DNA from: Gammaproteobacteria bacterium
GTDB taxonomy: Bacteria; Pseudomonadota; Gammaproteobacteria; CBDBBL01
Length of the DNA stretch: 64,000 nt
Direction of reading: 5' to 3'
NCBI GenBank assembly: GCA_965203125.1
Contig: CBDBBL010000001.1
Coordinates: forward strand, 40,971 to 104,970
Shown here: positions 1 to 64,000 of the stretch, one piece after another
Layout: the number at the start of each line of letters is the position of its first letter
How positions within the stretch are numbered: position 1 is the stretch's first letter
Program-made: the position numbers and the translations under genes
The notes under the pieces: model-generated
Database searches by the model: none
The model's input: the letters and a program-made list of their open reading frames with translations, nothing else
What the model was told of the DNA's origin: nothing

Positions 1-1387
1 CGATGAGACGGTGCTGGTCAATTCTTTCCAACAACCCCGTAAAAGTTTCACTGACTAGAGCAATCTGTTGATGCTTTAACGCCAATCTATTCATCACCCA
101 CAGCCGATAAAAGTCACCTTGTACACGTGATAAACCTTCATCGTCAAATGATACTTTTTGTAACCAAGTAACTTGTTCCTGTAATGTTGTGTATTCTTGT
201 TCAACACGCCTCACCCAATGATCCACAAACGTCATCCCATCCCTTTGCTTCATCAACACGTCATCACTACGCTCACTCAATGGTGACTCACGGTGCTGTT
301 GCGTCAACTGTAATTGCTGCACCCACAACGATGTACCTTCATCAAAAAAAGGATCACCATTATTAAATTTCAACTGCATTAACTTAGGAAATCGGGTCAA
401 CAAAGCCAACAGTTGTGCTATCAGAAACTGCGCCACATCAACTTGCTGCAGTGCAGTTAAGCTTTTCACCAGCTCATAGGTTAATCGGAAATAATAAGCT
501 CCACCTGGCAATGAGAAACACTGCTCAGCATGCTGAATCATCTCATGATGATTTGTATGCTCACATAAATAATTAAAGCGCGTCAACTGCAGTGATTCCA
601 ATGTAGCCAGTGCCGTAACCCCTGACTCATCATGTGGTGGCAACCCACTTAAACGTAGCCAAAATAATCTGCTCAATACCAATGCTTGCATATAGTCGTT
701 CTGCTGCAAATAATATCGCGCCAATTGACGCTGCTGATGGTATGCTTTATGTTCATCAAGCATCGATACATCAGCTGTTAGAACCTGTGTTACTTCCTGC
801 TCATCATCAGCTTGATCATCATTATGCTTCTCTTGGAGCTCTTCTTTAACAGCAACATCCGTCACAACCGAAGCCTGCTGATCTAATGTTGCCATCCAAT
901 CGTTTAAAATATAAATCTGCTTTTGAGATTGAGGAAAACACACCTTCAACTGCTGATTAAGGTCTGTTATATGCAGCTGAATGGTGTCACGCTCTTGCTG
1001 TGTAACTACAGTAGGTTGCCGCCGCAAGAAATCAAGTAATCGTGACTGATTCACCCACATAATTGCATTATCACGTGCAACAGTGCGCTGAGGATATATC
1101 TTTTTACCAAACTGACGCAACAAAGCTAACCAACATTGTAACCCTTCAAGTAATCCTTCAACACCAAATACGTAAGTCAATGCAAGTAACAAATACCCTG
1201 CAACGCGCAAATCTTTTGTCTTCAATTCTAACAACTGACAACACAAGCGAACGATACGATCATAATCAGCACCTGTCATCTGATCCAGTTGATCTTTCAC
1301 CCATAGGAAATCGTCATCATACCTCGGATCATCACCTACCTGATTATCTAATGATTGATTGATTTTTTCTAAATCTAATAGTGCCAT
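1..1387 (-). CDS. TssA/ImpA-family protein (type VI secretion), N-terminal part; truncated by the window edge
   Basis: Translating the reverse complement from the ATG at 1387 gives MALLDLEKINQSLDNQVGDDPRYDDDFLWVKDQL... with no stop before position 1. The GxDPRYDxDF motif is characteristic of the ImpA_N domain. It is absent from the ORF track because it has no in-window stop. Confidence 0.55.
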   Translation of the reverse strand, partial: MALLDLEKINQSLDNQVGDDPRYDDDFLWVKDQLDQMTGADYDRIVRLCCQLLELKTKDLRVAGYLLLALTYVFGVEGLLEGLQCWLALLRQFGKKIYPQRTVARDNAIMWVNQSRLLDFLRRQPTVVTQQERDTIQLHITDLNQQLKVCFPQSQKQIYILNDWMATLDQQASVVTDVAVKEELQEKHNDDQADDEQEVTQVLTADVSMLDEHKAYHQQRQLARYYLQQNDYMQALVLSRLFWLRLSGLPPHDESGVTALATLESLQLTRFNYLCEHTNHHEMIQHAEQCFSLPGGAYYFRLTYELVKSLTALQQVDVAQFLIAQLLALLTRFPKLMQLKFNNGDPFFDEGTSLWVQQLQLTQQHRESPLSERSDDVLMKQRDGMTFVDHWVRRVEQEYTTLQEQVTWLQKVSFDDEGLSRVQGDFYRLWVMNRLALKHQQIALVSETFTGLLERIDQHRLI

Positions 1388-1656
1388 GATTCATCTAATT
1401 ACCTATATCTAGCGCAAGTGAAGATACCGAGTTTCTACCAAAATATTATTCATGGGCAATGATGCTAAAAACATGAAGTTAAAAAACGATATCTTCAACT
1501 GCGCTAGGTTATAATGTAATGGTTATTTCCTGAAGTACAATACAGTAGTATTATGACTATCAACCCTGACTATAATGCTACTAGAGATTAGCACAAATAA
1601 TTCGAGATATGATTTCTAAATGAGTCATGTCATTGATCATTTAGGAGATAAAGAAA

Positions 1657-1719
1657 ATGACTAAACGAGGAAAAAGCTACACAGCAGAGTTCAAGACCAA
1701 AGTGGTTTTAGAGCTATAG
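1657..1719 (+). pseudogene. IS3-family transposase OrfA N-terminal remnant (21 codons: MTKRGKSYTAEFKTKVVLEL*)
   Basis: A Shine-Dalgarno sequence (aggag) precedes the ATG. The peptide matches the conserved N-terminal HTH start of IS3 OrfA proteins and is followed immediately by a stop. Confidence 0.35.
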
Positions 1720-1839
1720 CTAACAAGAAGCACAGCGTTATTTTAACATGCTACTCAAACGATTCTATCGGCATGGTTATGTTATTAAAGAGCAGTCACA
1801 ACTCAAATATCAATTAAACCAAGTTGTAACATAAGGTTA

Positions 1840-2724
1840 TTAATCTTGTTTTAAAGCATCATTTTTAGCCTTAGCTAAGATAGCAGGATCAATACCTTGT
1901 TCTTTTAAGGAACTCATCATAGCATCAACACCTTGCTGCACACCTTGTTGCATACCTTCTGTTCTTAACTGTTGAGCTGCGGTCATAGCTTTCTCCTTCA
2001 GGTTGGGTTTTTGCGTGATAAAAGCAGTATAAATCTCATTAGGGTCACGCTCCAACGTCTCTAGCGAGTATTGTAACACAGTAAGGGCAGAATTGTCATT
2101 CATGTCGTGAACGTGAGAAAAGATGAGTTGAAGAGACTGGTCAGTAAGCTTTTTATCAAAAGCGTGTTTGAAAACCAACTCAGCAGGGGAAATTTCCTTG
2201 TGAGACAGAATCTCATCATCAGTCATTTGTCCGACATCTATGAAAACAGGTTCAAGCAAAGCAGGGATGGCTTCTTTAGGTGTTTCAAACATGTCGGCAA
2301 TTTTAGTTTTGAAAGGAAATGGTGTGCGTTTGCCATGGTAGTAAATCATCGATACTAGGGCAGGCAACTCGTCGGTATCATTAGATTCTGCATATTCGAG
2401 TAATGCTGAAGTGCCATAGTTAAAGGTTTTTAAGGCAGAAAGTTTTTTGGGAGTAGACCAATGCTCAATATGGGCATAGAGCATTCCTGTTTTATCTTGA
2501 TCGTATTTCATCAAATAGATAATATCTGCAATTTCTTTGTGTCGTTGCCCTTCGTTTAAAACATTACCTTTGATGAATTCACCATTGGCTTTGTGTAATT
2601 TCAAAGAATCCCATTGAATACGTTCGCGAAAAGTTGTGGGGAGGTAGACTTTGCAAAAAGCAATGAAGAAAGAGCGTTGAGCCATCAGGAATTTCATTGA
2701 AATGTCGTGAATATCTTTACTCAT
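1840..2724 (-). CDS. Rpn-family recombination-promoting nuclease / YhgA-like putative transposase (PD-(D/E)XK)
   Basis: A 294-aa ORF. Its C-terminal motif AAQQLRTEGMQQGVQQGV is typical of Rpn/YhgA proteins. Confidence 0.55.
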   Translation of the reverse strand: MSKDIHDISMKFLMAQRSFFIAFCKVYLPTTFRERIQWDSLKLHKANGEFIKGNVLNEGQRHKEIADIIYLMKYDQDKTGMLYAHIEHWSTPKKLSALKTFNYGTSALLEYAESNDTDELPALVSMIYYHGKRTPFPFKTKIADMFETPKEAIPALLEPVFIDVGQMTDDEILSHKEISPAELVFKHAFDKKLTDQSLQLIFSHVHDMNDNSALTVLQYSLETLERDPNEIYTAFITQKPNLKEKAMTAAQQLRTEGMQQGVQQGVDAMMSSLKEQGIDPAILAKAKNDALKQD

Positions 2725-3164
2725 ACGTTGGTATCCGTATCATTAAACTTATTTTGTAATGCATCAAGCGATGATGAGGTGGCAGCACGGTTAAGTTTCG
2801 CATCTTTACACTCACGATGAAGTGCCTTAATCTTTTTGAGTTGTTTTCGAGCGTAGTGATCTTCTTCGTCTAAAATCTCGCCAACAGGATTGCCATCAAG
2901 GTCATAGCGTTTTTTGTCTTCTGACTGAGCAATGGCTTGATGATATTTAAAGTCGTTCGTGTAATAGCAAATCGCAAGGCGCACATGTTTTTTGCTTAAT
3001 GGAGGACAACAAACAGAAAACAATTCATCGACAACACCTTTTTTAAGTGGGATCGGATGATTGAGATTAAATGCTTTGGGAAATTGCTCAGTCCACTGCT
3101 TAATCGTTAGCTTGAGAGCAGATTTTGAGTTGGTATGTGTTAGCGAGGCATCTGTCATAATCAC
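2721..3164 (-). CDS. ProQ/FinO-domain RNA chaperone-like protein
   Basis: A 147-aa ORF with a FinO-like region (KQWTEQFPKAFNLNHPIPLKKGVVDEL). It overlaps the Rpn gene by 4 nt, as expected for an operon. Confidence 0.5.
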   Translation of the reverse strand: MIMTDASLTHTNSKSALKLTIKQWTEQFPKAFNLNHPIPLKKGVVDELFSVCCPPLSKKHVRLAICYYTNDFKYHQAIAQSEDKKRYDLDGNPVGEILDEEDHYARKQLKKIKALHRECKDAKLNRAATSSSLDALQNKFNDTDTNV

Positions 3165-3172
3165 TGGAATAT

Positions 3173-3487
3173 TTATTGATTAAGTAAAAGATCATTCAAT
3201 GCTTTGGCGACCTTGGGTTTGACGACCTTATGAGCTGGCTTTGCAGAAATTGTCATTGGTTCACCTGTTGCAGGGTTGCGTCCTTGACGCTCTTGTGTAG
3301 CTGGTTTTTCGCTTACTTTAAATTTGGCTACATTGGGTAAATTAAAATCAATGAGTGATTCAACATGTTGGTGAATCAGAGAAGTTAGCTCACTCAACAT
3401 CATACCCGCAGTTTTCTTGGTGACATCACAAGTACCCGCAATGTGGTTAATGATATTGTCAGTGGTATAGGTTTTCTCGATCTTCAT
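3173..3487 (-). CDS. HU/IHF-family DNA-binding protein with a lysine-rich C-terminal tail
   Basis: It carries the conserved HU arm motif RNPATGEPMTISAKP and is 104 aa long. Confidence 0.6.
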   Translation of the reverse strand: MKIEKTYTTDNIINHIAGTCDVTKKTAGMMLSELTSLIHQHVESLIDFNLPNVAKFKVSEKPATQERQGRNPATGEPMTISAKPAHKVVKPKVAKALNDLLLNQ

Positions 3488-3631
3488 TGAGACTCCAAAG
3501 GTTTAAAACTGTGTCAGTATATCATTGGGTGAGTGAATAATGCAGTAAAAGTTCGTAGGTGATGATGAGATAGAAAGAGCCAGCCAAAGCCAGCTCTAGG
3601 AGTGCAACAGTCCATGCTGTTGAGATAAATA

Positions 3632-4331
3632 TTAACTTACAAAATGAATATCTGACAATTTAATCCAGCAATTAGCGTTGTAGCTATTACCGTTACTGGT
3701 ACTGCCAGTAATTTGCGGATTGGTATCAGTAGTTGCATTATAAAATAGAACCGTATTACTAGTACCAATTGATCTAGCCCCTGCGGGAACATTCAGACCA
3801 CTGGTTCTGTTGGGAGCAAAGCTGATAGCAGAACTACTATTATTGGTAATTTGACCTGAGTTAAAAGCAATGGTAGAGATACCAGTAATGTTAGCGTGGT
3901 TGTATCCGAGCATCGAGCTGAGAAGCACCAGCAGAGTTATCATATACACAGGTCACATTAACTTGAGCATCCGCAATATTCTGAAATAAGGTGGCGATAG
4001 AGTGAGGGGTATTAACAGCCCCGCCAGCAACAGAACAGCTATTGCCACCAGTAGCACAGCTTATGGAGACCTCAAGAGAACGAGTGGCGCTGAGCTTAAC
4101 GTTACTATCTGCACTAGGAAGTAAGTTTAAGCCAAGGTTAGAATAGACAGTACCCACCTCATCATTAACATTAGTCTCATTGCCACTAACACAACTAGCA
4201 AAGAAAGAGGTTAACCCACCTGTGCCAGTATAAGAACGGGAATCTCTAAAGCAATTATGCAATGAAGCAGAGAAAGCAGTTGAAGCCGAAGCAATTGCCA
4301 AGCTGGCAAGTAGAATAGATTTATATTTCAT
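3632..4331 (-). CDS. small secreted pilin/fimbrial-like protein, split into two overlapping ORFs (3891..4331 and 3632..3949) by an apparent frameshift
   Basis: It has a signal peptide (MKYKSILLASLAIASASTAFSA). It is Ser/Thr/Asn/Gly-rich with paired Cys residues. It lies 22 nt downstream of the OMP gene, the same arrangement as 16958..19220. Confidence 0.4.
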
Positions 4332-4353
4332 GTTAAGTCTCTCCTAATAAAAG

Positions 4354-5127
4354 TTAAAGTTTGTAATTCAGACTAAGCAAGCCGATGGCATATCGCGCAC
4401 CACCACTACTAGTAACCGGTAAGTTTGCATTCATGATGGAAGGACTGCGACCGAATGTGCCAAAGTAAGATAGTTCAGCACTGGTCTTATGATTGAATTG
4501 ATAGCCCAATCCAAGCTGATAAGACCCTTGCAAACTGTTGTGAACAGGGTGTAGGTTAATTCGTTGCAAGAATGCACCAACGCCAGCAGAGGCATACCAG
4601 TTGTGCACTAGGTTAACTTTAGTGCTAAGCATGAGGTTCAAAGCTTCTTGAATTTCGACATCTTGAGGAGTTTCTCCATCTGCATAACTACGCTGGGTAT
4701 AGATGGAAACATAAGAACCAGTCATCAAGCCAAGTGAAGCGTTGAAGCTGGTACGTTTATATTGAGCAAACTCTAAACCCAGTACAATATTACCAACAGC
4801 ATTAGTGCTGGTTTTACCTGTCATGTTTTTACCACCGACCTCACCATAGCCAGCACCTAATGAAATATAAGGCTCAGCTTTCCATTGAAAATCAGGCGTA
4901 GGCAAATTCGCTACAAGCGTGGTATGTGGTGAAGAATGCCCAATGGCATGATCTGTGTTAGAAGAAAGGCGCGGTGTTGCAGCGTGTGCAACACCACTAA
5001 CGGAAGTTACCGCCATAGCTAATAAAAAAGAGGCTGACAAACCACCTGTCTTAGGTTGAGTGGCATGAATAGAAAAAGAACGCATAACTAAACTCCTTAG
5101 AGCATAACTACGCCTCGGTAGGCACAT
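4354..5127 (-). CDS. small outer-membrane beta-barrel protein; the true start is probably the internal Met at about 5085
   Basis: A signal peptide begins at MRSFSIHA...AHAA. The protein shows alternating beta-strand patterns. It is homologous to the OMP at 16958..17593 (EPYISLGAGYGEVGGKN versus KPYLDISTGFGTIGGKN). Confidence 0.5.
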   Translation of the reverse strand: MCLPRRSYALRSLVMRSFSIHATQPKTGGLSASFLLAMAVTSVSGVAHAATPRLSSNTDHAIGHSSPHTTLVANLPTPDFQWKAEPYISLGAGYGEVGGKNMTGKTSTNAVGNIVLGLEFAQYKRTSFNASLGLMTGSYVSIYTQRSYADGETPQDVEIQEALNLMLSTKVNLVHNWYASAGVGAFLQRINLHPVHNSLQGSYQLGLGYQFNHKTSAELSYFGTFGRSPSIMNANLPVTSSGGARYAIGLLSLNYKL

Positions 5128-5924
5128 AGACGAACCATAATCTATAACAATATAGAAGACGGCACGAAAGTGCTGGCATCAATTAATGCGACGCATCCAC
5201 GGGTGTCACCGAAAAGGTGGCACTCGGGCTTTGCCCGACCATTAACCCATGCGAGCTACGGGAGGAGACGCAGAAAGCAACGATTAAAAATCAGACAAAA
5301 ATAAAACGTGTCACACTGGTAAAAGTCCTAAGACAGCCAGCAGGTGATATCAGTCGTTTGTTGAGAGTACTGTGTATCCAGTACAGCGTTCTCTCGAACA
5401 CCAATATCGGGTGACAGTTTATGGAAGTTTTTGATTTGTGAACCTCGGGTGGTTCAGTTAAAATGCGATCATTCATTTAGCAACCTTTCTCGTTGTTATT
5501 TGATAGCGAGTCTGAGGTGTTTCAGCACCGAGGACTCGCGCCAATTTCATATCAGCGACGACCACTATAACAAAACAAAATAGCCGAAACAAATCTCTAT
5601 CTGTTTTGAAGTATGGTGTCGCCACCTACCATATTTTTTAAGCGATAACGCTGGTTACAATTAAGTGACGCAACCACCGCAAAGCAGGATCATCATCACT
5701 GTGTCGATGCGATAAGCCTCGAGGGTGTTGATGTGTGAGCTTTAGATTTTATAGATAGATTTAGATGGTGACCGAAAACTATTACTTTTGGCCATACTGG
5801 TTGTTTATCAATAACTCCTTGATTTATAATGATGGAGATCGAGTGATTTTAGAAATCTTGAGAGTCAAAACGACCCAATATTTGACATAGGTAAGATGAG
5901 GAAATTTAAAGCAGCGTAGGTATA

Positions 5925-6085
5925 TACCCATCACCATTCAAGAAACCGAGCTTTAACAAAATGAATTTTAGTGAAATTAGATTTAAAAAATCGAGTAATA
6001 GCAAGCCATTGCAAAAGTTTTTAAATGTCAATTTTGCAAAATCCATGAAGTTAAAGCTCGGTTTCTTGAATGGTGATGAGTATAT
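5925..6085. repeat. MITE-like element copy b (29-bp perfect terminal inverted repeat catcaccattcaagaaaccgagctttaac)
   Basis: The perfect inverted repeat spans 5927-5957 versus 6050-6083. The internal core gatttaaaaaa..gtaatagcaagccattgcaaaagttttt is shared with the copies at 13760 and 40380. Confidence 0.6.
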
Positions 6086-6087
6086 GT

Positions 6088-7152
6088 TTATAACCCCTTA
6101 GTAGGCCAATCTGTCATCAATACTTTCACCATCGTCGCTAACGGAATTGCGAAAAACACCCCCCAAAAACCCCACACTCCACCAAAAAACAACACAGCGA
6201 TAATAATAGCCAAGGGATGAAGTGACAACGCATTAGAAAATAACAGTGGCACCAGCACATTTGCATCCAAAATAATAATGCACCCATAAAGAATGAGCAA
6301 ATACAAGAAATGTGTACTCACTCCCCATTGGAATAGTGCAATCAATACAATCGGTATTGTCACTGCAACAGCACCAACATAAGGTACAATAACAGACAAA
6401 CCAACACAAACACCCAACAATACACTATAACGCAGACCCAACAGTGCAAAACCAGCCATAGAAACCACAGAGACAATCACAATTTCTACAACGCGCCCAC
6501 GCACATAAGCACTCAACTGCTTCATGAGTGTCTGCCATATAACCGTCAACTGTGAATGCCGCTCTGGCAGGAAGTGATGGAAATAGCGTCGAATCTTAAC
6601 TGAATCTTGCAACATAAATAGAACCATAATAGGAACCAAGACAGCGTAGACAAGCAAGCCAATTGCACTAGGAATTGTCGACAACGAGAATGATAAAATC
6701 GACTTCCCTGCTTGTGCAAAACTTGCACTCAAATCATTCACGATCGATTGCACCTGCTGGCTTGAAATCATATCTGCATGATTTGCAATCAATTGCTGAA
6801 ACCACTGTTGGAAATGCTGCCATACCAGAGGCATTTCTGTTGCCAAATTTGCAAGCTGTCTTAGCAATAAAGGAAATACCACAACGAACAAGGCAAGCAC
6901 TAAACTAATTACCATGACAAATACAGTCATAACTGCTAACCAACGAGACACTCTCATTCGCTGTAAAAAAAGCACAGCCCCATCTAACAAATAGGCAAGC
7001 ACAATACTTGCAATGACTGGAGCCAACATCTGCCCCCAATAATGAAAAAAAGCTAAGAAACCAAAACAGCATAATAGTAAAAAAACACTTTGCTGATCAG
7101 AAAGGTAGCGATTGAACCAAGCTTTAAAAATCGTTAACATGAAAAATACCAT
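6088..7152 (-). CDS. AI-2E family transporter (UPF0118/PerM-like membrane protein)
   Basis: A 354-aa polytopic membrane protein with the typical AI-2E organisation. Confidence 0.55.
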   Translation of the reverse strand: MVFFMLTIFKAWFNRYLSDQQSVFLLLCCFGFLAFFHYWGQMLAPVIASIVLAYLLDGAVLFLQRMRVSRWLAVMTVFVMVISLVLALFVVVFPLLLRQLANLATEMPLVWQHFQQWFQQLIANHADMISSQQVQSIVNDLSASFAQAGKSILSFSLSTIPSAIGLLVYAVLVPIMVLFMLQDSVKIRRYFHHFLPERHSQLTVIWQTLMKQLSAYVRGRVVEIVIVSVVSMAGFALLGLRYSVLLGVCVGLSVIVPYVGAVAVTIPIVLIALFQWGVSTHFLYLLILYGCIIILDANVLVPLLFSNALSLHPLAIIIAVLFFGGVWGFWGVFFAIPLATMVKVLMTDWPTKGL

Positions 7153-7176
7153 AACTAAAAAACAACAACATACCCG

Positions 7177-8091
7177 ATGCCAACAGATTTATCAAAAAAA
7201 CTCGTCATTGCAATCTCTTCCCGCGCACTGTTTGATTTAAGTGAAAGCAATCGTATTTATGAAGAACAAGGAGTTGAGGCCTATACAGACTACCAAGTTT
7301 CACATGAAAATGAGATCTTAGAACCCAGTGTTGCCTTTCCATTAGTAAAAAAATTACAAGCACTCAAGGACCCTGACACACAAGAGCCACTTGTCGAAGT
7401 CATTTTATTATCACGCAACACTGCAGATACTGGTCTGCGCATATTTAACAGTATCAAATATTACAAGCTCAACATCACTCGAGCCGCCTTTAGTGGCGGA
7501 GAAAATCCCTATCAATATATCAATGCATTTGGTGCCGATTTGTTTTTATCAGCCAATCCCGATGATGTTAGAACCGCACTGCAAAATCACTGTGCTGCTG
7601 CCACTATCTATCCTTTAATGAACACAATGAATGAGACAGACGATATATTACGTATTGCGTTTGATGGCGATGCTGTTCTATTTTCAGATGAATCTGAAAG
7701 AATTTATAAGGAGCAAGGGCTAGATGCATTTATTCAACACGAAAAAGAAACATCCAAAACGCCACTCAATGCAGGACCTTTCAAGCGCTTTCTCTTTGCA
7801 TTACGCAAATTACAACAGAGCTTAAAAAGCACTAATCAACACACCACTGCTGGCATTCGGATTGCTTTAGTAACGGCAAGGCAGGCACCTGCGCATGAGC
7901 GTGTTATTAACACCTTTCGCGCATGGAATATTCGTATCGATGAAATGCTCTTTTTAGGCGGGGTCAGTAAAGGAGAGTTCTTAAAGGCCTTTCATGCTGA
8001 CTTCTTCTTCGATGACCAAAAAACCCATTGTTTATCTGCTAGTGAACATGTTGCAACAGGACATGTCCCTCATGGTGTCGGAAATCAGTGA
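7177..8091 (+). CDS. HAD-like 5'-nucleotidase family protein (cN-I-like)
   Basis: It carries the DGDAVLFSDESE DxDxV motif and is 304 aa long. Confidence 0.4.
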   Translation: MPTDLSKKLVIAISSRALFDLSESNRIYEEQGVEAYTDYQVSHENEILEPSVAFPLVKKLQALKDPDTQEPLVEVILLSRNTADTGLRIFNSIKYYKLNITRAAFSGGENPYQYINAFGADLFLSANPDDVRTALQNHCAAATIYPLMNTMNETDDILRIAFDGDAVLFSDESERIYKEQGLDAFIQHEKETSKTPLNAGPFKRFLFALRKLQQSLKSTNQHTTAGIRIALVTARQAPAHERVINTFRAWNIRIDEMLFLGGVSKGEFLKAFHADFFFDDQKTHCLSASEHVATGHVPHGVGNQ

Positions 8092-8846
8092 CCCACTTCA
8101 CACTCTTTTAGCCACACTCTTAGCATTGCATTTGCCGATTTCTGAAATTCAAAATCCACCTCTCTAACCTCAACTCCAAATTTTTTATCTTGCAACTGTT
8201 GCATCAATTCTGGAAGCAACTCAGATAATTCACCTTGGTTATTCAATAACGGAAAAATGCGCACTTCACCAGCAAGATCACATAATCTTGCAATCATCCT
8301 CTGTGCGTCTATAACAGTCATTTCCTGCTCAAAAAAAGCATGTGAGCAAAGCGCCAAATCAAAAGCACCTTTCTCAAACCCATCATTGGACGAGTCGCGA
8401 CTTTTAAATGCTTCAAGTAGCTTATATTGATAACGAAACTCTTTCATTCCAGCAGGGTAATCATCGAGAAAGAATGTCGCAATTCGCTCTCTTTCCATCA
8501 ACACTTCTTCTGCACTACCAAATCCATTCCAGTTAAAGGCATGAGGGGAGCAATCAAAGGTTGCTCTCATTTTCGCTTTCAACTCTGAAAAACAAGTGAG
8601 TATTTCATCATAAGATAGCTTATAAAGCGGATCACAAGATACAGCCTGACCACCAATCGATGCAAATTCAAGATTAAAACTGGAAAATCCAGCATTGACA
8701 TCTAGTACACGCTGAGAAATCAACACAGGAGCCAAGTCAAACATCCGCCGATATTGCGCTAAATTATGCGCACATAGCTGAATTGGACTGATCCTTATCA
8801 AATCACCCCCCACATTATGCTGATCCGTCACAACGGTTTCTCCCAA
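8085..8846 (-). CDS. class I SAM-dependent methyltransferase
   Basis: Motif I VLDVNAGFSSF is present; 253 aa. Confidence 0.5.
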   Translation of the reverse strand: MGETVVTDQHNVGGDLIRISPIQLCAHNLAQYRRMFDLAPVLISQRVLDVNAGFSSFNLEFASIGGQAVSCDPLYKLSYDEILTCFSELKAKMRATFDCSPHAFNWNGFGSAEEVLMERERIATFFLDDYPAGMKEFRYQYKLLEAFKSRDSSNDGFEKGAFDLALCSHAFFEQEMTVIDAQRMIARLCDLAGEVRIFPLLNNQGELSELLPELMQQLQDKKFGVEVREVDFEFQKSANAMLRVWLKECEVGH

Positions 8847-8919
8847 TTAGAAAAATGCGATTCTATCGCAAACCTATACGATTCACAAACAACAATTAAA
8901 TCCTATTAAAATCAGCAGA

Positions 8920-9135
8920 TTAAACCGAAGCCTTGGGAGTCACTGCTTCGTCAATTTTATCCTTCACTTCTTCACGATGTACTGAAACACTCTTTGGTGC
9001 CTCCACACCAATCCTTACTTGATTGCCCTTCACTGCCAGCACGACAACTTCAACATTATCACCTATGACAATACACTCACCAACCCTCCTTGTTAAAATC
9101 AACATGTAACCAACTCCTTTGTTCATAAATGACAC
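8920..9135 (-). CDS. csrA: carbon storage regulator CsrA
   Basis: The N-terminus [46 protein letters not shown] is near-canonical CsrA. Confidence 0.9.
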
Positions 9136-9356
9136 CCTTCAGTAGAAAAGTGATCATTTAATTATTTCTGTTCATTCAGAACTAATGCAACCTTTCATTC
9201 AAGCAATGATCTTGAACAAATCGAAGTAACGAATCATACAGAATATAAAATAGTTTCTCAATGGTAAATTTACAAGGAGTAATAAGGGAGTTTGGCACAA
9301 GAAACCCCTATCCGCTTTTTTACAGATACCCATCACTGTTGAATCCTACCAAATCA

Positions 9357-9755
9357 CTAATTCAGTGTTTGCAGTATTCGTTGCAAAGCGAGCTTAACGC
9401 TTACATTTGATTTCAATTGATCACTACCCACCTGATACGCTAATGATCGCCCTTCTAATAACCGACTCTTTGCCCCACTGATGGTATACCCCTGCACATA
9501 AAGTAGCTCTCTAATCTGGCGAATCAATTCAATATCGTCATGACAGTAATATCGTCTACCCTGTCGCTTTGACGGTTGCAACTGTGAAAACTCTTTCTCC
9601 CAAAATCTAAGCACATGCGGCTTAACCAAGCACAAGGATGCTGCCTCTCCTATTGAGAAATACCGCTTCTCTGGTATTAAGGGAAAAACAACTACTTGCT
9701 GATTCATTATTGATACACTCATCGCCAATGAAGATGGGGATATATTACAAAGCAC
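9357..9755 (-). CDS. MerR-family transcriptional regulator
   Basis: A MerR HTH ([25 protein letters not shown]). It sits downstream of ihfA, as in Pseudomonas and Legionella. Confidence 0.6.
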
Positions 9756-10035
9756 CCACCTTTGATTTCAATTTCTGCCCAGCACGAAATGTCACAACAC
9801 GCCTAGCAGTAATCAGTTTTGGCTCTCCTGTTCTCGGGTTCCTTCCGGGTCTAGCCACTTTATCTCTCAAATTAAAGTTTCCAAAGCCAGAAATCTTCAC
9901 CGCGACGCCTCTTTCTAGAAAACTTCTAATTTGCTCAAAAAAAACATCGACCAGTCGCTTTGCCTCTCGACGATTCAAACCCAACTTAAAATACAAGTTT
10001 TCTGCAATCTCTGCTTTTGTTAATGTACTCACTGC
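9745..10035 (-). CDS. ihfA: integration host factor alpha subunit
   Basis: The sequence [32 protein letters not shown]...[19 protein letters not shown] matches IhfA. The ORF's ATG at 10083 would overlap pheT, so the likely start is the internal GTG near 10035. Confidence 0.8.
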
Positions 10036-10043
10036 ACTCTTCC

Positions 10044-12482
10044 TTATCTTAATGCAATCGAAAAACGTTGCCGTAACTGGCAAACCACCTGATCAACAAC
10101 ACGCTGAACTTCTTCTTCCATTAAAGTGCGATCTGGATGCTGAAAAATGAGTGCTACCGCAACACTTTTCTGATCACACTCCAAATGCTCTCCCTCATAA
10201 ATATCAAACACATATACATTTTTCAACAGCTTTCTGTCACTTTCTGCCTTTTCTTGTTCAGCAAGCACTGGTTGGGAACTGCTTGCAACTATTTCAGCTT
10301 GAACCTGTGCAACATTGAGTGACTTCGGCATTACCAACGCCAAATCACGTCGAACACTAGGAAACTTAGACACCGCACTAAATTGATACTTAGGTACTAA
10401 TGGTGCCTGTGACATACTTAAGTCTAGACTAAACAGCCCAAGAGGGTGTGACAACTTCCATTGCTGTTGCAGTTGTGGATGCAACATACCTATCCAACCC
10501 ACTACATTTTCACCCACAATTAAGCGCGCCGTCTTTCCTGGATGTAATAAAGGATGCTCACCCGCTTCAAAAACAACAGTCCACCCCAAGCGATCCGCCA
10601 CCGTTAACACATCTTGTTTTAGATGATAAAAATCTGTCACTTTTCTTTCTGACTCATCCCACTGCCAAGGTGCCAATTCACCATAACTCAACCCAGCCAA
10701 TTGTAAAGATTCAACGATTTTATCAACGTTTGAAAAAACCTGCCCGATTTCAAACAAACGCACTTGTTTTCGCTGACGTTTTAAATTAGCCAGCGCACTA
10801 TCAATCAACCCAGGCCATAAACTTTGCCTCATTGTACTCATTGCACTCGCTAATGGATTCTTTAAACGAACACTCGCCGAATCATGCTGCATGAATGACG
10901 TCCATTTTTCATCAATAAAGCTATAATTAATTGTTTCAAAGAAACCCAAGCCAACCATGGTTTCGACCATCATAACATTCAAATCATCCGTGTTATTAAG
11001 CACAGGATTTAAGTGAGCAGCGGGCATGCTTGGTTGTAAATGAGCGTACCCAAGTAAACGAATCACTTCTTCGATCAAGTCTGCTTCTATGTTTATATCA
11101 AAACGATAACTCGGCGGAGTAACCTCCCAACCATCTTTTACAGCAATACAATTCATATTTAGCACCGATAAAATCTCAACAATCTTATCAGCACTCACAG
11201 TCACACCTAACAAGTCACCCACTCGTTTAGCACGTAAAGAAATAGGTTGACGATTCGTCATTAGCGATTGGTAACAACGTGCTTTTCCAACTGCACCACC
11301 AGCAAGCTCAACAACCAACATAACAGCACGCTGCAGTGCTATTTGTGGCAACTCAGGATCAACTCCACGCTCAAATCGCTGTGATGCATCAGTTGCTAAA
11401 CCATATCTACGCGCAATACCAGCCATCGCATCAGGATTAAAATGTGCGCTCTCCAAGATCACATCAGATGTCTTGGCAGAAACACCACTATCTTCAGAAC
11501 CCATGACACCAGCAATTGCTAACGGTTTTTTCGCATCAGAAATCACGAGTGTATCAGCAGTTAGCAAGTGCTGCTTCCCATTGATCAAAGTAATTGATTC
11601 TTGCGTTTTAGCATAACGAACCTGCATTTGATCACCAATTTGTCCCGCATCAAAAGCATGTAATGGCTGCCCTAGCTCTAACATGACATATTGCGTAATA
11701 TCCACCAGCAATGAAACAGGTTGAATATCAGCACGACGCAATCGTTCTTGCATCCATAATGGTGTTGCCTTTGTATTATCAACGCCCGTTATCTTTTGCA
11801 CACAATATACAGGACTTAACTCGGGCTGAAGCACAGCCACCTTAGGCACATGAATAGAATGATCAATTGGCACTTCCTGCAACGCTACTGATTTCAACTG
11901 ACTATTTGTTTTTGCGGCAACTTCACGGGCAATTCCACAAGCACTCAAACAATCCCCACGATTTGGTGTCAGCTCAATCTCAATCACCTGATCATCGAGT
12001 GATAAGAAATCAAAAACATCAGACCCTAAACATTCTTCTACTGTTTGATTATCATCCGTATTTTTAGGCGGCAGCACCATAATGCCTACACTTTTCTCAC
12101 ACAAGCCCAACTCTGATTCTGAGCAAATCATTCCACTTGACTCTACGCCCCTTAATTTTGCTTTTTTGATTTTGAAGCCACCTGCCAAGCATGCTCCCAC
12201 CGTCGCAAAAGGCACGTATATTCCTGCGCGCACATTACTTGCACCACAAACTACCTGATGCAACTGCCCACTATCAATACGCACCTGACAAATATTCAAC
12301 TTATCTGCATCAGGATGTTTTTCCACCTGCTCGACATAGGCGACCACAACACCAAAGAAACGTTCAACCACAGGCTCAATAGCTGCAACCTCCAAGCCTA
12401 AATTTGTCAATAAAGCAGATAAATCTAATGATTTTAAATCAGCTGAGACCCATGACTGCAACCAGTTTTGACTGATCTTCAT
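10044..12482 (-). CDS. pheT: phenylalanine--tRNA ligase beta subunit
   Basis: An 812-aa ORF in the canonical pheS-pheT-ihfA order, with B3/4, B5 and FDX-ACB-like regions. Confidence 0.9.
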
Positions 12483-12484
12483 AT

Positions 12485-12638
12485 AATAATTCCAATTAAA
12501 AATGTGATATTTTAAACAAATAATTTTGTGTAGAATATGGCTTAAATACTTGAGTAATATCTGGCTATTGCGAAATTATTTAAGCTCTATTATGCCGAAA
12601 GTATGCATTTAAAATATCACATTTTCAATTGGAATTAT
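12485..12638. repeat. intergenic inverted-repeat element (32-bp TIR ataataattccaattaaaaatgtgatatttta) between pheS and pheT
   Basis: 12485-12516 is the reverse complement of 12607-12638 with one mismatch. The repeats flank about 90 bp of AT-rich sequence. Confidence 0.6.
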
Positions 12639-13681
12639 TATCTAAATTGCTCCAACACATCCAACTCATTTTTAAACAAAGTTCGTAGATCATCCATACC
12701 ATAATAAAGCATCGCTAAACGATCTAAGCCCATTCCAAAAGCAAAGCCTCTCCAACACTTGTCATCTTGTTCATCATCAATGCCAACATTCTTCAATACC
12801 TGAGAGTGCACCATGCCACACCCTAGAATTTCTAACCAGCCTGTTTGACCACATAAACGACACCCTTTTCCACTGCAACGCACACATTGCATATCGACTT
12901 CAGCAGAAGGCTCAGTAAATGGGAAGTAAGAAGGCCTTAGACGAATCTCTACCTCTTTGGAAAAAAACTTACCCAATACAGCTTGCAATAGCCCCACCAA
13001 TTCGGAAAAATTGGTTTTATCATCAATCAGTAAACCTTCTATTTGATGAAACATAGGTGTATGTGTTTGATCAGAATCACAACGATACACGCGACCTAAT
13101 GAAATCATTTTAAAAGGAGGTTTACCTTGCTCCATCACTCTAATTTGTACTGGCGAGGTATGTGTACGCAACACAAGCTTCTCCACATCTTGAATAAAAA
13201 ACGTATCATGCATCGCACGTGCAGGATGTGTTTCTGGAATATTGAGCTGATCAAAGTTATTCTTCTCGGTCTCAATCTCTGGGCCATATTCAATACTAAA
13301 ACCCATTGAAGAAAAAATCTTAACCATTCGTTCTTTGACTAAAGTAACTGGGTGCTTTGCACCACGAAGCTTACCCAAACCAGGCAAAGTCACATCAATT
13401 ACTTCGTCTTTCAACTTAGCAGCCCACACAGCTGACTCTAATTCACTTTTCTTCGCCATCAACGCTTGCTGCAATTGAGTTTTACACTGATTAATGATTT
13501 GCCCCATTTCTTTGCGCTCATCTGGAGACATTTTTCCCAGCCCTTTGAGCAACTGTGTTAACCGCCCCTTTTTTCCCAAATATCGTACACGAATCGCATC
13601 CAAATCATCCAACTTCGCAACTGATTTAATTTCTTCCAGCGCCTGTTCTAGCAACTGATCTAACTCATTCTGCATTAACAT
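12638..13681 (-). CDS. pheS: phenylalanine--tRNA ligase alpha subunit
   Basis: A 347-aa ORF with class II aaRS motifs, located upstream of pheT. Confidence 0.9.
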   Translation of the reverse strand: MLMQNELDQLLEQALEEIKSVAKLDDLDAIRVRYLGKKGRLTQLLKGLGKMSPDERKEMGQIINQCKTQLQQALMAKKSELESAVWAAKLKDEVIDVTLPGLGKLRGAKHPVTLVKERMVKIFSSMGFSIEYGPEIETEKNNFDQLNIPETHPARAMHDTFFIQDVEKLVLRTHTSPVQIRVMEQGKPPFKMISLGRVYRCDSDQTHTPMFHQIEGLLIDDKTNFSELVGLLQAVLGKFFSKEVEIRLRPSYFPFTEPSAEVDMQCVRCSGKGCRLCGQTGWLEILGCGMVHSQVLKNVGIDDEQDDKCWRGFAFGMGLDRLAMLYYGMDDLRTLFKNELDVLEQFR

Positions 13682-13714
13682 TCCTATGTCGTCATAATCA
13701 ATAGACCCAAACCA

Positions 13715-13865
13715 CTTGAAGACGCCGAAGCTTCAACAAGATAATTTTAAGCAGTATTGGATTTAAAAAAACTAAGTAATAGCAAGCTATTGCACAGTTT
13801 TTTAAAAGCTAATAATGCCAAAATTATGCAATTAAAGTCCAGTATCTTCAAGTAGTTTGGGTATA
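13715..13865. repeat. MITE-like element copy c (imperfect TIRs cttgaagacgccgaagcttcaac / ...gtatcttcaag)
   Basis: Its core ggatttaaaaaaactaagtaatagcaagctattgcacagtttttt is about 85% identical to 5978-6025. Confidence 0.5.
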
Positions 13866-14269
13866 ACCTCAAGATTCTAGCAAACTTTCCCATATTGCCC
13901 CAGTAAATCATTCATGCCGCCGTCAGCCTTGTGAAAACACAAGCAAGACAGTCTTTAAATCAAACATCTCATCTCGTTTCCGAATACACGCTAGAAGAAT
14001 CCATTTCTACAGATTACTGCAATTCAGCATTACATCATTTAAAAGCAAGCACGCATCATCACCCATTCCCAAACCACACAGTTGAACAGGTGATGGTACA
14101 ACTGGTTACAAACCAGCCTTTATTGCAAGCACAAACGTAATACTCACTATCGTTTTCATTCTCCGATCATGAGATTTGACTGTTTTCTATTCTAGCTTAA
14201 TTGGCAGTTTTCATGCTCATTTTATACTGGAAACATGAGACCCCTTTCATGCTCATTTTATATTGGACA

Positions 14270-14860
14270 ACACTTTATCTTGACATTAGCACTGTTTTTG
14301 GCACGATTGGCGGTAAGAATACGTATTTGAGCACTCAAAGCACCTCATTTCAACAAATTGCATTTGGAGCCGATTTCTATTCTGTGAAAAACTTCAAACT
14401 AGCTGCTGATGTGTTATATTTGACTGGGACAAATAACGTGGGGGTTAAAAAAACTGGTATTAGCGCTCTGGGTGAATTTGTCAATGCTGGTGGTGCGGTT
14501 GGTAACGTTGGAAGCTTAAAATGGCTATCAAATCCATCCATCCATTCAGAGCTGAAGAATTTATGTTTGACTCTATCTAAGAAGAAGACTACGATTTGCA
14601 GAGTTACAAAAAGATTTACCTTTCTAGGTTACTCATTATCTGAAAATGAAGGTCTGAGATTATCTAGAGAAACGCTAAGACCGCATAGAAATAAACTAAA
14701 GCGGCTTTATGAGCAAAAAAGATCTAACGATCTTTTGCGTGTTTATGTTATGCATTTTTGGCGCTGGGTGAAAAGTGGTGTTGATGATATCATTGACACC
14801 AATTACTTAAACAATGTCATGCTTTTATATATTAACTCCTATTTCAAATTAGCTAAATAA
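14270..14860 (+). pseudogene. deletion remnant fusing an OMP 5' fragment to the 3' third of the reverse transcriptase gene (ORF 14201..14860)
   Basis: 14270-14512 matches 17075-17320 in the OMP. 14513-14860 matches 18323-18668 (the RT C-terminus, with an extra atcc). The junction lies at cggttgg/cgttgg microhomology. The OMP signal peptide and the RT catalytic domain are both absent. Confidence 0.7.
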
Positions 14861-14911
14861 CTTTTTTGGATTCGATTTAATTTCTCAGCATGACTCTATA
14901 CGAGACGACCT

Positions 14912-15466
14912 ATGACTAAACTTCTACTATTAGCCTTAACTCTCAACGCAATTGCACTATCTGTTTTTGCCACTCCCACTTGTAACATCTACCTTAAAGG
15001 TAACACCGCCACTGCTGCGTACTGGCAATGCCTAGCTAACGAAAATGGCTTAACGCCACAACAGGAACGTGCTATTACAGACAACTCTGCCAAGGTAGGC
15101 ATTACGGCCATCCAAGCAAGCCAAATCCAATCCAACCAAAATTTCACCTTCATGAACCTCAAATCTGTGATTACCCTTGCTACGGTTCGCACTGTTACCT
15201 TTATCATAAGCGACTCTTTAAGCGCGGCAGATAAAACTCAAGCCGTTGACGGCACAATTTCTGCTAACACACAGTACCTCTTCACATGCATCCCTAACGG
15301 CGTTACTGACCAAATCACTACTTCGAGCGGGAACCCTATCATGAATGTTTCGTTCGTTACCTCGCCCTTCTCCTTCACTTGGACTACTGACAGTTCCTCC
15401 GAACTAAACCTTATGACTAACTCCGGAACGCTCACTTGCTCCGCGAAACTGACAAGATATGGCTAA
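14912..15466 (+). CDS. small secreted pilin-like protein, a divergent paralogue of 18720..19220
   Basis: It has a signal peptide (MTKLLLLALTLNAIALSVFA). Its flank is conserved with 18669-18725. It shares the motif YLFTCIPNGVTD with the paralogue (YLLTCIPNGTTT), plus PFSFT and TC..LT. Confidence 0.5.
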   Translation: MTKLLLLALTLNAIALSVFATPTCNIYLKGNTATAAYWQCLANENGLTPQQERAITDNSAKVGITAIQASQIQSNQNFTFMNLKSVITLATVRTVTFIISDSLSAADKTQAVDGTISANTQYLFTCIPNGVTDQITTSSGNPIMNVSFVTSPFSFTWTTDSSSELNLMTNSGTLTCSAKLTRYG

Positions 15467-15494
15467 CACGGAAAAGTTTGATGAGATATGATAC

Positions 15495-16440
15495 TCTTTA
15501 GAAGAGATGAATATGATAGTGATTAGCTAAAGTGAAAGCATACAGTCAAGACCTGAGAGATCGTGTGATAAAGCAATACGAACAGGGAAATAGAAGCAAA
15601 GCAAAATTAGCACAGCTATTTCAATTGGGGACATCAACAGTAGATAGGTGGATCAAGAGATACAAATCGACAGGTGAATGCAGATCATTCCAAGGACTGG
15701 GTTGTGGACGTAAAACACGCTTTGATGATAAACAGGCTATCTTGTCTTATCTTAGTGAGAATGAAGATGCTAATGCTATTGAGATGCGGGATGATCTATT
15801 TCCAGGTTGCACTATGTCAACCTGGTATGACACTTTGGCTAGAATGGGAATAACCTATAAAAAAAAGAGCCAAAGTATAAGCAACGATCAGAAAAACAAC
15901 GAGCAAGCTTTCTGGATGAGCTGGGGAAAGCGCCCTTGAATAAGCGCATATATTTAGATGAAATGGGGATAGATGATAACATCGTTGTGCAGTATGGATG
16001 GGCACCTTTGGGAAAACGTAGTTATGCTGAACAGTCTGGCTGTAAAAAAGAGCGCCTGAGTGTTGTAGCAGCTTATCAATGGAATGATAAAAAATTACTC
16101 AGCCCTTTTGAATTTTCTGGTCGAATGGATAGCGCTTTATTTTCAGGGTGGTTTGAAAATGTATTATGCCCTGAATTACAGCAAGGTCAGGTGATTATTA
16201 TGGATAACGCAACTTTCCACAAAAGTTCTGAGCTACACGAAATTGCAGAGAAATATGGCTGTCGAATTTTATTTCTTCCAGACTATTCTCCAGACTTAAA
16301 CACCATAGAGAAGGTATGGGCTAATGTGAAAGGAAGATTCAGAAAGATCATTAAATTAGCTGACAATTTTCAAGATGCTATCACTCAAGCTTTCAATCAA
16401 ACTTTCCCGTGTTAGCTATAGTTCCTACAACATCACTAAA
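15495..16440 (+). mobile_element. IS630/Tc1-mariner family insertion sequence (orfA 15532..15939 HTH; orfB 15936..16415 DDE; split frame)
   Basis: OrfA has an HTH (TSTVDRWIKRYKSTGE). OrfB contains DEMG...IIMDNATFHKS...DYSPDLNTIEKVWANVK, which matches the IS630 DDE core. Confidence 0.7.
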
Positions 16441-16855
16441 ACGGCGGATTTAAACTAGTTACCGCAACTTTCAGTTTTTATTTTGTCGTTAAAATTCACG
16501 TGGGGTTCGAAAATACCAACTCTTCGGGGTCTATTTAATTCACCTTCAACCGAAACATATGATTCGTGACTTGCTTGATTACTAGGATTACCAAATGGGA
16601 ATTTACCGCAAATCAGAACTGTTACACAACGGTTGCTGCTCTGTGGATAAACTTACCTTTCCTGCTCCACTTTCTTTGACTGTAAACCTACCTTTGTCCA
16701 ATCGCACATCATCTTGCACGAACCAGTGTAAAATGCCACGGTATAATCGTCTTTTTATTCATACTCGATTGATGACGATTTAAATGCCCACAGTTCTTTG
16801 TGATGTTCCGAATATAACACAGCTATCGTCGTCAGTAGATGGGTGTTTTTAGGGG

Positions 16856-16886
16856 GTTACTCTCAAACCACCTGAACCTATACAAT
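16856..16886 (+). mobile_element. solo IS481-family right-end remnant (ctcaaaccacctgaacctataca)
   Basis: It is identical to the last 25 bp or so of the IS481-like copies at 20885-20909 and 27400-27425. Confidence 0.6.
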
Positions 16887-16957
16887 ACAACTGTTGTAAA
16901 AAGGACTAAGCTAAGATACAGTTCGTTGCTAGTAGAGAAGTAACGAAAGGAATTTGT

Positions 16958-17593
16958 GTGATGATGAATTTTAAATTAAAGACCTTACTGATATCTGCAT
17001 GTGTTTTAAGTGTCGCAGCATGTTATGCTGATTCTCTAACAGCAAATATTTGGACTAGCTCTAAAATAAAACCTTATCTTGACATTAGTACTGGTTTTGG
17101 CACGATTGGCGGTAAGAATACGTATTTGAGCACTCAAAACACCTCATTTCAACAAATTGCATTTGGAGCCGATTTCTATTCTGTGAAAAACTTCAAACTA
17201 GCTGCTGATGTGTTATATTTGACTGGGATAAATAACGTGGGGGTTAAAAAAACTGGTATTAGCGCTCCGGGTGAATTTGTCAACGCTGGTGGTGCGGTTG
17301 GTGTTGAGGGAGGCATAACAACTCCGTCATATGAACATTTTAACCTGAACATGAAGTTAGGAGTTATAGTGCAACGGTTATCACCAGGGAGTAGCGCGAC
17401 TGCTAACCCAAAGACCACTTTTCAACCAATTGCTCAAATTAACATTAATAGGTTCATTGCCGATAATACAAGCTTAGGATTTGGATACTTAATATCTTTT
17501 CCAAGCCATCATATCAGTGTAGATAGCCAAGACAATATAAAAGGATCATTGCGCATCAGCGCTGGGATGATAACATTAAATCACTACTTTTAA
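16958..17593 (+). CDS. small outer-membrane beta-barrel protein (C-terminal ...TLNHYF)
   Basis: A signal peptide plus amphipathic beta strands with a terminal aromatic residue. It is a paralogue of 4354..5127. Confidence 0.55.
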   Translation: MMMNFKLKTLLISACVLSVAACYADSLTANIWTSSKIKPYLDISTGFGTIGGKNTYLSTQNTSFQQIAFGADFYSVKNFKLAADVLYLTGINNVGVKKTGISAPGEFVNAGGAVGVEGGITTPSYEHFNLNMKLGVIVQRLSPGSSATANPKTTFQPIAQININRFIADNTSLGFGYLISFPSHHISVDSQDNIKGSLRISAGMITLNHYF

Positions 17594-17594
17594 T

Positions 17595-18668
17595 ATGATA
17601 TCTCAGAGTAAAGAGAGAAATATAATAAGTCAATTAGCATCTACCCAGAAGCTTCATGAGAGTTATTTGCTTTTAAGAAAAAAGAGGACAACAAAGAACA
17701 ACATAGCATCTCAACATGATGACTTTTGGGCGCTAAGCTTAGCGTGGGATACAATTAAAAAAGATACGAGGATATCCTTGCAAAATGGTGATTATCAAAT
17801 CTCACCATTGAAATTATACACTAAAGGCGAGCATTTGCTTTCGAAATGGGATAGCTTAGACTGGATAATTCTGAAATCTTTGTCCACACAATTAAAAGGA
17901 ATTCTTTTAGCCCCATTTGTATCTCACGCTAATGTGTATAGTATATCTGGAGACAATAAGCAAAGCGGCATCAAAAAATGTTTGCGAGCTGTTTCCAATA
18001 AACTAAATAACAAAGCAGCTAATTTTGTTTTCAAAACTGATATAAAAGATTTTTACCAAAGCATTGACCCGAAAATATTAATGAATAAATTAAAACTTCA
18101 TATTCAGGATACACGAGTTATTAACTTACTAGAACAATATACATCACGTATTGAAGATTTTAATGGAGAGTACCGCAATTGCACTGGGTTGCCAAAAGGA
18201 TGTCCATTGGCACCAGTGCTGGCAAATTTTTATTTGTTAAGTTTGGATAAGGCATGCAACACCCCAGGTATTTTTTATATACGATATATGGATGATTTTT
18301 TAATTATAACCGCAAAACGTTGGAAGCTTAAAATGGCTATCAAATCCATCCATTCAGAGCTGAAGAATTTATGTTTGACTCTATCTAAGAAGAAGACTAC
18401 GATTTGCAGAGTTACAAAAAGATTTACCTTTCTAGGTTACTCATTATCTGAAAATGAAGGTCTGAGATTATCTAGAGAAACGCTAAAACGGCATAGAAAT
18501 AAACTAAAGCGGCTTTATGAGCAAAAAAGATCTAACGATCTTTTGCGTGTTTATGTTATGCATTTTTGGCGCTGGGTGAAAAGTGGTGTTGATGATATCA
18601 TTGACACCAATTACTTAAACAATGTCATGCTTTTATATATTAACTCCTATTTCAAATTAGCTAAATAA
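17595..18668 (+). CDS. standalone reverse transcriptase (357 aa; RT motifs 1-7 plus a short thumb), class unassigned
   Basis: It has FKTDIKDFYQSID (motif 2), GLPKGCPLAPVLANFYL (motif 4), YIRYMDDFLIIT (the catalytic YxDD box, here YMDD) and FTFLGYSL (motif 7). It starts 1 nt after the OMP stop codon. Confidence 0.8.
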   Translation: MISQSKERNIISQLASTQKLHESYLLLRKKRTTKNNIASQHDDFWALSLAWDTIKKDTRISLQNGDYQISPLKLYTKGEHLLSKWDSLDWIILKSLSTQLKGILLAPFVSHANVYSISGDNKQSGIKKCLRAVSNKLNNKAANFVFKTDIKDFYQSIDPKILMNKLKLHIQDTRVINLLEQYTSRIEDFNGEYRNCTGLPKGCPLAPVLANFYLLSLDKACNTPGIFYIRYMDDFLIITAKRWKLKMAIKSIHSELKNLCLTLSKKKTTICRVTKRFTFLGYSLSENEGLRLSRETLKRHRNKLKRLYEQKRSNDLLRVYVMHFWRWVKSGVDDIIDTNYLNNVMLLYINSYFKLAK

Positions 18669-18719
18669 CTTTTTTGGATTCGAGCTAATGTCTCAGCATG
18701 ACCCTATACGAGACGAACT

Positions 18720-19220
18720 ATGACTAAGCATCACCTATTAGCCTTAACTTTTACTGTTTTGACTCAACCAACTCTTGGACATCCGTCTTACCGCAACCTA
18801 ACAAAAAGTAGCTCTGCTTGTGCACATTTCACACAAAGGGGTTCTGAAGAATTTCTACCGACATGCTCGAGCCGAGACCGCCACCTTAAGACAAGTTTGC
18901 GTTTAGCAAAGCACCATGTAGGTATCATAATTCCTATCCCGACTATTGCTAACGCAACTATTAACATTACTAGCAATTTGTATGCCACTGTACTGGATGG
19001 AACTCTGGAACACGACGCGAACTACCTCCTCACATGTATTCCGAATGGGACAACTACATCATTTAACGCTTCTGGTCACAGCCCCTACCTACTCATATCA
19101 CCTAACGTGACTGTTCCGTTCTCATTCACTCTTACTACTTTATCTGATGGGCGGTTTAGACTATCTGCCGCGGGTATGACAACGTGCACAGCACAACTCA
19201 CCTATGATTCTGAAGACTAG
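18720..19220 (+). CDS. small secreted pilin-like protein (paralogue of 14912..15466)
   Basis: Signal peptide MTKHHLLALTFTVLTQPTLG. It is Thr/Ser/Asn-rich, with the shared motif TCIPNG and a C-terminal Cys. Confidence 0.5.
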   Translation: MTKHHLLALTFTVLTQPTLGHPSYRNLTKSSSACAHFTQRGSEEFLPTCSSRDRHLKTSLRLAKHHVGIIIPIPTIANATINITSNLYATVLDGTLEHDANYLLTCIPNGTTTSFNASGHSPYLLISPNVTVPFSFTLTTLSDGRFRLSAAGMTTCTAQLTYDSED

Positions 19221-19756
19221 GCTTACGCGTAACAATTTAGTATCTCTTTACGTTTAACTAGTTCACTATTAACGCTAGATAGACTTAATTGAAATTGCAC
19301 TCATTACAACCAACTTTGCTGAGTTCCAACGCCGATTAAATCTGTTGGTTTTGACCGCCGAGCCTTGATTTCACGACGACATGGAACTTGAACTCATAAC
19401 GACCAACCCTGATCGGGGCAGCTAACCTCTGAACTCCTCTGCTCAACTACGTTGTGACCTGAACTCACAACTCCTCCATAGTTCTTTTTCTTGTCCTTGT
19501 GCAAGAAAACGCGCTTAACACCCTGTTGCGACTTTCTGCTTTAACGGTGTGGGTTACGGACTAGCTGTATGTGTTAGGCTCTGAGCACAGATATTACCAA
19601 GTGACTGTCCACAATGGTTTGCAGTTCCAAACTGTGTGAGCTAACTTGCTTTGCCTATGCTACTATTATTTCGGAAAGGTGTGTTGACGAGTCTTATTAC
19701 GTTGATCCACGCGGGCAAGAGATGAAGTCTAACCTGATATACACTTGGATTTTGTA

Positions 19757-20909
19757 AACTCCTTCTTGTATAGGTTCAGGCGTATAAGTTCAGATAGAAA
19801 TGAGACGAATTTGCAAAAATAAAAAAAGACCTCGAGAATTGAGTTGAAAATAAAGCAAAACACGAGGTCATTATGCGAATCAAAGGACTGCACAAGTCTA
19901 TTTATAAAATATATGGATATGGACGTAAACAAGAAGTTTTAATTGAATACCTAAAAAATATCAAGCGATAGTCAGTCAGTTGGAACTTTGAAAAACGCAG
20001 GAACCAATGAGAAAGAAATCCCTTCATTTGTAGGTTACTCAAGAGCTACATATTATCAATCTCGAAAAATATTTATCGATCAGAAAATGCGGTAAATTAC
20101 CACCATCACTGGCTAGGATTAAGCGAAACAGCCGAAATGGGGGGAGGCAGAAAGGCAGTTAGTGCTCTATGTTCGCAGAAAAAACAGCAACTATGGTAAG
20201 TTTAAAATAACCCATATATTGAAGCGAGGTCATCAGTGTCAGATGAGTGAAAGCACAGTAGGCAGGATATTGAAACACTTGCTAAAAAAAGGCTTGATCA
20301 CCACAACCCTATCAGCACAGCGGGCAAAAAAGAAACGTAATTTCAACAAAATGATGCTAAGCCTTGGCGATTCAAAAAGTGTGGGCAAATGAAGTTAGGC
20401 GAGCATGTTCAAATAGATCATATGACTGTACGCCACAATGGAGTAATGGTGAAGCATTTTCAGGCATGGGAACGTAAAAGCAAATATATTGGAGCACAGA
20501 TTTACACCAATGCTAGCAGTAAGTCTGCTAGAAAGTTTCTACTCGAACTGATAGAGCAAGCTCCGTTCGAGATCTTGTCGATACAGGTTGATGGAGGATC
20601 AGAGTTCATGGCTGAATTTGAGGATGCTTGTCGACAGCTGAATATACCGTTGTATGTTTTACCGCCAGCTAGCCCAAAGAAAAATGGAGGCGTAGAAAGA
20701 GGTAACCGCATTTTTAGAGAAGAGTTTTATGCCAAGCCTTCACTTCCAGATTCTCTGGGAGCAATTCGCAATGATCTTTAAAGTTGCTGTGGCTAAATAT
20801 ATTGATTACAGACCGCATTTTTCTCTTGCAGGCTTAACTCCTTTGCCTTACATTGGGAAACATAATTCCCGAGGTGATTGTTTGTCTCAAACCACCTGAA
20901 CCTATACAC
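19757..20909 (+). mobile_element. IS481-family insertion sequence, degenerate copy (transposase pseudogene 19873..20880 with several frameshifts)
   Basis: It is about 90% identical in DNA to the intact copy at 26297..27425. The terminal inverted repeats are TGTATAAGTTCAG...CTGAACCTATACA. The ORF is broken into 20162..20392 and 20389..20781. Confidence 0.75.
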
Positions 20910-31646: not shown

Positions 31647-33567
31647 ATTTAACTCCTATATTTACCTTACTATTTAACAAATCAACAAAAGATTGCACAG
31701 GCATCACACCAAGCTGTTCACCTGATTGCGAACGTACAGTGACCGTATTTTCCGAGGATTCTTTATCACCCAACACAAGCAAGTAAGGCACTCGCTTTAC
31801 AGTATGTTCACGTATCTTGAAACCAATTTTTTCATTACGTGCATCCGAAATAACACGAAACCCTTCATTCGTCAACTGTTTTGCCACATTCAGCATATAA
31901 TCCTGCTGTCTTTCGGTAATATTTAAAACAGCTATCTGGGTTGGTGCCAACCATAATGGTAAATTACCTTCATACTCTTCCAATAAAATACCAATGAAAC
32001 GCTCAATGGATCCAACCGTTGCACGATGAAGCATCACCGGCACCTGTTTTTCACCTGCTTCATCAATATAGGTTGCTCCTAAGCGTTCTGGCATAGAGAA
32101 GTCAACTTGAACAGTACCACACTGCCAAATACGCCCCAAACAATCCTTAAGAGAAAACTCAATCTTGGGTCCGTAAAAAGCACCCTCTCCTGGTAACAAG
32201 TCCCAATCAATCTCCTTGTCATCAAGTGCTTTCTCTAGCGCACTCTCAGCCTTATCCCACACTACATCATCACCCACACGCTTCTCAGGGCGGGTCGATA
32301 ATTTCACTAAAATATCTTCAAAGCCAAACTGCTGGTAAATCGACTTCAATTGATCAATAAACAATCCAATCTCAGCTTGTATTTGCGTCTCTGTACAGAA
32401 AATATGCCCATCATCTTGAACAAAGTTTCGCACCCGCATTAGCCCATGTAGTGTGCCTGATGGTTCATTGCGATGACAAGATCCAAACTCTGCTAAGCGC
32501 AACGGCAAATCACGATAGGAACGTAATCCTTGATTATAAACCTGCACATGACACGGACAATTCATTGGTTTAATGGCATAACGACGCTCACCAGACTCAA
32601 TACCTGTAGTCAATGAGAACATATCATCACCAAATTTATCGGCGTGTCCTGATTTCTCCCATAAACTCATATCAACCAATTGTGGTGTATTAATTTCTTG
32701 ATACCCTGCCTGACGATATTGCTTCGTCAAATAGTTTACAATCGTACTGTAAATAGACCAGCCAGCTTGATGCCAAAACACCATACCAGGTGCTTCTTCT
32801 TGCATATGATACAAATCCATCTTTTTTGCAAGCAATCGATGGTCTCGACGCTTGGCTTCTTCAACACGATGTAAGTAGGATTTTAAATCTTTCTTATTTG
32901 CCCATGCAGTACCATAAACACGCTGTAGCATCTCATTATTCGAATCTCCGCGCCAATAGGCGCCCGCCACCTTCGTTAGCGCAAAAGATCCTAGAAAACT
33001 GGTGTTCGGCACATGTGGCCCACGACATAAATCTGTAAAGTCTGCCTGACGGTATAAACTCAATATCTCATTCTGAGGAATATCCCGAACAATATCTGCT
33101 TTATAATGCTCGCCTTGTTTTTCAAAAAATGAAATCGCCTCATCACGAGATAATTCAAAACGCTCAACAGGAATTTTCTGTTTAACCAGTGCCTGCATTC
33201 GCTCACTGATCTTCTCTAAATCTCCTTCGCTAAACGGTGTATCGCAGGAAAAATCGTAATAAAACCCATCTTCGATCACTGGACCAATCGTCACTTGCGC
33301 TTGAGGATAAAGTTGTTTCACCGCATGTGCGAGCAAATGCGCTGTTGAGTGACGAATAATATCCAGACCCGCCGCATCACGAGAAGTAACCAACGTGACC
33401 TTAGCATTTTTTTCAATCAAATGACCAACATCAAACAGTTGCCCATCAACTATACCAGCAAGTGTTGCTTTTGCTAAACCAGCCCCTATCGACTCAGCTA
33501 ACTGTAGAATGGTCACTGCTTGTTCAAATTGTCTTACTGAGCTATCAGGCAGCGTGATTGTAAGCAT
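31642..33567 (-). CDS. thrS: threonine--tRNA ligase
   Basis: A 641-aa ORF with a TGS domain, editing domain, class II core and anticodon-binding domain. Confidence 0.95.
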
Positions 33568-33587
33568 GGTGTTTGTGTCCTAAAAAT

Positions 33588-33661
33588 GGTAGGCACGAGT
33601 GGGATCGAACCACCGACCACCACCATGTCAAGGTGGTGCTCTACCACTGAGCTACGTGCCT
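33588..33661 (-). tRNA. tRNA-Val (anticodon GAC)
   Basis: The reverse complement AGGCACGTAGCTCAGTGGTAGAGCACCACCTTGACATGGTGG...GGTTCGATCC...CGTGCCTACCA folds as a cloverleaf. It has a 7-bp acceptor stem, a GAC anticodon and an encoded CCA. Confidence 0.8.
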
Positions 33662-33805
33662 ACATACGTGACTATAATGGAAGAAATCGCGATTTTATCG
33701 ACTACATACGATAAAGTCGAGTATTTTTTAATTGCATCTTGTCACGTCTATCGATAAAATCTCGCGCTCAAAAACAATTTTACAACTGAATGGATTAAAA
33801 AAATC

Positions 33806-34003
33806 ATGCAAGCAGAAATACATCCAAAATACGAAGCAACCAAAGTAACTTGTAGCTGTGGTAATAAATTTGAAACCAAATCAACCGCATGTAAAGACCT
33901 ACATGTAGAGATTTGTAACAAATGCCACCCAGCTTATACTGGAAAACAGAAAACTGTGGATACTGCTGGTCGTATCGATAAATTTAAGAAACGCTTCAGC
34001 TGA
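33806..34003 (+). CDS. rpmE: 50S ribosomal protein L31
   Basis: [27 protein letters not shown]...[12 protein letters not shown]. Confidence 0.9.
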
Positions 34004-34054
34004 TCTCACAGAACCTGCGAAAAGCAATCTTCTCGCAGGCTGCCCCCTCGGAAC

Positions 34055-34945
34055 TCACTTCAATCGATTATCTCGCAAACGCTCCTCAAGATAACTCTTA
34101 GCTGTATGCGTATCTGACAGGCGCACGTCATCTTGTGGGTGAATAAAAATTGGCGTTGATACACGATAACGTTTCGCAGCCTCTCCCACAGGATTCTTCA
34201 CTCGATGCGTTGTTGATTTGATATAATGCCCAGTACACATCTGCAACATATCACCTGCATTAATCACCAGCTCACCAGGGTTCGGCAACAAATCAACCCA
34301 ATTACCTTCAATGTCTTTTACCGCCAGTCCAGACTCATTCGCTGCTGGCAACACTGTCAACAAATCAATATCCTCATGTGCAGCAGAACGTTCTTCACCC
34401 TGAGCGGCGTCACCTGCAATAGGCGGATAATGAATAACACGCAGTAAATGCTGCTGGCTTTCTGATATCATTTGTAGCAAGGGCATTTCCAACTTTTCCT
34501 TCACATCACTAGGCAACTCATTGTCAAGCCAACCCAGCAAAGTTTTTGCTACCACCAAACCTTCATCACGCAGACTATGTGTCAATGCTTTTAATGAATC
34601 AGGGCAAACACCCCACGGATAATAATGAAAATACTCCATTAAATTCTTCTGATCATTCCCTTTGGCATACTCAGAACCAAATGGGAAATAACCTGTTTGC
34701 GTTTCAGCATCATAACGATACTGGTTTTTCTCCTGCACAGATCGATCAAAAAACACTTTCCACTGATCATAAACAGATTGAAATAACGTAGCGGGCAAAG
34801 GGTGGTTCTTCAACACCGCAAATCCTGTATTATGTAACGACTCCAAAAACCGCTTTGGCGCATCATCCGCCAAGTAGTCTACGGTTAAAATCTGACTCAT
34901 GCTTCTACAAATCCTATCTGAACAACTTGGCTCATATGGTAACAA
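34055..34945 (-). CDS. 2OG-Fe(II) oxygenase family protein (isopenicillin N synthase-like)
   Basis: It has an HxD...H facial triad context (HEDIDLLTVL ... HRV). The likely start is the internal Met of MSQILTV. Confidence 0.45.
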   Translation of the reverse strand: MLPYEPSCSDRICRSMSQILTVDYLADDAPKRFLESLHNTGFAVLKNHPLPATLFQSVYDQWKVFFDRSVQEKNQYRYDAETQTGYFPFGSEYAKGNDQKNLMEYFHYYPWGVCPDSLKALTHSLRDEGLVVAKTLLGWLDNELPSDVKEKLEMPLLQMISESQQHLLRVIHYPPIAGDAAQGEERSAAHEDIDLLTVLPAANESGLAVKDIEGNWVDLLPNPGELVINAGDMLQMCTGHYIKSTTHRVKNPVGEAAKRYRVSTPIFIHPQDDVRLSDTHTAKSYLEERLRDNRLK

Positions 34946-34948
34946 AAA

Positions 34949-35917
34949 TTAGCCACACTTTACACTCTCAAGCGCATCAATTAACACCCGACAGTCCGCA
35001 TTTTTTTCTCGCGCATTCTCTGTTAAGCAACGTCTCCAAACTCGTGCATTTTTTTCCCCATGAAACAACCCTAGCAAGTGTCGAGTAATCATCGATAGCT
35101 TCACTCCCTGCGAAAGCTGATCTTCAACATACGGCAGTAACCGATGAATTACCTGCTCTCTTGAATATTTTTGCTGCCCCCACAATAAGCACCCCACCTC
35201 CATTAGTAAGTACGGATTATGATAAGCAGCTCGACCTAGCATAACGCCATCCATCAAACTCAAATGCTGCTGAACCTGATGAACACTCTCAATACCACCA
35301 TTGATCATCATGGGTAATCGAGGAAATGTAGACTTCAAATCATAGGCCACCTGATAGTTTAACGGTGGCAGTGTTCGATTCTCTTTAGGACTAAGACCAT
35401 GCAACCATGCTTTTCTAGCATGAATACTAACCCCATCACAACCTGCTACAACCACATGGTCGATCAATGCTTTAGTGAAATCATACCCCTCGTTGTGATC
35501 AACACCAATACGTGTCTTTACTGTCACTGGTAAATCACAATTAGATTTTATTGCACTAACACAGCCCCCCACCAACTCAGGCTCTTTCATTAGGCACACC
35601 CCAAACCGACCAGCTTGCACACGATTGGACGGACAACCCACATTGAGATTGATTTCATCATACCCATATTCTTGTGCAATATGAGCTGCTTGAGCAAGCA
35701 GCTCAGGATCTGAACCACCAAGCTGCAGTGCAACAGGATGCTCACTCGAATCAAAATTCAACAGGTAATCTCGATCTCCTCGCACAATCGCATGGGCTGT
35801 AATCATTTCCGTATAAAGTAGAATGTGAGGTGACAAACAGCGCAAAAAATAACGACAGTGTCGATCTGTCCAATCCATCATCGGCGCAACCGCGAGTTGA
35901 TAGTTATTCATGGACAC
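34949..35917 (-). CDS. dusA: tRNA-dihydrouridine synthase A
   Basis: MMDWTDRHCRYFLRCLS..., a Dus TIM-barrel; 322 aa. Confidence 0.8.
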   Translation of the reverse strand: MSMNNYQLAVAPMMDWTDRHCRYFLRCLSPHILLYTEMITAHAIVRGDRDYLLNFDSSEHPVALQLGGSDPELLAQAAHIAQEYGYDEINLNVGCPSNRVQAGRFGVCLMKEPELVGGCVSAIKSNCDLPVTVKTRIGVDHNEGYDFTKALIDHVVVAGCDGVSIHARKAWLHGLSPKENRTLPPLNYQVAYDLKSTFPRLPMMINGGIESVHQVQQHLSLMDGVMLGRAAYHNPYLLMEVGCLLWGQQKYSREQVIHRLLPYVEDQLSQGVKLSMITRHLLGLFHGEKNARVWRRCLTENAREKNADCRVLIDALESVKCG

Positions 35918-37626
35918 TGTAAGTGATCTACTAGGAGTTGTAACTTACATCTTCCAAGGTATTCATTAGCATCCAGCTTATACACTAAAACAACCTGTTC
36001 TTGACGGTGATTTGGCCATCGATCCAAATCTACATTGAAAGCGATTGCCTCAATAAAGTCATGACTCCCTAGAGCTTTCACCATCATTTTCAAATGTTTT
36101 TGCCCAACAATGCGCTGATCCATCAATTCAAAACATCCTGTAAACAGTGGCTCGGGGAATCCCTGCCCCCATGGCGAGGCATCACGTAACTGCTCTGCTG
36201 TCTCCAACATAAGCTCAGACGCAGAAAGCTCACCATCCACCCATAATGTTTGCTGCAAATCATCTGAGGTTAAATGCTGAGACACCACTTGATCAAAGAC
36301 TTGTCGAAATTTATCCAGATGCGCGCGCTGCAAGCTCAACCCTGCAGCCATCGCATGCCCACCAAACTTTTGCAACACCTCAGGATACTGTTTCGCCACC
36401 TCATCCAACGCATCACGAATATGCAATCCAGCCACAGAACGCGCCGATCCTTTAATTTCATTATCATTCACTTTTGCAAATGCAATCACAGGACGATGGG
36501 TTTTCTCTTTCACTTTTGATGCTACTAAGCCAACCACACCCTGATGCCAGTTTTCATGATACAAACAAAGTGATCGTGGTAAGTCGCCTTTTAAGTTGAG
36601 ATCATCTACTGCCTGAAAAGCCAGTTGTTGCATCTGAGCCTCAATATCACGGCGAGTACGATTCAACACATCAAGTTCTTCTGCATATTGCATCGCAGCT
36701 ACAGTATCTTCTTCGAGTAAACATTCAATCCCATGTGACATATCATCCAAGCGCCCTGCAGCATTGAGTCGTGGCCCAACTACAAATCCCAAATCAGTCG
36801 CAACCATGCGACGATAATTCTTTCCTGCTAACTTTAATAGCGCCAGAATACCTGGACGTGTTTTTCCTTGACGAATACGCTCCACACCTTGCTGCACTAA
36901 GATTCGGTTATTATGATCCAGTTGAACCACATCTGCCACTGTTCCTAAAGCAACTAAATCAAGAAACTGCACCATCTTAGGCTGCTGCAACTGCCGTTGC
37001 TCAAACCAATTCTGCTCAATCAAATAACGACGCAAAGCAATCATGACATAGTAAATCACGCCAACACCCGCCAAATTCTTGCTAGTGAAACTGTCACTGG
37101 GTTGATTAGGGTTGATAATAACATCAGCTTTCGGCAGTTGATCTGCTGCCAAGTGATGATCTGTTACCAAGACTTGTATTCCATGTGATTTTGCATGGTC
37201 AACCCCAGCCAAACTTGCAATACCATTATCAACCGTAATAATGAGTTGTGGCTTTTTAGGCAATACCAAATCAATGATTTCTGGTGTTAAACCATAACCA
37301 TACTCAAATCGATTAGGCACAACATAATCAACGTACTTCGCACCAAATGCACGCAAACAACTGATCGCTAATGCAGTACTGGTGGCACCATCAGCATCAA
37401 AATCACCGACAATCATGATACGTTTCTGCTGCTTTAGTGCTTGGTATAACAACTCAGAAGATTGATCAATATTCAACAACCCCACTGGAGACAATAACGC
37501 TGATAATTGACAGTCTAACTGCTGGGGATGATCCACTTGACGTGCCGAATAAATACGTTGCAATAAAGGTGACAAATTAGATAGCTCAATGGAGCTATCA
37601 CCTTTTCGGTGACAAATTTTGACCAT
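35908..37626 (-). CDS. recJ: single-stranded-DNA-specific exonuclease RecJ
   Basis: DHH motifs (VGDFDADGATS, VTDHH); 572 aa. Confidence 0.9.
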   Translation of the reverse strand: MVKICHRKGDSSIELSNLSPLLQRIYSARQVDHPQQLDCQLSALLSPVGLLNIDQSSELLYQALKQQKRIMIVGDFDADGATSTALAISCLRAFGAKYVDYVVPNRFEYGYGLTPEIIDLVLPKKPQLIITVDNGIASLAGVDHAKSHGIQVLVTDHHLAADQLPKADVIINPNQPSDSFTSKNLAGVGVIYYVMIALRRYLIEQNWFEQRQLQQPKMVQFLDLVALGTVADVVQLDHNNRILVQQGVERIRQGKTRPGILALLKLAGKNYRRMVATDLGFVVGPRLNAAGRLDDMSHGIECLLEEDTVAAMQYAEELDVLNRTRRDIEAQMQQLAFQAVDDLNLKGDLPRSLCLYHENWHQGVVGLVASKVKEKTHRPVIAFAKVNDNEIKGSARSVAGLHIRDALDEVAKQYPEVLQKFGGHAMAAGLSLQRAHLDKFRQVFDQVVSQHLTSDDLQQTLWVDGELSASELMLETAEQLRDASPWGQGFPEPLFTGCFELMDQRIVGQKHLKMMVKALGSHDFIEAIAFNVDLDRWPNHRQEQVVLVYKLDANEYLGRCKLQLLVDHLQCP

Positions 37627-38041
37627 GATTAACCCTTAAATTTCGTCCATTTTTTTGCATCGAAAATTGCAACTCATAGGTTGAGGACGGTAACACACGC
37701 GCTGCTTTTTCTGGCCATTCAATCAAACAAACCGCCTGTCGATCAAAGTAATCTTCCATACCAATATCATAAAGCTCTTCAGGTGATGTTAATCGATACA
37801 AATCAAAATGATGCACCACCAAGCTCTCAACCTCATAGCTCTCTACCAATCCATAAGTTGGGCTTTTCACTCGTCCACTATAGCCAACGCCTTGTAAAAA
37901 CCCACGAGAAAAGGTTGTTTTCCCCATTCCTAAGTCACCCATTAAATAAATAACATCTCCCGAGGAAACTTTCTGAGAAAACTGTGATGCAAATGCCAAC
38001 ATCACCTGCTCATTTTCGATATAATGCACATCATCATTCAT
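37598..38041 (-). CDS. tsaE: tRNA t6A37 biosynthesis ATPase TsaE
   Basis: Walker A motif LMGDLGMGKTTFSRGF; 147 aa. Confidence 0.8.
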   Translation of the reverse strand: MNDDVHYIENEQVMLAFASQFSQKVSSGDVIYLMGDLGMGKTTFSRGFLQGVGYSGRVKSPTYGLVESYEVESLVVHHFDLYRLTSPEELYDIGMEDYFDRQAVCLIEWPEKAARVLPSSTYELQFSMQKNGRNLRVNHGQNLSPKR

Positions 38042-39106
38042 AAAAAATACTCTATCATGAGCACCATCACTTTACAAAAACTATCCCTAGAAATTAAAAA
38101 CTGGGGAAAAGCATTAGGCTTCAGTCAAATCGGCATGACTGACTGTGATCTTACAACCGCCAGCCAACACCTTACTCAATGGCTACGCAAAGGATTTCAT
38201 GGTGAAATGCACTACATGGAGAATCATGCATCACTGCGAAAAAACCCACAACAGCTACTACCAGAAACCGTGCGAATCATCAGTGCGAGAATGGATTACA
38301 TGCCACCGAACACACGCAAAGCACAACGGCTTAAAGAACAACAAAAAGGATATATTTCACGCTACGCACTTGGACGAGATTATCACAAGTTGATGCGAAA
38401 ACGACTCGAAAAATTAGCAAAAAAAATCAGTGAACACCTACCCCATCAATATCGCGCATTTACGGATAGCGCACCCGTGTTAGAACGTGCTATTGCAGAA
38501 AAATCAGGCCTAGGATGGATAGGTAAGAACACGCTTGTTATTAACAAAAAGGCAGGCTCTTACTTTTTTCTAGGAGAAATCTACACCTCTGCCCCACTAC
38601 CTATCGATCAACCCGCATCATTTCACTGCGGATCCTGCAGTAGCTGTATTGATATTTGCCCAACCAAAGCGATTGTCGCACCATTCCAATTGGATGCAAG
38701 ACGCTGCATTTCCTATCTAACCATCGAGCTTGATGGCAGCATTCCTATAGAGTTTCGTAAAGCCATTGGCAACCGTATTTTTGGGTGTGATGATTGCCAA
38801 TTGTGTTGCCCTTGGAATAAATTCTCACAATACACAGCAGAAGACGACTTCCACCCTCGATATCAACTTGATAACAGCACGTTAATTGAGTTATTCAACT
38901 GGAGTGAAGAGGAGTTTCTCCAGAAGACTCAAGGCTCTGCTATTAGACGCACAGGTTATATTAATTGGCTCCGGAATATTGCTGTTGCCTTGGGAAATGC
39001 ACCAAGCAGTACAGCAATCATTAACACTCTCAGAAATAAACAATCATACGATAACATCGTCGTTAAAGAACATGTAGCGTGGGCTCTAACACAACACGAA
39101 AACTAA
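38024..39106 (+). CDS. queG: epoxyqueuosine reductase
   Basis: 4Fe-4S motifs (CGSCSSCIDICP, CDDCQLCCPWNKF); 360 aa. Confidence 0.85.
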   Translation: MHIIIHKKYSIMSTITLQKLSLEIKNWGKALGFSQIGMTDCDLTTASQHLTQWLRKGFHGEMHYMENHASLRKNPQQLLPETVRIISARMDYMPPNTRKAQRLKEQQKGYISRYALGRDYHKLMRKRLEKLAKKISEHLPHQYRAFTDSAPVLERAIAEKSGLGWIGKNTLVINKKAGSYFFLGEIYTSAPLPIDQPASFHCGSCSSCIDICPTKAIVAPFQLDARRCISYLTIELDGSIPIEFRKAIGNRIFGCDDCQLCCPWNKFSQYTAEDDFHPRYQLDNSTLIELFNWSEEEFLQKTQGSAIRRTGYINWLRNIAVALGNAPSSTAIINTLRNKQSYDNIVVKEHVAWALTQHEN

Positions 39107-39309
39107 TCATACACCATCTAAGTCTTTGGTCACACCATGCTTACCTGCTGAAACCTTCTTCTGAAACCCATAATCCCTAATATCAACGGTAACTTTTCTC
39201 AAATCGTATCCATTAATCGCCAAAAACATGCGGTTAGAATGGTTGATACTTAATCGTGTTAGCTATTAATTAGCCCACACTCCTTAACGGATACATCAAA
39301 CCACTCAAA

Positions 39310-40122
39310 CTATCCAGCTTCTTTTTTATACAACTCAATCAACTGTTGAGAAATACTGATAGAATGCAATCGTTTCGGTAAATTATCTAATCTAAACCAT
39401 TGCGCATCTACAATTTCATCGCCATCCACAGCAATCTCTCCTTTGTCATAATCGGCATGAAAACCCAGCATCAAGGAGTCAGGAAATGGCCATGGTTGTG
39501 AAACAAGATAACGTAAATTCTTCACATACAATCCAACTTCTTCGTAAACCTCGCGATGCACCGCCTCTTCGATCGTCTCTCCTGGTTCAACAAAGCCTGC
39601 TAGAGTGCCATAATTTTGAGTCTTCACATGCGTTGACTGTGCCAATAACACCTCATCTCCTTTTCTGACCAACACGATAATAGCTGGTGAAATACGGGGA
39701 AAGAAAATTTGATCACAAGACTGACAAATCAACGCACGCTCATCCAGCTTATCCCTCAACGGTTGTGCACAAGACCCACAATAACGATGTGTTAGGCGCC
39801 AGTGGTTCAAGTGACATGCCAGCACACCCAAGGAGCCAAACAGGTCGACCTGCTCACACCAAAGTTGCTTCAGTGACTTACACACAAACGTTTCATTTAA
39901 TTGACATTGCTCACTAGATAATGGATCAGGCAATAAATAGCGTTTTCCGTCCGACTCTGCAAAACAATAGAAACTATCACAAGACAACGCATGCTTCACA
40001 TCTTGGTAGCAAATCAGCTCCCCTACCTGGTTAACATAAAGCGCCTGCTGCTTGAAAATAAATACATAATCTAGCCTATCTGGATGAGCAACCAGATAAT
40101 GTGTCATTTTTAAATTATCCAT
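39310..40122 (-). CDS. nudC: NAD(+) diphosphatase (NADH pyrophosphatase) NudC
   Basis: A C4 zinc ribbon plus a Nudix box GFVEPGETIEEAVHREVYEEVGL. Confidence 0.8.
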   Translation of the reverse strand: MDNLKMTHYLVAHPDRLDYVFIFKQQALYVNQVGELICYQDVKHALSCDSFYCFAESDGKRYLLPDPLSSEQCQLNETFVCKSLKQLWCEQVDLFGSLGVLACHLNHWRLTHRYCGSCAQPLRDKLDERALICQSCDQIFFPRISPAIIVLVRKGDEVLLAQSTHVKTQNYGTLAGFVEPGETIEEAVHREVYEEVGLYVKNLRYLVSQPWPFPDSLMLGFHADYDKGEIAVDGDEIVDAQWFRLDNLPKRLHSISISQQLIELYKKEAG

Positions 40123-40209
40123 AAAAACCCATCTATATTGTTAAGAAAAACGCACAAGAGATAACATGCCATGATAACATCTATAACTTGCAATACTCAA
40201 AAACCTTTT

Positions 40210-40605
40210 CTACAATCTCGACATCTTCAGGGCGGGGTGAAAGTCCCCACCGGCGGTAATTCAACCGTATACACATCGCACTTGCATGAGTATCGTTGAT
40301 CAGCCCGCGAGCGATGATTTATACCCAAATTACTTGAAGACGTCGGACTTTAACGGCATGAGCTCGGCAGAATACAAATCTAAAAGTTTTCCCAATAGCG
40401 GTGCTATTGCTCAACCTTTTAAATCTGATTCTGCTCAAGCTCATTATGTTAAAGCCTCGGCGTCTTCAAGTAATTTAAGTATAGATAATTTCAAGTCATT
40501 GCAGATCTGGTGCATACCCAACTAGAAATCAAAATCTTCAGTTGGATTGAGTATAATTCCAGAGCCGACGGTTATAGTCCGGATGGAAGAAGATAACGAA
40601 ATGGT
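40210..40605 (+). ncRNA. FMN riboswitch (RFN element) upstream of ribD, carrying an insertion of about 135 nt in the variable loop
   Basis: The 5' half is tcttcagggcggggtgaaagtccccaccggcggtaa...agcccgcgagcg. The 3' half is ttggattgagtataattccagagccgacggttatagtccggatggaagaaga. P1 is tcttc/gaaga. All of these are hallmark conserved segments of the FMN riboswitch. Confidence 0.85.
40334..40467. repeat. MITE-like element copy d inside the FMN riboswitch (TIRs cttgaagacgtcggactttaac / gttaaagcctcggcgtcttcaag)
   Basis: A terminal inverted repeat of about 22 bp. The internal core is in reverse orientation relative to the copies at 5978 and 13760. Confidence 0.6.
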
Positions 40606-40701
40606 AATGGCTATCAAGCTTAGTGCTTTATTGGCATATTATCTTACGGTTTCGTCTCAACCAAAGTCATGCCCTGGACTACAAATGAATAGCTAGGGAT
40701 T

Positions 40702-41772
40702 ATGACACAACATCTACAACACATGACAAGGGCACTCAAGCTTGCCGAACGCGGTCGTTACCATGTCTCTCCAAATCCTATGGTAGGCTGTGTCATCGTG
40801 AAACAGGATCAAATTATTAGTCAAGGCTGGCACACGCATTATGGTGGCGATCATGCGGAAATCATGGCACTCAAAGCAATGCCCTCCCATCTAAAAGACG
40901 CAACCATGTATCTCACCTTAGAACCTTGCGTTCACCACGGGAAAACGCCTCCATGTATTGATCAAATCATTGCTGCAAATTTCCATAAAGTCTATATCGC
41001 TTGCCTAGATCAGAATCCCAAAGTCAAAGGTAAAGGTGTTGAACAACTCAAAGAATCAGGCGTTCAGGTTCATGTTGGATTGTGCGAGGGAAGCGCATGC
41101 AAACTGAATGAGACCTTCTTTCACTATATGAAAACCAAACGTCCTTTTGTGATAGCTAAATGGGCGATGTCATTGGACGGACAAATGCAAACTCACCCCA
41201 CCGACTCACGTATTATCAGCAATCAATCAACCCAACAATTAACACATAGATTACGCCACCAAGTGGACGCGATTTTAATTGGAAGAAAAACTGCTAACAT
41301 AGACAACCCAAAATTGACTGTAAGAGATCGAAGAATTTCAGCAAAAGAGCAGCCTCTTCGCATTGTATTAGATACTCAAGGATCATTGCCAACAAATTTA
41401 GCGATATTTACCGACAAACACCCAGAAAAAACATGGGTCATCACGACAACTCGCACAAAAGAATCTTGGAGAAACAAACTGATCTCTCAAGGTATCACCG
41501 TGATCATAAATCCTGTTGATTCTGACGATTACTTTGATCTTCCTGCTCTGCTCTATCAACTCGGACAACAACAAATTTCAAGTCTATTAATTGAAGGAGG
41601 TCGATTTACTCATCAAGCGTTTCTACAAGCCAACTTAATTAATAAAGTACACACCTTTATTGCACCTACAATCATCAATCCTTTCAATACAAAGCAACCC
41701 CTATACGATACACAGCTACACCAAGCTGGAGATAATGCTTATTTTGAAGGCTATCTACACCAAAATACTTGA
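40702..41772 (+). CDS. ribD: bifunctional riboflavin biosynthesis deaminase/reductase RibD
   Basis: A CMP/dCMP deaminase zinc motif (HAEIMAL...PCVHHGKTPPC) plus a reductase domain. Confidence 0.9.
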   Translation: MTQHLQHMTRALKLAERGRYHVSPNPMVGCVIVKQDQIISQGWHTHYGGDHAEIMALKAMPSHLKDATMYLTLEPCVHHGKTPPCIDQIIAANFHKVYIACLDQNPKVKGKGVEQLKESGVQVHVGLCEGSACKLNETFFHYMKTKRPFVIAKWAMSLDGQMQTHPTDSRIISNQSTQQLTHRLRHQVDAILIGRKTANIDNPKLTVRDRRISAKEQPLRIVLDTQGSLPTNLAIFTDKHPEKTWVITTTRTKESWRNKLISQGITVIINPVDSDDYFDLPALLYQLGQQQISSLLIEGGRFTHQAFLQANLINKVHTFIAPTIINPFNTKQPLYDTQLHQAGDNAYFEGYLHQNT

Positions 41773-41794
41773 AGATATATACAGGAGAATCAAT

Positions 41795-42391
41795 ATGTTT
41801 AGCGGTATTGTTGAAACCATGGGGGAGGTCATTGATATCATTCACAACAATGATATATTACAACTCACTGTCAAACCAACCATTCAGTTAGAAGCAATTC
41901 AAACTGGCGATAGCATTGCAGTTAATGGTGTCTGTCTAACCGTAGTAATACAAACCTCGACTTATTTTACAACCGAAATCATCACAGAAACACAACGCTT
42001 AACAAACTTAGGAAACCTAACACTTGGCAGTCAAGTCAACTTAGAACGTGCAATTACCTGCCAAACAAGAATAGGTGGACATCTAGTACAAGGACATATC
42101 GATGGAGTAGCAACAATCCATCAAATCAGGCAAGCAAGTAGTAGTCAAATCATCCTGTTTAAGGCACCGAGTACTATTACAGATTATTTAATTTATAAAG
42201 GGTTTGTCACAATCGATGGCATGAGTCTAACGATAGCACACTGTGATAAACAAACTTTCACTGTCCATTTTATTCCACACACGCAAAACCAGACCATCGT
42301 AAAATACTATCAAGTTGGTGACAGCATTAATATCGAAGTAGACATGACTGCCAAGTATATCGAAAAATTCCTACAAAGAGACGCCTCATGA
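41795..42391 (+). CDS. ribE: riboflavin synthase alpha subunit; start at the internal ATG 41795
   Basis: Begins MFSGIVETMGEV...; two lumazine-binding repeats. Confidence 0.85.
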   Translation: MFSGIVETMGEVIDIIHNNDILQLTVKPTIQLEAIQTGDSIAVNGVCLTVVIQTSTYFTTEIITETQRLTNLGNLTLGSQVNLERAITCQTRIGGHLVQGHIDGVATIHQIRQASSSQIILFKAPSTITDYLIYKGFVTIDGMSLTIAHCDKQTFTVHFIPHTQNQTIVKYYQVGDSINIEVDMTAKYIEKFLQRDAS

Positions 42392-43665
42392 CAAATTTCA
42401 AAAACATACATCAAGCATTCAACACGCTTTCTCAGGGAAAAATGATCTTGTTAATTGATGATGACGATCGTGAAAATGAAGGTGACTTAGTCATCGCGGC
42501 AGAATATGCAGATACAGCGGCTATTAATTTTATGGCACAATATGGTCGAGGACTGATCTGTTTAAGCATGACACCACAACAAGTCAGGAAACTGCAATTA
42601 CCCATGATGACACCACATAATCAAAACAACTCAGGACAAGCTAACTTATCAACACCATTTACCCACTCAATTGAAGCAAAAGTTGGGGTAACAACAGGCA
42701 TTAGTGCAGCAGATAGAGCAAGAACTGTTGCGGCTGCAATTTCAGAAAACAGTACACACCACGACATATCGTCTCCAGGTCATATTTTTCCTTTACGCGC
42801 CCACCCACATGGAGTTCTTGGTAGGGCAGGCCATACTGAAGCGAGCGTTGATTTGGCACGTTTAGCAAAATTGACCCCAGCAGCAGTAATTTGTGAAGTT
42901 ATGAATAAAGATGGTAGCATGGCACGTGAAAAGGCACTGAAAGCATTTGCCAACAAACACCACTTGCCCATCGTGCATATCCGTGAATTAATTGAATACC
43001 GTCTCTTTCATGAAAATTGGGTCACACTGGAAAGTAGCACGACATTACCCACTAAAGAACATGGTAACTTCACCCTCCACGCCTTTTGCAATCAACTAGA
43101 CAACCACACCCATATTGCACTACAAAAAGGCAACTTTACTTCTAAAGAACCTACACTGACTAGGTTACATTCATCTTGTATCACAGGTGACGTCTTTCAA
43201 TCATTGCGTTGTGACTGCGGCGACCAATTAGCTCAAGCAATGCAACTTATACAAGAAAACCAACATGGAATCATTCTATATCTCAACCAAGAAGGTCGGG
43301 GGATTGGGCTCGTGGAAAAAATAAAAGCATATGCTCTGCAAGAAGAAGGAATGAACACAGTTGAAGCCAACCAGGCACTTGGGTTCAAAGCAGATTTAAG
43401 AAATTATGCAGTCGCAGCACATATTTTAAAAACACTCGGCACTACAAACATTAATTTACTCACAAACAATCCCAATAAGATCAGCGCACTACAATCATAC
43501 GGAATTATTGTCGGCAGTCACACCCCACTCATAACACAACCTAACCCACATAACATTGCTTACTTATCCACTAAGCGTGATCAACTCAAGCACTACTTAC
43601 CTAAATCACTTAAAGGAGAACCTCATGAAAACCATACAGGCTCAACCCACTCAAAGCCCACCTAA
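42388..43665 (+). CDS. ribBA: bifunctional 3,4-dihydroxy-2-butanone-4-phosphate synthase / GTP cyclohydrolase II
   Basis: A DHBP synthase N-domain (RENEGDLV) and a GCHII C-domain (CxxGDVFQSLRCDCG). Confidence 0.9.
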   Translation: MTNFKNIHQAFNTLSQGKMILLIDDDDRENEGDLVIAAEYADTAAINFMAQYGRGLICLSMTPQQVRKLQLPMMTPHNQNNSGQANLSTPFTHSIEAKVGVTTGISAADRARTVAAAISENSTHHDISSPGHIFPLRAHPHGVLGRAGHTEASVDLARLAKLTPAAVICEVMNKDGSMAREKALKAFANKHHLPIVHIRELIEYRLFHENWVTLESSTTLPTKEHGNFTLHAFCNQLDNHTHIALQKGNFTSKEPTLTRLHSSCITGDVFQSLRCDCGDQLAQAMQLIQENQHGIILYLNQEGRGIGLVEKIKAYALQEEGMNTVEANQALGFKADLRNYAVAAHILKTLGTTNINLLTNNPNKISALQSYGIIVGSHTPLITQPNPHNIAYLSTKRDQLKHYLPKSLKGEPHENHTGSTHSKPT

Positions 43666-44119
43666 AGTTGCTATTATTGTAAGTAACTTTAATCTAGACA
43701 TCACCAAAGAATTACTTTCAGGAGGGCTAAGTTATCTTGAGAACCATAATATCCCCAGCACAAACATTCAGGTCATTCACGTTCCTGGTGCTATCGAAAT
43801 CCCACTGATTGCTCAAAAACTGGCAAAGCGCCATCACTATCATGCCATCATCTGTTTTGGAGCTATCATTCGAGGTGAAACCACTCATTATGATTTAGTA
43901 TGCAACCAAGTCAGTCATGGCTGCCAGCAAGTCATGCTTACCTATGAAACACCCATTGTGTTTGGTATATTGACTACAGAAAATAGCAAACAAGCATATG
44001 ATCGGCTGGGTGGGCAACATGGACACAAAGGTAAAGATGCCGCAAAAACCGCATTAGCCATGATTTCCATTTCCCAACAAATTAACGAAACAACTCCCCT
44101 AAAAACACAGGAGGTTTAG
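43625..44119 (+). CDS. ribH: 6,7-dimethyl-8-ribityllumazine synthase; likely start at MKTIQAQ
   Basis: Contains AIIVSNFN...HVPGAIEIPL. Confidence 0.85.
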   Translation: MKTIQAQPTQSPPKVAIIVSNFNLDITKELLSGGLSYLENHNIPSTNIQVIHVPGAIEIPLIAQKLAKRHHYHAIICFGAIIRGETTHYDLVCNQVSHGCQQVMLTYETPIVFGILTTENSKQAYDRLGGQHGHKGKDAAKTALAMISISQQINETTPLKTQEV

Positions 44120-44156
44120 CATCATGAAACTACCAGTGCCTAGAGCGGATTAAACT

Positions 44157-45023
44157 CTATTTTGCTAACGCATCCAGTGTCAGTTCGATTAGCTCCAACA
44201 AGTGTTGTTGATACTTTCCATTAAATAGTCCTGTCACTCGATTTGCACCTAAAACATTAACGGCACCACATTGATGTCCCAACAACTGCCCTAGCCCAAA
44301 GATAGCCGCTGTTTCCATTTCAAAATTAGTCACTTGGTATTGATCAAAGCAAAAAGAAGCAGCTTGATCAATTAAATTATCAACCTTTGGTTTCAACCTT
44401 AAACGTCGCCCTTGTGGCGCATAAAACCCCGCACAAGTTAATGTAATACCCTGGGTAACAAAAGAATTAACTTTTTGTAGCAAATCGATAGAGCCAGACG
44501 TCACTGTTGCAGGTACATCTTGTGAATTAATTTTTTGATGCTGATGAAATGCATCGCTTATCTCACCCATCCCCTCTATATCATCATAGAAATGTAATAA
44601 CCCAGCTAAATCAATGGCATACCGTGATGCAACAAATTGATCAAATGACAAAGATTCCTGCAATCCACCACAAGTGCCAATACGAATAATTTCAAGTGAC
44701 TGATGGGTTTCTTTAATTTCACGACGCTGTAAATCAACATTCACTAACGCATCTAATTCATTCAACACAATGTCAATCGACCCAACACCCATACCTGTTG
44801 AGATCACTGTAATTCGCTCGCCCTTATACACCCCAGTATGAGTCACGATTTCACGATTGGATCGTTCAACTTCAATTCGATCGAAAAACTGTGATACCAT
44901 TGAAACTCGCTGAGGGTCTCCGACCGTAATCACCTTATGTGCTAACTCTTCTGGACGTAAGTTTAAATGATAAATACTCCCATCAGGATTAACAATTAAC
45001 TCAGACTCGCTTAAATGTGACAT
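44157..45023 (-). CDS. PNP/UDP-family nucleoside phosphorylase-like protein
   Basis: PNP_UDP_1-like motifs (IGTCGGL, EMETAAIFG); 288 aa. The substrate is not assignable. Confidence 0.45.
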   Translation of the reverse strand: MSHLSESELIVNPDGSIYHLNLRPEELAHKVITVGDPQRVSMVSQFFDRIEVERSNREIVTHTGVYKGERITVISTGMGVGSIDIVLNELDALVNVDLQRREIKETHQSLEIIRIGTCGGLQESLSFDQFVASRYAIDLAGLLHFYDDIEGMGEISDAFHQHQKINSQDVPATVTSGSIDLLQKVNSFVTQGITLTCAGFYAPQGRRLRLKPKVDNLIDQAASFCFDQYQVTNFEMETAAIFGLGQLLGHQCGAVNVLGANRVTGLFNGKYQQHLLELIELTLDALAK

Positions 45024-45138
45024 AGATTCCCTTCCTAGCTATACTCAATAACCAATTCAATTGAAAATGCCGAGTTTTCAACTGAATTGGCTATAAAGTC
45101 GAAAAATAATCAGAAATTATACGCGATCACCTCAACAC

Positions 45139-45801
45139 ATGCCAACCTTTGACAAAACCCACTTTGAATATGATCACCAACAACGACTTCAGGTGACCTT
45201 ACCAGAAAAGAAGCAAATTATGATCGACTTCCTCAGTGGGAAAGTTAACCATCGCTGGCGCTATGGTGGTGGGAAAAACCAACTCCTTGCGAAAGCCTGT
45301 GGTCTTAAAAACCAGAAGAATCAAAAGGAACCTCTCAGCATTCTAGATGCAACAGCAGGATTTGGTGAGGATGGCGTTATTCTCGCCTCGCTAGGGTGTC
45401 AAATGACACTATTAGAGCGATCACCTATCATAGCTAGACTCCTCATAGATGCCACCAATAGACTGCTGCAACAGGAACCTTCAATGCAGATCACAGTCAT
45501 CGCAATCGATGCATTCACTCACATCAAGACCCTTAAACCGTCAATGCTACCCGATATTATTTATCTAGACCCCATGTTTCCAGAACGAAAAAAGTCTGCC
45601 TTGGTCAAAGCACCGATGCGCCTATTAAAAACCATAGTTGGAGAAGATCAAGACGCTGATCAGTTACTACCACTGGCAATGCAGTTTGCAAAAAAACGTG
45701 TGGTTGTCAAACGCCCAAAGTTAGCTCCTCAACTGAATCAAGCCTCACCAAATATTACTTATACTGGTAAAAGCTGTCGATTTGATGTGTATCTAATATA
45801 G
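45139..45801 (+). CDS. rsmJ: 16S rRNA (guanine1516-N2)-methyltransferase RsmJ-like
   Basis: ILDATAGFGEDGVILASLGCQMTLLERSPI...YLDPMFPERKKSA matches the YhiQ/RsmJ family. Confidence 0.6.
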   Translation: MPTFDKTHFEYDHQQRLQVTLPEKKQIMIDFLSGKVNHRWRYGGGKNQLLAKACGLKNQKNQKEPLSILDATAGFGEDGVILASLGCQMTLLERSPIIARLLIDATNRLLQQEPSMQITVIAIDAFTHIKTLKPSMLPDIIYLDPMFPERKKSALVKAPMRLLKTIVGEDQDADQLLPLAMQFAKKRVVVKRPKLAPQLNQASPNITYTGKSCRFDVYLI

Positions 45802-46072
45802 TATAGCGTTCGGGCTGCGGAAGAGTTGAGCTGTTTGATAGATATAAGAAGAAATTATCTTAAAAAGTTGTCTAAGGATGAGTATCAAGAATTACTTAAA
45901 TAACGTAACAGATTCTTCTTTAGGCTTCGTTAATCATTGGAAAAGAGTAATGTACAAGGCATTAGTAAGTGATGGTGATTTTTGTAAGTTTACTTTCTAA
46001 GCACAAATTCCGTTTTTCCGCTTGTTGCTTGAATTCAGGTCGAATAGGGGTTTTGAGAATATTTCTATGCTA

Positions 46073-46420
46073 TCAAACGGCAAATACTTGTTGTAGTTCA
46101 TTGTTTGTAGGCTCTAAAACAACCTTGAATGGTAGCTTTTCTTTGTTGAGCATGCCCTGCAAGCTTAGGCGGACAAATTGATCTGTAGAGTACCCCAAAG
46201 TGTTTGCATAATCTGATGCTTTACGTGGGCTTACGGTTTTCCTTCCATGCTCAAGGTCGCAGAGAAATTGTTTGGATACGCCCAGTTTTTTGGCCATTTC
46301 AACTTGGGTAAGTTCTTCACCTTTGCGAATCGATGAAATAAACGAACCAATTGTCAAAGGACTCCCAGCAGTCTTTTCAAGAAAAGAAAGGACTTTTTGG
46401 TTTTGTTTGCTAATACTCAT
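46073..46420 (-). CDS. HigA-like XRE-family antitoxin
   Basis: An HTH (LTQVEMAKKLGVSKQFLCDLEHGRK). It overlaps the upstream toxin gene by 11 nt. Confidence 0.6.
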   Translation of the reverse strand: MSISKQNQKVLSFLEKTAGSPLTIGSFISSIRKGEELTQVEMAKKLGVSKQFLCDLEHGRKTVSPRKASDYANTLGYSTDQFVRLSLQGMLNKEKLPFKVVLEPTNNELQQVFAV

Positions 46421-46595
46421 GCTTGCTTACCTCCACAATTTCAATAATTGTTAATTGACCGTCTTCGTTGATTTCATATATCGCTCGATAGGCCTTTGAG
46501 AGTCGTATTGAGCGATGTCCTTTCCATTTTCCCTTTAGAGGCTCATCATGATACCCAGGTATTTTTCTGGTTTCTTCTAAAGAAGAATTTAACAC
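46410..46595 (-). CDS. RelE/ParE (HigB-like) type II toxin
   Basis: A 61-aa ORF. The KGKWKGHRSIRLSKAYRAIYEINEDGQLTIIEIVEV pattern is typical of RelE-fold mRNA interferases. Confidence 0.6.
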   Translation of the reverse strand: MLNSSLEETRKIPGYHDEPLKGKWKGHRSIRLSKAYRAIYEINEDGQLTIIEIVEVSKHEY

Positions 46596-46983
46596 ATCTT
46601 CATCCAGCCTTGAAGTTTCGTCACTATGTGACTAGGTGCTTTCGTTAGAGCTTTCTTGGCTGATCGGCTCAATTTGAAAAGAATGTTGTTCATTAGCCTA
46701 TGGTACACTTTTTACGTGTACCACACAAGAGCTGTTGATTTAAGCGGCAGTTAGGCCTAATGGTCCGGAAGCTGCGCTGAGGGGCAAAATCGGCTAAACA
46801 GGAAAATCATTTTCAAATGCTGTTGATACAATGGCAGGAATTGAACTCCACCGTATGCTCAAAAAAGGACAGATGAAAAACTCTGATGGGATGACTGTTT
46901 GGGAGCAATTTTATTCGCTTGCAGCATGATTGCGTCCTAGATATAGTCACATCGTCACCTCAGCATATTTTTGCGACAGAACC

Positions 46984-48705
46984 TTACTTAGCAGGATGTT
47001 TGAAAAGGTTAAATACATGACCCTTGTTAACAAATAAATTATCTAATCCTGACTGAATATTACCTGCGCCGATAGGTACACTCATTGTGCCAACTACAGA
47101 TATCACCGAATGATTCAGGTTGATTTTAGGATTGCTGTCAGTCAATGGTTGATTATCAACACCTGTCGCTTTAGCAAGTGAAGTGACATTGATGTTGCAA
47201 CTATTGAGTGTAATTTCGTTGCTGGCATCTGATCCTTGTTGGTTGGATTGATAAACACCCATTGCTTTGGCATTCGATTCATTCGGCATTGCATTGATTG
47301 GGGTGATGCTACAGTTGTTCAAAGTTAGTGTTGCACCGTTATTGGCATTTAACCCCGTTGCTTTATTGGAAAGACTATAGCTACTTAAGAAGCAATTATT
47401 CAAGACAGCAGTTGCTTGATTAGTGGTATAAAGCGCATAAGCGTTGCCCAATGAACCATTTAAATTGGCATGAATATTACAGTGATCAATCACATGATCA
47501 TAGTTAGGAGCTAATGAATTAAACTTAGGCTCGCCTGTAATCTTAATACCGCTCACATCGCTGGATTCAGTGGCAGTTGAAGTCACCACGATTTGATTAT
47601 CTTTCAGATACCAATGAGAATCAGCGGATAAATCAATCCCTGTGATGGCTGGATCATGTACTTCGCCACTATCAGCTAAAATAACTTGTGTATTCTGAAT
47701 CAAAGCAACAGCATGTGATTGCACTAAAATGCCTGTAGCAAAGCCATCTCTGCCTGCGTTGACTTCTTCACCATCGATCACCACGTGCTGAATTCTTGCT
47801 AATGCACCTTGCTTGTTAGATGCAGTAACCGTAATCGCTGGGTTATCCTGATCATTCCCCGTGATTTTCAACCCTTGTAAGACGGCCATTGGCTCATCAT
47901 TTGTACCCCCTGCATTGTTATCACTCAAATGAATTTGATCGATATCGATAATCGGGCATTGTGTTAATGTGGCATTACTTTGGAAGTCGGCACTGCGTCC
48001 ATAGAGACTTTGATCATCAATAGTCAGAGGTTGATCCAGTTGATAACTGAGCCGAGTGTTCTGACCATTAACACCCTGAATAAAGATATTCGCTTCTTTA
48101 GGTGCACTCTGAACAGCTTGTGCGATACTATGATAAGGATGCTCATATGTTCCATTATCTTGATCTGATGCTTGGTGAATGGTTGTAGCACTAGGGGTGA
48201 CAAAATACAGGTTAGTAAATGGTCTATCACCTGATTGCAACCAGTTGCTGTGTCCTTGAAAAACTGTTGAACCATGATAATAATCAACGGTTACCTTATC
48301 ACCGCCTGATTTTTTGATGGTATGGTCTAGTGCTTTAAAAACACCTTTCTTTTGTACTTCAACCTCAATAGTGCGTTGATAGTTGGGTAAAGCATTCGCC
48401 TGATATTTAATTTGGAAAACCTGTCCTTTTCCACCGTGACCACTACAGTTTTGGATATCAATCGTTTGGCTTGGTTGGATGGATAGTTCAACACGGCCGT
48501 TTTGGTCAGGTGTATTACGCCAGTTAACGTGTCGATGATCACCACCCAAAGCAGAGCCTGAGAAGTATAAACATGCATAATGATGCTTACCTGTTGAATT
48601 GGTCATCTGAATGGTTAGATTATTGTCAGCAAAGCTATGAGAAAAGCTTGTGCCAATTAATAAAATAAATCCTAAAAGTCGAATAAGTAATGATTTCATG
48701 AGCAT
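46984..48705 (-). CDS. secreted right-handed beta-helix protein (573 aa), related to the passenger region of the 21-30 kb family
   Basis: It has a signal peptide. NLYFVTPSATTIHQASDQDNGTYEHPYHSIAQAV is similar to NIYFVKSGAATGGDGSYDHPFSNI. Multiple N..S.I beta-helix rungs are present. Confidence 0.5.
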   Translation of the reverse strand: MLMKSLLIRLLGFILLIGTSFSHSFADNNLTIQMTNSTGKHHYACLYFSGSALGGDHRHVNWRNTPDQNGRVELSIQPSQTIDIQNCSGHGGKGQVFQIKYQANALPNYQRTIEVEVQKKGVFKALDHTIKKSGGDKVTVDYYHGSTVFQGHSNWLQSGDRPFTNLYFVTPSATTIHQASDQDNGTYEHPYHSIAQAVQSAPKEANIFIQGVNGQNTRLSYQLDQPLTIDDQSLYGRSADFQSNATLTQCPIIDIDQIHLSDNNAGGTNDEPMAVLQGLKITGNDQDNPAITVTASNKQGALARIQHVVIDGEEVNAGRDGFATGILVQSHAVALIQNTQVILADSGEVHDPAITGIDLSADSHWYLKDNQIVVTSTATESSDVSGIKITGEPKFNSLAPNYDHVIDHCNIHANLNGSLGNAYALYTTNQATAVLNNCFLSSYSLSNKATGLNANNGATLTLNNCSITPINAMPNESNAKAMGVYQSNQQGSDASNEITLNSCNINVTSLAKATGVDNQPLTDSNPKINLNHSVISVVGTMSVPIGAGNIQSGLDNLFVNKGHVFNLFKHPAK

Positions 48706-48859
48706 CTCCCCAATATTTCATGAATGATATTAATGGTAGCCATAGGTAAGCACTATTGTGTTAATACACGAGGCATCCACTCTAAAATAAAGCCTGTTGC
48801 CGTATTAACAGGATAAGTCTTAATGGTAAAGATAACATATTGATACCTACTCCTTTTGC

Positions 48860-49333
48860 TTATATTGTGAATGTTGTTGATTGTAATGAAGAAGCGTTAG
48901 AATCAGTGCAGGTTAAAATAGAAACGCTGTCACCAGATGAAATTACTCCATAGTGTCCAAAATCACTTACACAGTCGCTTGAACCTACTATGAAGGTTCC
49001 TGCAGCCGCATTTCCTGTATATGGATTTTTAATATTAGCCGCGATATATGACTGAATAGCTGTTACGGCATTTGAGGCTGTTAAGGAAGAGCATGGTTGG
49101 TTTGAATCGACGTATGTGCCACTTTTATCAACTTTGCATTTATATAATTCTGCTTCAGCAAAAGATACTAAACGACTATAGTTGACTAGAACTGTATTCT
49201 TTTCGCTTGCTTCTGTGTAGTTATTGTAGCTGGTGATAGCTATAGTTGCTAAAATAGCAATTATTGCAATAACTACCAAAAGCTCTACTAGAGAAAACCC
49301 ATAAGAAAAGCAGTATCTAGTTTTTGACTTCAT
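48860..49333 (-). CDS. type IV pilin
   Basis: The N-terminus GFSLVELLVVIAIIAILA is the class III signal / N-methylation motif. A C-terminal disulfide loop is present. Confidence 0.8.
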   Translation of the reverse strand: MKSKTRYCFSYGFSLVELLVVIAIIAILATIAITSYNNYTEASEKNTVLVNYSRLVSFAEAELYKCKVDKSGTYVDSNQPCSSLTASNAVTAIQSYIAANIKNPYTGNAAAGTFIVGSSDCVSDFGHYGVISSGDSVSILTCTDSNASSLQSTTFTI

Positions 49334-49357
49334 ATTTAATCCTTTATCTATTTTACG

Positions 49358-50032
49358 TTAGCTAGTATACAATATATTATTAAGGTCAACTTTACAACTA
49401 TAAGTATCTCCAGTCATACTTGTCAAAAGATGACTATCAGGGGTAATGAAGCGAGGAAACATCTCACTGGTATTATTCCTCTTGTATAGCATGTTACTAG
49501 AAATTATTGAATATGATGCATTTTTAGTTATGCTAGCGTCGCCGGTAGGTAGTGTGTTTCCATATACTGATAACCAAGGGGTGACAATGTTAGCTGTAGT
49601 TTCCCTTGAGTCATCACCATTGATATATGTAAGGTCGCTAGCAGTTGACGACGATGCGCTTTTAAATTCCATTAAGTGATTTGTAAAGTTAGTGGAAGTG
49701 TCCGCTTCGTTGCCAACGTGTAATGAGCACCTAAAAACAATGGTTGCAGAGGCTATATTATTCAAGTTTATATGAGATAATGTATTGTTAAACGAAGTTG
49801 TATTACAAGAAGTACCATTACAAGTAATATCTGGCAAGCTAATAGTTCTTGAGCCAAGGCCATTGTTAACAACATTAACATCTGCTCCAATGCATGGTGC
49901 AAAATCAGCGGTTAAGCTGCCATTTCCATTGTATGAACTTGGTTTTTGGAGGCGATCTTGTAAAGTCTCAGCATGAGAAGCAACTGTCAGAACGCTTGCT
50001 AAAGCAATTGCGATTGAGATATTTTTTTTCAT
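49358..50032 (-). CDS. secreted protein of unknown function (Asn/Ser/Thr-rich)
   Basis: Signal peptide MKKNISIAIALASVLTVASHA; 224 aa. Confidence 0.4.
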   Translation of the reverse strand: MKKNISIAIALASVLTVASHAETLQDRLQKPSSYNGNGSLTADFAPCIGADVNVVNNGLGSRTISLPDITCNGTSCNTTSFNNTLSHINLNNIASATIVFRCSLHVGNEADTSTNFTNHLMEFKSASSSTASDLTYINGDDSRETTANIVTPWLSVYGNTLPTGDASITKNASYSIISSNMLYKRNNTSEMFPRFITPDSHLLTSMTGDTYSCKVDLNNILYTS

Positions 50033-50075
50033 TACTAACTCCTAGTAGTTTATTCGTTATAGTTAAAATTTGTAT

Positions 50076-50230
50076 TAGTGTATAGGTTCAAGTGGGTTGA
50101 GACAAAAGAACACCTCGAGAATGATGCTTATCAATGTAAGCTAAAGGAGTTAAATCTGCAAGTGAAGGCTTGGCATAAAACTCTTCTCTAAAAATGCGGT
50201 TACCTCTTTCAACGTCTCCATTTTTCTTCG
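50076..50230 (-). mobile_element. IS481-family 3'-end remnant (inverted, with an internal deletion)
   Basis: gtgtataggttcaagtgggttgagacaaa...cacctcgagaat... is the reverse complement of the IS right end (27300-27425), with a deletion between short repeats. Confidence 0.6.
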
Positions 50231-50317
50231 CAACAACACTTTTCTCGTGTCTTATTTTACCCAATTATAACCTATCGGTTACAATTGGGTTACTTGCGAT
50301 AACGACTTTAATCTGCC

Positions 50318-51793
50318 CTAATTCACTTTATACTTAAAGGCTAAATCTAACTCACGAGCAGCTTTGACATCATCCAAACGCTTAACTGGCATCTTTTGAG
50401 GAGCCTGCTTAATCTTGCTAATATCCTCCTTCGCTTCCTGCAGAATCTTAACCATACTATCAACAAAAGCATCCAGTGTTGCCTTTGACTCAGTTTCAGT
50501 CGGCTCAATCAATAAGCACTCTGGAATCAATAGAGGAAAATAAACCGTCGGTGCGTGCATATGATCATCCAGCAAGCGTTTTGCCAAATCTGTTGCCGTT
50601 AGCTGATAAGTTTTTGCTTCTGACTTTAAGGTCACAATGAACTCATGTGTTGCACGACGCTGCGGAAATGCCAACGTGAAGCCAGCAGCTTGTAATTGTG
50701 TCTGCAAGTAGTTGGCATTCAACACCGCAAATTCTGCTACGCGATGCATCCCCTCTTTACCGAGCATCGCAGCATAAATATAAGCACGCAGTAAAATACC
50801 CACATTACCCATAAAGGTTGACAGTTGTCCTATACTCTGTGGCTTATCTGCTATCGTCAACCAATCATATTTTTCATCTTTAATACCGACTTGTGGCACT
50901 GGTAGAAAAGGTGCTAAGCGCGCATTCGCGGCGACTGGACCTGCACCTGGCCCACCGCCACCATGGGGAGTTGCAAAGGTTTTATGTAAATTCAAATGCA
51001 TGACATCAAAACCCATCTCCCCTGGCTTCACTTTCCCTAAAATAGCATTTAAGTTTGCGCCATCATAATATAACAGCCCACCTGCCTGATGAATGGTTTT
51101 TGCCACTTCAACAATCTGACGTTCAAAAACACCACAAGTTGATGGATTAGTTAACATGATTCCTGCTGTTTTTTCTCCACAGGCAGCCTTGAGTGCAGAC
51201 AAATCAATATCACCATTCTCTTTTGTTGGTATTTCTTTAACCTTAAACCCGCACATCACGGCTGTTGCGGGATTAGTACCATGTGCCGCATCTGGAACTA
51301 AAAATTCATCTCTGTTCATATCACCTCGAGATTGGTGATATGCTTTAATCATCGAAACACCTGAGAACTCCCCTTGGGCACCCGCCATAGGACTCAAGGA
51401 AACCGCATCCATCCCAGTGATCTCTGCAATCATGCACTGCAGTTCATATAAACAGTGCAGTACACCTTGGCTATGCAGAATAGATTGATAAGGATGGCGA
51501 TTCTTAAATCCATCCAACAGCGCCAATTGATGTGCAATCTTGGGGTTATACTTCATCGTGCACGAACCCAGCGGATAAAACTGCCCATCAATCGAGAAAT
51601 TTTGCTGAGACAAACGTGTAAAGTGCCTCACAACATCTAACTCAGACATTTGCGCTAATCTTAAAACATCTTGACGTAGTAGTGATGAGTCTAAATCACA
51701 AAAAACATCTTCTGACACGATACCATTGGCTAAACGCAACTCGCTGGATTTTTCAAAAATGGTACTCATCTTTCCTGCTCCATATTCGTCCAC
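50318..51793 (-). CDS. gcvPB: glycine dehydrogenase (decarboxylating) subunit 2
   Basis: A 491-aa ORF with a PLP-binding region. It overlaps gcvPA. Confidence 0.9.
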
Positions 51794-53124
51794 ACATCAA
51801 CAAGCCTTTGAATGTCATCTGTTGTTTTAGTTTCAGTTACACAGGTTAGTATCTGATTCTTCAAACTGGGATAATCTGCACTCAAATCAAATCCAGCTTC
51901 AATTTTTTGTGATTGCATTGCCTGCAACTGAGACGATAAATGATCACTTCCATCCAGCACAACCTCATGAAAGAAAGGCGCGGTAAAACGCCGCTTAATC
52001 CCTTTTTTTGCTAGCGCATTGACTAATGCTTGGGTTTGCTGATGAGATATTTTAGCGATACGTTTCAAACCCTCACCACCGAGCAAGCTCATAAAAATAG
52101 TGGCTGCTGTCACGAGCAATCCTTGATTGGTACAAATATTCGACTTTGCTTTTCCACGACGAATATGCTGCTCTCTTGCCTGCAAGGTTAAAGTAAATCC
52201 TTCCTTGCCATCTAGATCAACAGTTTTACCAACTAAGCGTCCTGGCAACTGTCTAACCTGTGACATACGACAGCCCATAAAACCAAAATAAGGACCACCT
52301 GATGATAAAGGAACGCCCAGTGGCTGCCCCTCGCCACAGACAATATCTGCACCATCATGCCCCCATTGACCTGGCGGCTTTAACAACGCCATTGCGATTG
52401 GGTTGACCACAGCAATTGCCATCGCATGATGAGCATGCGCCCAATTGGTTAGACCATCAACATCGTCAATCACTCCAAAAAAATTCGGCTGCGGAATGAC
52501 GACAGCAGCAACATTTTGATCTTCATAAGCAGATAGCGTTGTTTGATCAAAGCGTCCACTCTCAGCACAAAACGGAATCAAGCTACAACGAATATTCTGA
52601 TGAGAGACTATCGACTCTATGACCTTTCGATAACTCGGGTGCAAAGTTTCTGGTACCAGAACATGCTTTTCTTTGACTTTTTTATTGCAACGGATTGCCA
52701 TTAGAATCGCTTCAGCAACCGCAGAAGCACCATCATACATCGAGGCATTAACAACATCCATTGCCAACAGTTCGGACATCATCGATTGGTATTCATAAAT
52801 AATCTGCAGTGTTCCCTGCGAGGCTTCTGCTTGGTAGGGGGTATAAGCCGTCATCAATTCACCACGGCTTGCCAACGCCCACACAGCTGCGGGAATATAA
52901 TGCTCATAGGCGCCCGCACCTAAGAAACTAAGCTCAACCTCATCTTGTTTCGCATAATTACTCATGACACGATTAATCGCCTGTTCTTTTAATCCTGTTG
53001 GCAAATCAAGTGTTTTTGCACGGATTTCCGCTGGAATCTCATCAAACAGGTCTTCAATCGATGTAACACCTATCGCAGCCAACATGGACTGTATCTCTTG
53101 TGAGGTATGTGGAACAAATGGCAT
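51766..53124 (-). CDS. gcvPA: glycine dehydrogenase (decarboxylating) subunit 1
   Basis: A 452-aa ORF; the split P-protein arrangement. Confidence 0.9.
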
Positions 53125-53128
53125 CGTG

Positions 53129-53536
53129 TTAGCTCTCTTCAGTAGTCATGGCTTGATACTTCTCTGCAGATAGCAAACCTTCCAACGCATCAATGTTCGT
53201 CACTTTTAAGCGAAATAACCAACCATCCCCATATGGATCAGCATTGGCAGTTTGAGGCTCATTTTCCACACGGCTGTTCACTTCAACCACTTCACCCTCC
53301 AAAGGACAATAAACATCTGATGCAGATTTAACCGATTCAACCACCGCAATTTCATCACCATCAGTGAAGCAACTACCTATTTCTGGCAGCTCAATGTAAA
53401 CTAAATCACCTAATAAACACTGTGCATGGTCACTAATTCCAACCGCAACAATATAGTCATCATCATGGTTTTGTCCTTCGTTACGCACCCACTCATGGGT
53501 TTCAGCATATCTTAAATCACTTGGGATATTGCTCAT
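53129..53536 (-). CDS. gcvH: glycine cleavage system H protein
   Basis: The lipoyl-lysine motif VESVKSASDVY is present; 135 aa. Confidence 0.9.
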   Translation of the reverse strand: MSNIPSDLRYAETHEWVRNEGQNHDDDYIVAVGISDHAQCLLGDLVYIELPEIGSCFTDGDEIAVVESVKSASDVYCPLEGEVVEVNSRVENEPQTANADPYGDGWLFRLKVTNIDALEGLLSAEKYQAMTTEES

Positions 53537-53551
53537 TTTCCTTCCTTATTT

Positions 53552-53674
53552 ATGCACAAGAAATAGCGTTTTTCTGTGCGTATCAATAAAACATGCACAA
53601 GAAATAGCGTTTTTCTGTGCATATCAATAAAACATGCACAAGAAATGGCATTTTTCTGTGCATATCAATAAAAC
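53552..53674. repeat. three tandem 41-bp repeats, each containing the palindrome GCACAAGAAA-n7-TTTCTGTGC
   Basis: The units are 53552-53592, 53593-53633 and 53634-53674. They are 38/41 or more identical. The last unit overlaps the Fic stop codon. Confidence 0.8.
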
Positions 53675-54813
53675 ATATCTTTCATTGGTGTTTCACCAAC
53701 ACTTGCCAGTAAAGAATACAAACTTTTATTTAAATAATATTTCTCTCTACCTATTTTCAGCTCATCCATAACACCAATTTCAACTAATGATTTGAGGTAT
53801 TTGATTGCCGTATTACGGTGCTTGCTCAAAGTTTTTTCAAGGAACAAGGTTTTAGTGTAGGGGTAATTAAAAATGTGATTTAGTAAATCTTGCGAATAAA
53901 TCTTTGGTAACTTCTCTTTTATGAGTTGCTTATCAGTTTGCATCAGTTCTTTAATGCTCTTAATTAACTCTATAGCATGTTTGGCAGTTTGCTCTATACC
54001 TTGCAGTATAAATACAACCCAGTCTTTCCAGTTTTCAGAATCGCGAACCTCTTGTAGAAGCTCATAATACCTTGCCTTATTTTGATTAATATAACGCGAC
54101 AAATATAACACAGGCGAGTCTAGCAGCCCTTGCTTCACAAGGTATAAAATATTAACAACACGCCCTGTGCGTCCATTACCGTCGTAAAAAGGATGTATAC
54201 TCTCAAATTGATGATGGATAATTGCCATTTTTACTAGTGGGTCAAATGAATCAAGACTATCTTCATTAATAAATTTCTCTAAGTTGCTCATATAGGCAAT
54301 AATTTCTGCCTCAAGTTGAGGTGGAATATAAACGATTTCACCTGATTGCTGATTGATAATCTTTGTACCTGCCTGAGTGCGAAAACCAGCGTTATTTTTA
54401 ATCAATCTAGACTGTATTTCTTTCATTAAATTATTTGTTATTAACTGATTATCACGTACCGCTCGAAACCCATGTAGCAAGGCATGATCATAATCATTGA
54501 CCTCTTTTGCTGCTGAGCTGGTAAAAACACCTTGATTAATTTTGTTCTGAAACAACTCATCTTGCGTTGTAATAATATTTTCAATCTCTGAACTATCTTT
54601 AGCTTCTTGCAGTGACAACGTATGAATTAAAATACTTTCATTAGGAACAGTTTTGGCAAAACCTTTTAATTCTGCAAGTGCGCTTCTAGCATTAGTTATT
54701 AATGAAAGAATATCAACCTGGCTAAAATTAAACACCAAGGGTAAGGTTGGTATACGATAATCACCCAACAACTTTACATTATTGTCATGAACTGTTTTAA
54801 TTATCTCTTGCAT
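53665..54813 (-). CDS. Fic-family protein (class II, with an N-terminal inhibitory [ST]xxxE[GN] motif and a C-terminal winged helix)
   Basis: The Fic motif HPFYDGNGRTGR is present. SSEIEN is the putative inhibitory helix; 382 aa. Confidence 0.75.
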   Translation of the reverse strand: MQEIIKTVHDNNVKLLGDYRIPTLPLVFNFSQVDILSLITNARSALAELKGFAKTVPNESILIHTLSLQEAKDSSEIENIITTQDELFQNKINQGVFTSSAAKEVNDYDHALLHGFRAVRDNQLITNNLMKEIQSRLIKNNAGFRTQAGTKIINQQSGEIVYIPPQLEAEIIAYMSNLEKFINEDSLDSFDPLVKMAIIHHQFESIHPFYDGNGRTGRVVNILYLVKQGLLDSPVLYLSRYINQNKARYYELLQEVRDSENWKDWVVFILQGIEQTAKHAIELIKSIKELMQTDKQLIKEKLPKIYSQDLLNHIFNYPYTKTLFLEKTLSKHRNTAIKYLKSLVEIGVMDELKIGREKYYLNKSLYSLLASVGETPMKDMFY

Positions 54814-55850
54814 ACCAACTTCATCCGCTTACCACGAGATTCAACTTCACACTGTGATACATCTATATTCGATTTTATTCTTGCAAAAGCAACGGCTCGT
54901 CCAGTCATTGGCGTAAAACTAGCACTCGTTAATTCACCTATAATTTCCTCACCAACCCATACATACTGATGAGCACGCAACATGCCTTTATCAGCTAACT
55001 GAACATGAATTAAACGCTCAGGTATCCCTTGGTTTTTTTGCTGTTGTAATGCTGATTTACCCATAAATGTTCTTGATTCATCTTGCCAGTCCACTGTCCA
55101 CGCTAAGTTTGATGTCAAAGGTGTTTGTTTTTCATCCATATCTGAACCATATAGATTCAACCCTGCCTCTAAACGCAATGAATCCCTAGCACCAAGCCCA
55201 CAAGGAGTGACTCCCGCCTGTATCAAATCTTGCCATAATGAGACTGCTTGGTGGTTTGGTAACGCAATTTCTAAACCTGATTCTCCTGTATACCCTGTGC
55301 GAGCAACCAACTGCTCTTGACTCCAAACACAACCAAATCGCTTCATATCACGCAAAGCAGTTTGTATTTCCGTTGGCAACAAAGGTAATGCTAAAGATAG
55401 CGCCTCAGGACCTTGAACAGCTAAAATACTATAGTCCGTTAAATGAGAAATCGTCACATCAAATGACATTGCTTGTGTTTGCATCCAAGCCAAATCAGTA
55501 GTAGCAGTACCTGCATTCACGATAATCTTGTAACCAGTTTGTGTATGATAGACAATCAAGTCATCCAAAATGCCACCTTTTGCATTCAACATGCAGCTAT
55601 AAAGTGCTCGGTTACCTTGATCAATCTTACTGATGTCATTCGCCAATAAGTAGCGCAAAAACTCTCGTGCACGATCTCCTTCAACTGTCAACAATGCCAT
55701 GTGTGAAACATCAAACATGCCTGCGTGTTCACGAACAGCACGATGTTCATTCAATTGTGAGCCATAATGCAATGGCATTTCCCACCCTGCAAAGTCAACA
55801 CACTTGGCATTCAATTTTTGATGTTCAGAATAAAGAACGGTCCGCTTCAT
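54801..55850 (-). CDS. gcvT: glycine cleavage system aminomethyltransferase T
   Basis: GcvT fold; the likely start is MKRTVLY. Confidence 0.85.
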
Positions 55851-58561
55851 GCTAACTTCCCATGACACTGCTTATATTTTCTCCCCGAACCGCAATGACA
55901 AGGGTCATTACGACCAATTTTATCACCACTTCTCACAAATGGCTGAGTTGCAGATGATGATAAAGGCTCCTGTGAATTGCCATCAACAACATCACCATGA
56001 ATAAAGTTCATCGACTGTGTGGCTGCCTGCTGTGCACGTGCCGCCTCAACTTCCATTGCTTGCGGATCTTCTAGTTGAATTTCTAATTTTGCTAAGATAC
56101 TAATGATATCCATCTTCAAGCCATTGAGCATATGTGAAAACAAATTAAATGCCTCACGCTTGTATTCCTGCGTCGGGTTCACTTGTGCGTAGCTACGCAA
56201 GTTAATCCCCTGTCGCAGGTAGTCCATCGCATTCAGGTGCTCTTTCCAATGGGTATCTAAATTCTGCAAAGTCACATTTTTTTCAACTTGATGAACAATC
56301 TCTTGATCAAAACTCTCCATTTTCTGCTGATAATGCGTGATATTTTCTTGCAAAACACGTGCACGTAACTGCTCTTCATCGAGGTGATCCTCAGACTCTA
56401 ACCACTGTGCCACTGGCAAGTTTAGGTTAAAATCAGATTGCAATGCCGATTCCAACCCAGTCACATCCCACTGCTCTTCCAGACTACCTGGCGGAATAAA
56501 TTGACCCACAAAGTTTTCAATCACATCTTCACGAATAACCGCGAGTGTCTCACTAATATCATCATGCTGTAATAGCTCTAAACGCTGTTCATAAATCACC
56601 CGCCTTTGATCATTGGCAACATCATCATACTCTAGTAAATGCTTACGAATATCAAAGTTGTGACCTTCAACTTTCTTCTGCGCTTTCTCAATCGAGCGTG
56701 ATACCATTGAGCTCTCTAATGCAACCCCTTCTTTCATTCCTAAAGATTTCATCATATTCGCCACTCTTTCAGAAGCGAAAATACGCATTAAATTATCTTC
56801 AAGTGATAAGTAAAAACGACTCGATCCTGGGTCGCCCTGTCGACCAGCTCGCCCTCGCAACTGGTTATCAATGCGACGTGACTCGTGACGTTCTGTAGCG
56901 ACAATATGTAACCCACCTGCCGCAATGACTTGATCTTGCCGTTGCTGCCAAGCAGCTTCAAGTTTTGCCTTTTCTTCTGCTGATGGCTCATGATCAAGGG
57001 CTTTCAACTCAGCTTCAAAGTTACCACCTAGTACAATATCTGTACCTCGTCCTGCCATATTGGTCGCAATCGTCACAGAACCAGGCTGCCCAGCTTGAGC
57101 AATAATGGTGGCCTCTCTTCCATGCTGCTTCGCATTCAATACTTCATGAGCAACATTGGCTTGCTTCAACAATTGACTGACATGCTCTGAGCTTTCAATT
57201 GAAGCTGTACCAACAAGAATAGGCTGTCCGTTAGCTATTTTTTCCTTGATCTCTTCAACCACTGCATTGAATTTTTCTATTTGTGTACCATATACAAGAT
57301 CAGGTAAATCTTGGCGAGCAATTGGGCGATTGGTCGGAATAATCACCACTTCCAAGCCATAAATTTCTTGTAATTCGTACGCTTCCGTATCTGCAGTACC
57401 CGTCATACCCGACAGCTTGTTGTATAAACGAAAGTAGTTTTGAAAGGTAATAGATGCAAGCGTTTGGTTTTCCTGCTGAATCAACACCCCCTCTTTCGCT
57501 TCAACAGCTTGATGTAATCCATCCGACCAACGACGCCCAGCCATTAAACGCCCTGTATGCTCATCAACAATAATCACTTCTTGATTTCGCACAATATAAT
57601 CAACATCTTTATGATACAACACATGTGCTCGCAAAGCCGCATTGAAATGGTGCATCAAGGTAATGTTATTATAATCATATAAGCTTTCACCTTCTTGAAT
57701 CAGCGCAGCTTTTGTTAATAGGGCTTCAACTTTTTGATGTCCAGCTTCTGTCAAATGAACTTGTTTGTTTTTCTCATCTACCGAAAAATCACCATCATCA
57801 GCTTCTTCACTTTCTTGTCGAACCAACTCTGGTACAAATTTATTGATGGCTTTATATAATTTTGAGCTATCTTCAGCAGGTCCTGAAATAATTAACGGTG
57901 TTCGAGCCTCATCAATTAAAATGGAATCTACCTCGTCGACAATGGCAAAGTTTGGCTCTATACGCTGTACACGATCTTCCATGCGAAACGCCATATTGTC
58001 ACGCAAATAATCAAAACCAAACTCGTTATTCGTTCCATAAGTAATATCACACTGATACGCTGCTTGCTTTTCTTCAGGTGACAAAGTTGAAATATTCACC
58101 CCCACTGTCAGTCCCAGTGATTCATATACAGGCCGCATCCACTGACAATCTCGCTCTGCCAAGTAATCATTAACGGTAATAATATGCACCCCTTTCTCAG
58201 GCAATGCGTTTAAATAAGCAGCTAACGTTGCCATGAGGGTTTTTCCTTCACCCGTTCTCATCTCAGCAATATTACCTTGATGTAAGACCATTCCACCAAT
58301 TAACTGCACATCGAAATGACGCATGCCTAACACACGGAAACTGGCTTCTCGAACGACTGCAAAGGCCTCTGGCAACAAAGACTCTAGGGATTCACCTTTG
58401 GATAAGCGCGCTCTAAAATCTTGAGTTTTTGCACGCAAACCATCATCATCAAGCGCTTGAAAATGAGGTTCTAGCTCATTAATCTTACTGACGCGATGAC
58501 GCATTTTCTTGACTAATCGATCATTGCGAGTTCCAATCAATTTTGTAATTAAGCTTATCAT
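55847..58561 (-). CDS. secA: preprotein translocase ATPase SecA
   Basis: A 904-aa ORF with the C-terminal zinc motif [14 protein letters not shown]. Confidence 0.95.
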
Positions 58562-58609
58562 GCAAGTATCCAGTTTTTTTATGCGTCGCCGTAGTCTATC
58601 ATAGTCACT

Positions 58610-59050
58610 ATGAAAGCCAAATCATTAAAAGATCATATCAATCGAGGCCGATATCGAAACTTGCTCACACAAGCACAGCAATCGAAACAACTCTCTCAAC
58701 TTGTGCGCTTATCCCTACCGCAGTTTAAAAATCAACTTGACGTCGGCTGTTTTCGAGATGGCATTTTGAGTCTAGTTTGTCACAGTAGTAGTATCGCCAC
58801 CCCATTGAAGTATATGTGCGCCAACTTAATTCGCGACTTAAAGATTCACCCAGAGCTCAATGAACTCAAGAAAATAACGGTTATTGTTGACCCTAAAAGC
58901 AACGTCATCAAACAGCCCTCGACAAAAAAGAAACCATTACACAAAACCAACGTCATTAGTGATCAAGCAAAACTCGCTATCGCCGAAGGCAGTGAAGGCA
59001 TTCAGGATACTAAGCTCAAGATTGCTTGGTTAAAGTTATGTACTCATTAA
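58610..59050 (+). CDS. DciA-like / DUF721 protein
   Basis: A small basic protein located between secA and lpxC, as the DUF721 gene is in other gammaproteobacteria. Confidence 0.4.
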
Positions 59051-59925
59051 CTTTTCAATTCACCAAAAGTCACCAATTCATAATTACTCTCATCTTGCAA
59101 AACAGCTTCCATCAACAATTGATTAACCGCATGACCTGACTTGAAGCCTTCAAATGAAGCGAGCAAAGGATGCCCTAGTAAATATAAATCACCGATTGCA
59201 TCTAAAATCTTATGTCGCACCATCTCATCATGATAACGCAAGCCTTCATCGTTCATGATCTCATCTTGCGAAAAAACAACGGTATTATCTAAACTAGCAC
59301 CTTGCGCTAAGTTCAATGACTTTACTTTTTCATAATCTTCATAAAAACCAAAAGTACGAGCCTTTGCTACTTCATGGGTGAAGGAGGTTTTGGAAAAATC
59401 TAAAGTAATCGTTTGGTTATCATCATTGAAAGCGTGATGATCATACTCCAGCTTAAATGAAACCTTGAACCCATCGAACGGTTTCAGCGTTGCATATTTA
59501 TCGCCTTGCTTGATCGTCACTTCTTGCTTGATTTTAAGGAATTTCCGCAACTGCTTCTGTTCTTGTAACCCTACTTGCTCAATCATTTCAACAAAAGAGT
59601 AAGCACTGCCATCCATAATAGGCACTTCTCCCCCTGTCAAAACAATCAAGGCATTATCAACACCAACACCTACCAAAGCAGACAACAAATGCTCTACTGT
59701 TCCAACAGAGACTCCTTGATTTTTCAAGGTCGTTGACATCGATGTATTGCTAATATAATCAACACGCGCGGGAATAGTAATTTCACCACCCATATCTCCG
59801 CGAGAAAAAACAATGCCATGATCGGCTGGTGCTGGATGGATCGTCATCGTCACTTCTTTACCAGAATGTACTCCAACACCAGTAAGGCTCGCAGTATCCG
59901 CAACGGTTTTTTGAAATATTATCAT
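59047..59925 (-). CDS. lpxC: UDP-3-O-acyl-N-acetylglucosamine deacetylase
   Basis: A 292-aa ORF containing TLKNQGVSVGTVEHLLSAL and the HKILDAIGDL motif. Confidence 0.9.
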   Translation of the reverse strand: MIIFQKTVADTASLTGVGVHSGKEVTMTIHPAPADHGIVFSRGDMGGEITIPARVDYISNTSMSTTLKNQGVSVGTVEHLLSALVGVGVDNALIVLTGGEVPIMDGSAYSFVEMIEQVGLQEQKQLRKFLKIKQEVTIKQGDKYATLKPFDGFKVSFKLEYDHHAFNDDNQTITLDFSKTSFTHEVAKARTFGFYEDYEKVKSLNLAQGASLDNTVVFSQDEIMNDEGLRYHDEMVRHKILDAIGDLYLLGHPLLASFEGFKSGHAVNQLLMEAVLQDESNYELVTFGELKS

Positions 59926-59939
59926 GTGCTCATTGCTGC

Positions 59940-61133
59940 TTACTGTCTTTGACGCCTTAAAAAAGCAGGAATATCTAAATATTCTTCATCTTTCTCAGAT
60001 TTAGAATCTCCAGCCACTGGCGCATTAAATTGTGCATCTGTTTTTTGACGCATTACAGTAGGACGCTCTAGCTGATGATAGTCCATCGTTCCATCACGTT
60101 TCATGCTTTCCATCACTGTCGATTTTTCATCATCACACGACCCAAGCCCAGTCACAACAACAGTGACTCTAAGCTCATCCGTCATATCTGAATCAATCAC
60201 TGTTCCCACAACAACAGTCGCATTATCTGAAGTAAAGTTTTTCACTGTATCGCCAACGACCTCGAACTCACCAATCGCCATATCTAGGCCAGCAGTAATA
60301 TTCACCAGCACACCTTTTGCCCCGTTGAGATCAATATCTTCCAACAATGGACTGGCAATCGCTGCTTCAGCTGCTTCTTTAGCACGATTCTCTCCTGACG
60401 CACGCCCAGTACCCATCATCGCCATACCCATCTCACTCATCACAGTACGCACGTCTGCAAAATCGACATTAATCAACCCTGGGCGAGTAATCAGCTCAGC
60501 AATACCCTGAACAGCGCCTAGTAAAACATCATTTGCCGCTTTAAACGCATGTAATAGGCTAACATTTTTACCTAAAACAGATAGTAACTTATTGTTTGGG
60601 ATCGTAATGAGTGAATCCACATGTTTAGACAATGCAGCAATGCCTTCTTCAGCTGCATTATTACGCTTCTTTCCTTCGAATCCGAATGGCTTGGTTACCA
60701 CCGCAACGGTTAGAATACCCATTTCTTTAGCAATCTCTGCAACCACTGGCGCAGCACCCGTTCCTGTGCCACCACCCATACCTGCAGTAATAAACACCAT
60801 ATCAGTTCCGCCAAGCACTTCTTTGATACGCTCACGGTCTTCTTCTGCAGCTTGACGACCGATATCAGGATTTGCACCGGCACCCAAGCCTTTGGTTATT
60901 TGTTCCCCAAGCTGAATAACGGTACGCGCGTTCGATTTTTTGAGTGCCTGTATATCAGTATTAGCACAAATAAACTCCACACCATCAATTTGCTCTTCAA
61001 TCATGTGTTCAGTGGCGTTACCACCACCGCCACCTACACCGATGACTTTAATAATCGCGTTTTGATTATGAACATCACTTAACTCAAACATAGCTTTTGC
61101 TCCAGCATCACCTTGATGCAATTGTATCAACAT
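59940..61133 (-). CDS. ftsZ: cell division GTPase FtsZ
   Basis: [13 protein letters not shown] and [13 protein letters not shown] tubulin signatures. Confidence 0.95.
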
Positions 61134-61280
61134 ATTAATTGAAAATACGATCTTTTAAGTTCATGCTTTTGGCACAATACCATACAAATAGTTTCACAAT
61201 AGCTAGCTATTGCCCAAATTTTTGTATGGCATTCTACTCAAAATCATTTTCTTAAAACCTCACATTTTCAACTGACATGT

Positions 61281-62528
61281 CTATAAATTCGCTTTAAACC
61301 AGCCTTTCATTTTATCCCAAAGGCCTTTCATATTATCCGCGCTACCCTCTGATCTCACATACCCTTGATCAGAATGACTCGCCGCATGACCATATAGTAA
61401 CAACCCTACTGCTGTTGCATACTTTGGGCTACCCATCACATCAGTAAGTCCTTTAACATGCTGTGGCAATCCTAATCGTACTGGCAAATCAAATATATCT
61501 TCCGCCAATTCAATGCCACCGGCAATCTGTGAGGCACCACCTGTTAACACAATACCTGAAGAAACCAAATGCTCAAAACCACTGCGTCTTAACTCTGCTT
61601 TCACTAATGCAAACAATTCTTCATAACGCGCGCTGACCACATCAACTAATAACTGCGCAGACACTTTACTTTCACCACGCCCACCAACTGATTCAACAGC
61701 CACTTCATCAGGACTACTTGAGGACAATTCACGTCGCACGCTGGCATGCTTCAACTTAACTTTTTCAGCTTGTTTCGTCGGCGTGCGTAACGCAACAGCC
61801 AAATCATTGGTCACTTGATCCCCTGCTATAGGAATCACCGCAGTGTGTCGAATAGCCCCATCAGTAAAGATTGCGATATCAGTCGTACCGCCACCAATAT
61901 CAACTAAACAAACACCCAGCTCTTTTTCATCCTCAGTCAGCACCGCATAACTCGACGCCAATTGCTCAAGTATCACATCAGCAACATGCAGACCACATTT
62001 ACGCACACACTTAACAATATTTTGAGCAGCACTCACAGCACCAGAGACAATATGAACTTTGGCTTCTAAACGAATCCCCGACATCCCTACAGGTTCACGA
62101 ATGCCTTCTTGGCTATCAATGATAAATTCCTGAGGTAACACATGTAAAATTTTCTGATCAGCAGGAATCGCAACTGCACGTGCGGCATCAATAACACGCT
62201 CGACATCCGTTGGTCGCACTTCACTATCTCGAATAGCAACAATACCATGAGAATTTAAACTTTGAATATGACTGCCTGCAATCCCTGTATATGCAGCATT
62301 AATTTCACACCCTGCCATCAACTCAGCTTCTTCTAACGCCCGCTGAATCGAGTTCACAGTTGACTCTATGTTAACAACAACGCCACGCTTTAATCCACGA
62401 GATGGGTGCGACCCAATTCCAACCACATGAACATCACCTGATTCATCAACTTCTCCAACCAGCACAACGATTTTTGTTGTACCAATATCAACACCAACAA
62501 TGAGTTGCTTGTCTAATTTTTTCGCCAT
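61281..62528 (-). CDS. ftsA: cell division protein FtsA; likely start at MAKKLDKQ
   Basis: An actin-like ATPase (VGVDIGTTKIVVLVGEV). Confidence 0.9.
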   Translation of the reverse strand: MAKKLDKQLIVGVDIGTTKIVVLVGEVDESGDVHVVGIGSHPSRGLKRGVVVNIESTVNSIQRALEEAELMAGCEINAAYTGIAGSHIQSLNSHGIVAIRDSEVRPTDVERVIDAARAVAIPADQKILHVLPQEFIIDSQEGIREPVGMSGIRLEAKVHIVSGAVSAAQNIVKCVRKCGLHVADVILEQLASSYAVLTEDEKELGVCLVDIGGGTTDIAIFTDGAIRHTAVIPIAGDQVTNDLAVALRTPTKQAEKVKLKHASVRRELSSSSPDEVAVESVGGRGESKVSAQLLVDVVSARYEELFALVKAELRRSGFEHLVSSGIVLTGGASQIAGGIELAEDIFDLPVRLGLPQHVKGLTDVMGSPKYATAVGLLLYGHAASHSDQGYVRSEGSADNMKGLWDKMKGWFKANL

Positions 62529-62605
62529 AATGCTAAGGTTCTCAGAAAAGAATATAATTTTTGCTCGCAATTAAAACAAGAACCAGCGCCAAGCGCAAGA
62601 TAAAA

Positions 62606-63778
62606 CTATTGAACTTGGCGCATAAAGTAAGACTTCAACCAAGCATGCTGATTCACTTTCCGCATTCCCATACTTCGCAATAAAGTTGCCCACAAACCCT
62701 GACGCTGAAAAACATGGTTTAAAGCACTGGTTGTAGCAATCATTTTCCAAACAGCCATTTTACGCTGTCTTTGATATGGCTTCAAACTATAATCAAGACT
62801 AAAATCTCTTCTCTCTGCTCGAGCTTTTTTCACCACAGCAATCAATGCCTCAACATCTTGCAAGCCTAAATTCAATCCTTGCCCAGCTAAGGGATGAATG
62901 CTATGGGCACTATCACCAACCAAAACGACACCATGATCGACATAACGCTTTGCTTGCCGCATGACCAAAGGAAACACTTGACGAGCAGCACTATTCTTCA
63001 CCCAACCTAATTTCGAAAGAATATGGGTAGATGACTGCGTTAACACGTCACAAAACTCACTAGTTTGCATATCGACAACAGATTCGGACTCCTGCTGATT
63101 TAAAGACCAAACAACCGCACTTTTTTTTGCATCCTGCAATGGGAGATAAGCCAGCACACCTTGCTTCATAAAAGTTTGATACGCAATCTGCTGATGTGCA
63201 TACTCATGCTCCACAACAGTGCAAATGGCTCTCTGTTGATAGTCATAAGCAAACTGACTGAGTCCCAGTAAATCGCGAGTCTTAGAACTCGCACCATCAC
63301 AAATCACCAGCAACTGATAGGAACATGAAGCCTCTACCTCATCTGTTTTGATACGCACAACTTTATCCGCTAATATCTGTGTGATGTTGCTTGCCTCAAA
63401 TACATCAATAGACTGCTTCTGCCTCACTTGCTGTACCAATTGCTCACGCAGGTAATTATTCTCAACAATACACCCCAAAGAGCTCTCATTAAGATCTGTT
63501 GCAGAAAATTCCACATAAGCGTTACTTTCTTGGTCATTGACTTGTATTGATTTAAACGCAGGCTGCTCCTGTAGACTAGCTAAACCACAGCAATTCAACA
63601 ATGCTAAGGAACTCAGGTTTAAACTACTAACTCGCCCCACCTCTACTGACTCATCATGACCACTCACTGGTAACTTACTACGCTCAACTAGCCCGACCGT
63701 CAAATCATCTGGTAACAAATTAGCGAGCGCTAATCCCACAACACCCGCACCTACAATCAATATGTCATAATGTTTCAT
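62606..63778 (-). CDS. FAD-dependent monooxygenase (UbiH/UbiF/VisC family)
   Basis: A GxGxxG FAD motif (MKHYDILIVGAGVVGLALANLL) and a DGxxS motif region. Confidence 0.6.
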   Translation of the reverse strand: MKHYDILIVGAGVVGLALANLLPDDLTVGLVERSKLPVSGHDESVEVGRVSSLNLSSLALLNCCGLASLQEQPAFKSIQVNDQESNAYVEFSATDLNESSLGCIVENNYLREQLVQQVRQKQSIDVFEASNITQILADKVVRIKTDEVEASCSYQLLVICDGASSKTRDLLGLSQFAYDYQQRAICTVVEHEYAHQQIAYQTFMKQGVLAYLPLQDAKKSAVVWSLNQQESESVVDMQTSEFCDVLTQSSTHILSKLGWVKNSAARQVFPLVMRQAKRYVDHGVVLVGDSAHSIHPLAGQGLNLGLQDVEALIAVVKKARAERRDFSLDYSLKPYQRQRKMAVWKMIATTSALNHVFQRQGLWATLLRSMGMRKVNQHAWLKSYFMRQVQ

Positions 63779-64000
63779 AAAGCTATCTCATCCATACCGA
63801 GTGACACCTGTCACATTTTCAATCTGATTCTGCTCAAACTCATTATGTGAAATCCCCGCCATCTATAACAAGCATATTAACATGCTATCACAACATAAAA
63901 AATGAAGACATTCTTCTAAAAAAACTTGGTGGTTGTAATAAACAAGCATCATCAATCACTGATTGACGATGCAACGATGCCTCTTTTGAGGAAAAATCTT

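Follow-up and report, generated by a model that had tools for sequence, protein, structure and literature searches.

A predicted envelope operon whose barrel gene is an ancient paralog of a gene beside a UG4 reverse transcriptase

Reverse transcriptases (RTs) of class UG4 are fimbrial-linked in 66% of cases (Sharifi & Ye 2022, PMC8934634) and show no enrichment in defence islands (Mestre et al. 2022, PMC9226505). Among non-intron RT classes, UG4 alone had near-identical copies within a single genome, and these have an identical 5' flank and unrelated 3' flanks (Simon & Zimmerly 2008, PMC2602772). In our survey of relatives, chaperone-usher operons from Serratia, Klebsiella, Cedecea and an E. 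coli plasmid contained UG4 RTs, and in Colwellia, Methylobacter, Oceanicoccus and Congregibacter the RT gene was placed tail-to-tail with a gene for a PEP-CTERM protein. Vibrio and a Salmonella plasmid have UG4 RTs next to genes of the invasin or inverse-autotransporter type, and one UG4 RT adjoins a gene for a tail-collar protein in a cyanobacterium.

We analysed a window of 64,000 nucleotides from a gammaproteobacterial genome (GenBank assembly GCA_965203125.1, contig CBDBBL010000001.1) that carries a new, divergent member of this known class, set in a new gene context. The RT gene (17595..18668, plus strand) encodes a protein of 357 amino acids with the catalytic motif YMDD, which is invariant in the alignment of the RT family. 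The protein matches the PADLOC profile RT_UG4 over profile positions 3-305 of 307 (E 3.2e-75, 251 bits), with UG17 next best at 129 bits, and it matches Pfam RVT_1 with an E value of 1.9e-25. Among 5.8 billion proteins we found 24 relatives, the closest having 41% identity. A scan of genomes for RT relatives returned no locus above 34% identity and none from the source genome, and a metagenome scan for close relatives returned RTs at 33-38% identity whose neighbours are unrelated.

The RT locus, here called cassette C, begins with a gene for a barrel-like protein of 211 amino acids ending in NHYF (OMP_C, 16958..17593, plus strand). The OMP_C stop codon and the RT start codon are separated by a single nucleotide (TAA T ATG). 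On the 3' side of the RT, a spacer of 51 nucleotides leads to a gene for a secreted protein of 166 amino acids with four cysteines (small_C, 18720..19220, plus strand). A degraded copy of this arrangement, cassette B, occupies 14201..15466. Its remnant on the plus strand (14274..14860) consists of OMP codons ~40-116 (14274..14503) joined directly to the 3' end of the RT gene (14504..14860), the result of an internal deletion of ~1 kb that runs from OMP codon ~116 to RT codon ~242. RT sequence can therefore be lost by deletion in the source genome. The remnant is followed by small_B (14912..15466, plus strand), which encodes a 184-residue paralog of small_C (31-33% amino acid identity, E 1e-16). 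An IS630-family transposase in two ORFs (15532..16415, plus strand; HTH_Tnp_IS630 and DDE_3) lies between cassettes B and C, and IS elements and pseudogenes abound in the region as a whole.

The comparison of cassettes B and C locates a sharp boundary. The OMP segments differ by 7 mismatches in 230 nucleotides (97% identical), and the RT 3' segments differ by 2 mismatches and a CCAT indel (99.4% identical). The spacer before the small gene has the same length of 51 nucleotides in both cassettes and is 90% identical. DNA identity then drops from ~100% to ~40% within ~60 nucleotides of the start of the small gene. The duplicated or homogenised block is thus OMP plus RT, and the discontinuity falls at the partner gene rather than at the borders of the RT.

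A third locus, cassette A (3576..5127, minus strand), has an OMP gene and a small partner gene and carries no RT. We give a probability of about 0.55 to the reading that cassette A is a chromosomal bicistronic envelope operon, OMP_A plus small_A followed by a terminator-like hairpin, which is related to the RT locus through an ancient paralogy of OMP_A and OMP_C and is not an exact empty site. The longest ORF of OMP_A spans 4354..5127 (257 amino acids), and the database copy, P0026 (100% identical), begins at M15, corresponding to position 5085. The resulting protein of 243 amino acids (4354..5085, minus strand) is a predicted small beta-barrel outer-membrane protein whose signal peptide is of the ordinary Sec type and ends ...GVAHA/A (a slash here marks the end of the signal peptide). 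As originally predicted, the OMP gene is on the minus strand and the next gene begins 22 nucleotides downstream. The intergenic spacer (4332..4353, minus strand) reads CTTTTATTAGGAGAGACTTAAC and includes a Shine-Dalgarno-like AGGAGAG. It shares only its leading CTTTT with the 51-nucleotide spacer between the RT and small_C. The downstream 146-residue ORF (3891..4331, minus strand; identical to P0028) has a Sec signal peptide ending ...TAFS/A and contains cysteines, in agreement with the prediction of a small, secreted, cysteine-containing product.

The location, secretion and cysteines of this small gene were correctly predicted, but its extent was not. The 146-residue ORF is only the N-terminal part of a gene of ~232 codons that encodes a secreted six-cysteine protein and that a frameshift near 3908 interrupts. 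The C-terminal part (3632..3907, minus strand) ends ...NANCWIKLSDIHFVS and lies within a separately listed ORF of 105 amino acids (3632..3949; identical to P0029), which overlaps the end of the 146-residue ORF in a different frame. The span originally assigned to the cassette reaches 3632 because this second ORF is the C-terminal part of small_A. The frameshift site (3907..3909, minus strand) holds one extra base at ~3908, in the context GATGCT-C-GGATAC. We joined the 146-residue ORF to the downstream ORF across this single base to give a fused small_A protein. A HMMER search of 1.84 billion representative proteins with the fused small_A returned three intact relatives that span both ORFs, P0030, P0031 and P0032, together with the two fragments from the window itself. 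P0030 (231 amino acids) is 40% identical to the fused protein over query residues 4-220, and P0031 and P0032 are 237 and 216 amino acids long. The family alignment passes smoothly over the fusion junction. A tblastn search with the fused protein aligns first to 4331..3909 and then to 3907..3635, and the number of cysteines increases from 5 to 6 when the two ORFs are fused.

The complete small_A protein would be ~232 amino acids long, secreted and rich in Ser, Thr and Asn, and its product is predicted to be Sec-exported and disulfide-bonded. The terminator-like hairpin with its T-rich tail (3576..3597, minus strand) lies ~35 nucleotides past the stop codon of the full gene, and there is no such site after the premature stop at 3891. 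Because there is no homopolymer run at ~3908, a real mutation is somewhat likelier than a sequencing error, and small_A is probably a pseudogene in this genome unless the frameshift is an error of assembly. Compared with PDB sequences, the small_A family has a non-significant match to the Legionella type II secretion substrate NttE/Lpg0189 (E 0.22-0.32), in which the cysteines are unaligned; we treat this resemblance as a lead and not as evidence.

To judge from the alignments, the paralogy of OMP_A and OMP_C is genuine but ancient. The homology of the two proteins had been proposed from shared motif blocks, and pairwise alignment bears it out. BLASTP gives an E value of 1e-7 with 31% identity over 68 amino acids. 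The Smith-Waterman score is 92, compared with 34.5 +/- 5.5 for 300 shuffled sequences (z 10.4), and none of the 300 shuffles reaches it. The local alignment covers both mature proteins and extends to ...LSLNYKL in OMP_A and ...ITLNHYF in OMP_C. The proposed blocks are approximately right, with EPYISLGAGYGEVGGKN aligned to KPYLDISTGFGTIGGKN and ...LMTG to ...YLTG. Global identity is only 22% in a MAFFT alignment. In a phmmer search of 4,096 ORFs, taken from the window and 84 loci, OMP_A and OMP_C are each other's sole match.

We infer a barrel fold for both proteins. The weak Pfam matches of OMP_A are to barrel families only (OMP_b-brl with E 0.0086, PagL and DUF2490), and all of them are below threshold; for OMP_b-brl (PF13505) the score is 16.7 bits against a gathering cut-off of 28.7. 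OMP_C has no Pfam match to OMP_b-brl, and its single sub-threshold match is to PorT. No homolog of OMP_C was found outside the source genome, exactly one homolog of OMP_A is present among 5.8 billion proteins (P0027, 69% identity), and a metagenome scan for relatives of OMP_A was empty.

The small proteins give a different result. Homology between those of cassettes A and C had also been proposed, and it found no support in pairwise alignments, profile comparisons or decoy tests. With or without the C-terminal part of small_A, its comparison with small_B and small_C by BLASTP gives an E value of 0.28 and no match, and the Smith-Waterman z scores range from -0.8 to 1.1. Alignment of the four-member small_A family to small_B plus small_C with hhalign gives a probability of 0.2%. 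HMM scores between small_A and the small_B/C families fall inside the distributions of shuffled decoys, with fused small_A and P0032 scoring above ~96% of decoys on the A2 profile. In the positive control, small_B and small_C are readily recognised as homologs (BLASTP E 1e-16, Smith-Waterman z 18.7). AlphaFold2 models are too poor to compare, with pLDDT values of 33 for fused small_A and 34 for small_C plus small_B. We conclude that small_A and small_C are not demonstrably homologous, which leaves half of the proposed two-gene module without demonstrated conservation.

At a barrel identity of 22%, an undetectable similarity between small_A and small_C would be expected even if they were homologous, because the partner gene diverges far more quickly than the barrel gene. 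Relative to the sister genome, small_A and P0030 are 40% identical, compared with 69% for OMP_A and P0027. The partners in both cassettes have a signal peptide, contain cysteines, are rich in Ser, Thr and Asn, and evolve rapidly. By eye, the order of cysteines in the small_A family also resembles that in small_B and small_C. One cysteine directly follows the signal peptide, a second lies 15-20 residues further on and is followed by [LVI]x[GN][NE], and the proteins have TC[VI] in mid-protein and C[TS][AVL]x[LV][ST] in the C-terminal region. This shared topology is a lead, not evidence, and true homology of cassette A with cassettes B and C at the level of the whole cassette is possible.

A second genome appears to contain cassette A. 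P0027 and P0030, the homolog of OMP_A and the best homolog of small_A, are each encoded on one NCBI contig of 54,450 nucleotides, probably one and the same contig. The OMP_A/small_A pair is therefore probably kept in this sister genome. The searches with the RT and with OMP_C returned no match from any contig of 54,450 nucleotides, and so the sister genome appears to carry cassette A without an RT cassette.

These results bear on the original prediction that cassette A has the architecture of the RT locus minus the RT and thereby serves as an internal control for insertion of the RT into a pre-existing module. The architectural part holds with respect to OMP paralogy, gene order, spacing and the lack of an RT in cassette A, but not with respect to homology of the small genes. 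As an exact empty-site control, cassette A is unfit, since an OMP identity of 22% places the divergence of A and C far too long ago, and no ortholog of OMP_C or small_C that could serve as an empty site was found. In the likeliest working model, the barrel would anchor or assist a fast-evolving, surface-exposed partner in both A and B/C. The association with an RT is particular to the B/C lineage, in which OMP plus RT is the conserved unit and stands before divergent partner genes. Cassette A is therefore a relative at the level of the OMP and not an exact empty site, although it may give a remote view of the state without an RT.

The insertion of an RT into an existing module is a reasonable idea in general. 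Chaperone-usher fimbrial operons are widespread without any RT. Some of these operons contain a UG4 RT and many do not, and so the gain of an RT by envelope operons is plausible. Applied to this window, the idea is that an ancestral barrel gene and its small partner, separated by a spacer of 20-50 nucleotides, were duplicated, that a UG4 RT entered one spacer and gave rise to B/C, and that A retains the RT-free state. The OMP paralogy is real, gene order and spacing agree, the rapid evolution of both secreted, cysteine-containing partners would make a loss of similarity expected, and the occurrence of UG4 RTs within operon types also known to be RT-free implies insertion elsewhere. The sister genome, which seems to hold cassette A without an RT, agrees with this scenario, as does the overall GC content of the RT gene, which at 33% is below the 38-46% of its neighbours. 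However, GC3 of the RT is host-like (0.32, compared with 0.33-0.38 in the neighbours), no repeats flank the RT at 17595..18668, no other scar was found, the RT start follows the OMP_C stop after a single nucleotide, and the small proteins are negative in every homology test. The near-identical block that B and C share is OMP plus RT and breaks where the small gene begins, and the lack of an OMP_C homolog elsewhere is consistent with OMP_C having come together with the RT. Given the B/C comparison and the negative tests of the small proteins, the insertion story is unproven, and for this window we consider it unlikely.

It is also rather improbable that the resemblance between the cassettes is a coincidence, in which two OMPs belong to one barrel subfamily, the order of barrel gene and secreted-protein gene is a common one, and the cassettes have neither history nor function in common. 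No test relates the partners to each other, envelope genes often cluster, and a barrel like OMP_A or OMP_C was found at none of the other RT-linked loci that we surveyed, all of which this explanation would accommodate. Against it, the searched data contain no relative of OMP_A or OMP_C other than the respective paralog, apart from the 69%-identical P0027, and the parallels between the partners (signal peptide, cysteines in similar order, richness in Ser, Thr and Asn, and rapid evolution) go beyond what chance would easily provide.

A more ambitious proposal goes as follows. The UG4 RT and the barrel could together undergo copying or homogenisation between loci as one unit, perhaps via a cDNA that the RT makes from its own mRNA, in a tract that stops ~30 nucleotides into the downstream gene, so that the unit is set before varied, fast-evolving surface-protein genes; cassette A would then be the ancestral RT-less module that the RT colonised. 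We regard this combination as a long shot. If it were true, UG4 RTs would be a class of retroelement outside both diversity-generating retroelements (DGRs) and defence systems that is devoted to variable surface proteins.

The least probable explanation, that the ancestor had the order OMP, RT, partner and that cassette A lost its RT, draws on the ~1-kb deletion in cassette B, which shows that RT-removing deletions do happen here, and on the abundance of IS elements and pseudogenes in the region, but tblastn detects no RT remnant in or around the 22-nucleotide spacer, both genes of cassette A have clean ends and ribosome binding sites, the apparent retention of the RT-less pair in a second genome would make any loss old, and the rare and patchy distribution of UG4 (24 matches among 5.8 billion proteins) favours gain over repeated loss.

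Taken on its own, then, the bicistronic operon that we favour for cassette A is nothing unusual, a partly decayed envelope operon of an orphan protein family. Its value lies in the context that it provides for the neighbouring UG4 RT, a member of a class without known function. A relative of the RT-adjacent barrel occurs elsewhere in the genome without an RT, both barrels are paired with a fast-evolving secreted protein, and the block whose identity is maintained across the two RT cassettes is OMP plus RT and not the RT alone. If the sister genome does have a conserved RT-less pair, it would offer a natural comparison, with and without the RT, for the effect of UG4 on adjacent surface-protein genes. 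The more interesting observation is the sharp boundary in B/C between the OMP-RT block and the variable partner, together with the habit of UG4 RTs of abutting genes for surface proteins.

The known systems that resemble parts of these loci can be compared in turn. The downstream genes had been described as pilin-like, and the small proteins do share with chaperone-usher subunits (PF00419) and type IV pilins a small size, secretion, a beta-rich character and pairs of cysteines. By eye only, the end of small_C, CTAQLTYD, is similar to a C-terminal strand of the ATLKVDYQ type. The description does not survive closer comparison. The small proteins match no fimbrial Pfam or NCBIfam model, and they have no type IV prepilin leader, their leaders being of the ordinary Sec type (AFS/A, TLG/H and VFA/T). 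In Serratia, UG4 RTs are flanked by fimbrial subunits, and hhalign comparison of the small proteins with these yields probabilities of 0.2-0.4%. Among the 23 window ORFs scanned, which include OMP_C, small_B and small_C, there is no Pfam match to a fimbrial subunit, usher or chaperone.

DGRs offer a second parallel. Here the RT adjoins a fast-diverging secreted protein, and elsewhere the 3' ends of adhesin, PEP-CTERM and tail-collar genes directly adjoin UG4 RTs. However, we found no direct repeats of the TR/VR kind in a search with a seed of 7 that covered 16400-19800, 13700-15600, and the Vibrio and Logan loci, and we rejected this reading. In addition, no Avd gene was seen beside the RT, and the best profile is UG4 and not DGR. 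DGR RTs have the motif ...SQ..., whereas the RT in the window has ...PLAPVLAN... in its place. A retron or group II intron was likewise rejected. RT_UG4 far outscores both models, there is no non-coding space 5' of the RT, and a search of the 64-kb window with Rfam models at gathering thresholds returned one tRNA only and no other structured RNA.

OMP_A and OMP_C resemble the small barrels of 8-10 strands (OMP_b-brl PF13505 and OmpX/OmpW/PagL-like proteins) in having a signal peptide, a mature length of ~190-210 amino acids and an aromatic-rich C-terminal strand, with F as the final residue of OMP_C; their weak matches are all to barrel families. They differ in that each of the two proteins matches the other better than it matches any profile, and both remain sub-threshold.

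The last comparison is with UG4 itself. The neighbours of the RT in the window differ from those typical of the class, being an orphan small barrel and an orphan secreted protein of 166-184 amino acids without fimbrial Pfam matches, and cassette A carries no RT. The RT in the window matches RT_UG4 along its full length and sits among genes for secreted or surface proteins, and cassettes B and C recall the UG4 RTs of Francisella novicida, which occur as two near-identical copies per genome that are conserved on the 5' side and diverge on the 3' side.

Upstream of the intact plus-strand cassette (cassette C: the barrel gene OMP_C, a UG4-class reverse transcriptase (RT) and the small gene small_C) lies a degraded second OMP-RT-small cassette (cassette B, 14201..15466). 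Its 5' end is truncated and approximately 1 kb has been lost internally, joining OMP codon ~116 to RT codon ~242, with a (CCAT)3 versus (CCAT)2 indel directly past the junction. A chimeric ORF of 219 amino acids remains open. The 5' breakpoint of cassette B is marked by a 29-nucleotide motif, TTCATGCTCATTTTATATTGGACAACACT, and a second, partial copy is located 36 nucleotides upstream of this one (14212..14274). The motif recurs, identical at 29 of 29 positions, at the extreme start of a 1,270-nucleotide metagenome contig (L085 1..31), where P0002, the closest RT homolog (41% identity), lies 50 nucleotides downstream of it. The motif probably represents one end of a repeated or mobile element, but could instead be a conserved element located upstream of the RT.

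The window also contains a palindromic MITE-like element (5922..6085) with 81-nucleotide arms that are 78% complementary, beside the RT-less minus-strand cassette A, and a second copy (13729..13851, 73–76% similar) just upstream of cassette B. Two tandem paralogous genes (20909..26196) encode proteins of 823 and 761 amino acids that are 87% identical. Their 5' regions and N-terminal 450 amino acids are nearly identical, and the C-terminal arrays of 58-amino acid repeats (INITGGSLSALNTSTG...) are more divergent. The pair has no Pfam match, and probably represents repetitive surface proteins.

The leader of OMP_C (16958..17030) contains two lipobox-like sequences, LISAC and VAAC. The putative barrel could therefore be lipidated, an unusual modification in a protein of this type. 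For the family of small_A, the secreted small protein of cassette A, the best PDB sequence match is NttE/Lpg0189 (6skw/6l6g), a type II secretion substrate of Legionella pneumophila, at a non-significant E-value of 0.2–0.3.

In many other genomes the UG4 RT gene is arranged tail-to-tail with a gene encoding a secreted or surface protein, and the two overlap at their 3' ends (loci L004, L006, L008, L009, L012, L015, L016, and L095). Among these partners are small secreted proteins ending in Cys, PEP-CTERM proteins, and an invasin or inverse autotransporter; a phage tail-collar protein takes this place in Dapis (L005). In Klebsiella and Cedecea (L019, L021, L022) the RT ORF lies directly downstream of a fimbrial usher and is 693–719 amino acids long, with the RT domain followed by an unannotated extension of approximately 350 amino acids. 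Mestre et al. (PMC9226505) suggest that such fusions are mis-called ORFs. Either these fusions are real, contrary to that suggestion, or the simple ORF caller used here has read through a gene boundary.

Comparison of cassettes B (14860..14960) and C (18668..18770) reveals an abrupt fall in identity at the border between the RT and the small gene. Identity is ~100% at the 3' end of the RT, 90% in the 51-nucleotide spacer, ~80% over the first 30 nucleotides of the small gene and ~40% beyond. This drop matches the pattern described for UG4 in Francisella novicida, where the 5' flank is conserved and the 3' flank is unrelated (Simon & Zimmerly, PMC2602772). The position of small_B (the small gene of cassette B) and small_C downstream of the RT is echoed in an E. 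coli Pef/Afr-type fimbrial plasmid operon (197 amino acids, L096 8027..8620) and in a Legionellaceae MAG (98 amino acids, L014 1678..1974), where small secreted Cys-rich proteins of unrelated sequence come after the UG4 RT.

Follow-up and report, generated by a model that had tools for sequence, protein, structure and literature searches.

The window, by which we mean the whole 64,000-nt stretch of DNA that was analysed, carries three successive open reading frames on its forward strand, which is also the strand of the module parts and bracketing IS elements described below. They encode a small outer-membrane beta-barrel protein (OMP; 16958-17593, 211 aa), a reverse transcriptase (RT; 17595-18668, 357 aa) and an orphan secreted protein that we refer to as PilB (18720-19220, 166 aa). 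The ORF list and the junction sequence bear out the arrangement described in the first-pass annotation, with gaps of 1 nt and 51 nt that make up the only intergenic space around the RT gene. A leader read from the sequence (16885-16957) precedes the OMP gene; it begins directly after the solo end of an IS481-type element and contains an AAAGGAA ribosome-binding site 7-9 nt before a cluster of GTG/ATG starts. The database copy of the OMP starts at 16961 and has 210 aa, and the 76-nt OMP leader forms a weak hairpin when its folding is compared with that of shuffled sequences (z -1.3). A single base lies between the OMP stop codon and the RT start codon (tttTAAtATG), a spacing which implies that translation of the RT would be coupled to that of the OMP gene. 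The 51-nt spacer downstream of the RT gene (18669-18719) is about 90% identical, in pairwise alignment, to the spacer of a degenerate second copy of the module. In a consensus scan we found a promoter-like site (TTGACT-17-TACGAT, 18375-18403) inside the 3' coding region of the RT gene. The degenerate copy retains this site (14567-14595), which as a candidate promoter could drive the secreted-protein gene.

The envelope genes and the surrounding island

The upstream protein begins with a signal peptide (MMMNFKLKTLLISACVLSVAACYA) and ends in ...ITLNHYF, an aromatic beta-signal. Its AlphaFold model contains eight long strands (pLDDT 61, pTM 0.58), and the best PDB matches of this model in Foldseek are OmpA-TM, NspA, Ail, OmpX and OprF-N (E 4e-7 to 6e-4), with TM-scores to the target of 0.57-0.64 for barrel-only PDB entries and 0.35 against the full-length 346-aa OmpA model. 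With moderate confidence, the small barrel proposed at first pass can be taken as an eight-stranded outer-membrane protein of the OmpA/OmpX/Ail type. A weak paralogue with a marginal OMP_b-brl match lies in the window at 4354-5127; a word-indexed search returned no homologues beyond the window's own copies, and the PDB sequence search was empty.

The downstream protein had been described as small, secreted and pilin-like. PilB does begin with a segment resembling a signal peptide, its C-terminal half is rich in beta structure, C106 and C156 are a conserved Cys pair, and its C-terminal motif is ...AQLTY, but the pilin-like part of the description found no support from Pfam, PDB, homologues or profiles. 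The Pfam search gave only a sub-threshold match to CUB_2 (E 0.048; 13.9 bits, with the cut-off at 23) and no fimbrial family, the PDB sequence search gave no match, and profile comparison with hhalign gave probabilities of 0.06% against the adhesins that follow UG4 RTs and 0.35% against fimbrial subunits. The AF2 model of PilB, made from a two-sequence alignment, is strand-rich and at a pLDDT of 34 unusable. Its paralogue PilA (14912-15466, 184 aa, with the last codons supplied by the end of an IS630 element) is 31% identical to it (BLASTP, E 1e-16). For PilA and PilB together, a word-indexed search returned only the window's own copies, and an exhaustive HMMER search of their profile against 1.84 billion representatives returned only spurious multi-stretch matches of repeat proteins to a low-complexity insert.

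PilA belongs to the degenerate copy of the module (copy A), which is absent from the first-pass annotation and lies 2.8 kb upstream at 14272-15466. Its OMP fragment (14272-14503; repeat search, alignment) covers codons about 39-116, has no signal peptide and is 97% identical to 17071-17302. Through a deletion of roughly 1 kb, at the junction of GGTGCGGTTGGT and AACGTTGGAAGC, this fragment is fused to the 3' part of an RT gene (14504-14860, residues about 242-357), which is about 99% identical to 18316-18668 (repeat search, alignments, tblastn). The larger part of the OMP and RT genes is gone from copy A, which has kept the downstream secreted-protein gene, so maintenance of that gene does not require the RT. 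A tandem 23-nt repeat (TTTCATGCTCATTTTATAYTGGA, 36-nt spacing, 14209-14273) stands where copy A is truncated at its 5' end. The second unit of this repeat plus 6 nt equals the first 29 nt of contig L175, the carrier of the nearest RT homologue, and this 29-nt element had no match in viral contigs.

Both copies lie among insertion sequences. An IS630-family element (15458-16420; HTH_Tnp_IS630 and DDE_3 in two frames by Pfam, 25-nt terminal inverted repeats, one at 15458-15482) is inserted at the PilA end, between the two module copies. The solo right end of an IS481-like element (16861-16884) lies 74 nt upstream of the OMP start and is identical at 24 of 24 positions to 20885-20908 and 27399-27422. 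Downstream of PilB, after 560 nt of unique non-coding DNA, follows an IS481-like element with a frameshifted integrase (19782-20908; BLASTN, Pfam rve/rve_3) that is 94% identical to an intact copy at 26295-27422. The intact module is bracketed by IS elements, and one IS630 and two IS481-type insertions fall within 5 kb. The whole forms part of a 16.7-kb IS-riddled island of surface-protein genes that splits the rplT-pheS junction, on the chromosome and within the thrS-pheT cluster. For the large neighbouring proteins, a possible assignment as inverse autotransporters found no support in Pfam or PDB. The source organism has no sequenced close relative, and six of its housekeeping proteins form singleton clusters.

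Family and catalytic residues of the reverse transcriptase

The RT consists of fingers, palm and thumb only, and Pfam RVT_1 is the sole domain in its 357 aa (E 1.9e-25). The YMDD box noted at first pass is present as RYMDDF, and in an alignment of the window RT with nine homologues D149, Y231-M-D-D234, K267 and G281 are invariant, a conservation of catalytic residues far beyond chance. The enzyme had been considered possibly unclassified; it matches the PADLOC model RT_UG4 with 251 bits (E 3.2e-75) over the full length of the profile, its residues 17-332 covering positions 3-305 of the 307, and is 122 bits ahead of the second-best profile, UG17, at 129 bits. The N-terminal signature of UG4 (R..P.N.DIWHLR..W ... 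W..DA.VLK) is present in the form DDFWALSLAW and WDSLDWIILK, the pattern DxW..L...W being shared, with R31, W45, D89 and L93 near-invariant in the alignment, and in the YxRYMDDF box Y228, Y231, M232, D233 and D234 are invariant.

UG4 reportedly stands for the "unknown group 4" of Simon and Zimmerly. The group has been placed in Class 2 of the UG/Abi RTs, without extra domains (PMC9226505). The window RT scores 251 bits on RT_UG4 against 400-477 bits for the RTs of the fimbrial operons of Serratia, Pantoea, Aeromonas and E. coli plasmids, and it is only 25-30% identical to this fimbria-linked core. In a rough NJ tree, made with no support values and no reference set, the window RT and P0002 form a branch that is basal to all other UG4-scoring RTs and nearer to them than UG18 or other RTs are, and its membership of UG4 could equally be described as that of a sister group. 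An RT from a Legionella longbeachae plasmid, which at first seemed a relative from an organism of similar kind, was rejected because it is a UG18 and not a UG4 enzyme. The window RT is a singleton in the databases, with no counterpart above 32% identity among the GTDB species representatives; its nearest homologues (41-34% identity) stand alone, with neither OMP nor secreted-protein partners. We consider it very probable that the enzyme is a divergent, deep-branching member of UG4 (Class 2 UG/Abi, group-II-intron-like, RT domain only) in a small envelope-protein operon.

In a PDB sequence search, group II intron RTs come out as the nearest enzymes of known structure (GsI-IIC, E 1e-37), followed by the G2L4 RT of Pseudomonas aeruginosa (E 6e-20). 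The window RT shares with them typical motifs 3-7 and the thumb, and like the G2L RTs it is free-standing and has a bulky residue before the DD. It differs from the group II intron RTs in having neither intron RNA nor a D or En domain, and it carries the UG4 signature in place of motifs 1-2; there is no evidence for a repair role. The first-pass annotation had denied a group II intron arrangement, and our searches agree: neither Intron_gpII nor D1-D4 was found in the 64 kb at the Rfam gathering threshold or in 13700-20000 at E<=1, the upstream OMP frame is intact to 1 nt before the RT (636 nt coding), and the RT scores 115.6 bits on the maturase model TIGR04416, for which the cut-off is 300.

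The same data bear on whether the RT is a decaying, functionless retroelement remnant in an IS-eroded island, which we regard as highly unlikely. Such erosion is visible in copy A, destroyed by 5' truncation and the 1-kb internal deletion, and in the three insertions nearby, and the singleton status of the RT would fit it as well. The 357-codon frame, however, is intact with every catalytic residue, the alignment with the nearest homologue extends right through the C-terminus, the UG4 family as aligned retains its catalytic residues down to about 25% identity, and no remnant of intron or retron RNA was found in the Rfam searches.

Adhesion-gene neighbours and the break in homology

Fimbrial domains (FimA/FimC/FimD) occur in 66% of UG4 neighbourhoods according to myRT (PMC8934634), and for one UG4 subgroup Mestre et al. 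2022 described adjoining clusters of fimbrial genes (PMC9226505). With this link already published, the coupling to envelope genes, which the first-pass annotation found unlike classical retron effectors and known DGR layouts, is a known habit of the family and not a new layout. In the canonical arrangement, seen in Serratia, Pantoea, Aeromonas and E. coli plasmids, the RT gene comes after those for the usher, the chaperone and the PF00419 subunits and before that for a secreted adhesin. Other UG4 RTs neighbour an inverse autotransporter, TcfC/invasin operons or PAN-domain adhesin operons, and the family is recurrently associated with five kinds of adhesion systems. UG4 is present in 5 of 5426 complete E. 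coli genomes, and the E. coli operon is represented by only six near-identical plasmid copies, which are uninformative on micro-diversity.

The window RT resembles the fimbrial UG4 RTs in its full-length profile match, its N-terminal signature and its YxRYMDDF box. All consist of the RT domain only (about 320-360 aa), are often flanked by IS elements, and lie co-oriented with and start/stop-coupled to an upstream envelope gene, with a highly variable secreted-protein gene after them: the RT start overlaps the upstream stop in E. coli, the genes overlap by 8 nt in Aeromonas, and the gap in the window is 1 nt. The slot behind the RT gene, here taken by PilB, belongs to the tip-adhesin gene in canonical UG4 operons. 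The differences are that the window RT is basal and lies on a chromosome, inside the thrS-pheT cluster, that its upstream partner is an eight-stranded barrel and not a pilus subunit, and that PilB, for which no homologue could be detected, is only half as large as the two-domain adhesin normally present. No usher, chaperone (PapD) or PF00419 protein was found among the flanking ORFs or the large ORFs of the window. Absence of the OMP-RT-PilB triad from related genomes, together with an RT always in a different, known context, had been named as grounds against a coupled unit, and about half of this is what we found: phmmer searches of all ORFs of 172 related loci in genomes, plasmids and metagenomes gave no match for the OMP, PilA or PilB, although close relatives of the organism are not among sequenced genomes, and the relatives of the RT lie in chaperone-usher operons or alone. 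As the nearest homologues of the RT have no envelope partners, a point against the envelope link, that link may be secondary.

These neighbourhoods weigh on an alternative that we think unlikely, namely that the RT is a domesticated polymerase of group-II-intron-like type that works autonomously, at a job unrelated to its neighbours such as G2L4-like break repair by MMEJ or the maintenance of plasmids or other mobile elements, and rides on mobile, well-expressed surface operons. Basal UG4 members occur singly with unrelated genes on either side, most UG4 loci are surrounded by IS elements and plasmids, no conserved partner or ncRNA accompanies the RT, and the closest solved structures are those named above. 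The G2L4 RT has a YIDD active site and has been shown to act in DNA-break repair by MMEJ (bioRxiv 10.1101/2022.03.14.484287), and the bulky YMDD of the window RT, instead of YADD, may parallel it. However, the similarity to G2L4 is weaker than that to mobile intron RTs and no repair genes lie nearby, and hitch-hiking is hard to reconcile with a repeated, co-oriented and start/stop-overlapping link to five kinds of adhesion systems and with the 66% fimbrial co-occurrence.

The fixed place of the RT between the structural genes and the terminal gene, the apparent translational coupling in E. coli, Aeromonas and the window, and the PapB/PapI-type regulators in E. coli UG4 loci would fit an RT that acts in cis as a regulator of its operon, binding or copying the polycistronic mRNA and so setting the amount or timing of the last, adhesin-like product. 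Group II intron RTs bind their own mRNA, which counts in the same direction. We nevertheless hold such regulation to be improbable, given that strict conservation of the catalytic residues argues for DNA synthesis over RNA binding alone, that basal relatives lie outside operons, and that no conserved RNA structure was found by Rfam or by folding the leader and the stretch after PilB.

Within the canonical operons the conservation between pairs of loci ends abruptly. The ushers are 66-76% identical, the subunits 36-82% and the RTs 57-89%, whereas the protein after the RT is unalignable (21-42% over 16-112 residues), with one exception of 36% over 262 residues. Whether four pairs of operons are compared or the P. 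ananatis operon with over 10 operons on plasmids, DNA homology always stops at the 3' end of the RT gene. In Klebsiella sp. and Cedecea no stop codon separates the RT frame from the adhesin gene, into which it continues. A comparable pattern is seen between the window's two copies, which are about 99% identical as far as the stop of the RT gene and about 90% identical across the spacer, and whose next genes encode proteins of 31% identity.

These observations would agree with an RT that drives turnover of the downstream gene, by copying the 3' part of the operon transcript or switching templates onto another mRNA, so that cDNA replaces or mutates the next gene in the manner of a DGR with no separate template repeat. 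We judge this quite unlikely. A homologous operon that has no RT, on a plasmid of Winslowiella toletana, breaks at the same place, at the start of the terminal adhesin, so adhesin hypervariability does not need the RT; what this control shows is that variability can arise without the RT, and a contribution by the enzyme is possible. The claim that no DGR template/variable pair is visible also held: there is no direct repeat of at least 35 nt in 16800-19800, and the repeats in 13500-21200 are the module duplication and the IS ends only. Nor was a template repeat found in four canonical UG4 loci. The differences between the window copies have no adenine bias in the alignment, motif 4 of the RT aligns as group-II type and not DGR type, no Avd-type accessory gene was found among the flanking ORFs (Pfam, NCBIfam), and the loss of the RT from copy A left the variable gene there in place. 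The locus is like a DGR in that a compact RT lies beside a variable gene for a surface or secreted protein, with a sharp boundary between conserved and variable parts. It is unlike one in that the RT comes from a different clade, that the variable part in UG4 is a whole gene or N-terminal domain and not a C-terminal patch, and that RT-less fimbrial operons are equally variable. The idea that UG4 RTs are a repeat-less, self-templated counterpart of DGRs, in which the operon transcript or other mRNAs serve to replace or mutate the next gene and the window copies are a snapshot of the process, accordingly strikes us as hardly probable.

A possible safeguard role and its meaning for UG4

No published function for UG4 was found in a literature search. 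The experimentally tested relatives among the UG/Abi RTs (DRT2, 3, 6-9 and Abi) are antiphage systems, while UG4 is not enriched in defence islands and Mestre et al. proposed a non-defence role for it (PMC9226505). The window RT belongs to the same superfamily as the DRT2/UG2, DRT9/UG28 and AbiK-type RTs, has second-tier HMM matches to them and is, like them, a single RT protein without an effector domain. A sizeable ncRNA adjoins the RT in DRT2/UG2 and DRT9/UG28 (PMC9226505), whereas the flanks of the window RT are coding apart from the two short gaps. Models of defence RTs score below their cut-offs (Drt3a 92/200, Drt2 59/390, Drt4 33/450, AbiA 19/250), and PADLOC found no defence protein among the flanking proteins. 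The absence of retron repeats, noted earlier, was corroborated by the lack of msr/msd RNA in Rfam, of a suitable flanking inverted repeat, and of any retron RT model above its cut-off (retron_St85_RT, 69 bits against 235). The 560-nt non-coding stretch after PilB (19221-19781) folds no better than shuffled sequences (z +0.26). Canonical UG4 loci have no alignable non-coding DNA adjoining the RT.

The intact catalytic RT, its UG4 assignment, the close operon packing, the lack of intron, retron and DGR features at the RNA level and the repeated occurrence of the family beside five kinds of adhesion systems are observed, and our verdict is that the locus holds a UG4-like RT, divergent and basal, among envelope genes that are a new setting for it. 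The best overall explanation, to which we give a probability of about 40%, is that of a UG4-type RT in an envelope operon that serves as a transcript-templated safeguard. The RT would be made only when the surface-protein operon is expressed, by co-transcription. With no dedicated non-coding RNA and no protein partner, it would work alone, a single-protein enzyme that takes RNA from its own transcript as a template in cis. Its DNA product might then act inside the cell as a safeguard similar to the Abi and DRT systems, coupled to the display of a surface structure that phages use as receptor. This specific mechanism we regard as conceivable and on the whole doubtful. On the side against a defence reading, the RT carries no effector domain and has no identified template.

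UG4 is among the few prokaryotic RT groups that were named more than 15 years ago yet have no assigned function, and its habit of living in pilus operons has so far been noted only in passing. The window extends this habit outside the chaperone-usher world, to a minimal form of three genes for a small barrel, an RT and a small secreted protein, and suggests that the link of UG4 is to surface and adhesion proteins in general and not to pilus assembly. In the window as in the enterobacterial operons, homology does not reach beyond the RT stop codon and the gene behind it is in effect non-homologous, which gives a testable handle on function, and the RT-less control guards against over-reading this break. 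If the RT is a hitch-hiker, the locus is a modest extension of a known family; if it is a device for receptor-coupled immunity or for gene turnover, this would be a new principle.

The three-gene module and its reverse transcriptase

The intact module comprises three forward-strand ORFs, arranged as the first-pass annotation had described: a gene for an outer-membrane protein (OMP; 16958-17593, 211 aa), the RT gene (17595-18668, 357 aa) and a gene for a secreted protein, PilB (18720-19220, 166 aa). A single base lies between the TAA codon of the OMP gene and the RT start codon, and 51 nt lie between the RT stop and the start of the PilB gene; this packing of the RT with envelope genes is operon-like.

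The RT matches Pfam RVT_1 (E 1.9e-25), contains the RYMDDF motif, and shares invariant catalytic residues with nine aligned homologues (D149 of motif 3, Y231-M-D-D234, K267 and G281). Among the PADLOC RT models, that for unknown group 4 (RT_UG4) matches over the whole profile with E 3.2e-75 and 251 bits, compared to 129 bits for the second-best model, UG17; against curated models of intron maturases, retron RTs and Drt2-5/AbiA, the RT falls far under every cut-off. It had earlier been considered a possible unclassified RT system, a view that this assignment to UG4 replaces. Judged by its sequence, the RT is intact, catalytically complete and of the UG4 type. The nearest solved structures by sequence are group II intron RTs (GsI-IIC, E 1e-37), the RT of Cas6-RT-Cas1 and G2L4. 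These profile and structure matches fit the published account of UG4 as small, intron-like Class 2 UG/Abi RTs without extra domains (PMC9226505).

The best RT homologue found anywhere, P0002, is 41% identical, and the best matches in GTDB species representatives and JGI metagenomes reach 32% and 34%, respectively. Fimbria-linked RTs score 400-477 bits with RT_UG4, whereas the window RT, P0002 and the RT of a Francisellaceae MAG score 226-251. A rough neighbour-joining tree places the window RT and P0002 below every other sequence that scores as UG4. Because of these low scores and this branch position we describe the window RT as an apparently basal, UG4-like member, which could become a sister group under a proper tree. 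The RTs closest to it stand alone among unrelated genes. A role as an autonomous, intron-like polymerase that hitch-hikes near envelope genes, for example in G2L4-like repair, seems rather unlikely for the window RT. Within the RT C-terminal coding region (18581-18612) there is a near-perfect palindrome, GGTGTTGATGATATCATTGACACC, centred on GATATC and retained at 14773-14804 in copy A, a degenerate upstream copy of the module. If functional, it is more likely to be a protein-binding site than a hairpin, since it leaves no room for a hairpin loop.

The OMP starts with a signal peptide, and its C-terminus reads LNHYF. An AlphaFold model, computed from the OMP together with its fragment copy and a weak paralogue, shows eight long strands (pLDDT 61, pTM 0.58). 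The PDB entries that it matches best, with E 4e-7 to 6e-4 and a TM-score to target of 0.57-0.64, are small barrels, namely the OmpA transmembrane domain, NspA, Ail, OmpX and OprF-N. Based on the modelled strands and these structural matches, we predict with moderate confidence that the upstream protein is a small outer-membrane barrel, as had been proposed. Several of the matched proteins act as adhesins or invasins in their own right. The weak paralogue (4354-5127, reverse strand, 257 aa; tblastn E 3e-5 within the window) has a marginal OMP_b-brl match, a long N-terminal extension and no linked RT. PilB carries a signal peptide, and its C-terminal half is rich in strands; the earlier label "pilin-like" found no backing in any search. 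Against Pfam it has no fimbrial-family match (the sole match, CUB_2, is below threshold at E 0.048), the PDB yields no match, and the structure model is unusable (pLDDT 34). No PilB homologue was found by word search or by an exhaustive profile search over 1.84 billion representatives, and its profile shows no similarity to the fimbrial subunits and adhesins of related loci.

A duplicated module within a surface-protein island

The module lies in an island of roughly 16.7 kb (13700-30400) whose genes are on the forward strand, between rplT (30546-30902) and pheS (12638-13681), both on the reverse strand. The island splits the otherwise conserved cluster thrS-infC-rpmI-rplT-pheS-pheT and contains two RT modules, three IS copies and large secreted proteins; no usher, chaperone or fimbrial subunit occurs in the window. 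Three of the large secreted proteins are paralogues (21128-23599, 23911-26196 and 27642-29582, with a fragment at 29654-30271), with N-terminal 300 residues 94-98% identical, near-identical upstream DNA and shared 3' ends, and with variable C-terminal parts composed of roughly 40-aa Ser/Thr/Asn-rich repeats. They match nothing in Pfam or the PDB; by eye, the N-terminal domain looks barrel-like, and the proteins may be inverse-autotransporter-like adhesins.

A second, decayed copy of the module, absent from the first-pass annotation, lies 2.8 kb upstream of the intact one on the same strand. In this copy A, an OMP fragment (14272-14503, 97% identical to 17071-17302, codons about 39-116) is joined through a deletion of roughly 1 kb to an RT 3' fragment (14504-14860) that covers the last 116 RT codons and is about 99% identical to 18316-18668, and a paralogue of PilB follows (PilA, 14912-15466, 184 aa, 31% identical to PilB, E 1e-16). 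Identity between the two copies is about 99% up to the RT stop and about 90% across the 51-nt spacer, and it collapses inside the signal-peptide codons of the secreted-protein gene. Copy A shows that the RT is dispensable for keeping the downstream gene. A role of the RT as a cis regulator of the terminal gene appears unlikely, and it is highly improbable that the RT of the intact copy is a decaying remnant. The G+C content is 44-46% in 14750-15500 and 18750-19750, which cover PilA, PilB and the DNA that follows PilB, 32-36% in the RT and about 39% in the whole window.

An IS630 element (15458-16420, forward strand) sits on the PilA stop codon. The intact copy is bordered by a solo IS481-type end, 74 nt upstream of the OMP start, and on its right by an IS481-like element. 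The stretch 16450-16550, which lies between the IS630 end and the start of the OMP gene, is an inverted copy, 72% identical to 21006-21111 and 23761-23894, the DNA directly upstream of large secreted-protein genes, and this points to a past rearrangement inside the island. A repeat of roughly 150-165 nt, which looks like a MITE, occurs at 13702-13865, 5922-6070 and 40319-40471 (71-73% identity), and the copy beside pheS is itself imperfectly palindromic. A 29-nt sequence at the point where copy A is truncated on its 5' side (14245-14273) recurs exactly as the opening bases, positions 1-29, of the 1.27-kb metagenomic contig encoding P0002. In the window this sequence forms a tandem pair with 36-nt spacing; it could mark a recombination site or one end of a mobile element that has escaped recognition.

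The source organism (about 39% G+C, IS-rich, with a gammaproteobacterial gene order) has no sequenced close relative, because each of the six housekeeping proteins considered (L20, L35, ThrS, SecA, PheT and RecJ) forms a 90% cluster of its own among about 15 billion proteins. With even L20 and L35 singletons, fast-evolving surface proteins would seem orphans regardless.

UG4 reverse transcriptases and the variable end of surface operons

The layout had been judged unlike classical retron effectors and known DGR arrangements. The preference of UG4 for surface-protein operons is already documented, and our own survey agrees. Fimbrial domains are found in 66% of UG4 neighbourhoods according to myRT (PMC8934634), and Mestre et al. 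reported fimbrial gene clusters beside a UG4 subgroup, frequent plasmid carriage and no defence-island enrichment, and speculated on addiction or anti-defence roles (PMC9226505). Our literature search found no function assigned to UG4. In Serratia, Pantoea, Aeromonas, E. coli plasmids and metagenomic contigs we found a fixed order of usher, chaperone, PF00419 subunits, RT and a secreted protein of 200-390 aa, one of which has an MrpH_C adhesin domain. Other UG4 RTs adjoin an inverse autotransporter, a TcfC/invasin operon with a divergent OmpA-type gene, or a PAN-domain adhesin operon, and in total UG4 is repeatedly associated with five different kinds of adhesion systems. The triad of the window was sought in related loci, and none of the 172 fetched carries homologues of its OMP or secreted proteins.

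The canonical fimbrial operons are packed as tightly as the window module: in E. coli the RT start and the stop of the gene before it overlap, and Aeromonas genes overlap by 8 nt. In Klebsiella sp. BIGb0407 (locus L009, 7917-10028) and Cedecea (locus L011, 7917-10076) the RT frame enters the adhesin without a stop, giving frames of 703 and 719 aa that include a linker and, inside the frame, a signal peptide, which explains old reports of fimbrial fusions. The N-terminal adhesin parts of the two are non-homologous, and the frames could be real membrane-anchored fusions or merely overlapping genes in one frame.

Across orthologous UG4 operons the usher (66-76%), subunits (36-82%) and RT (57-89%) diverge together, and the post-RT protein is almost unalignable (21-42% over 16-112 residues, with a single exception of 36% over 262 residues), even where the RTs are 89% identical. 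DNA homology ends at the RT 3' end in four of four operon pairs: 7 nt past the RT stop in one, 15-40 nt before it in two, and, in the fused pair, with a break that spans the N-terminal two-thirds of the adhesin. More than ten plasmid operons are homologous to that of P. ananatis, and in no case does the homology continue past the RT end. The break between the two module copies of the window is similar. This shared boundary makes the RT a tempting cause of turnover of the downstream gene, but a homologous operon without the RT, on a Winslowiella toletana plasmid, is equally variable past the boundary. There the last subunit is followed directly by a 305-aa adhesin-like gene, and homology ends at the same place, so that hypervariability of the terminal gene needs no RT. 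Neither the window module nor four canonical loci contain a template-like repeat, and no adenine bias is seen at the few positions where the window copies differ; RT-driven turnover seems unlikely. The RT is, from these comparisons, an optional insert at a conserved/variable boundary.

Template search and possible role

Rfam searches of the module region, at the gathering threshold and at E<=1, detected no intron, retron or other family. The first-pass view that this is not a group II intron and has neither retron repeats nor a template/variable repeat pair is upheld by these searches, by maturase and retron models below cut-off, and by the lack of a template-like repeat in the module. Non-coding DNA near the RT is limited to a 73-nt leader (z -1.3) and 560 nt after the PilB gene (z +0.26), and canonical UG4 loci have no space for a separate RNA gene. 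The RT has no dedicated RNA or protein partner in the module, and for any RNA template the operon transcript would be the obvious candidate.

We suggest that the RT would be made together with the surface proteins and would work alone on RNA of its own transcript. Its purpose may be an Abi/DRT-like safeguard tied to expression of a phage-exposed surface structure; this is our best guess, with a probability of about 0.3, made because every tested UG/Abi relative is antiphage. Coupling to receptor operons would also account for the absence of UG4 from defence islands.

The window RT is a rare, divergent member of a known, functionally unsolved family. The UG4 family and its preference for surface-protein operons were known, but the partners here, an OmpX/Ail-like barrel and an orphan secreted protein replacing the pilus machinery, are new, as are the deep branching of the RT, the presence of a decayed duplicate, and the pattern of homology breaks together with its RT-less control.

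Follow-up and report, generated by a model that had tools for sequence, protein, structure and literature searches.

An FMN riboswitch of a riboflavin operon that was probably struck twice by one MITE superfamily and is predicted to keep its fold

The FMN riboswitch ahead of the riboflavin genes in the window (the whole 64,000-nucleotide stretch of DNA that was analysed) appears, on balance, to have been struck twice by a single TA-targeting MITE superfamily and to have retained its fold. That positions 40223-40594 of the plus strand make up a single FMN riboswitch aptamer (RFN element, RF00050) can be said with high confidence. The larger insert, in the terminal loop of P4 (L4), is virtually certain to be a MITE, and the smaller one, in the loop of P5 (L5), is likely a mini-MITE of the same superfamily. 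Modelling somewhat favours a riboswitch that would still regulate with both inserts in place, most likely with a translational output.

The riboswitch lies directly 5' of ribD (40702-41772), ribE (41795-42391), ribBA (42388-43665) and ribH (within 43556-44119), identified from open reading frames and Pfam domains on the plus strand, and forms the leader of these riboflavin synthesis genes. A promoter-like sequence, TTGCAA-17-TACAAT (40188-40216, plus strand), was matched by a consensus scan and would place the transcription start just 5' of P1; scanning found no promoter or intrinsic terminator on the plus strand within the insertions. Both conserved RFN halves are present, as the initial annotation had claimed. 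RF00050 gives local matches at 40219-40345 (32.4 bits, E 1.5e-5) and 40483-40598 (34.1 bits, E 5.3e-6), and a profile HMM built from the aptamers of seven relatives matches the two natural halves with E values of 3e-16 and 1.5e-12. At the RF00050 gathering threshold (66.2 bits) the natural sequence gives no match, and a gathering-level Rfam scan of the whole window reports a single tRNA and nothing else.

The failure of RF00050 to span the halves presumably reflects its limited tolerance of long inserts (178 nt and 43 nt). Such a failure had been proposed in advance as grounds for doubting a single riboswitch; the halves were indeed not spanned, yet this proved uninformative, as the relatives' profile gives a single match after excision and the minimum free energy (MFE) fold joins the halves. 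The profile, which is sequence-only, was applied to natural and excised variants. On the natural sequence its match is split (47.8 + 35.9 bits), and it stays split (56.6 + 35.9 bits) when the L4 MITE is excised in silico. With both inserts excised a single match of 102.8 bits runs end to end across profile positions 5-149. Standard annotation thus misses an otherwise intact-looking switch, apparently because of the two insertions, both at spots where the fold should accept them.

The relatives used for comparison, Aquicella siphonis and six uncultured organisms (RibD 50-55% identical), all have compact RF00050 aptamers scoring 113-123 bits, and both inserts are absent from them. From P1 to P1 the aptamer measures 372 nt in the window and 142-167 nt in the relatives. 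Hence the long spacer is no native feature, and the suggestion that related ribD leaders might all share it is not borne out. In an alignment with four of the relatives, from which the column counts are taken, 88 of the 101 columns invariant among those four are also kept in the window; the 13 that differ fall in P3a, P4 and the flanks, together with a compensatory pair in P5. Every invariant junction column is identical in the window (J1/2 AGGGC, J2/3 ACCGG, J3/4 GCGA, J4/5 AGA, J5/6 GCCGAC, J6/1 GGAUG..AGA). A protein search with RibD found no relative above 55% identity, its RibD cluster having one member, and a RibD scan of genome contigs gave best relatives just 33-41% identical; look-ups of the exact protein led to no contig. 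The databases yielded no same-species or sister genome for dating the insertions or locating empty sites.

The consensus fold with the relatives agrees with the six-helix architecture. P1 pairs AUCUUC (40223-40228) with GAAGAU (40589-40594), with a pair probability of 0.97, as high as that of the P2 hairpin (GGGG/CCCC, 40234-40248), whose T-loop L2 reads UGAAAGU. P3 pairs GCGG (40253-40256) with CCGC (40305-40308) and, in the fold and the relatives' alignment, carries a native P3a extension within 40253-40308; P3/P3a is 15 nt longer than its Aquicella siphonis counterpart, with compensatory pairs in P3a. The 5' strand of P4, GCGAUGA (40311-40317), pairs with UCAUUGC (40496-40502) in the predicted fold with probability 0.98, and the GC...GC ends of P4 are invariant among the relatives. 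J4/5, AGA (40503-40505), is a conserved junction, invariant in relatives and window. The stretch 40496-40512, comprising the 3' strand of P4, J4/5 and the 5' strand of P5, is located between the two insertions. The 5' strand of P5, UCUGG (40506-40510), pairs across the second insertion with CCAGA (40559-40563), as seen in the relatives' consensus fold and in the pair probabilities (0.73). Its C40507-G40562 pair is a compensatory change from the U-A of the four aligned relatives. An alternative from the 3'-half cmscan alignment, with P4 as CCAACU/AGUUGG and P5 as UUGAG/CCAGA, was rejected because its P5 makes only three of five pairs, whereas the distal UCUGG makes all five, follows directly on the conserved GCAGA and shows the compensatory change. 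J5/6 (GCCGA), the P6 hairpin (CGG 40569-40571, CCG 40579-40581) and J6/1 (GAUGGAA) occupy 40564-40588 and match the relatives' invariant columns with no differences.

T-loops cap P2, P3 and P5. Two G-C pairs close L5, which reads U-G-C-[helix]-A-A-U-U; its 5' part (U1 G2 C3, 40511-40513) and 3' part (A4 A5 U6 U7, 40555-40558) fit the U-G-N-R-A-N-N loop of the relatives. The published T-loop description permits an intervening helix, and the L5 of the window conforms to it (PMC2258182).

In L4 the family alignment delimits a 160-nt MITE at 40322-40481 (plus strand) with termini TACCCAAATTACTTGAAGACG ... CGTCTTCAAGTAATTTAAGTA and a TA on each side, at 40320-40321 and 40482-40483, as putative target-site duplication. 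The initial annotation had correctly recognised a repeat copy here, giving it about 135 nt at 40334-40467, which is too short at both ends. Its gap of about 230 nt between the RFN halves is real and is made up of two insertions rather than one, 178 nt between the P4 strands that flank the L4 site and 43 nt in the P5 loop; its placement in the variable P3/P4 region was right as to the periphery and is now narrowed to L4. The repeat is 77% self-reverse-complementary over 176 nt, and its fold (-75 kcal/mol, z = -10) was equalled in stability by none of 200 shuffles. In RNA its two arms pair into a hairpin of about 65 bp; the element together with its TA flanks (40320-40483) folds at -71 kcal/mol, with stem probabilities of 0.95-0.96. 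The note's central picture, FMN riboswitch halves split by a MITE-like inverted repeat that projects from the variable periphery as a long hairpin, is supported. Few palindromes of the family are as well preserved as this copy: it folds at -71 kcal/mol, three others at -36 to -53. Selection for a hairpin on the transcribed strand was considered and rejected, the opposite strand folding better (-89.7 against -71.0 kcal/mol). The lone open reading frame overlapping the MITE (40286-40525, 79 aa) extends through riboswitch sequence. The empty site is predicted to have read GCGATGATT-TA-GATAATTTCAAGTCATTGC.

The extra sequence in the P5 loop was first defined against the riboswitch family as 43 nt (40513-40555). 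Within it lies the 39-nt candidate mini-MITE (40515-40553), reading TACTCAATCCAACTGAAGATTTTGATTTCTAGTTGGGTA on the minus strand and flanked by CA (40513-40514), a degenerate TA, and TA (40554-40555). As RNA it forms an additional hairpin, 'P5a' (AUAC/GUAU plus CCAACU/AGUUGG), placed between T-loop positions 3 and 4, the same loop position that P3a occupies in the T-loop of P3. An HMM built on 11 metagenomic mini-MITEs matches it over its full length (HMM 1-42), a score that 3 of 3000 shuffles and 5 of 3000 random genomic 43-mers also reach; with an HMM of the window's own copies, 0 of 3000 and 1 of 3000 controls matched its score. It also resembles the mini copy at 45042-45095, with which it has the terminus TACTCAAT in common. 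About one in four of its positions departs from the metagenomic consensus. Its empty site is predicted as GATCTGGTG-TA-ATTCCAGAGCC.

The family is well represented in the window, with at least eight copies or fragments, all intergenic: five that are complete or nearly so, plus three or more fragments. The three copies that had already been named, near 5925, 13715 and (partially) 1455, were found at 5920-6085, 13702-13868 and 1455-1509. The first two are full-length and TA-flanked, 5920-6085 having variant termini (TACTCATC/TACCCATC), and all three full copies in the window have TA on both sides. Diverged copies lie at 61131-61286 (nhmmer E 6e-14) and 12511-12631 (E 7e-8), a further copy at 63815-63865, and 45042-45095 is a 54-nt palindromic derivative. 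In metagenomes at least 120 loci carry the family terminal repeat, mostly TA-flanked, in elements of 33 to 312 nt; TA stands on the left in 116 of 126 copies and on the right in 59 of 70. These loci were recovered with a single-terminus pattern, one requiring both terminal repeats 105-135 nt apart having given 0 matches. The TA could instead belong to the terminal repeat, since TA is itself palindromic. The family has the features by which bacterial MITEs are recognised: terminal inverted repeats, short length, apparent lack of coding capacity, a putative TA duplication and multiple dispersed copies. The window is rich in mobile DNA. A TA duplication would suit mobilisation by an IS630/Tc1-mariner transposase. 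The single IS630-family element in the window (15458-16420, with HTH_Tnp_IS630 and DDE_3 domains) was rejected as the parent, its terminal repeats (TATGGCTAACACGG...) not matching, and no other transposase in the 64-kb window has terminal repeats that match.

Folded without constraints, the natural 506-nt leader (40215-40720) gives an MFE structure that contains P1 to P6, with pair probabilities of 0.55-0.98; in this fold both insertions are self-contained hairpins and the halves are joined via P1, P4 and P5. Downstream, a sequestor hairpin is predicted at 40666-40707 (plus strand), in which a GCCCUGG box (40671-40677) pairs with CUAGGG (40693-40698). The latter holds the Shine-Dalgarno sequence, and the ribD AUG (40702-40704) is also paired in the MFE. 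In the relatives a GCCCUG box (CCCUG and GCCUG variants in two) likewise stands with a downstream complement before ribD. The GCCCUGG box is also complementary to UUCAGGGC (40226-40233) at J1/2, and an alternative anti-sequestor fold comes out about 10 kcal/mol weaker than the closed fold (-158 against -169 kcal/mol). About 200 nt are added by the two insertions between this anti-sequestor segment and the box.

These folds suggest how the switch might work. Each element would fold on itself and bring its TA-flanked ends together, which would reunite the native P4 and P5 strands, and the six-helix FMN-binding junction could then still assemble despite both inserts. In the FMN-bound state, in which P1 is closed, the GCCCUGG box would pair with the Shine-Dalgarno region and hide the ribD start; without FMN, the box could pair with 40226-40233 of the open aptamer. 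Two-strand FMN aptamers, interrupted in the loop of P4, form crystals and bind their ligand, and L4 is solvent exposed (PMC3201879). L5 docks with L3 (PMC3201879), and a helix leaving L5 could for that reason disturb the L3 contact.

Such a disturbance is one route by which the riboswitch could have become a relic, one or both insertions having disabled ligand sensing or switching because the RNA misfolds, the L3-L5 contact is lost or the steps are kinetically uncoupled. Expression of the rib operon would in that case be constitutive, or permanently damped by the sequestor hairpin, with too little time elapsed for decay. An intact core is also what is expected from recent inactivation in which decay has not yet begun. 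This reading is the strongest competitor, though rather unlikely. It draws on the score of the natural sequence far under the Rfam gathering level, on the tertiary-contact role of L5 (PMC3201879), on the well-preserved palindrome in L4, which is compatible with recent arrival, and on the abundance of mobile DNA in the window. It has to contend with the placing of the inserts, both at the sites that earlier structural work would expect to accept them and none in the junctions, P1, P2 or P6. The nucleotides of the junctions, the compensatory pair in P5 and the box of the expression platform are, besides, all intact. The L5 element, moreover, has diverged by about a quarter and its left TA has mutated to CA, yet the surrounding aptamer is unchanged; this last point carries little weight, since the divergence may predate the insertion.

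RNase III is likely to act on a perfect duplex of about 65 bp in a 5' leader, by analogy with Correia elements, whose transcripts are cut by RNase III, and with ERIC, for which effects on mRNA decay are documented (PMC10969869). Cleavage might alter the level of expression rather than ligand sensing, leaving either a two-piece aptamer held by P1 and P4 or a 5'-monophosphorylated ribD mRNA of altered stability. The hairpin is long and near-perfect, and two-strand aptamers split at L4 function in vitro (PMC3201879), but once cut, the halves would be joined in trans by no more than the 6 bp of P1 and the 7-9 bp of P4. As the main account this is improbable; it modifies the others rather than replacing them, since it fits a working or a dead switch alike. 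More remote still is the idea that the extra sequence is not mobile at all, P4 and P5 having expanded natively in this lineage or the assembly being at fault. P3a and P4 do vary naturally in length, and the closest relatives reach merely 50-55% RibD identity. Against this, the 160-nt element recurs at unrelated intergenic sites in the window, which already contradicts the idea for L4; its termini occur with TA flanks at 120 or more metagenome loci; both inserts are missing from all seven relatives; and a misassembly would not set complementary P4 strands on either side of a repeat.

Compared with the FMN riboswitches (RF00050) of Aquicella siphonis and the six uncultured relatives, the double-insert riboswitch has the same six-helix junction, junction sequences and T-loops L2, L3 and L5, the same position before ribD and the same Shine-Dalgarno-sequestering platform with a GCCCUG box; it differs in its 372-nt length, the L4 MITE, the L5 mini-MITE and its sub-gathering half-hits. 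The two-piece aptamer of F. nucleatum (Serganov 2009; Vicens 2011, PMC3201879) shares the dispensable continuity of the P4 loop and assembly through P1 and P4, but it is an engineered construct with an open L4, where in the window a hairpin of about 65 bp closes this loop naturally. In the pneumococcal trp leader a BOX element is likewise a MITE-like repeat co-transcribed in a riboswitch-bearing leader, and RNA-seq suggests that regulation survives (PMC3049150). That element lies between two complete T-box riboswitches upstream of the trp operon, while the MITEs described here are inside the aptamer. A Rickettsia palindromic element in the tmRNA gene of R. bellii (PMC1458961) is also a palindromic mobile element within a structured-RNA gene, although of another element family, in another RNA and with no ligand sensing. 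A literature search for a MITE within an aptamer, or for the terminal-repeat sequence of the family, returned nothing relevant.

A gathering-level Rfam scan reports no riboswitch at this locus, and the operon would be labelled unregulated though the switch looks complete; split half-hits around a repeat may flag a class of such false negatives. The locus also offers a natural insertion-tolerance experiment, both sites being predicted tolerant, L4 from its openness in crystallography and the T-loop position from comparative evidence that it permits a helix. It further opens a testable path from selfish DNA to the variable expansion helices of structured RNAs. More tentatively, the aptamer may still sense FMN with both elements, the L5 mini-MITE now acting as a helix ('P5a') in mirror image to P3a. 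If true, riboswitches and other structured RNAs would have a natural way to gain variable peripheral helices, from TA-targeting MITEs that land in T-loops and in AU-rich terminal loops, and homology searches would systematically overlook RNAs that are invaded yet working.

The family resembles Correia, ERIC and similar elements (PMC10969869) in its shared terminal repeats, short target duplication, intergenic multi-copy distribution, co-transcribed hairpins and possible RNase III processing; the termini of those elements are unlike its TACCCAAAYYACTTGAAGA. No Rfam family or paper describing the superfamily (TA, then TACCCAAAYYACTTGAAGA ...) was found, and a match to WsnRNA46 was far under threshold. 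Membership in V_AS5 (RF02818, Vibrio antisense RNA 5) was rejected, the rib copy scoring 24.3 bits against a gathering threshold of 96 and the other window and metagenomic copies giving no hit. The consensus ends of V_AS5, CCAAACaacuuGaaGuuGCagg ... ccuGCagCuuCaaguA, do resemble the family termini, and a shared origin is put forward as a lead, not a result. What the environmental metagenomes reveal is a large MITE superfamily.

In all defining features that could be tested, the RNA at 40219-40598 (+) is an FMN riboswitch; the one exception is the Rfam score of the natural sequence taken uninterrupted. A divergent NUDIX/NudC-like gene (39310-40122) lies before it on the minus strand, and ribD (40702-41772, plus strand), ribE, ribBA and ribH come after it. 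The RNA belongs to a known riboswitch class and is found here in an unusual state, invaded twice, at structurally permissive loops, by one MITE superfamily. An Rfam scan of the whole window at gathering threshold returned a tRNA as sole match, with the FMN riboswitch model RF00050 absent. A permissive local scan gave only two partial RF00050 matches, at 40219-40345 (+, 32.4 bits), covering helices P1, P2 and P3, and at 40483-40598 (+, 34.1 bits), covering P5, P6 and the 3' strand of P1. In this state the riboswitch escapes standard annotation. Between the matches lies a near-perfect palindrome, 77% self-reverse-complementary across 176 nt, which as RNA folds at -75 kcal/mol (z = -10; 0 of 200 shuffled sequences were as stable). 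The initial annotation had described two RFN halves split by an inverted-repeat element, and the half-matches and the palindrome bear this out. Its interpretation as a MITE-like insertion is also supported, but the boundaries needed correction and a second insertion, in P5, had been overlooked.

The long spacer is not native, since all seven relatives compared (RibD 50-55% identical, Aquicella siphonis included) carry a compact RF00050 aptamer of 142-167 nt before ribD, scoring 113-123 bits. A profile HMM from these seven aptamers was used to score natural and excised sequences. The natural sequence gave split matches of 47.8 + 35.9 bits, and removal of the larger element gave 56.6 + 35.9 bits. 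With both inserts removed, the halves that RF00050 does not span are joined end to end in a single match (profile positions 5-149, 102.8 bits, E 4e-33). The doubly excised sequence also aligns end to end with four of the relatives and keeps 88 of 101 invariant columns. The 13 that differ are in P3a (the native extension of P3), P4, the flanks and a compensatory P5 pair; all junction columns are unchanged. An unconstrained fold of the natural 506-nt leader gives P1, P2, P3/P3a, P4, P5 and P6, with pair probabilities of 0.97 for P1, 0.90-0.98 for P4, 0.73 for P5 and 0.55 for P6, and with both insertions as closed hairpins.

The larger insertion is in the terminal loop of P4 (L4), because its flanking strands pair as P4 and adjoin conserved elements on both sides. 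GCGAUGA (40311-17) and UCAUUGC (40496-502) directly flank the MITE and form seven of seven pairs, one of them G-U, with a mean probability of 0.98. The former comes straight after the conserved P3 3' strand and J3/4 junction (AGCCCGCGA), and the latter is followed by AGA-UCUGG-UG, the relatives' GCAGAUUUGGUG (P4 3' end, J4/5 and P5 5' strand). The ends of the element were set by aligning this copy, in both orientations, with those at 13702-13868 and 5920-6085. The conserved termini are TACCCAAAttACTTGAAGA ... TCTTCAAGTaaTTTrrGTA, and TA flanks each of the three copies on both sides. Together with the metagenome termini, these place the copy at 40322-40481 (160 nt), between TA at 40320-21 and TA at 40482-83; the limits first proposed, 40334-40467, stop short of the conserved termini. 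The element is a MITE by its terminal repeats, its duplicated TA, its shortness and its numerous copies, and it belongs to a large TA-duplicating superfamily. It is among the best-preserved palindromes in the window, and its insertion may be recent. The transcribed strand is the poorer-folding one (-71.0 versus -89.7 kcal/mol for the opposite strand), so there is no sign that the hairpin as such has been under selection.

The second insertion depends on how P5 is read. The cmscan reading of the 3' half (P5 as UUGAG/CCAGA, P4 as CCAACU...AGUUGG) was rejected, its P5 forming three of five pairs. UCUGG (40506-10) and CCAGA (40559-63) form all five, conserved GCAGA stands immediately before UCUGG, and both bases of the C40507-G40562 pair differ from the U-A that the four aligned relatives have. 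With this as the true P5, the helix holds 43 extra nt (40513-40555). The segment was delimited from the riboswitch profile before any comparison with the MITE family. Against a profile of the window's own copies, its terminus match beats all 3000 shuffles and all but one of 3000 random window 43-mers. Against a profile of 11 metagenomic mini-MITEs, independent of the window copies, it matches end to end (profile 1-42 = 40553-40516), with a score equalled by no more than 3 shuffles and 5 genomic 43-mers out of 3000 each. The insert (39 nt, 40515-40553) reads TACTCAATCCAACTGAAGATTTTGATTTCTAGTTGGGTA on the minus strand, a typical mini-MITE TACCCAAACCACTTGAAGATGCGTGTTTCAGGTAGCTTGGGTA; it is flanked by CA and TA and resembles a 54-nt mini copy at 45042-45095 (profile match 45048-45092). 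It is likely to be a mini-MITE of the same superfamily as the L4 element.

Crystallography of FMN aptamers has used two-strand forms in which the P4 loop is open and FMN binding is kept, and L4 is solvent exposed upon folding (PMC3201879). T-loops cap P2, P3 and P5, and their published description leaves room for an intervening helix (PMC2258182); in the window aptamer the P3 T-loop carries P3a at that place. L5 reads U-G-C-[helix]-A-A-U-U, with two closing G-C pairs, so the mini-MITE takes a position equivalent to that of P3a. The duplicated TA can pair with itself and the terminal repeats are paired right out to their tips, so each insertion closes on itself and the native loop nucleotides are restored on either side. 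L5 also makes contact with L3 (PMC3201879), so tolerance there can be called plausible only. Both insertions are in permissive places, which could reflect chance as well as the survival of tolerated insertions.

The leader follows a promoter-like site whose end is at 40216; prediction gave no intrinsic terminator. In the minimum free energy fold, GUCAUGCCCUGG (40666-77) is paired with CUAGGGAUUAUGAC (40693-707), which buries the Shine-Dalgarno (SD) sequence and the ribD start codon. The GCCCUGG box (40671-77) could instead pair with UUCAGGGC (40226-33), its complement where P1 meets J1-2, and a fold forced into this pairing frees the SD (-158 versus -169 kcal/mol). The relatives examined have such a box too, GCCCUG (CCCUG/GCCUG in two), 20-45 nt before the ribD start and complementary to both the SD region and the aptamer's UCAGGGC. 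This sequestor/anti-sequestor design looks lineage-wide. Translation attenuation has long been proposed for RFN elements of Gram-negative bacteria, and the intact platform here would match that design, judging from conservation and complementarity.

Permissive sites, an intact core and an intact platform favour retained function, and regulation has probably survived both insertions. A relic riboswitch is rather unlikely. For the L4 insertion, which may be recent, 'tolerated' and 'not yet decayed' look alike in sequence alone. The L5 element departs from the family consensus at some one in four positions within an unchanged aptamer, a weak hint that selection has acted since it inserted; copies of the family are 25-30% divergent from one another, so the differences may be older than the insertion. 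Correia elements are cut by RNase III (PMC10969869); by analogy, processing of the ~65-bp leader duplex could modify the outcome, leaving a two-piece aptamer or a destabilised mRNA, and is quite improbable. A tentative proposal is that the switch is functional and that structured RNAs gain peripheral helices through insertions of this kind. Of known cases, two come nearest: in the pneumococcal trp leader, a BOX element lies between two T-boxes and regulation appears to survive (PMC3049150), and in Rickettsia a palindromic element has entered the tmRNA gene (PMC1458961). A literature search of incomplete coverage found no riboswitch aptamer reported to contain a MITE, which is absence of evidence only.

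With a family profile from the three full copies, two more divergent ones were detected, at 61131-61286 (E 6e-14) and at 12511-12631 (E 7e-8), besides fragments at 1455-1509, 63815-63865 and 45048-45092, the last within the mini copy. The copies and fragments so detected all lie between ORFs. The single terminus TACCCAAAYYACTTGAAGAYR is present at at least 120 metagenome loci. Among the matches listed, element sizes are 33-52, 99, 142-170, 194-205, ~262 and ~310 nt, all with a matching inverted terminus, and TA directly adjoins 116 of 126 left ends and 59 of 70 right ends. A large superfamily of MITEs in metagenome contigs from JGI, ENA and Tara records (e.g., L020:7526-7787, L052 and L099) is marked by the terminus TACCCAAAYYACTTGAAGATGC; its ~262-nt class is dominant among elements listed and has internal sequence conserved in many contigs. 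Twelve of these loci gave no Rfam family at threshold, and the same incomplete literature search found the terminus in no paper, again absence of evidence only. V_AS5, a Vibrio 'sRNA' family of Rfam, gave a sub-threshold match at 40319-40484 (+; 24 bits, gathering score 96) and none to other copies. WsnRNA46, a Wolbachia 'sRNA' family, did so at the copy at 5909-6097 (-; 32 bits, gathering score 65). The ends of the V_AS5 consensus resemble this family's terminal repeats, so V_AS5 may itself be a MITE.

Elements of the IS630/Tc1-mariner group typically duplicate TA when they transpose. An IS630-family element at 15458-16420, with TA at both ends, was rejected as mobiliser since its 25-nt terminal repeats (TATGGCTAACACGGAAAAGTTTGAT) differ from those of the MITE; no cognate transposase was found in the window. 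Its two ORFs, HTH_Tnp_IS630 (15532-15939) and DDE_3 (15936-16415), are presumably joined by frameshift. Near-identical segments (14269-14835 and 17068-18643) flank it, beside a reverse-transcriptase ORF (17595-18668, RVT_1), and a retroelement may have been broken up or duplicated by it.

A solo sequence resembling the MITE terminus, TACACCAAAATACTTGAAGATATATA (41756-41781; ~19/21 matches by eye), overlaps the end of ribD and provides its last codons and TGA stop (41770-72). The ribE SD and start are 22 nt downstream of the ribD end; in relatives the two genes overlap or abut. This would be a third family match in the rib operon, with a profile E-value (0.24) that is weak on its own; the 9-mer ACTTGAAGA occurs three times on the window's plus strand, once here.

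The RibD cluster in the protein collection has one member, the next match being at most 55% identical, and window GC is 40.5%. Its best named RibD neighbours, Aquicella siphonis and uncultured Gammaproteobacteria, suggest that the lineage is deep and Legionellales-like. Three large paralogous genes in 20900-30400 (21128-23599, 23911-26196, and 27642-29582 plus 29654-30271) have internal repeats of period 165-189 nt in 11-14 units, with flanks 90-99% identical, and look like a repeat-protein gene family. The intergenic stretch that separates two genes of the minus strand holds, at 53552-53674, three tandem copies of a 41-nt unit (ATGCACAAGAAATAGCGTTTTTCTGTGCGTATCAATAAAAC), each with an internal inverted repeat.
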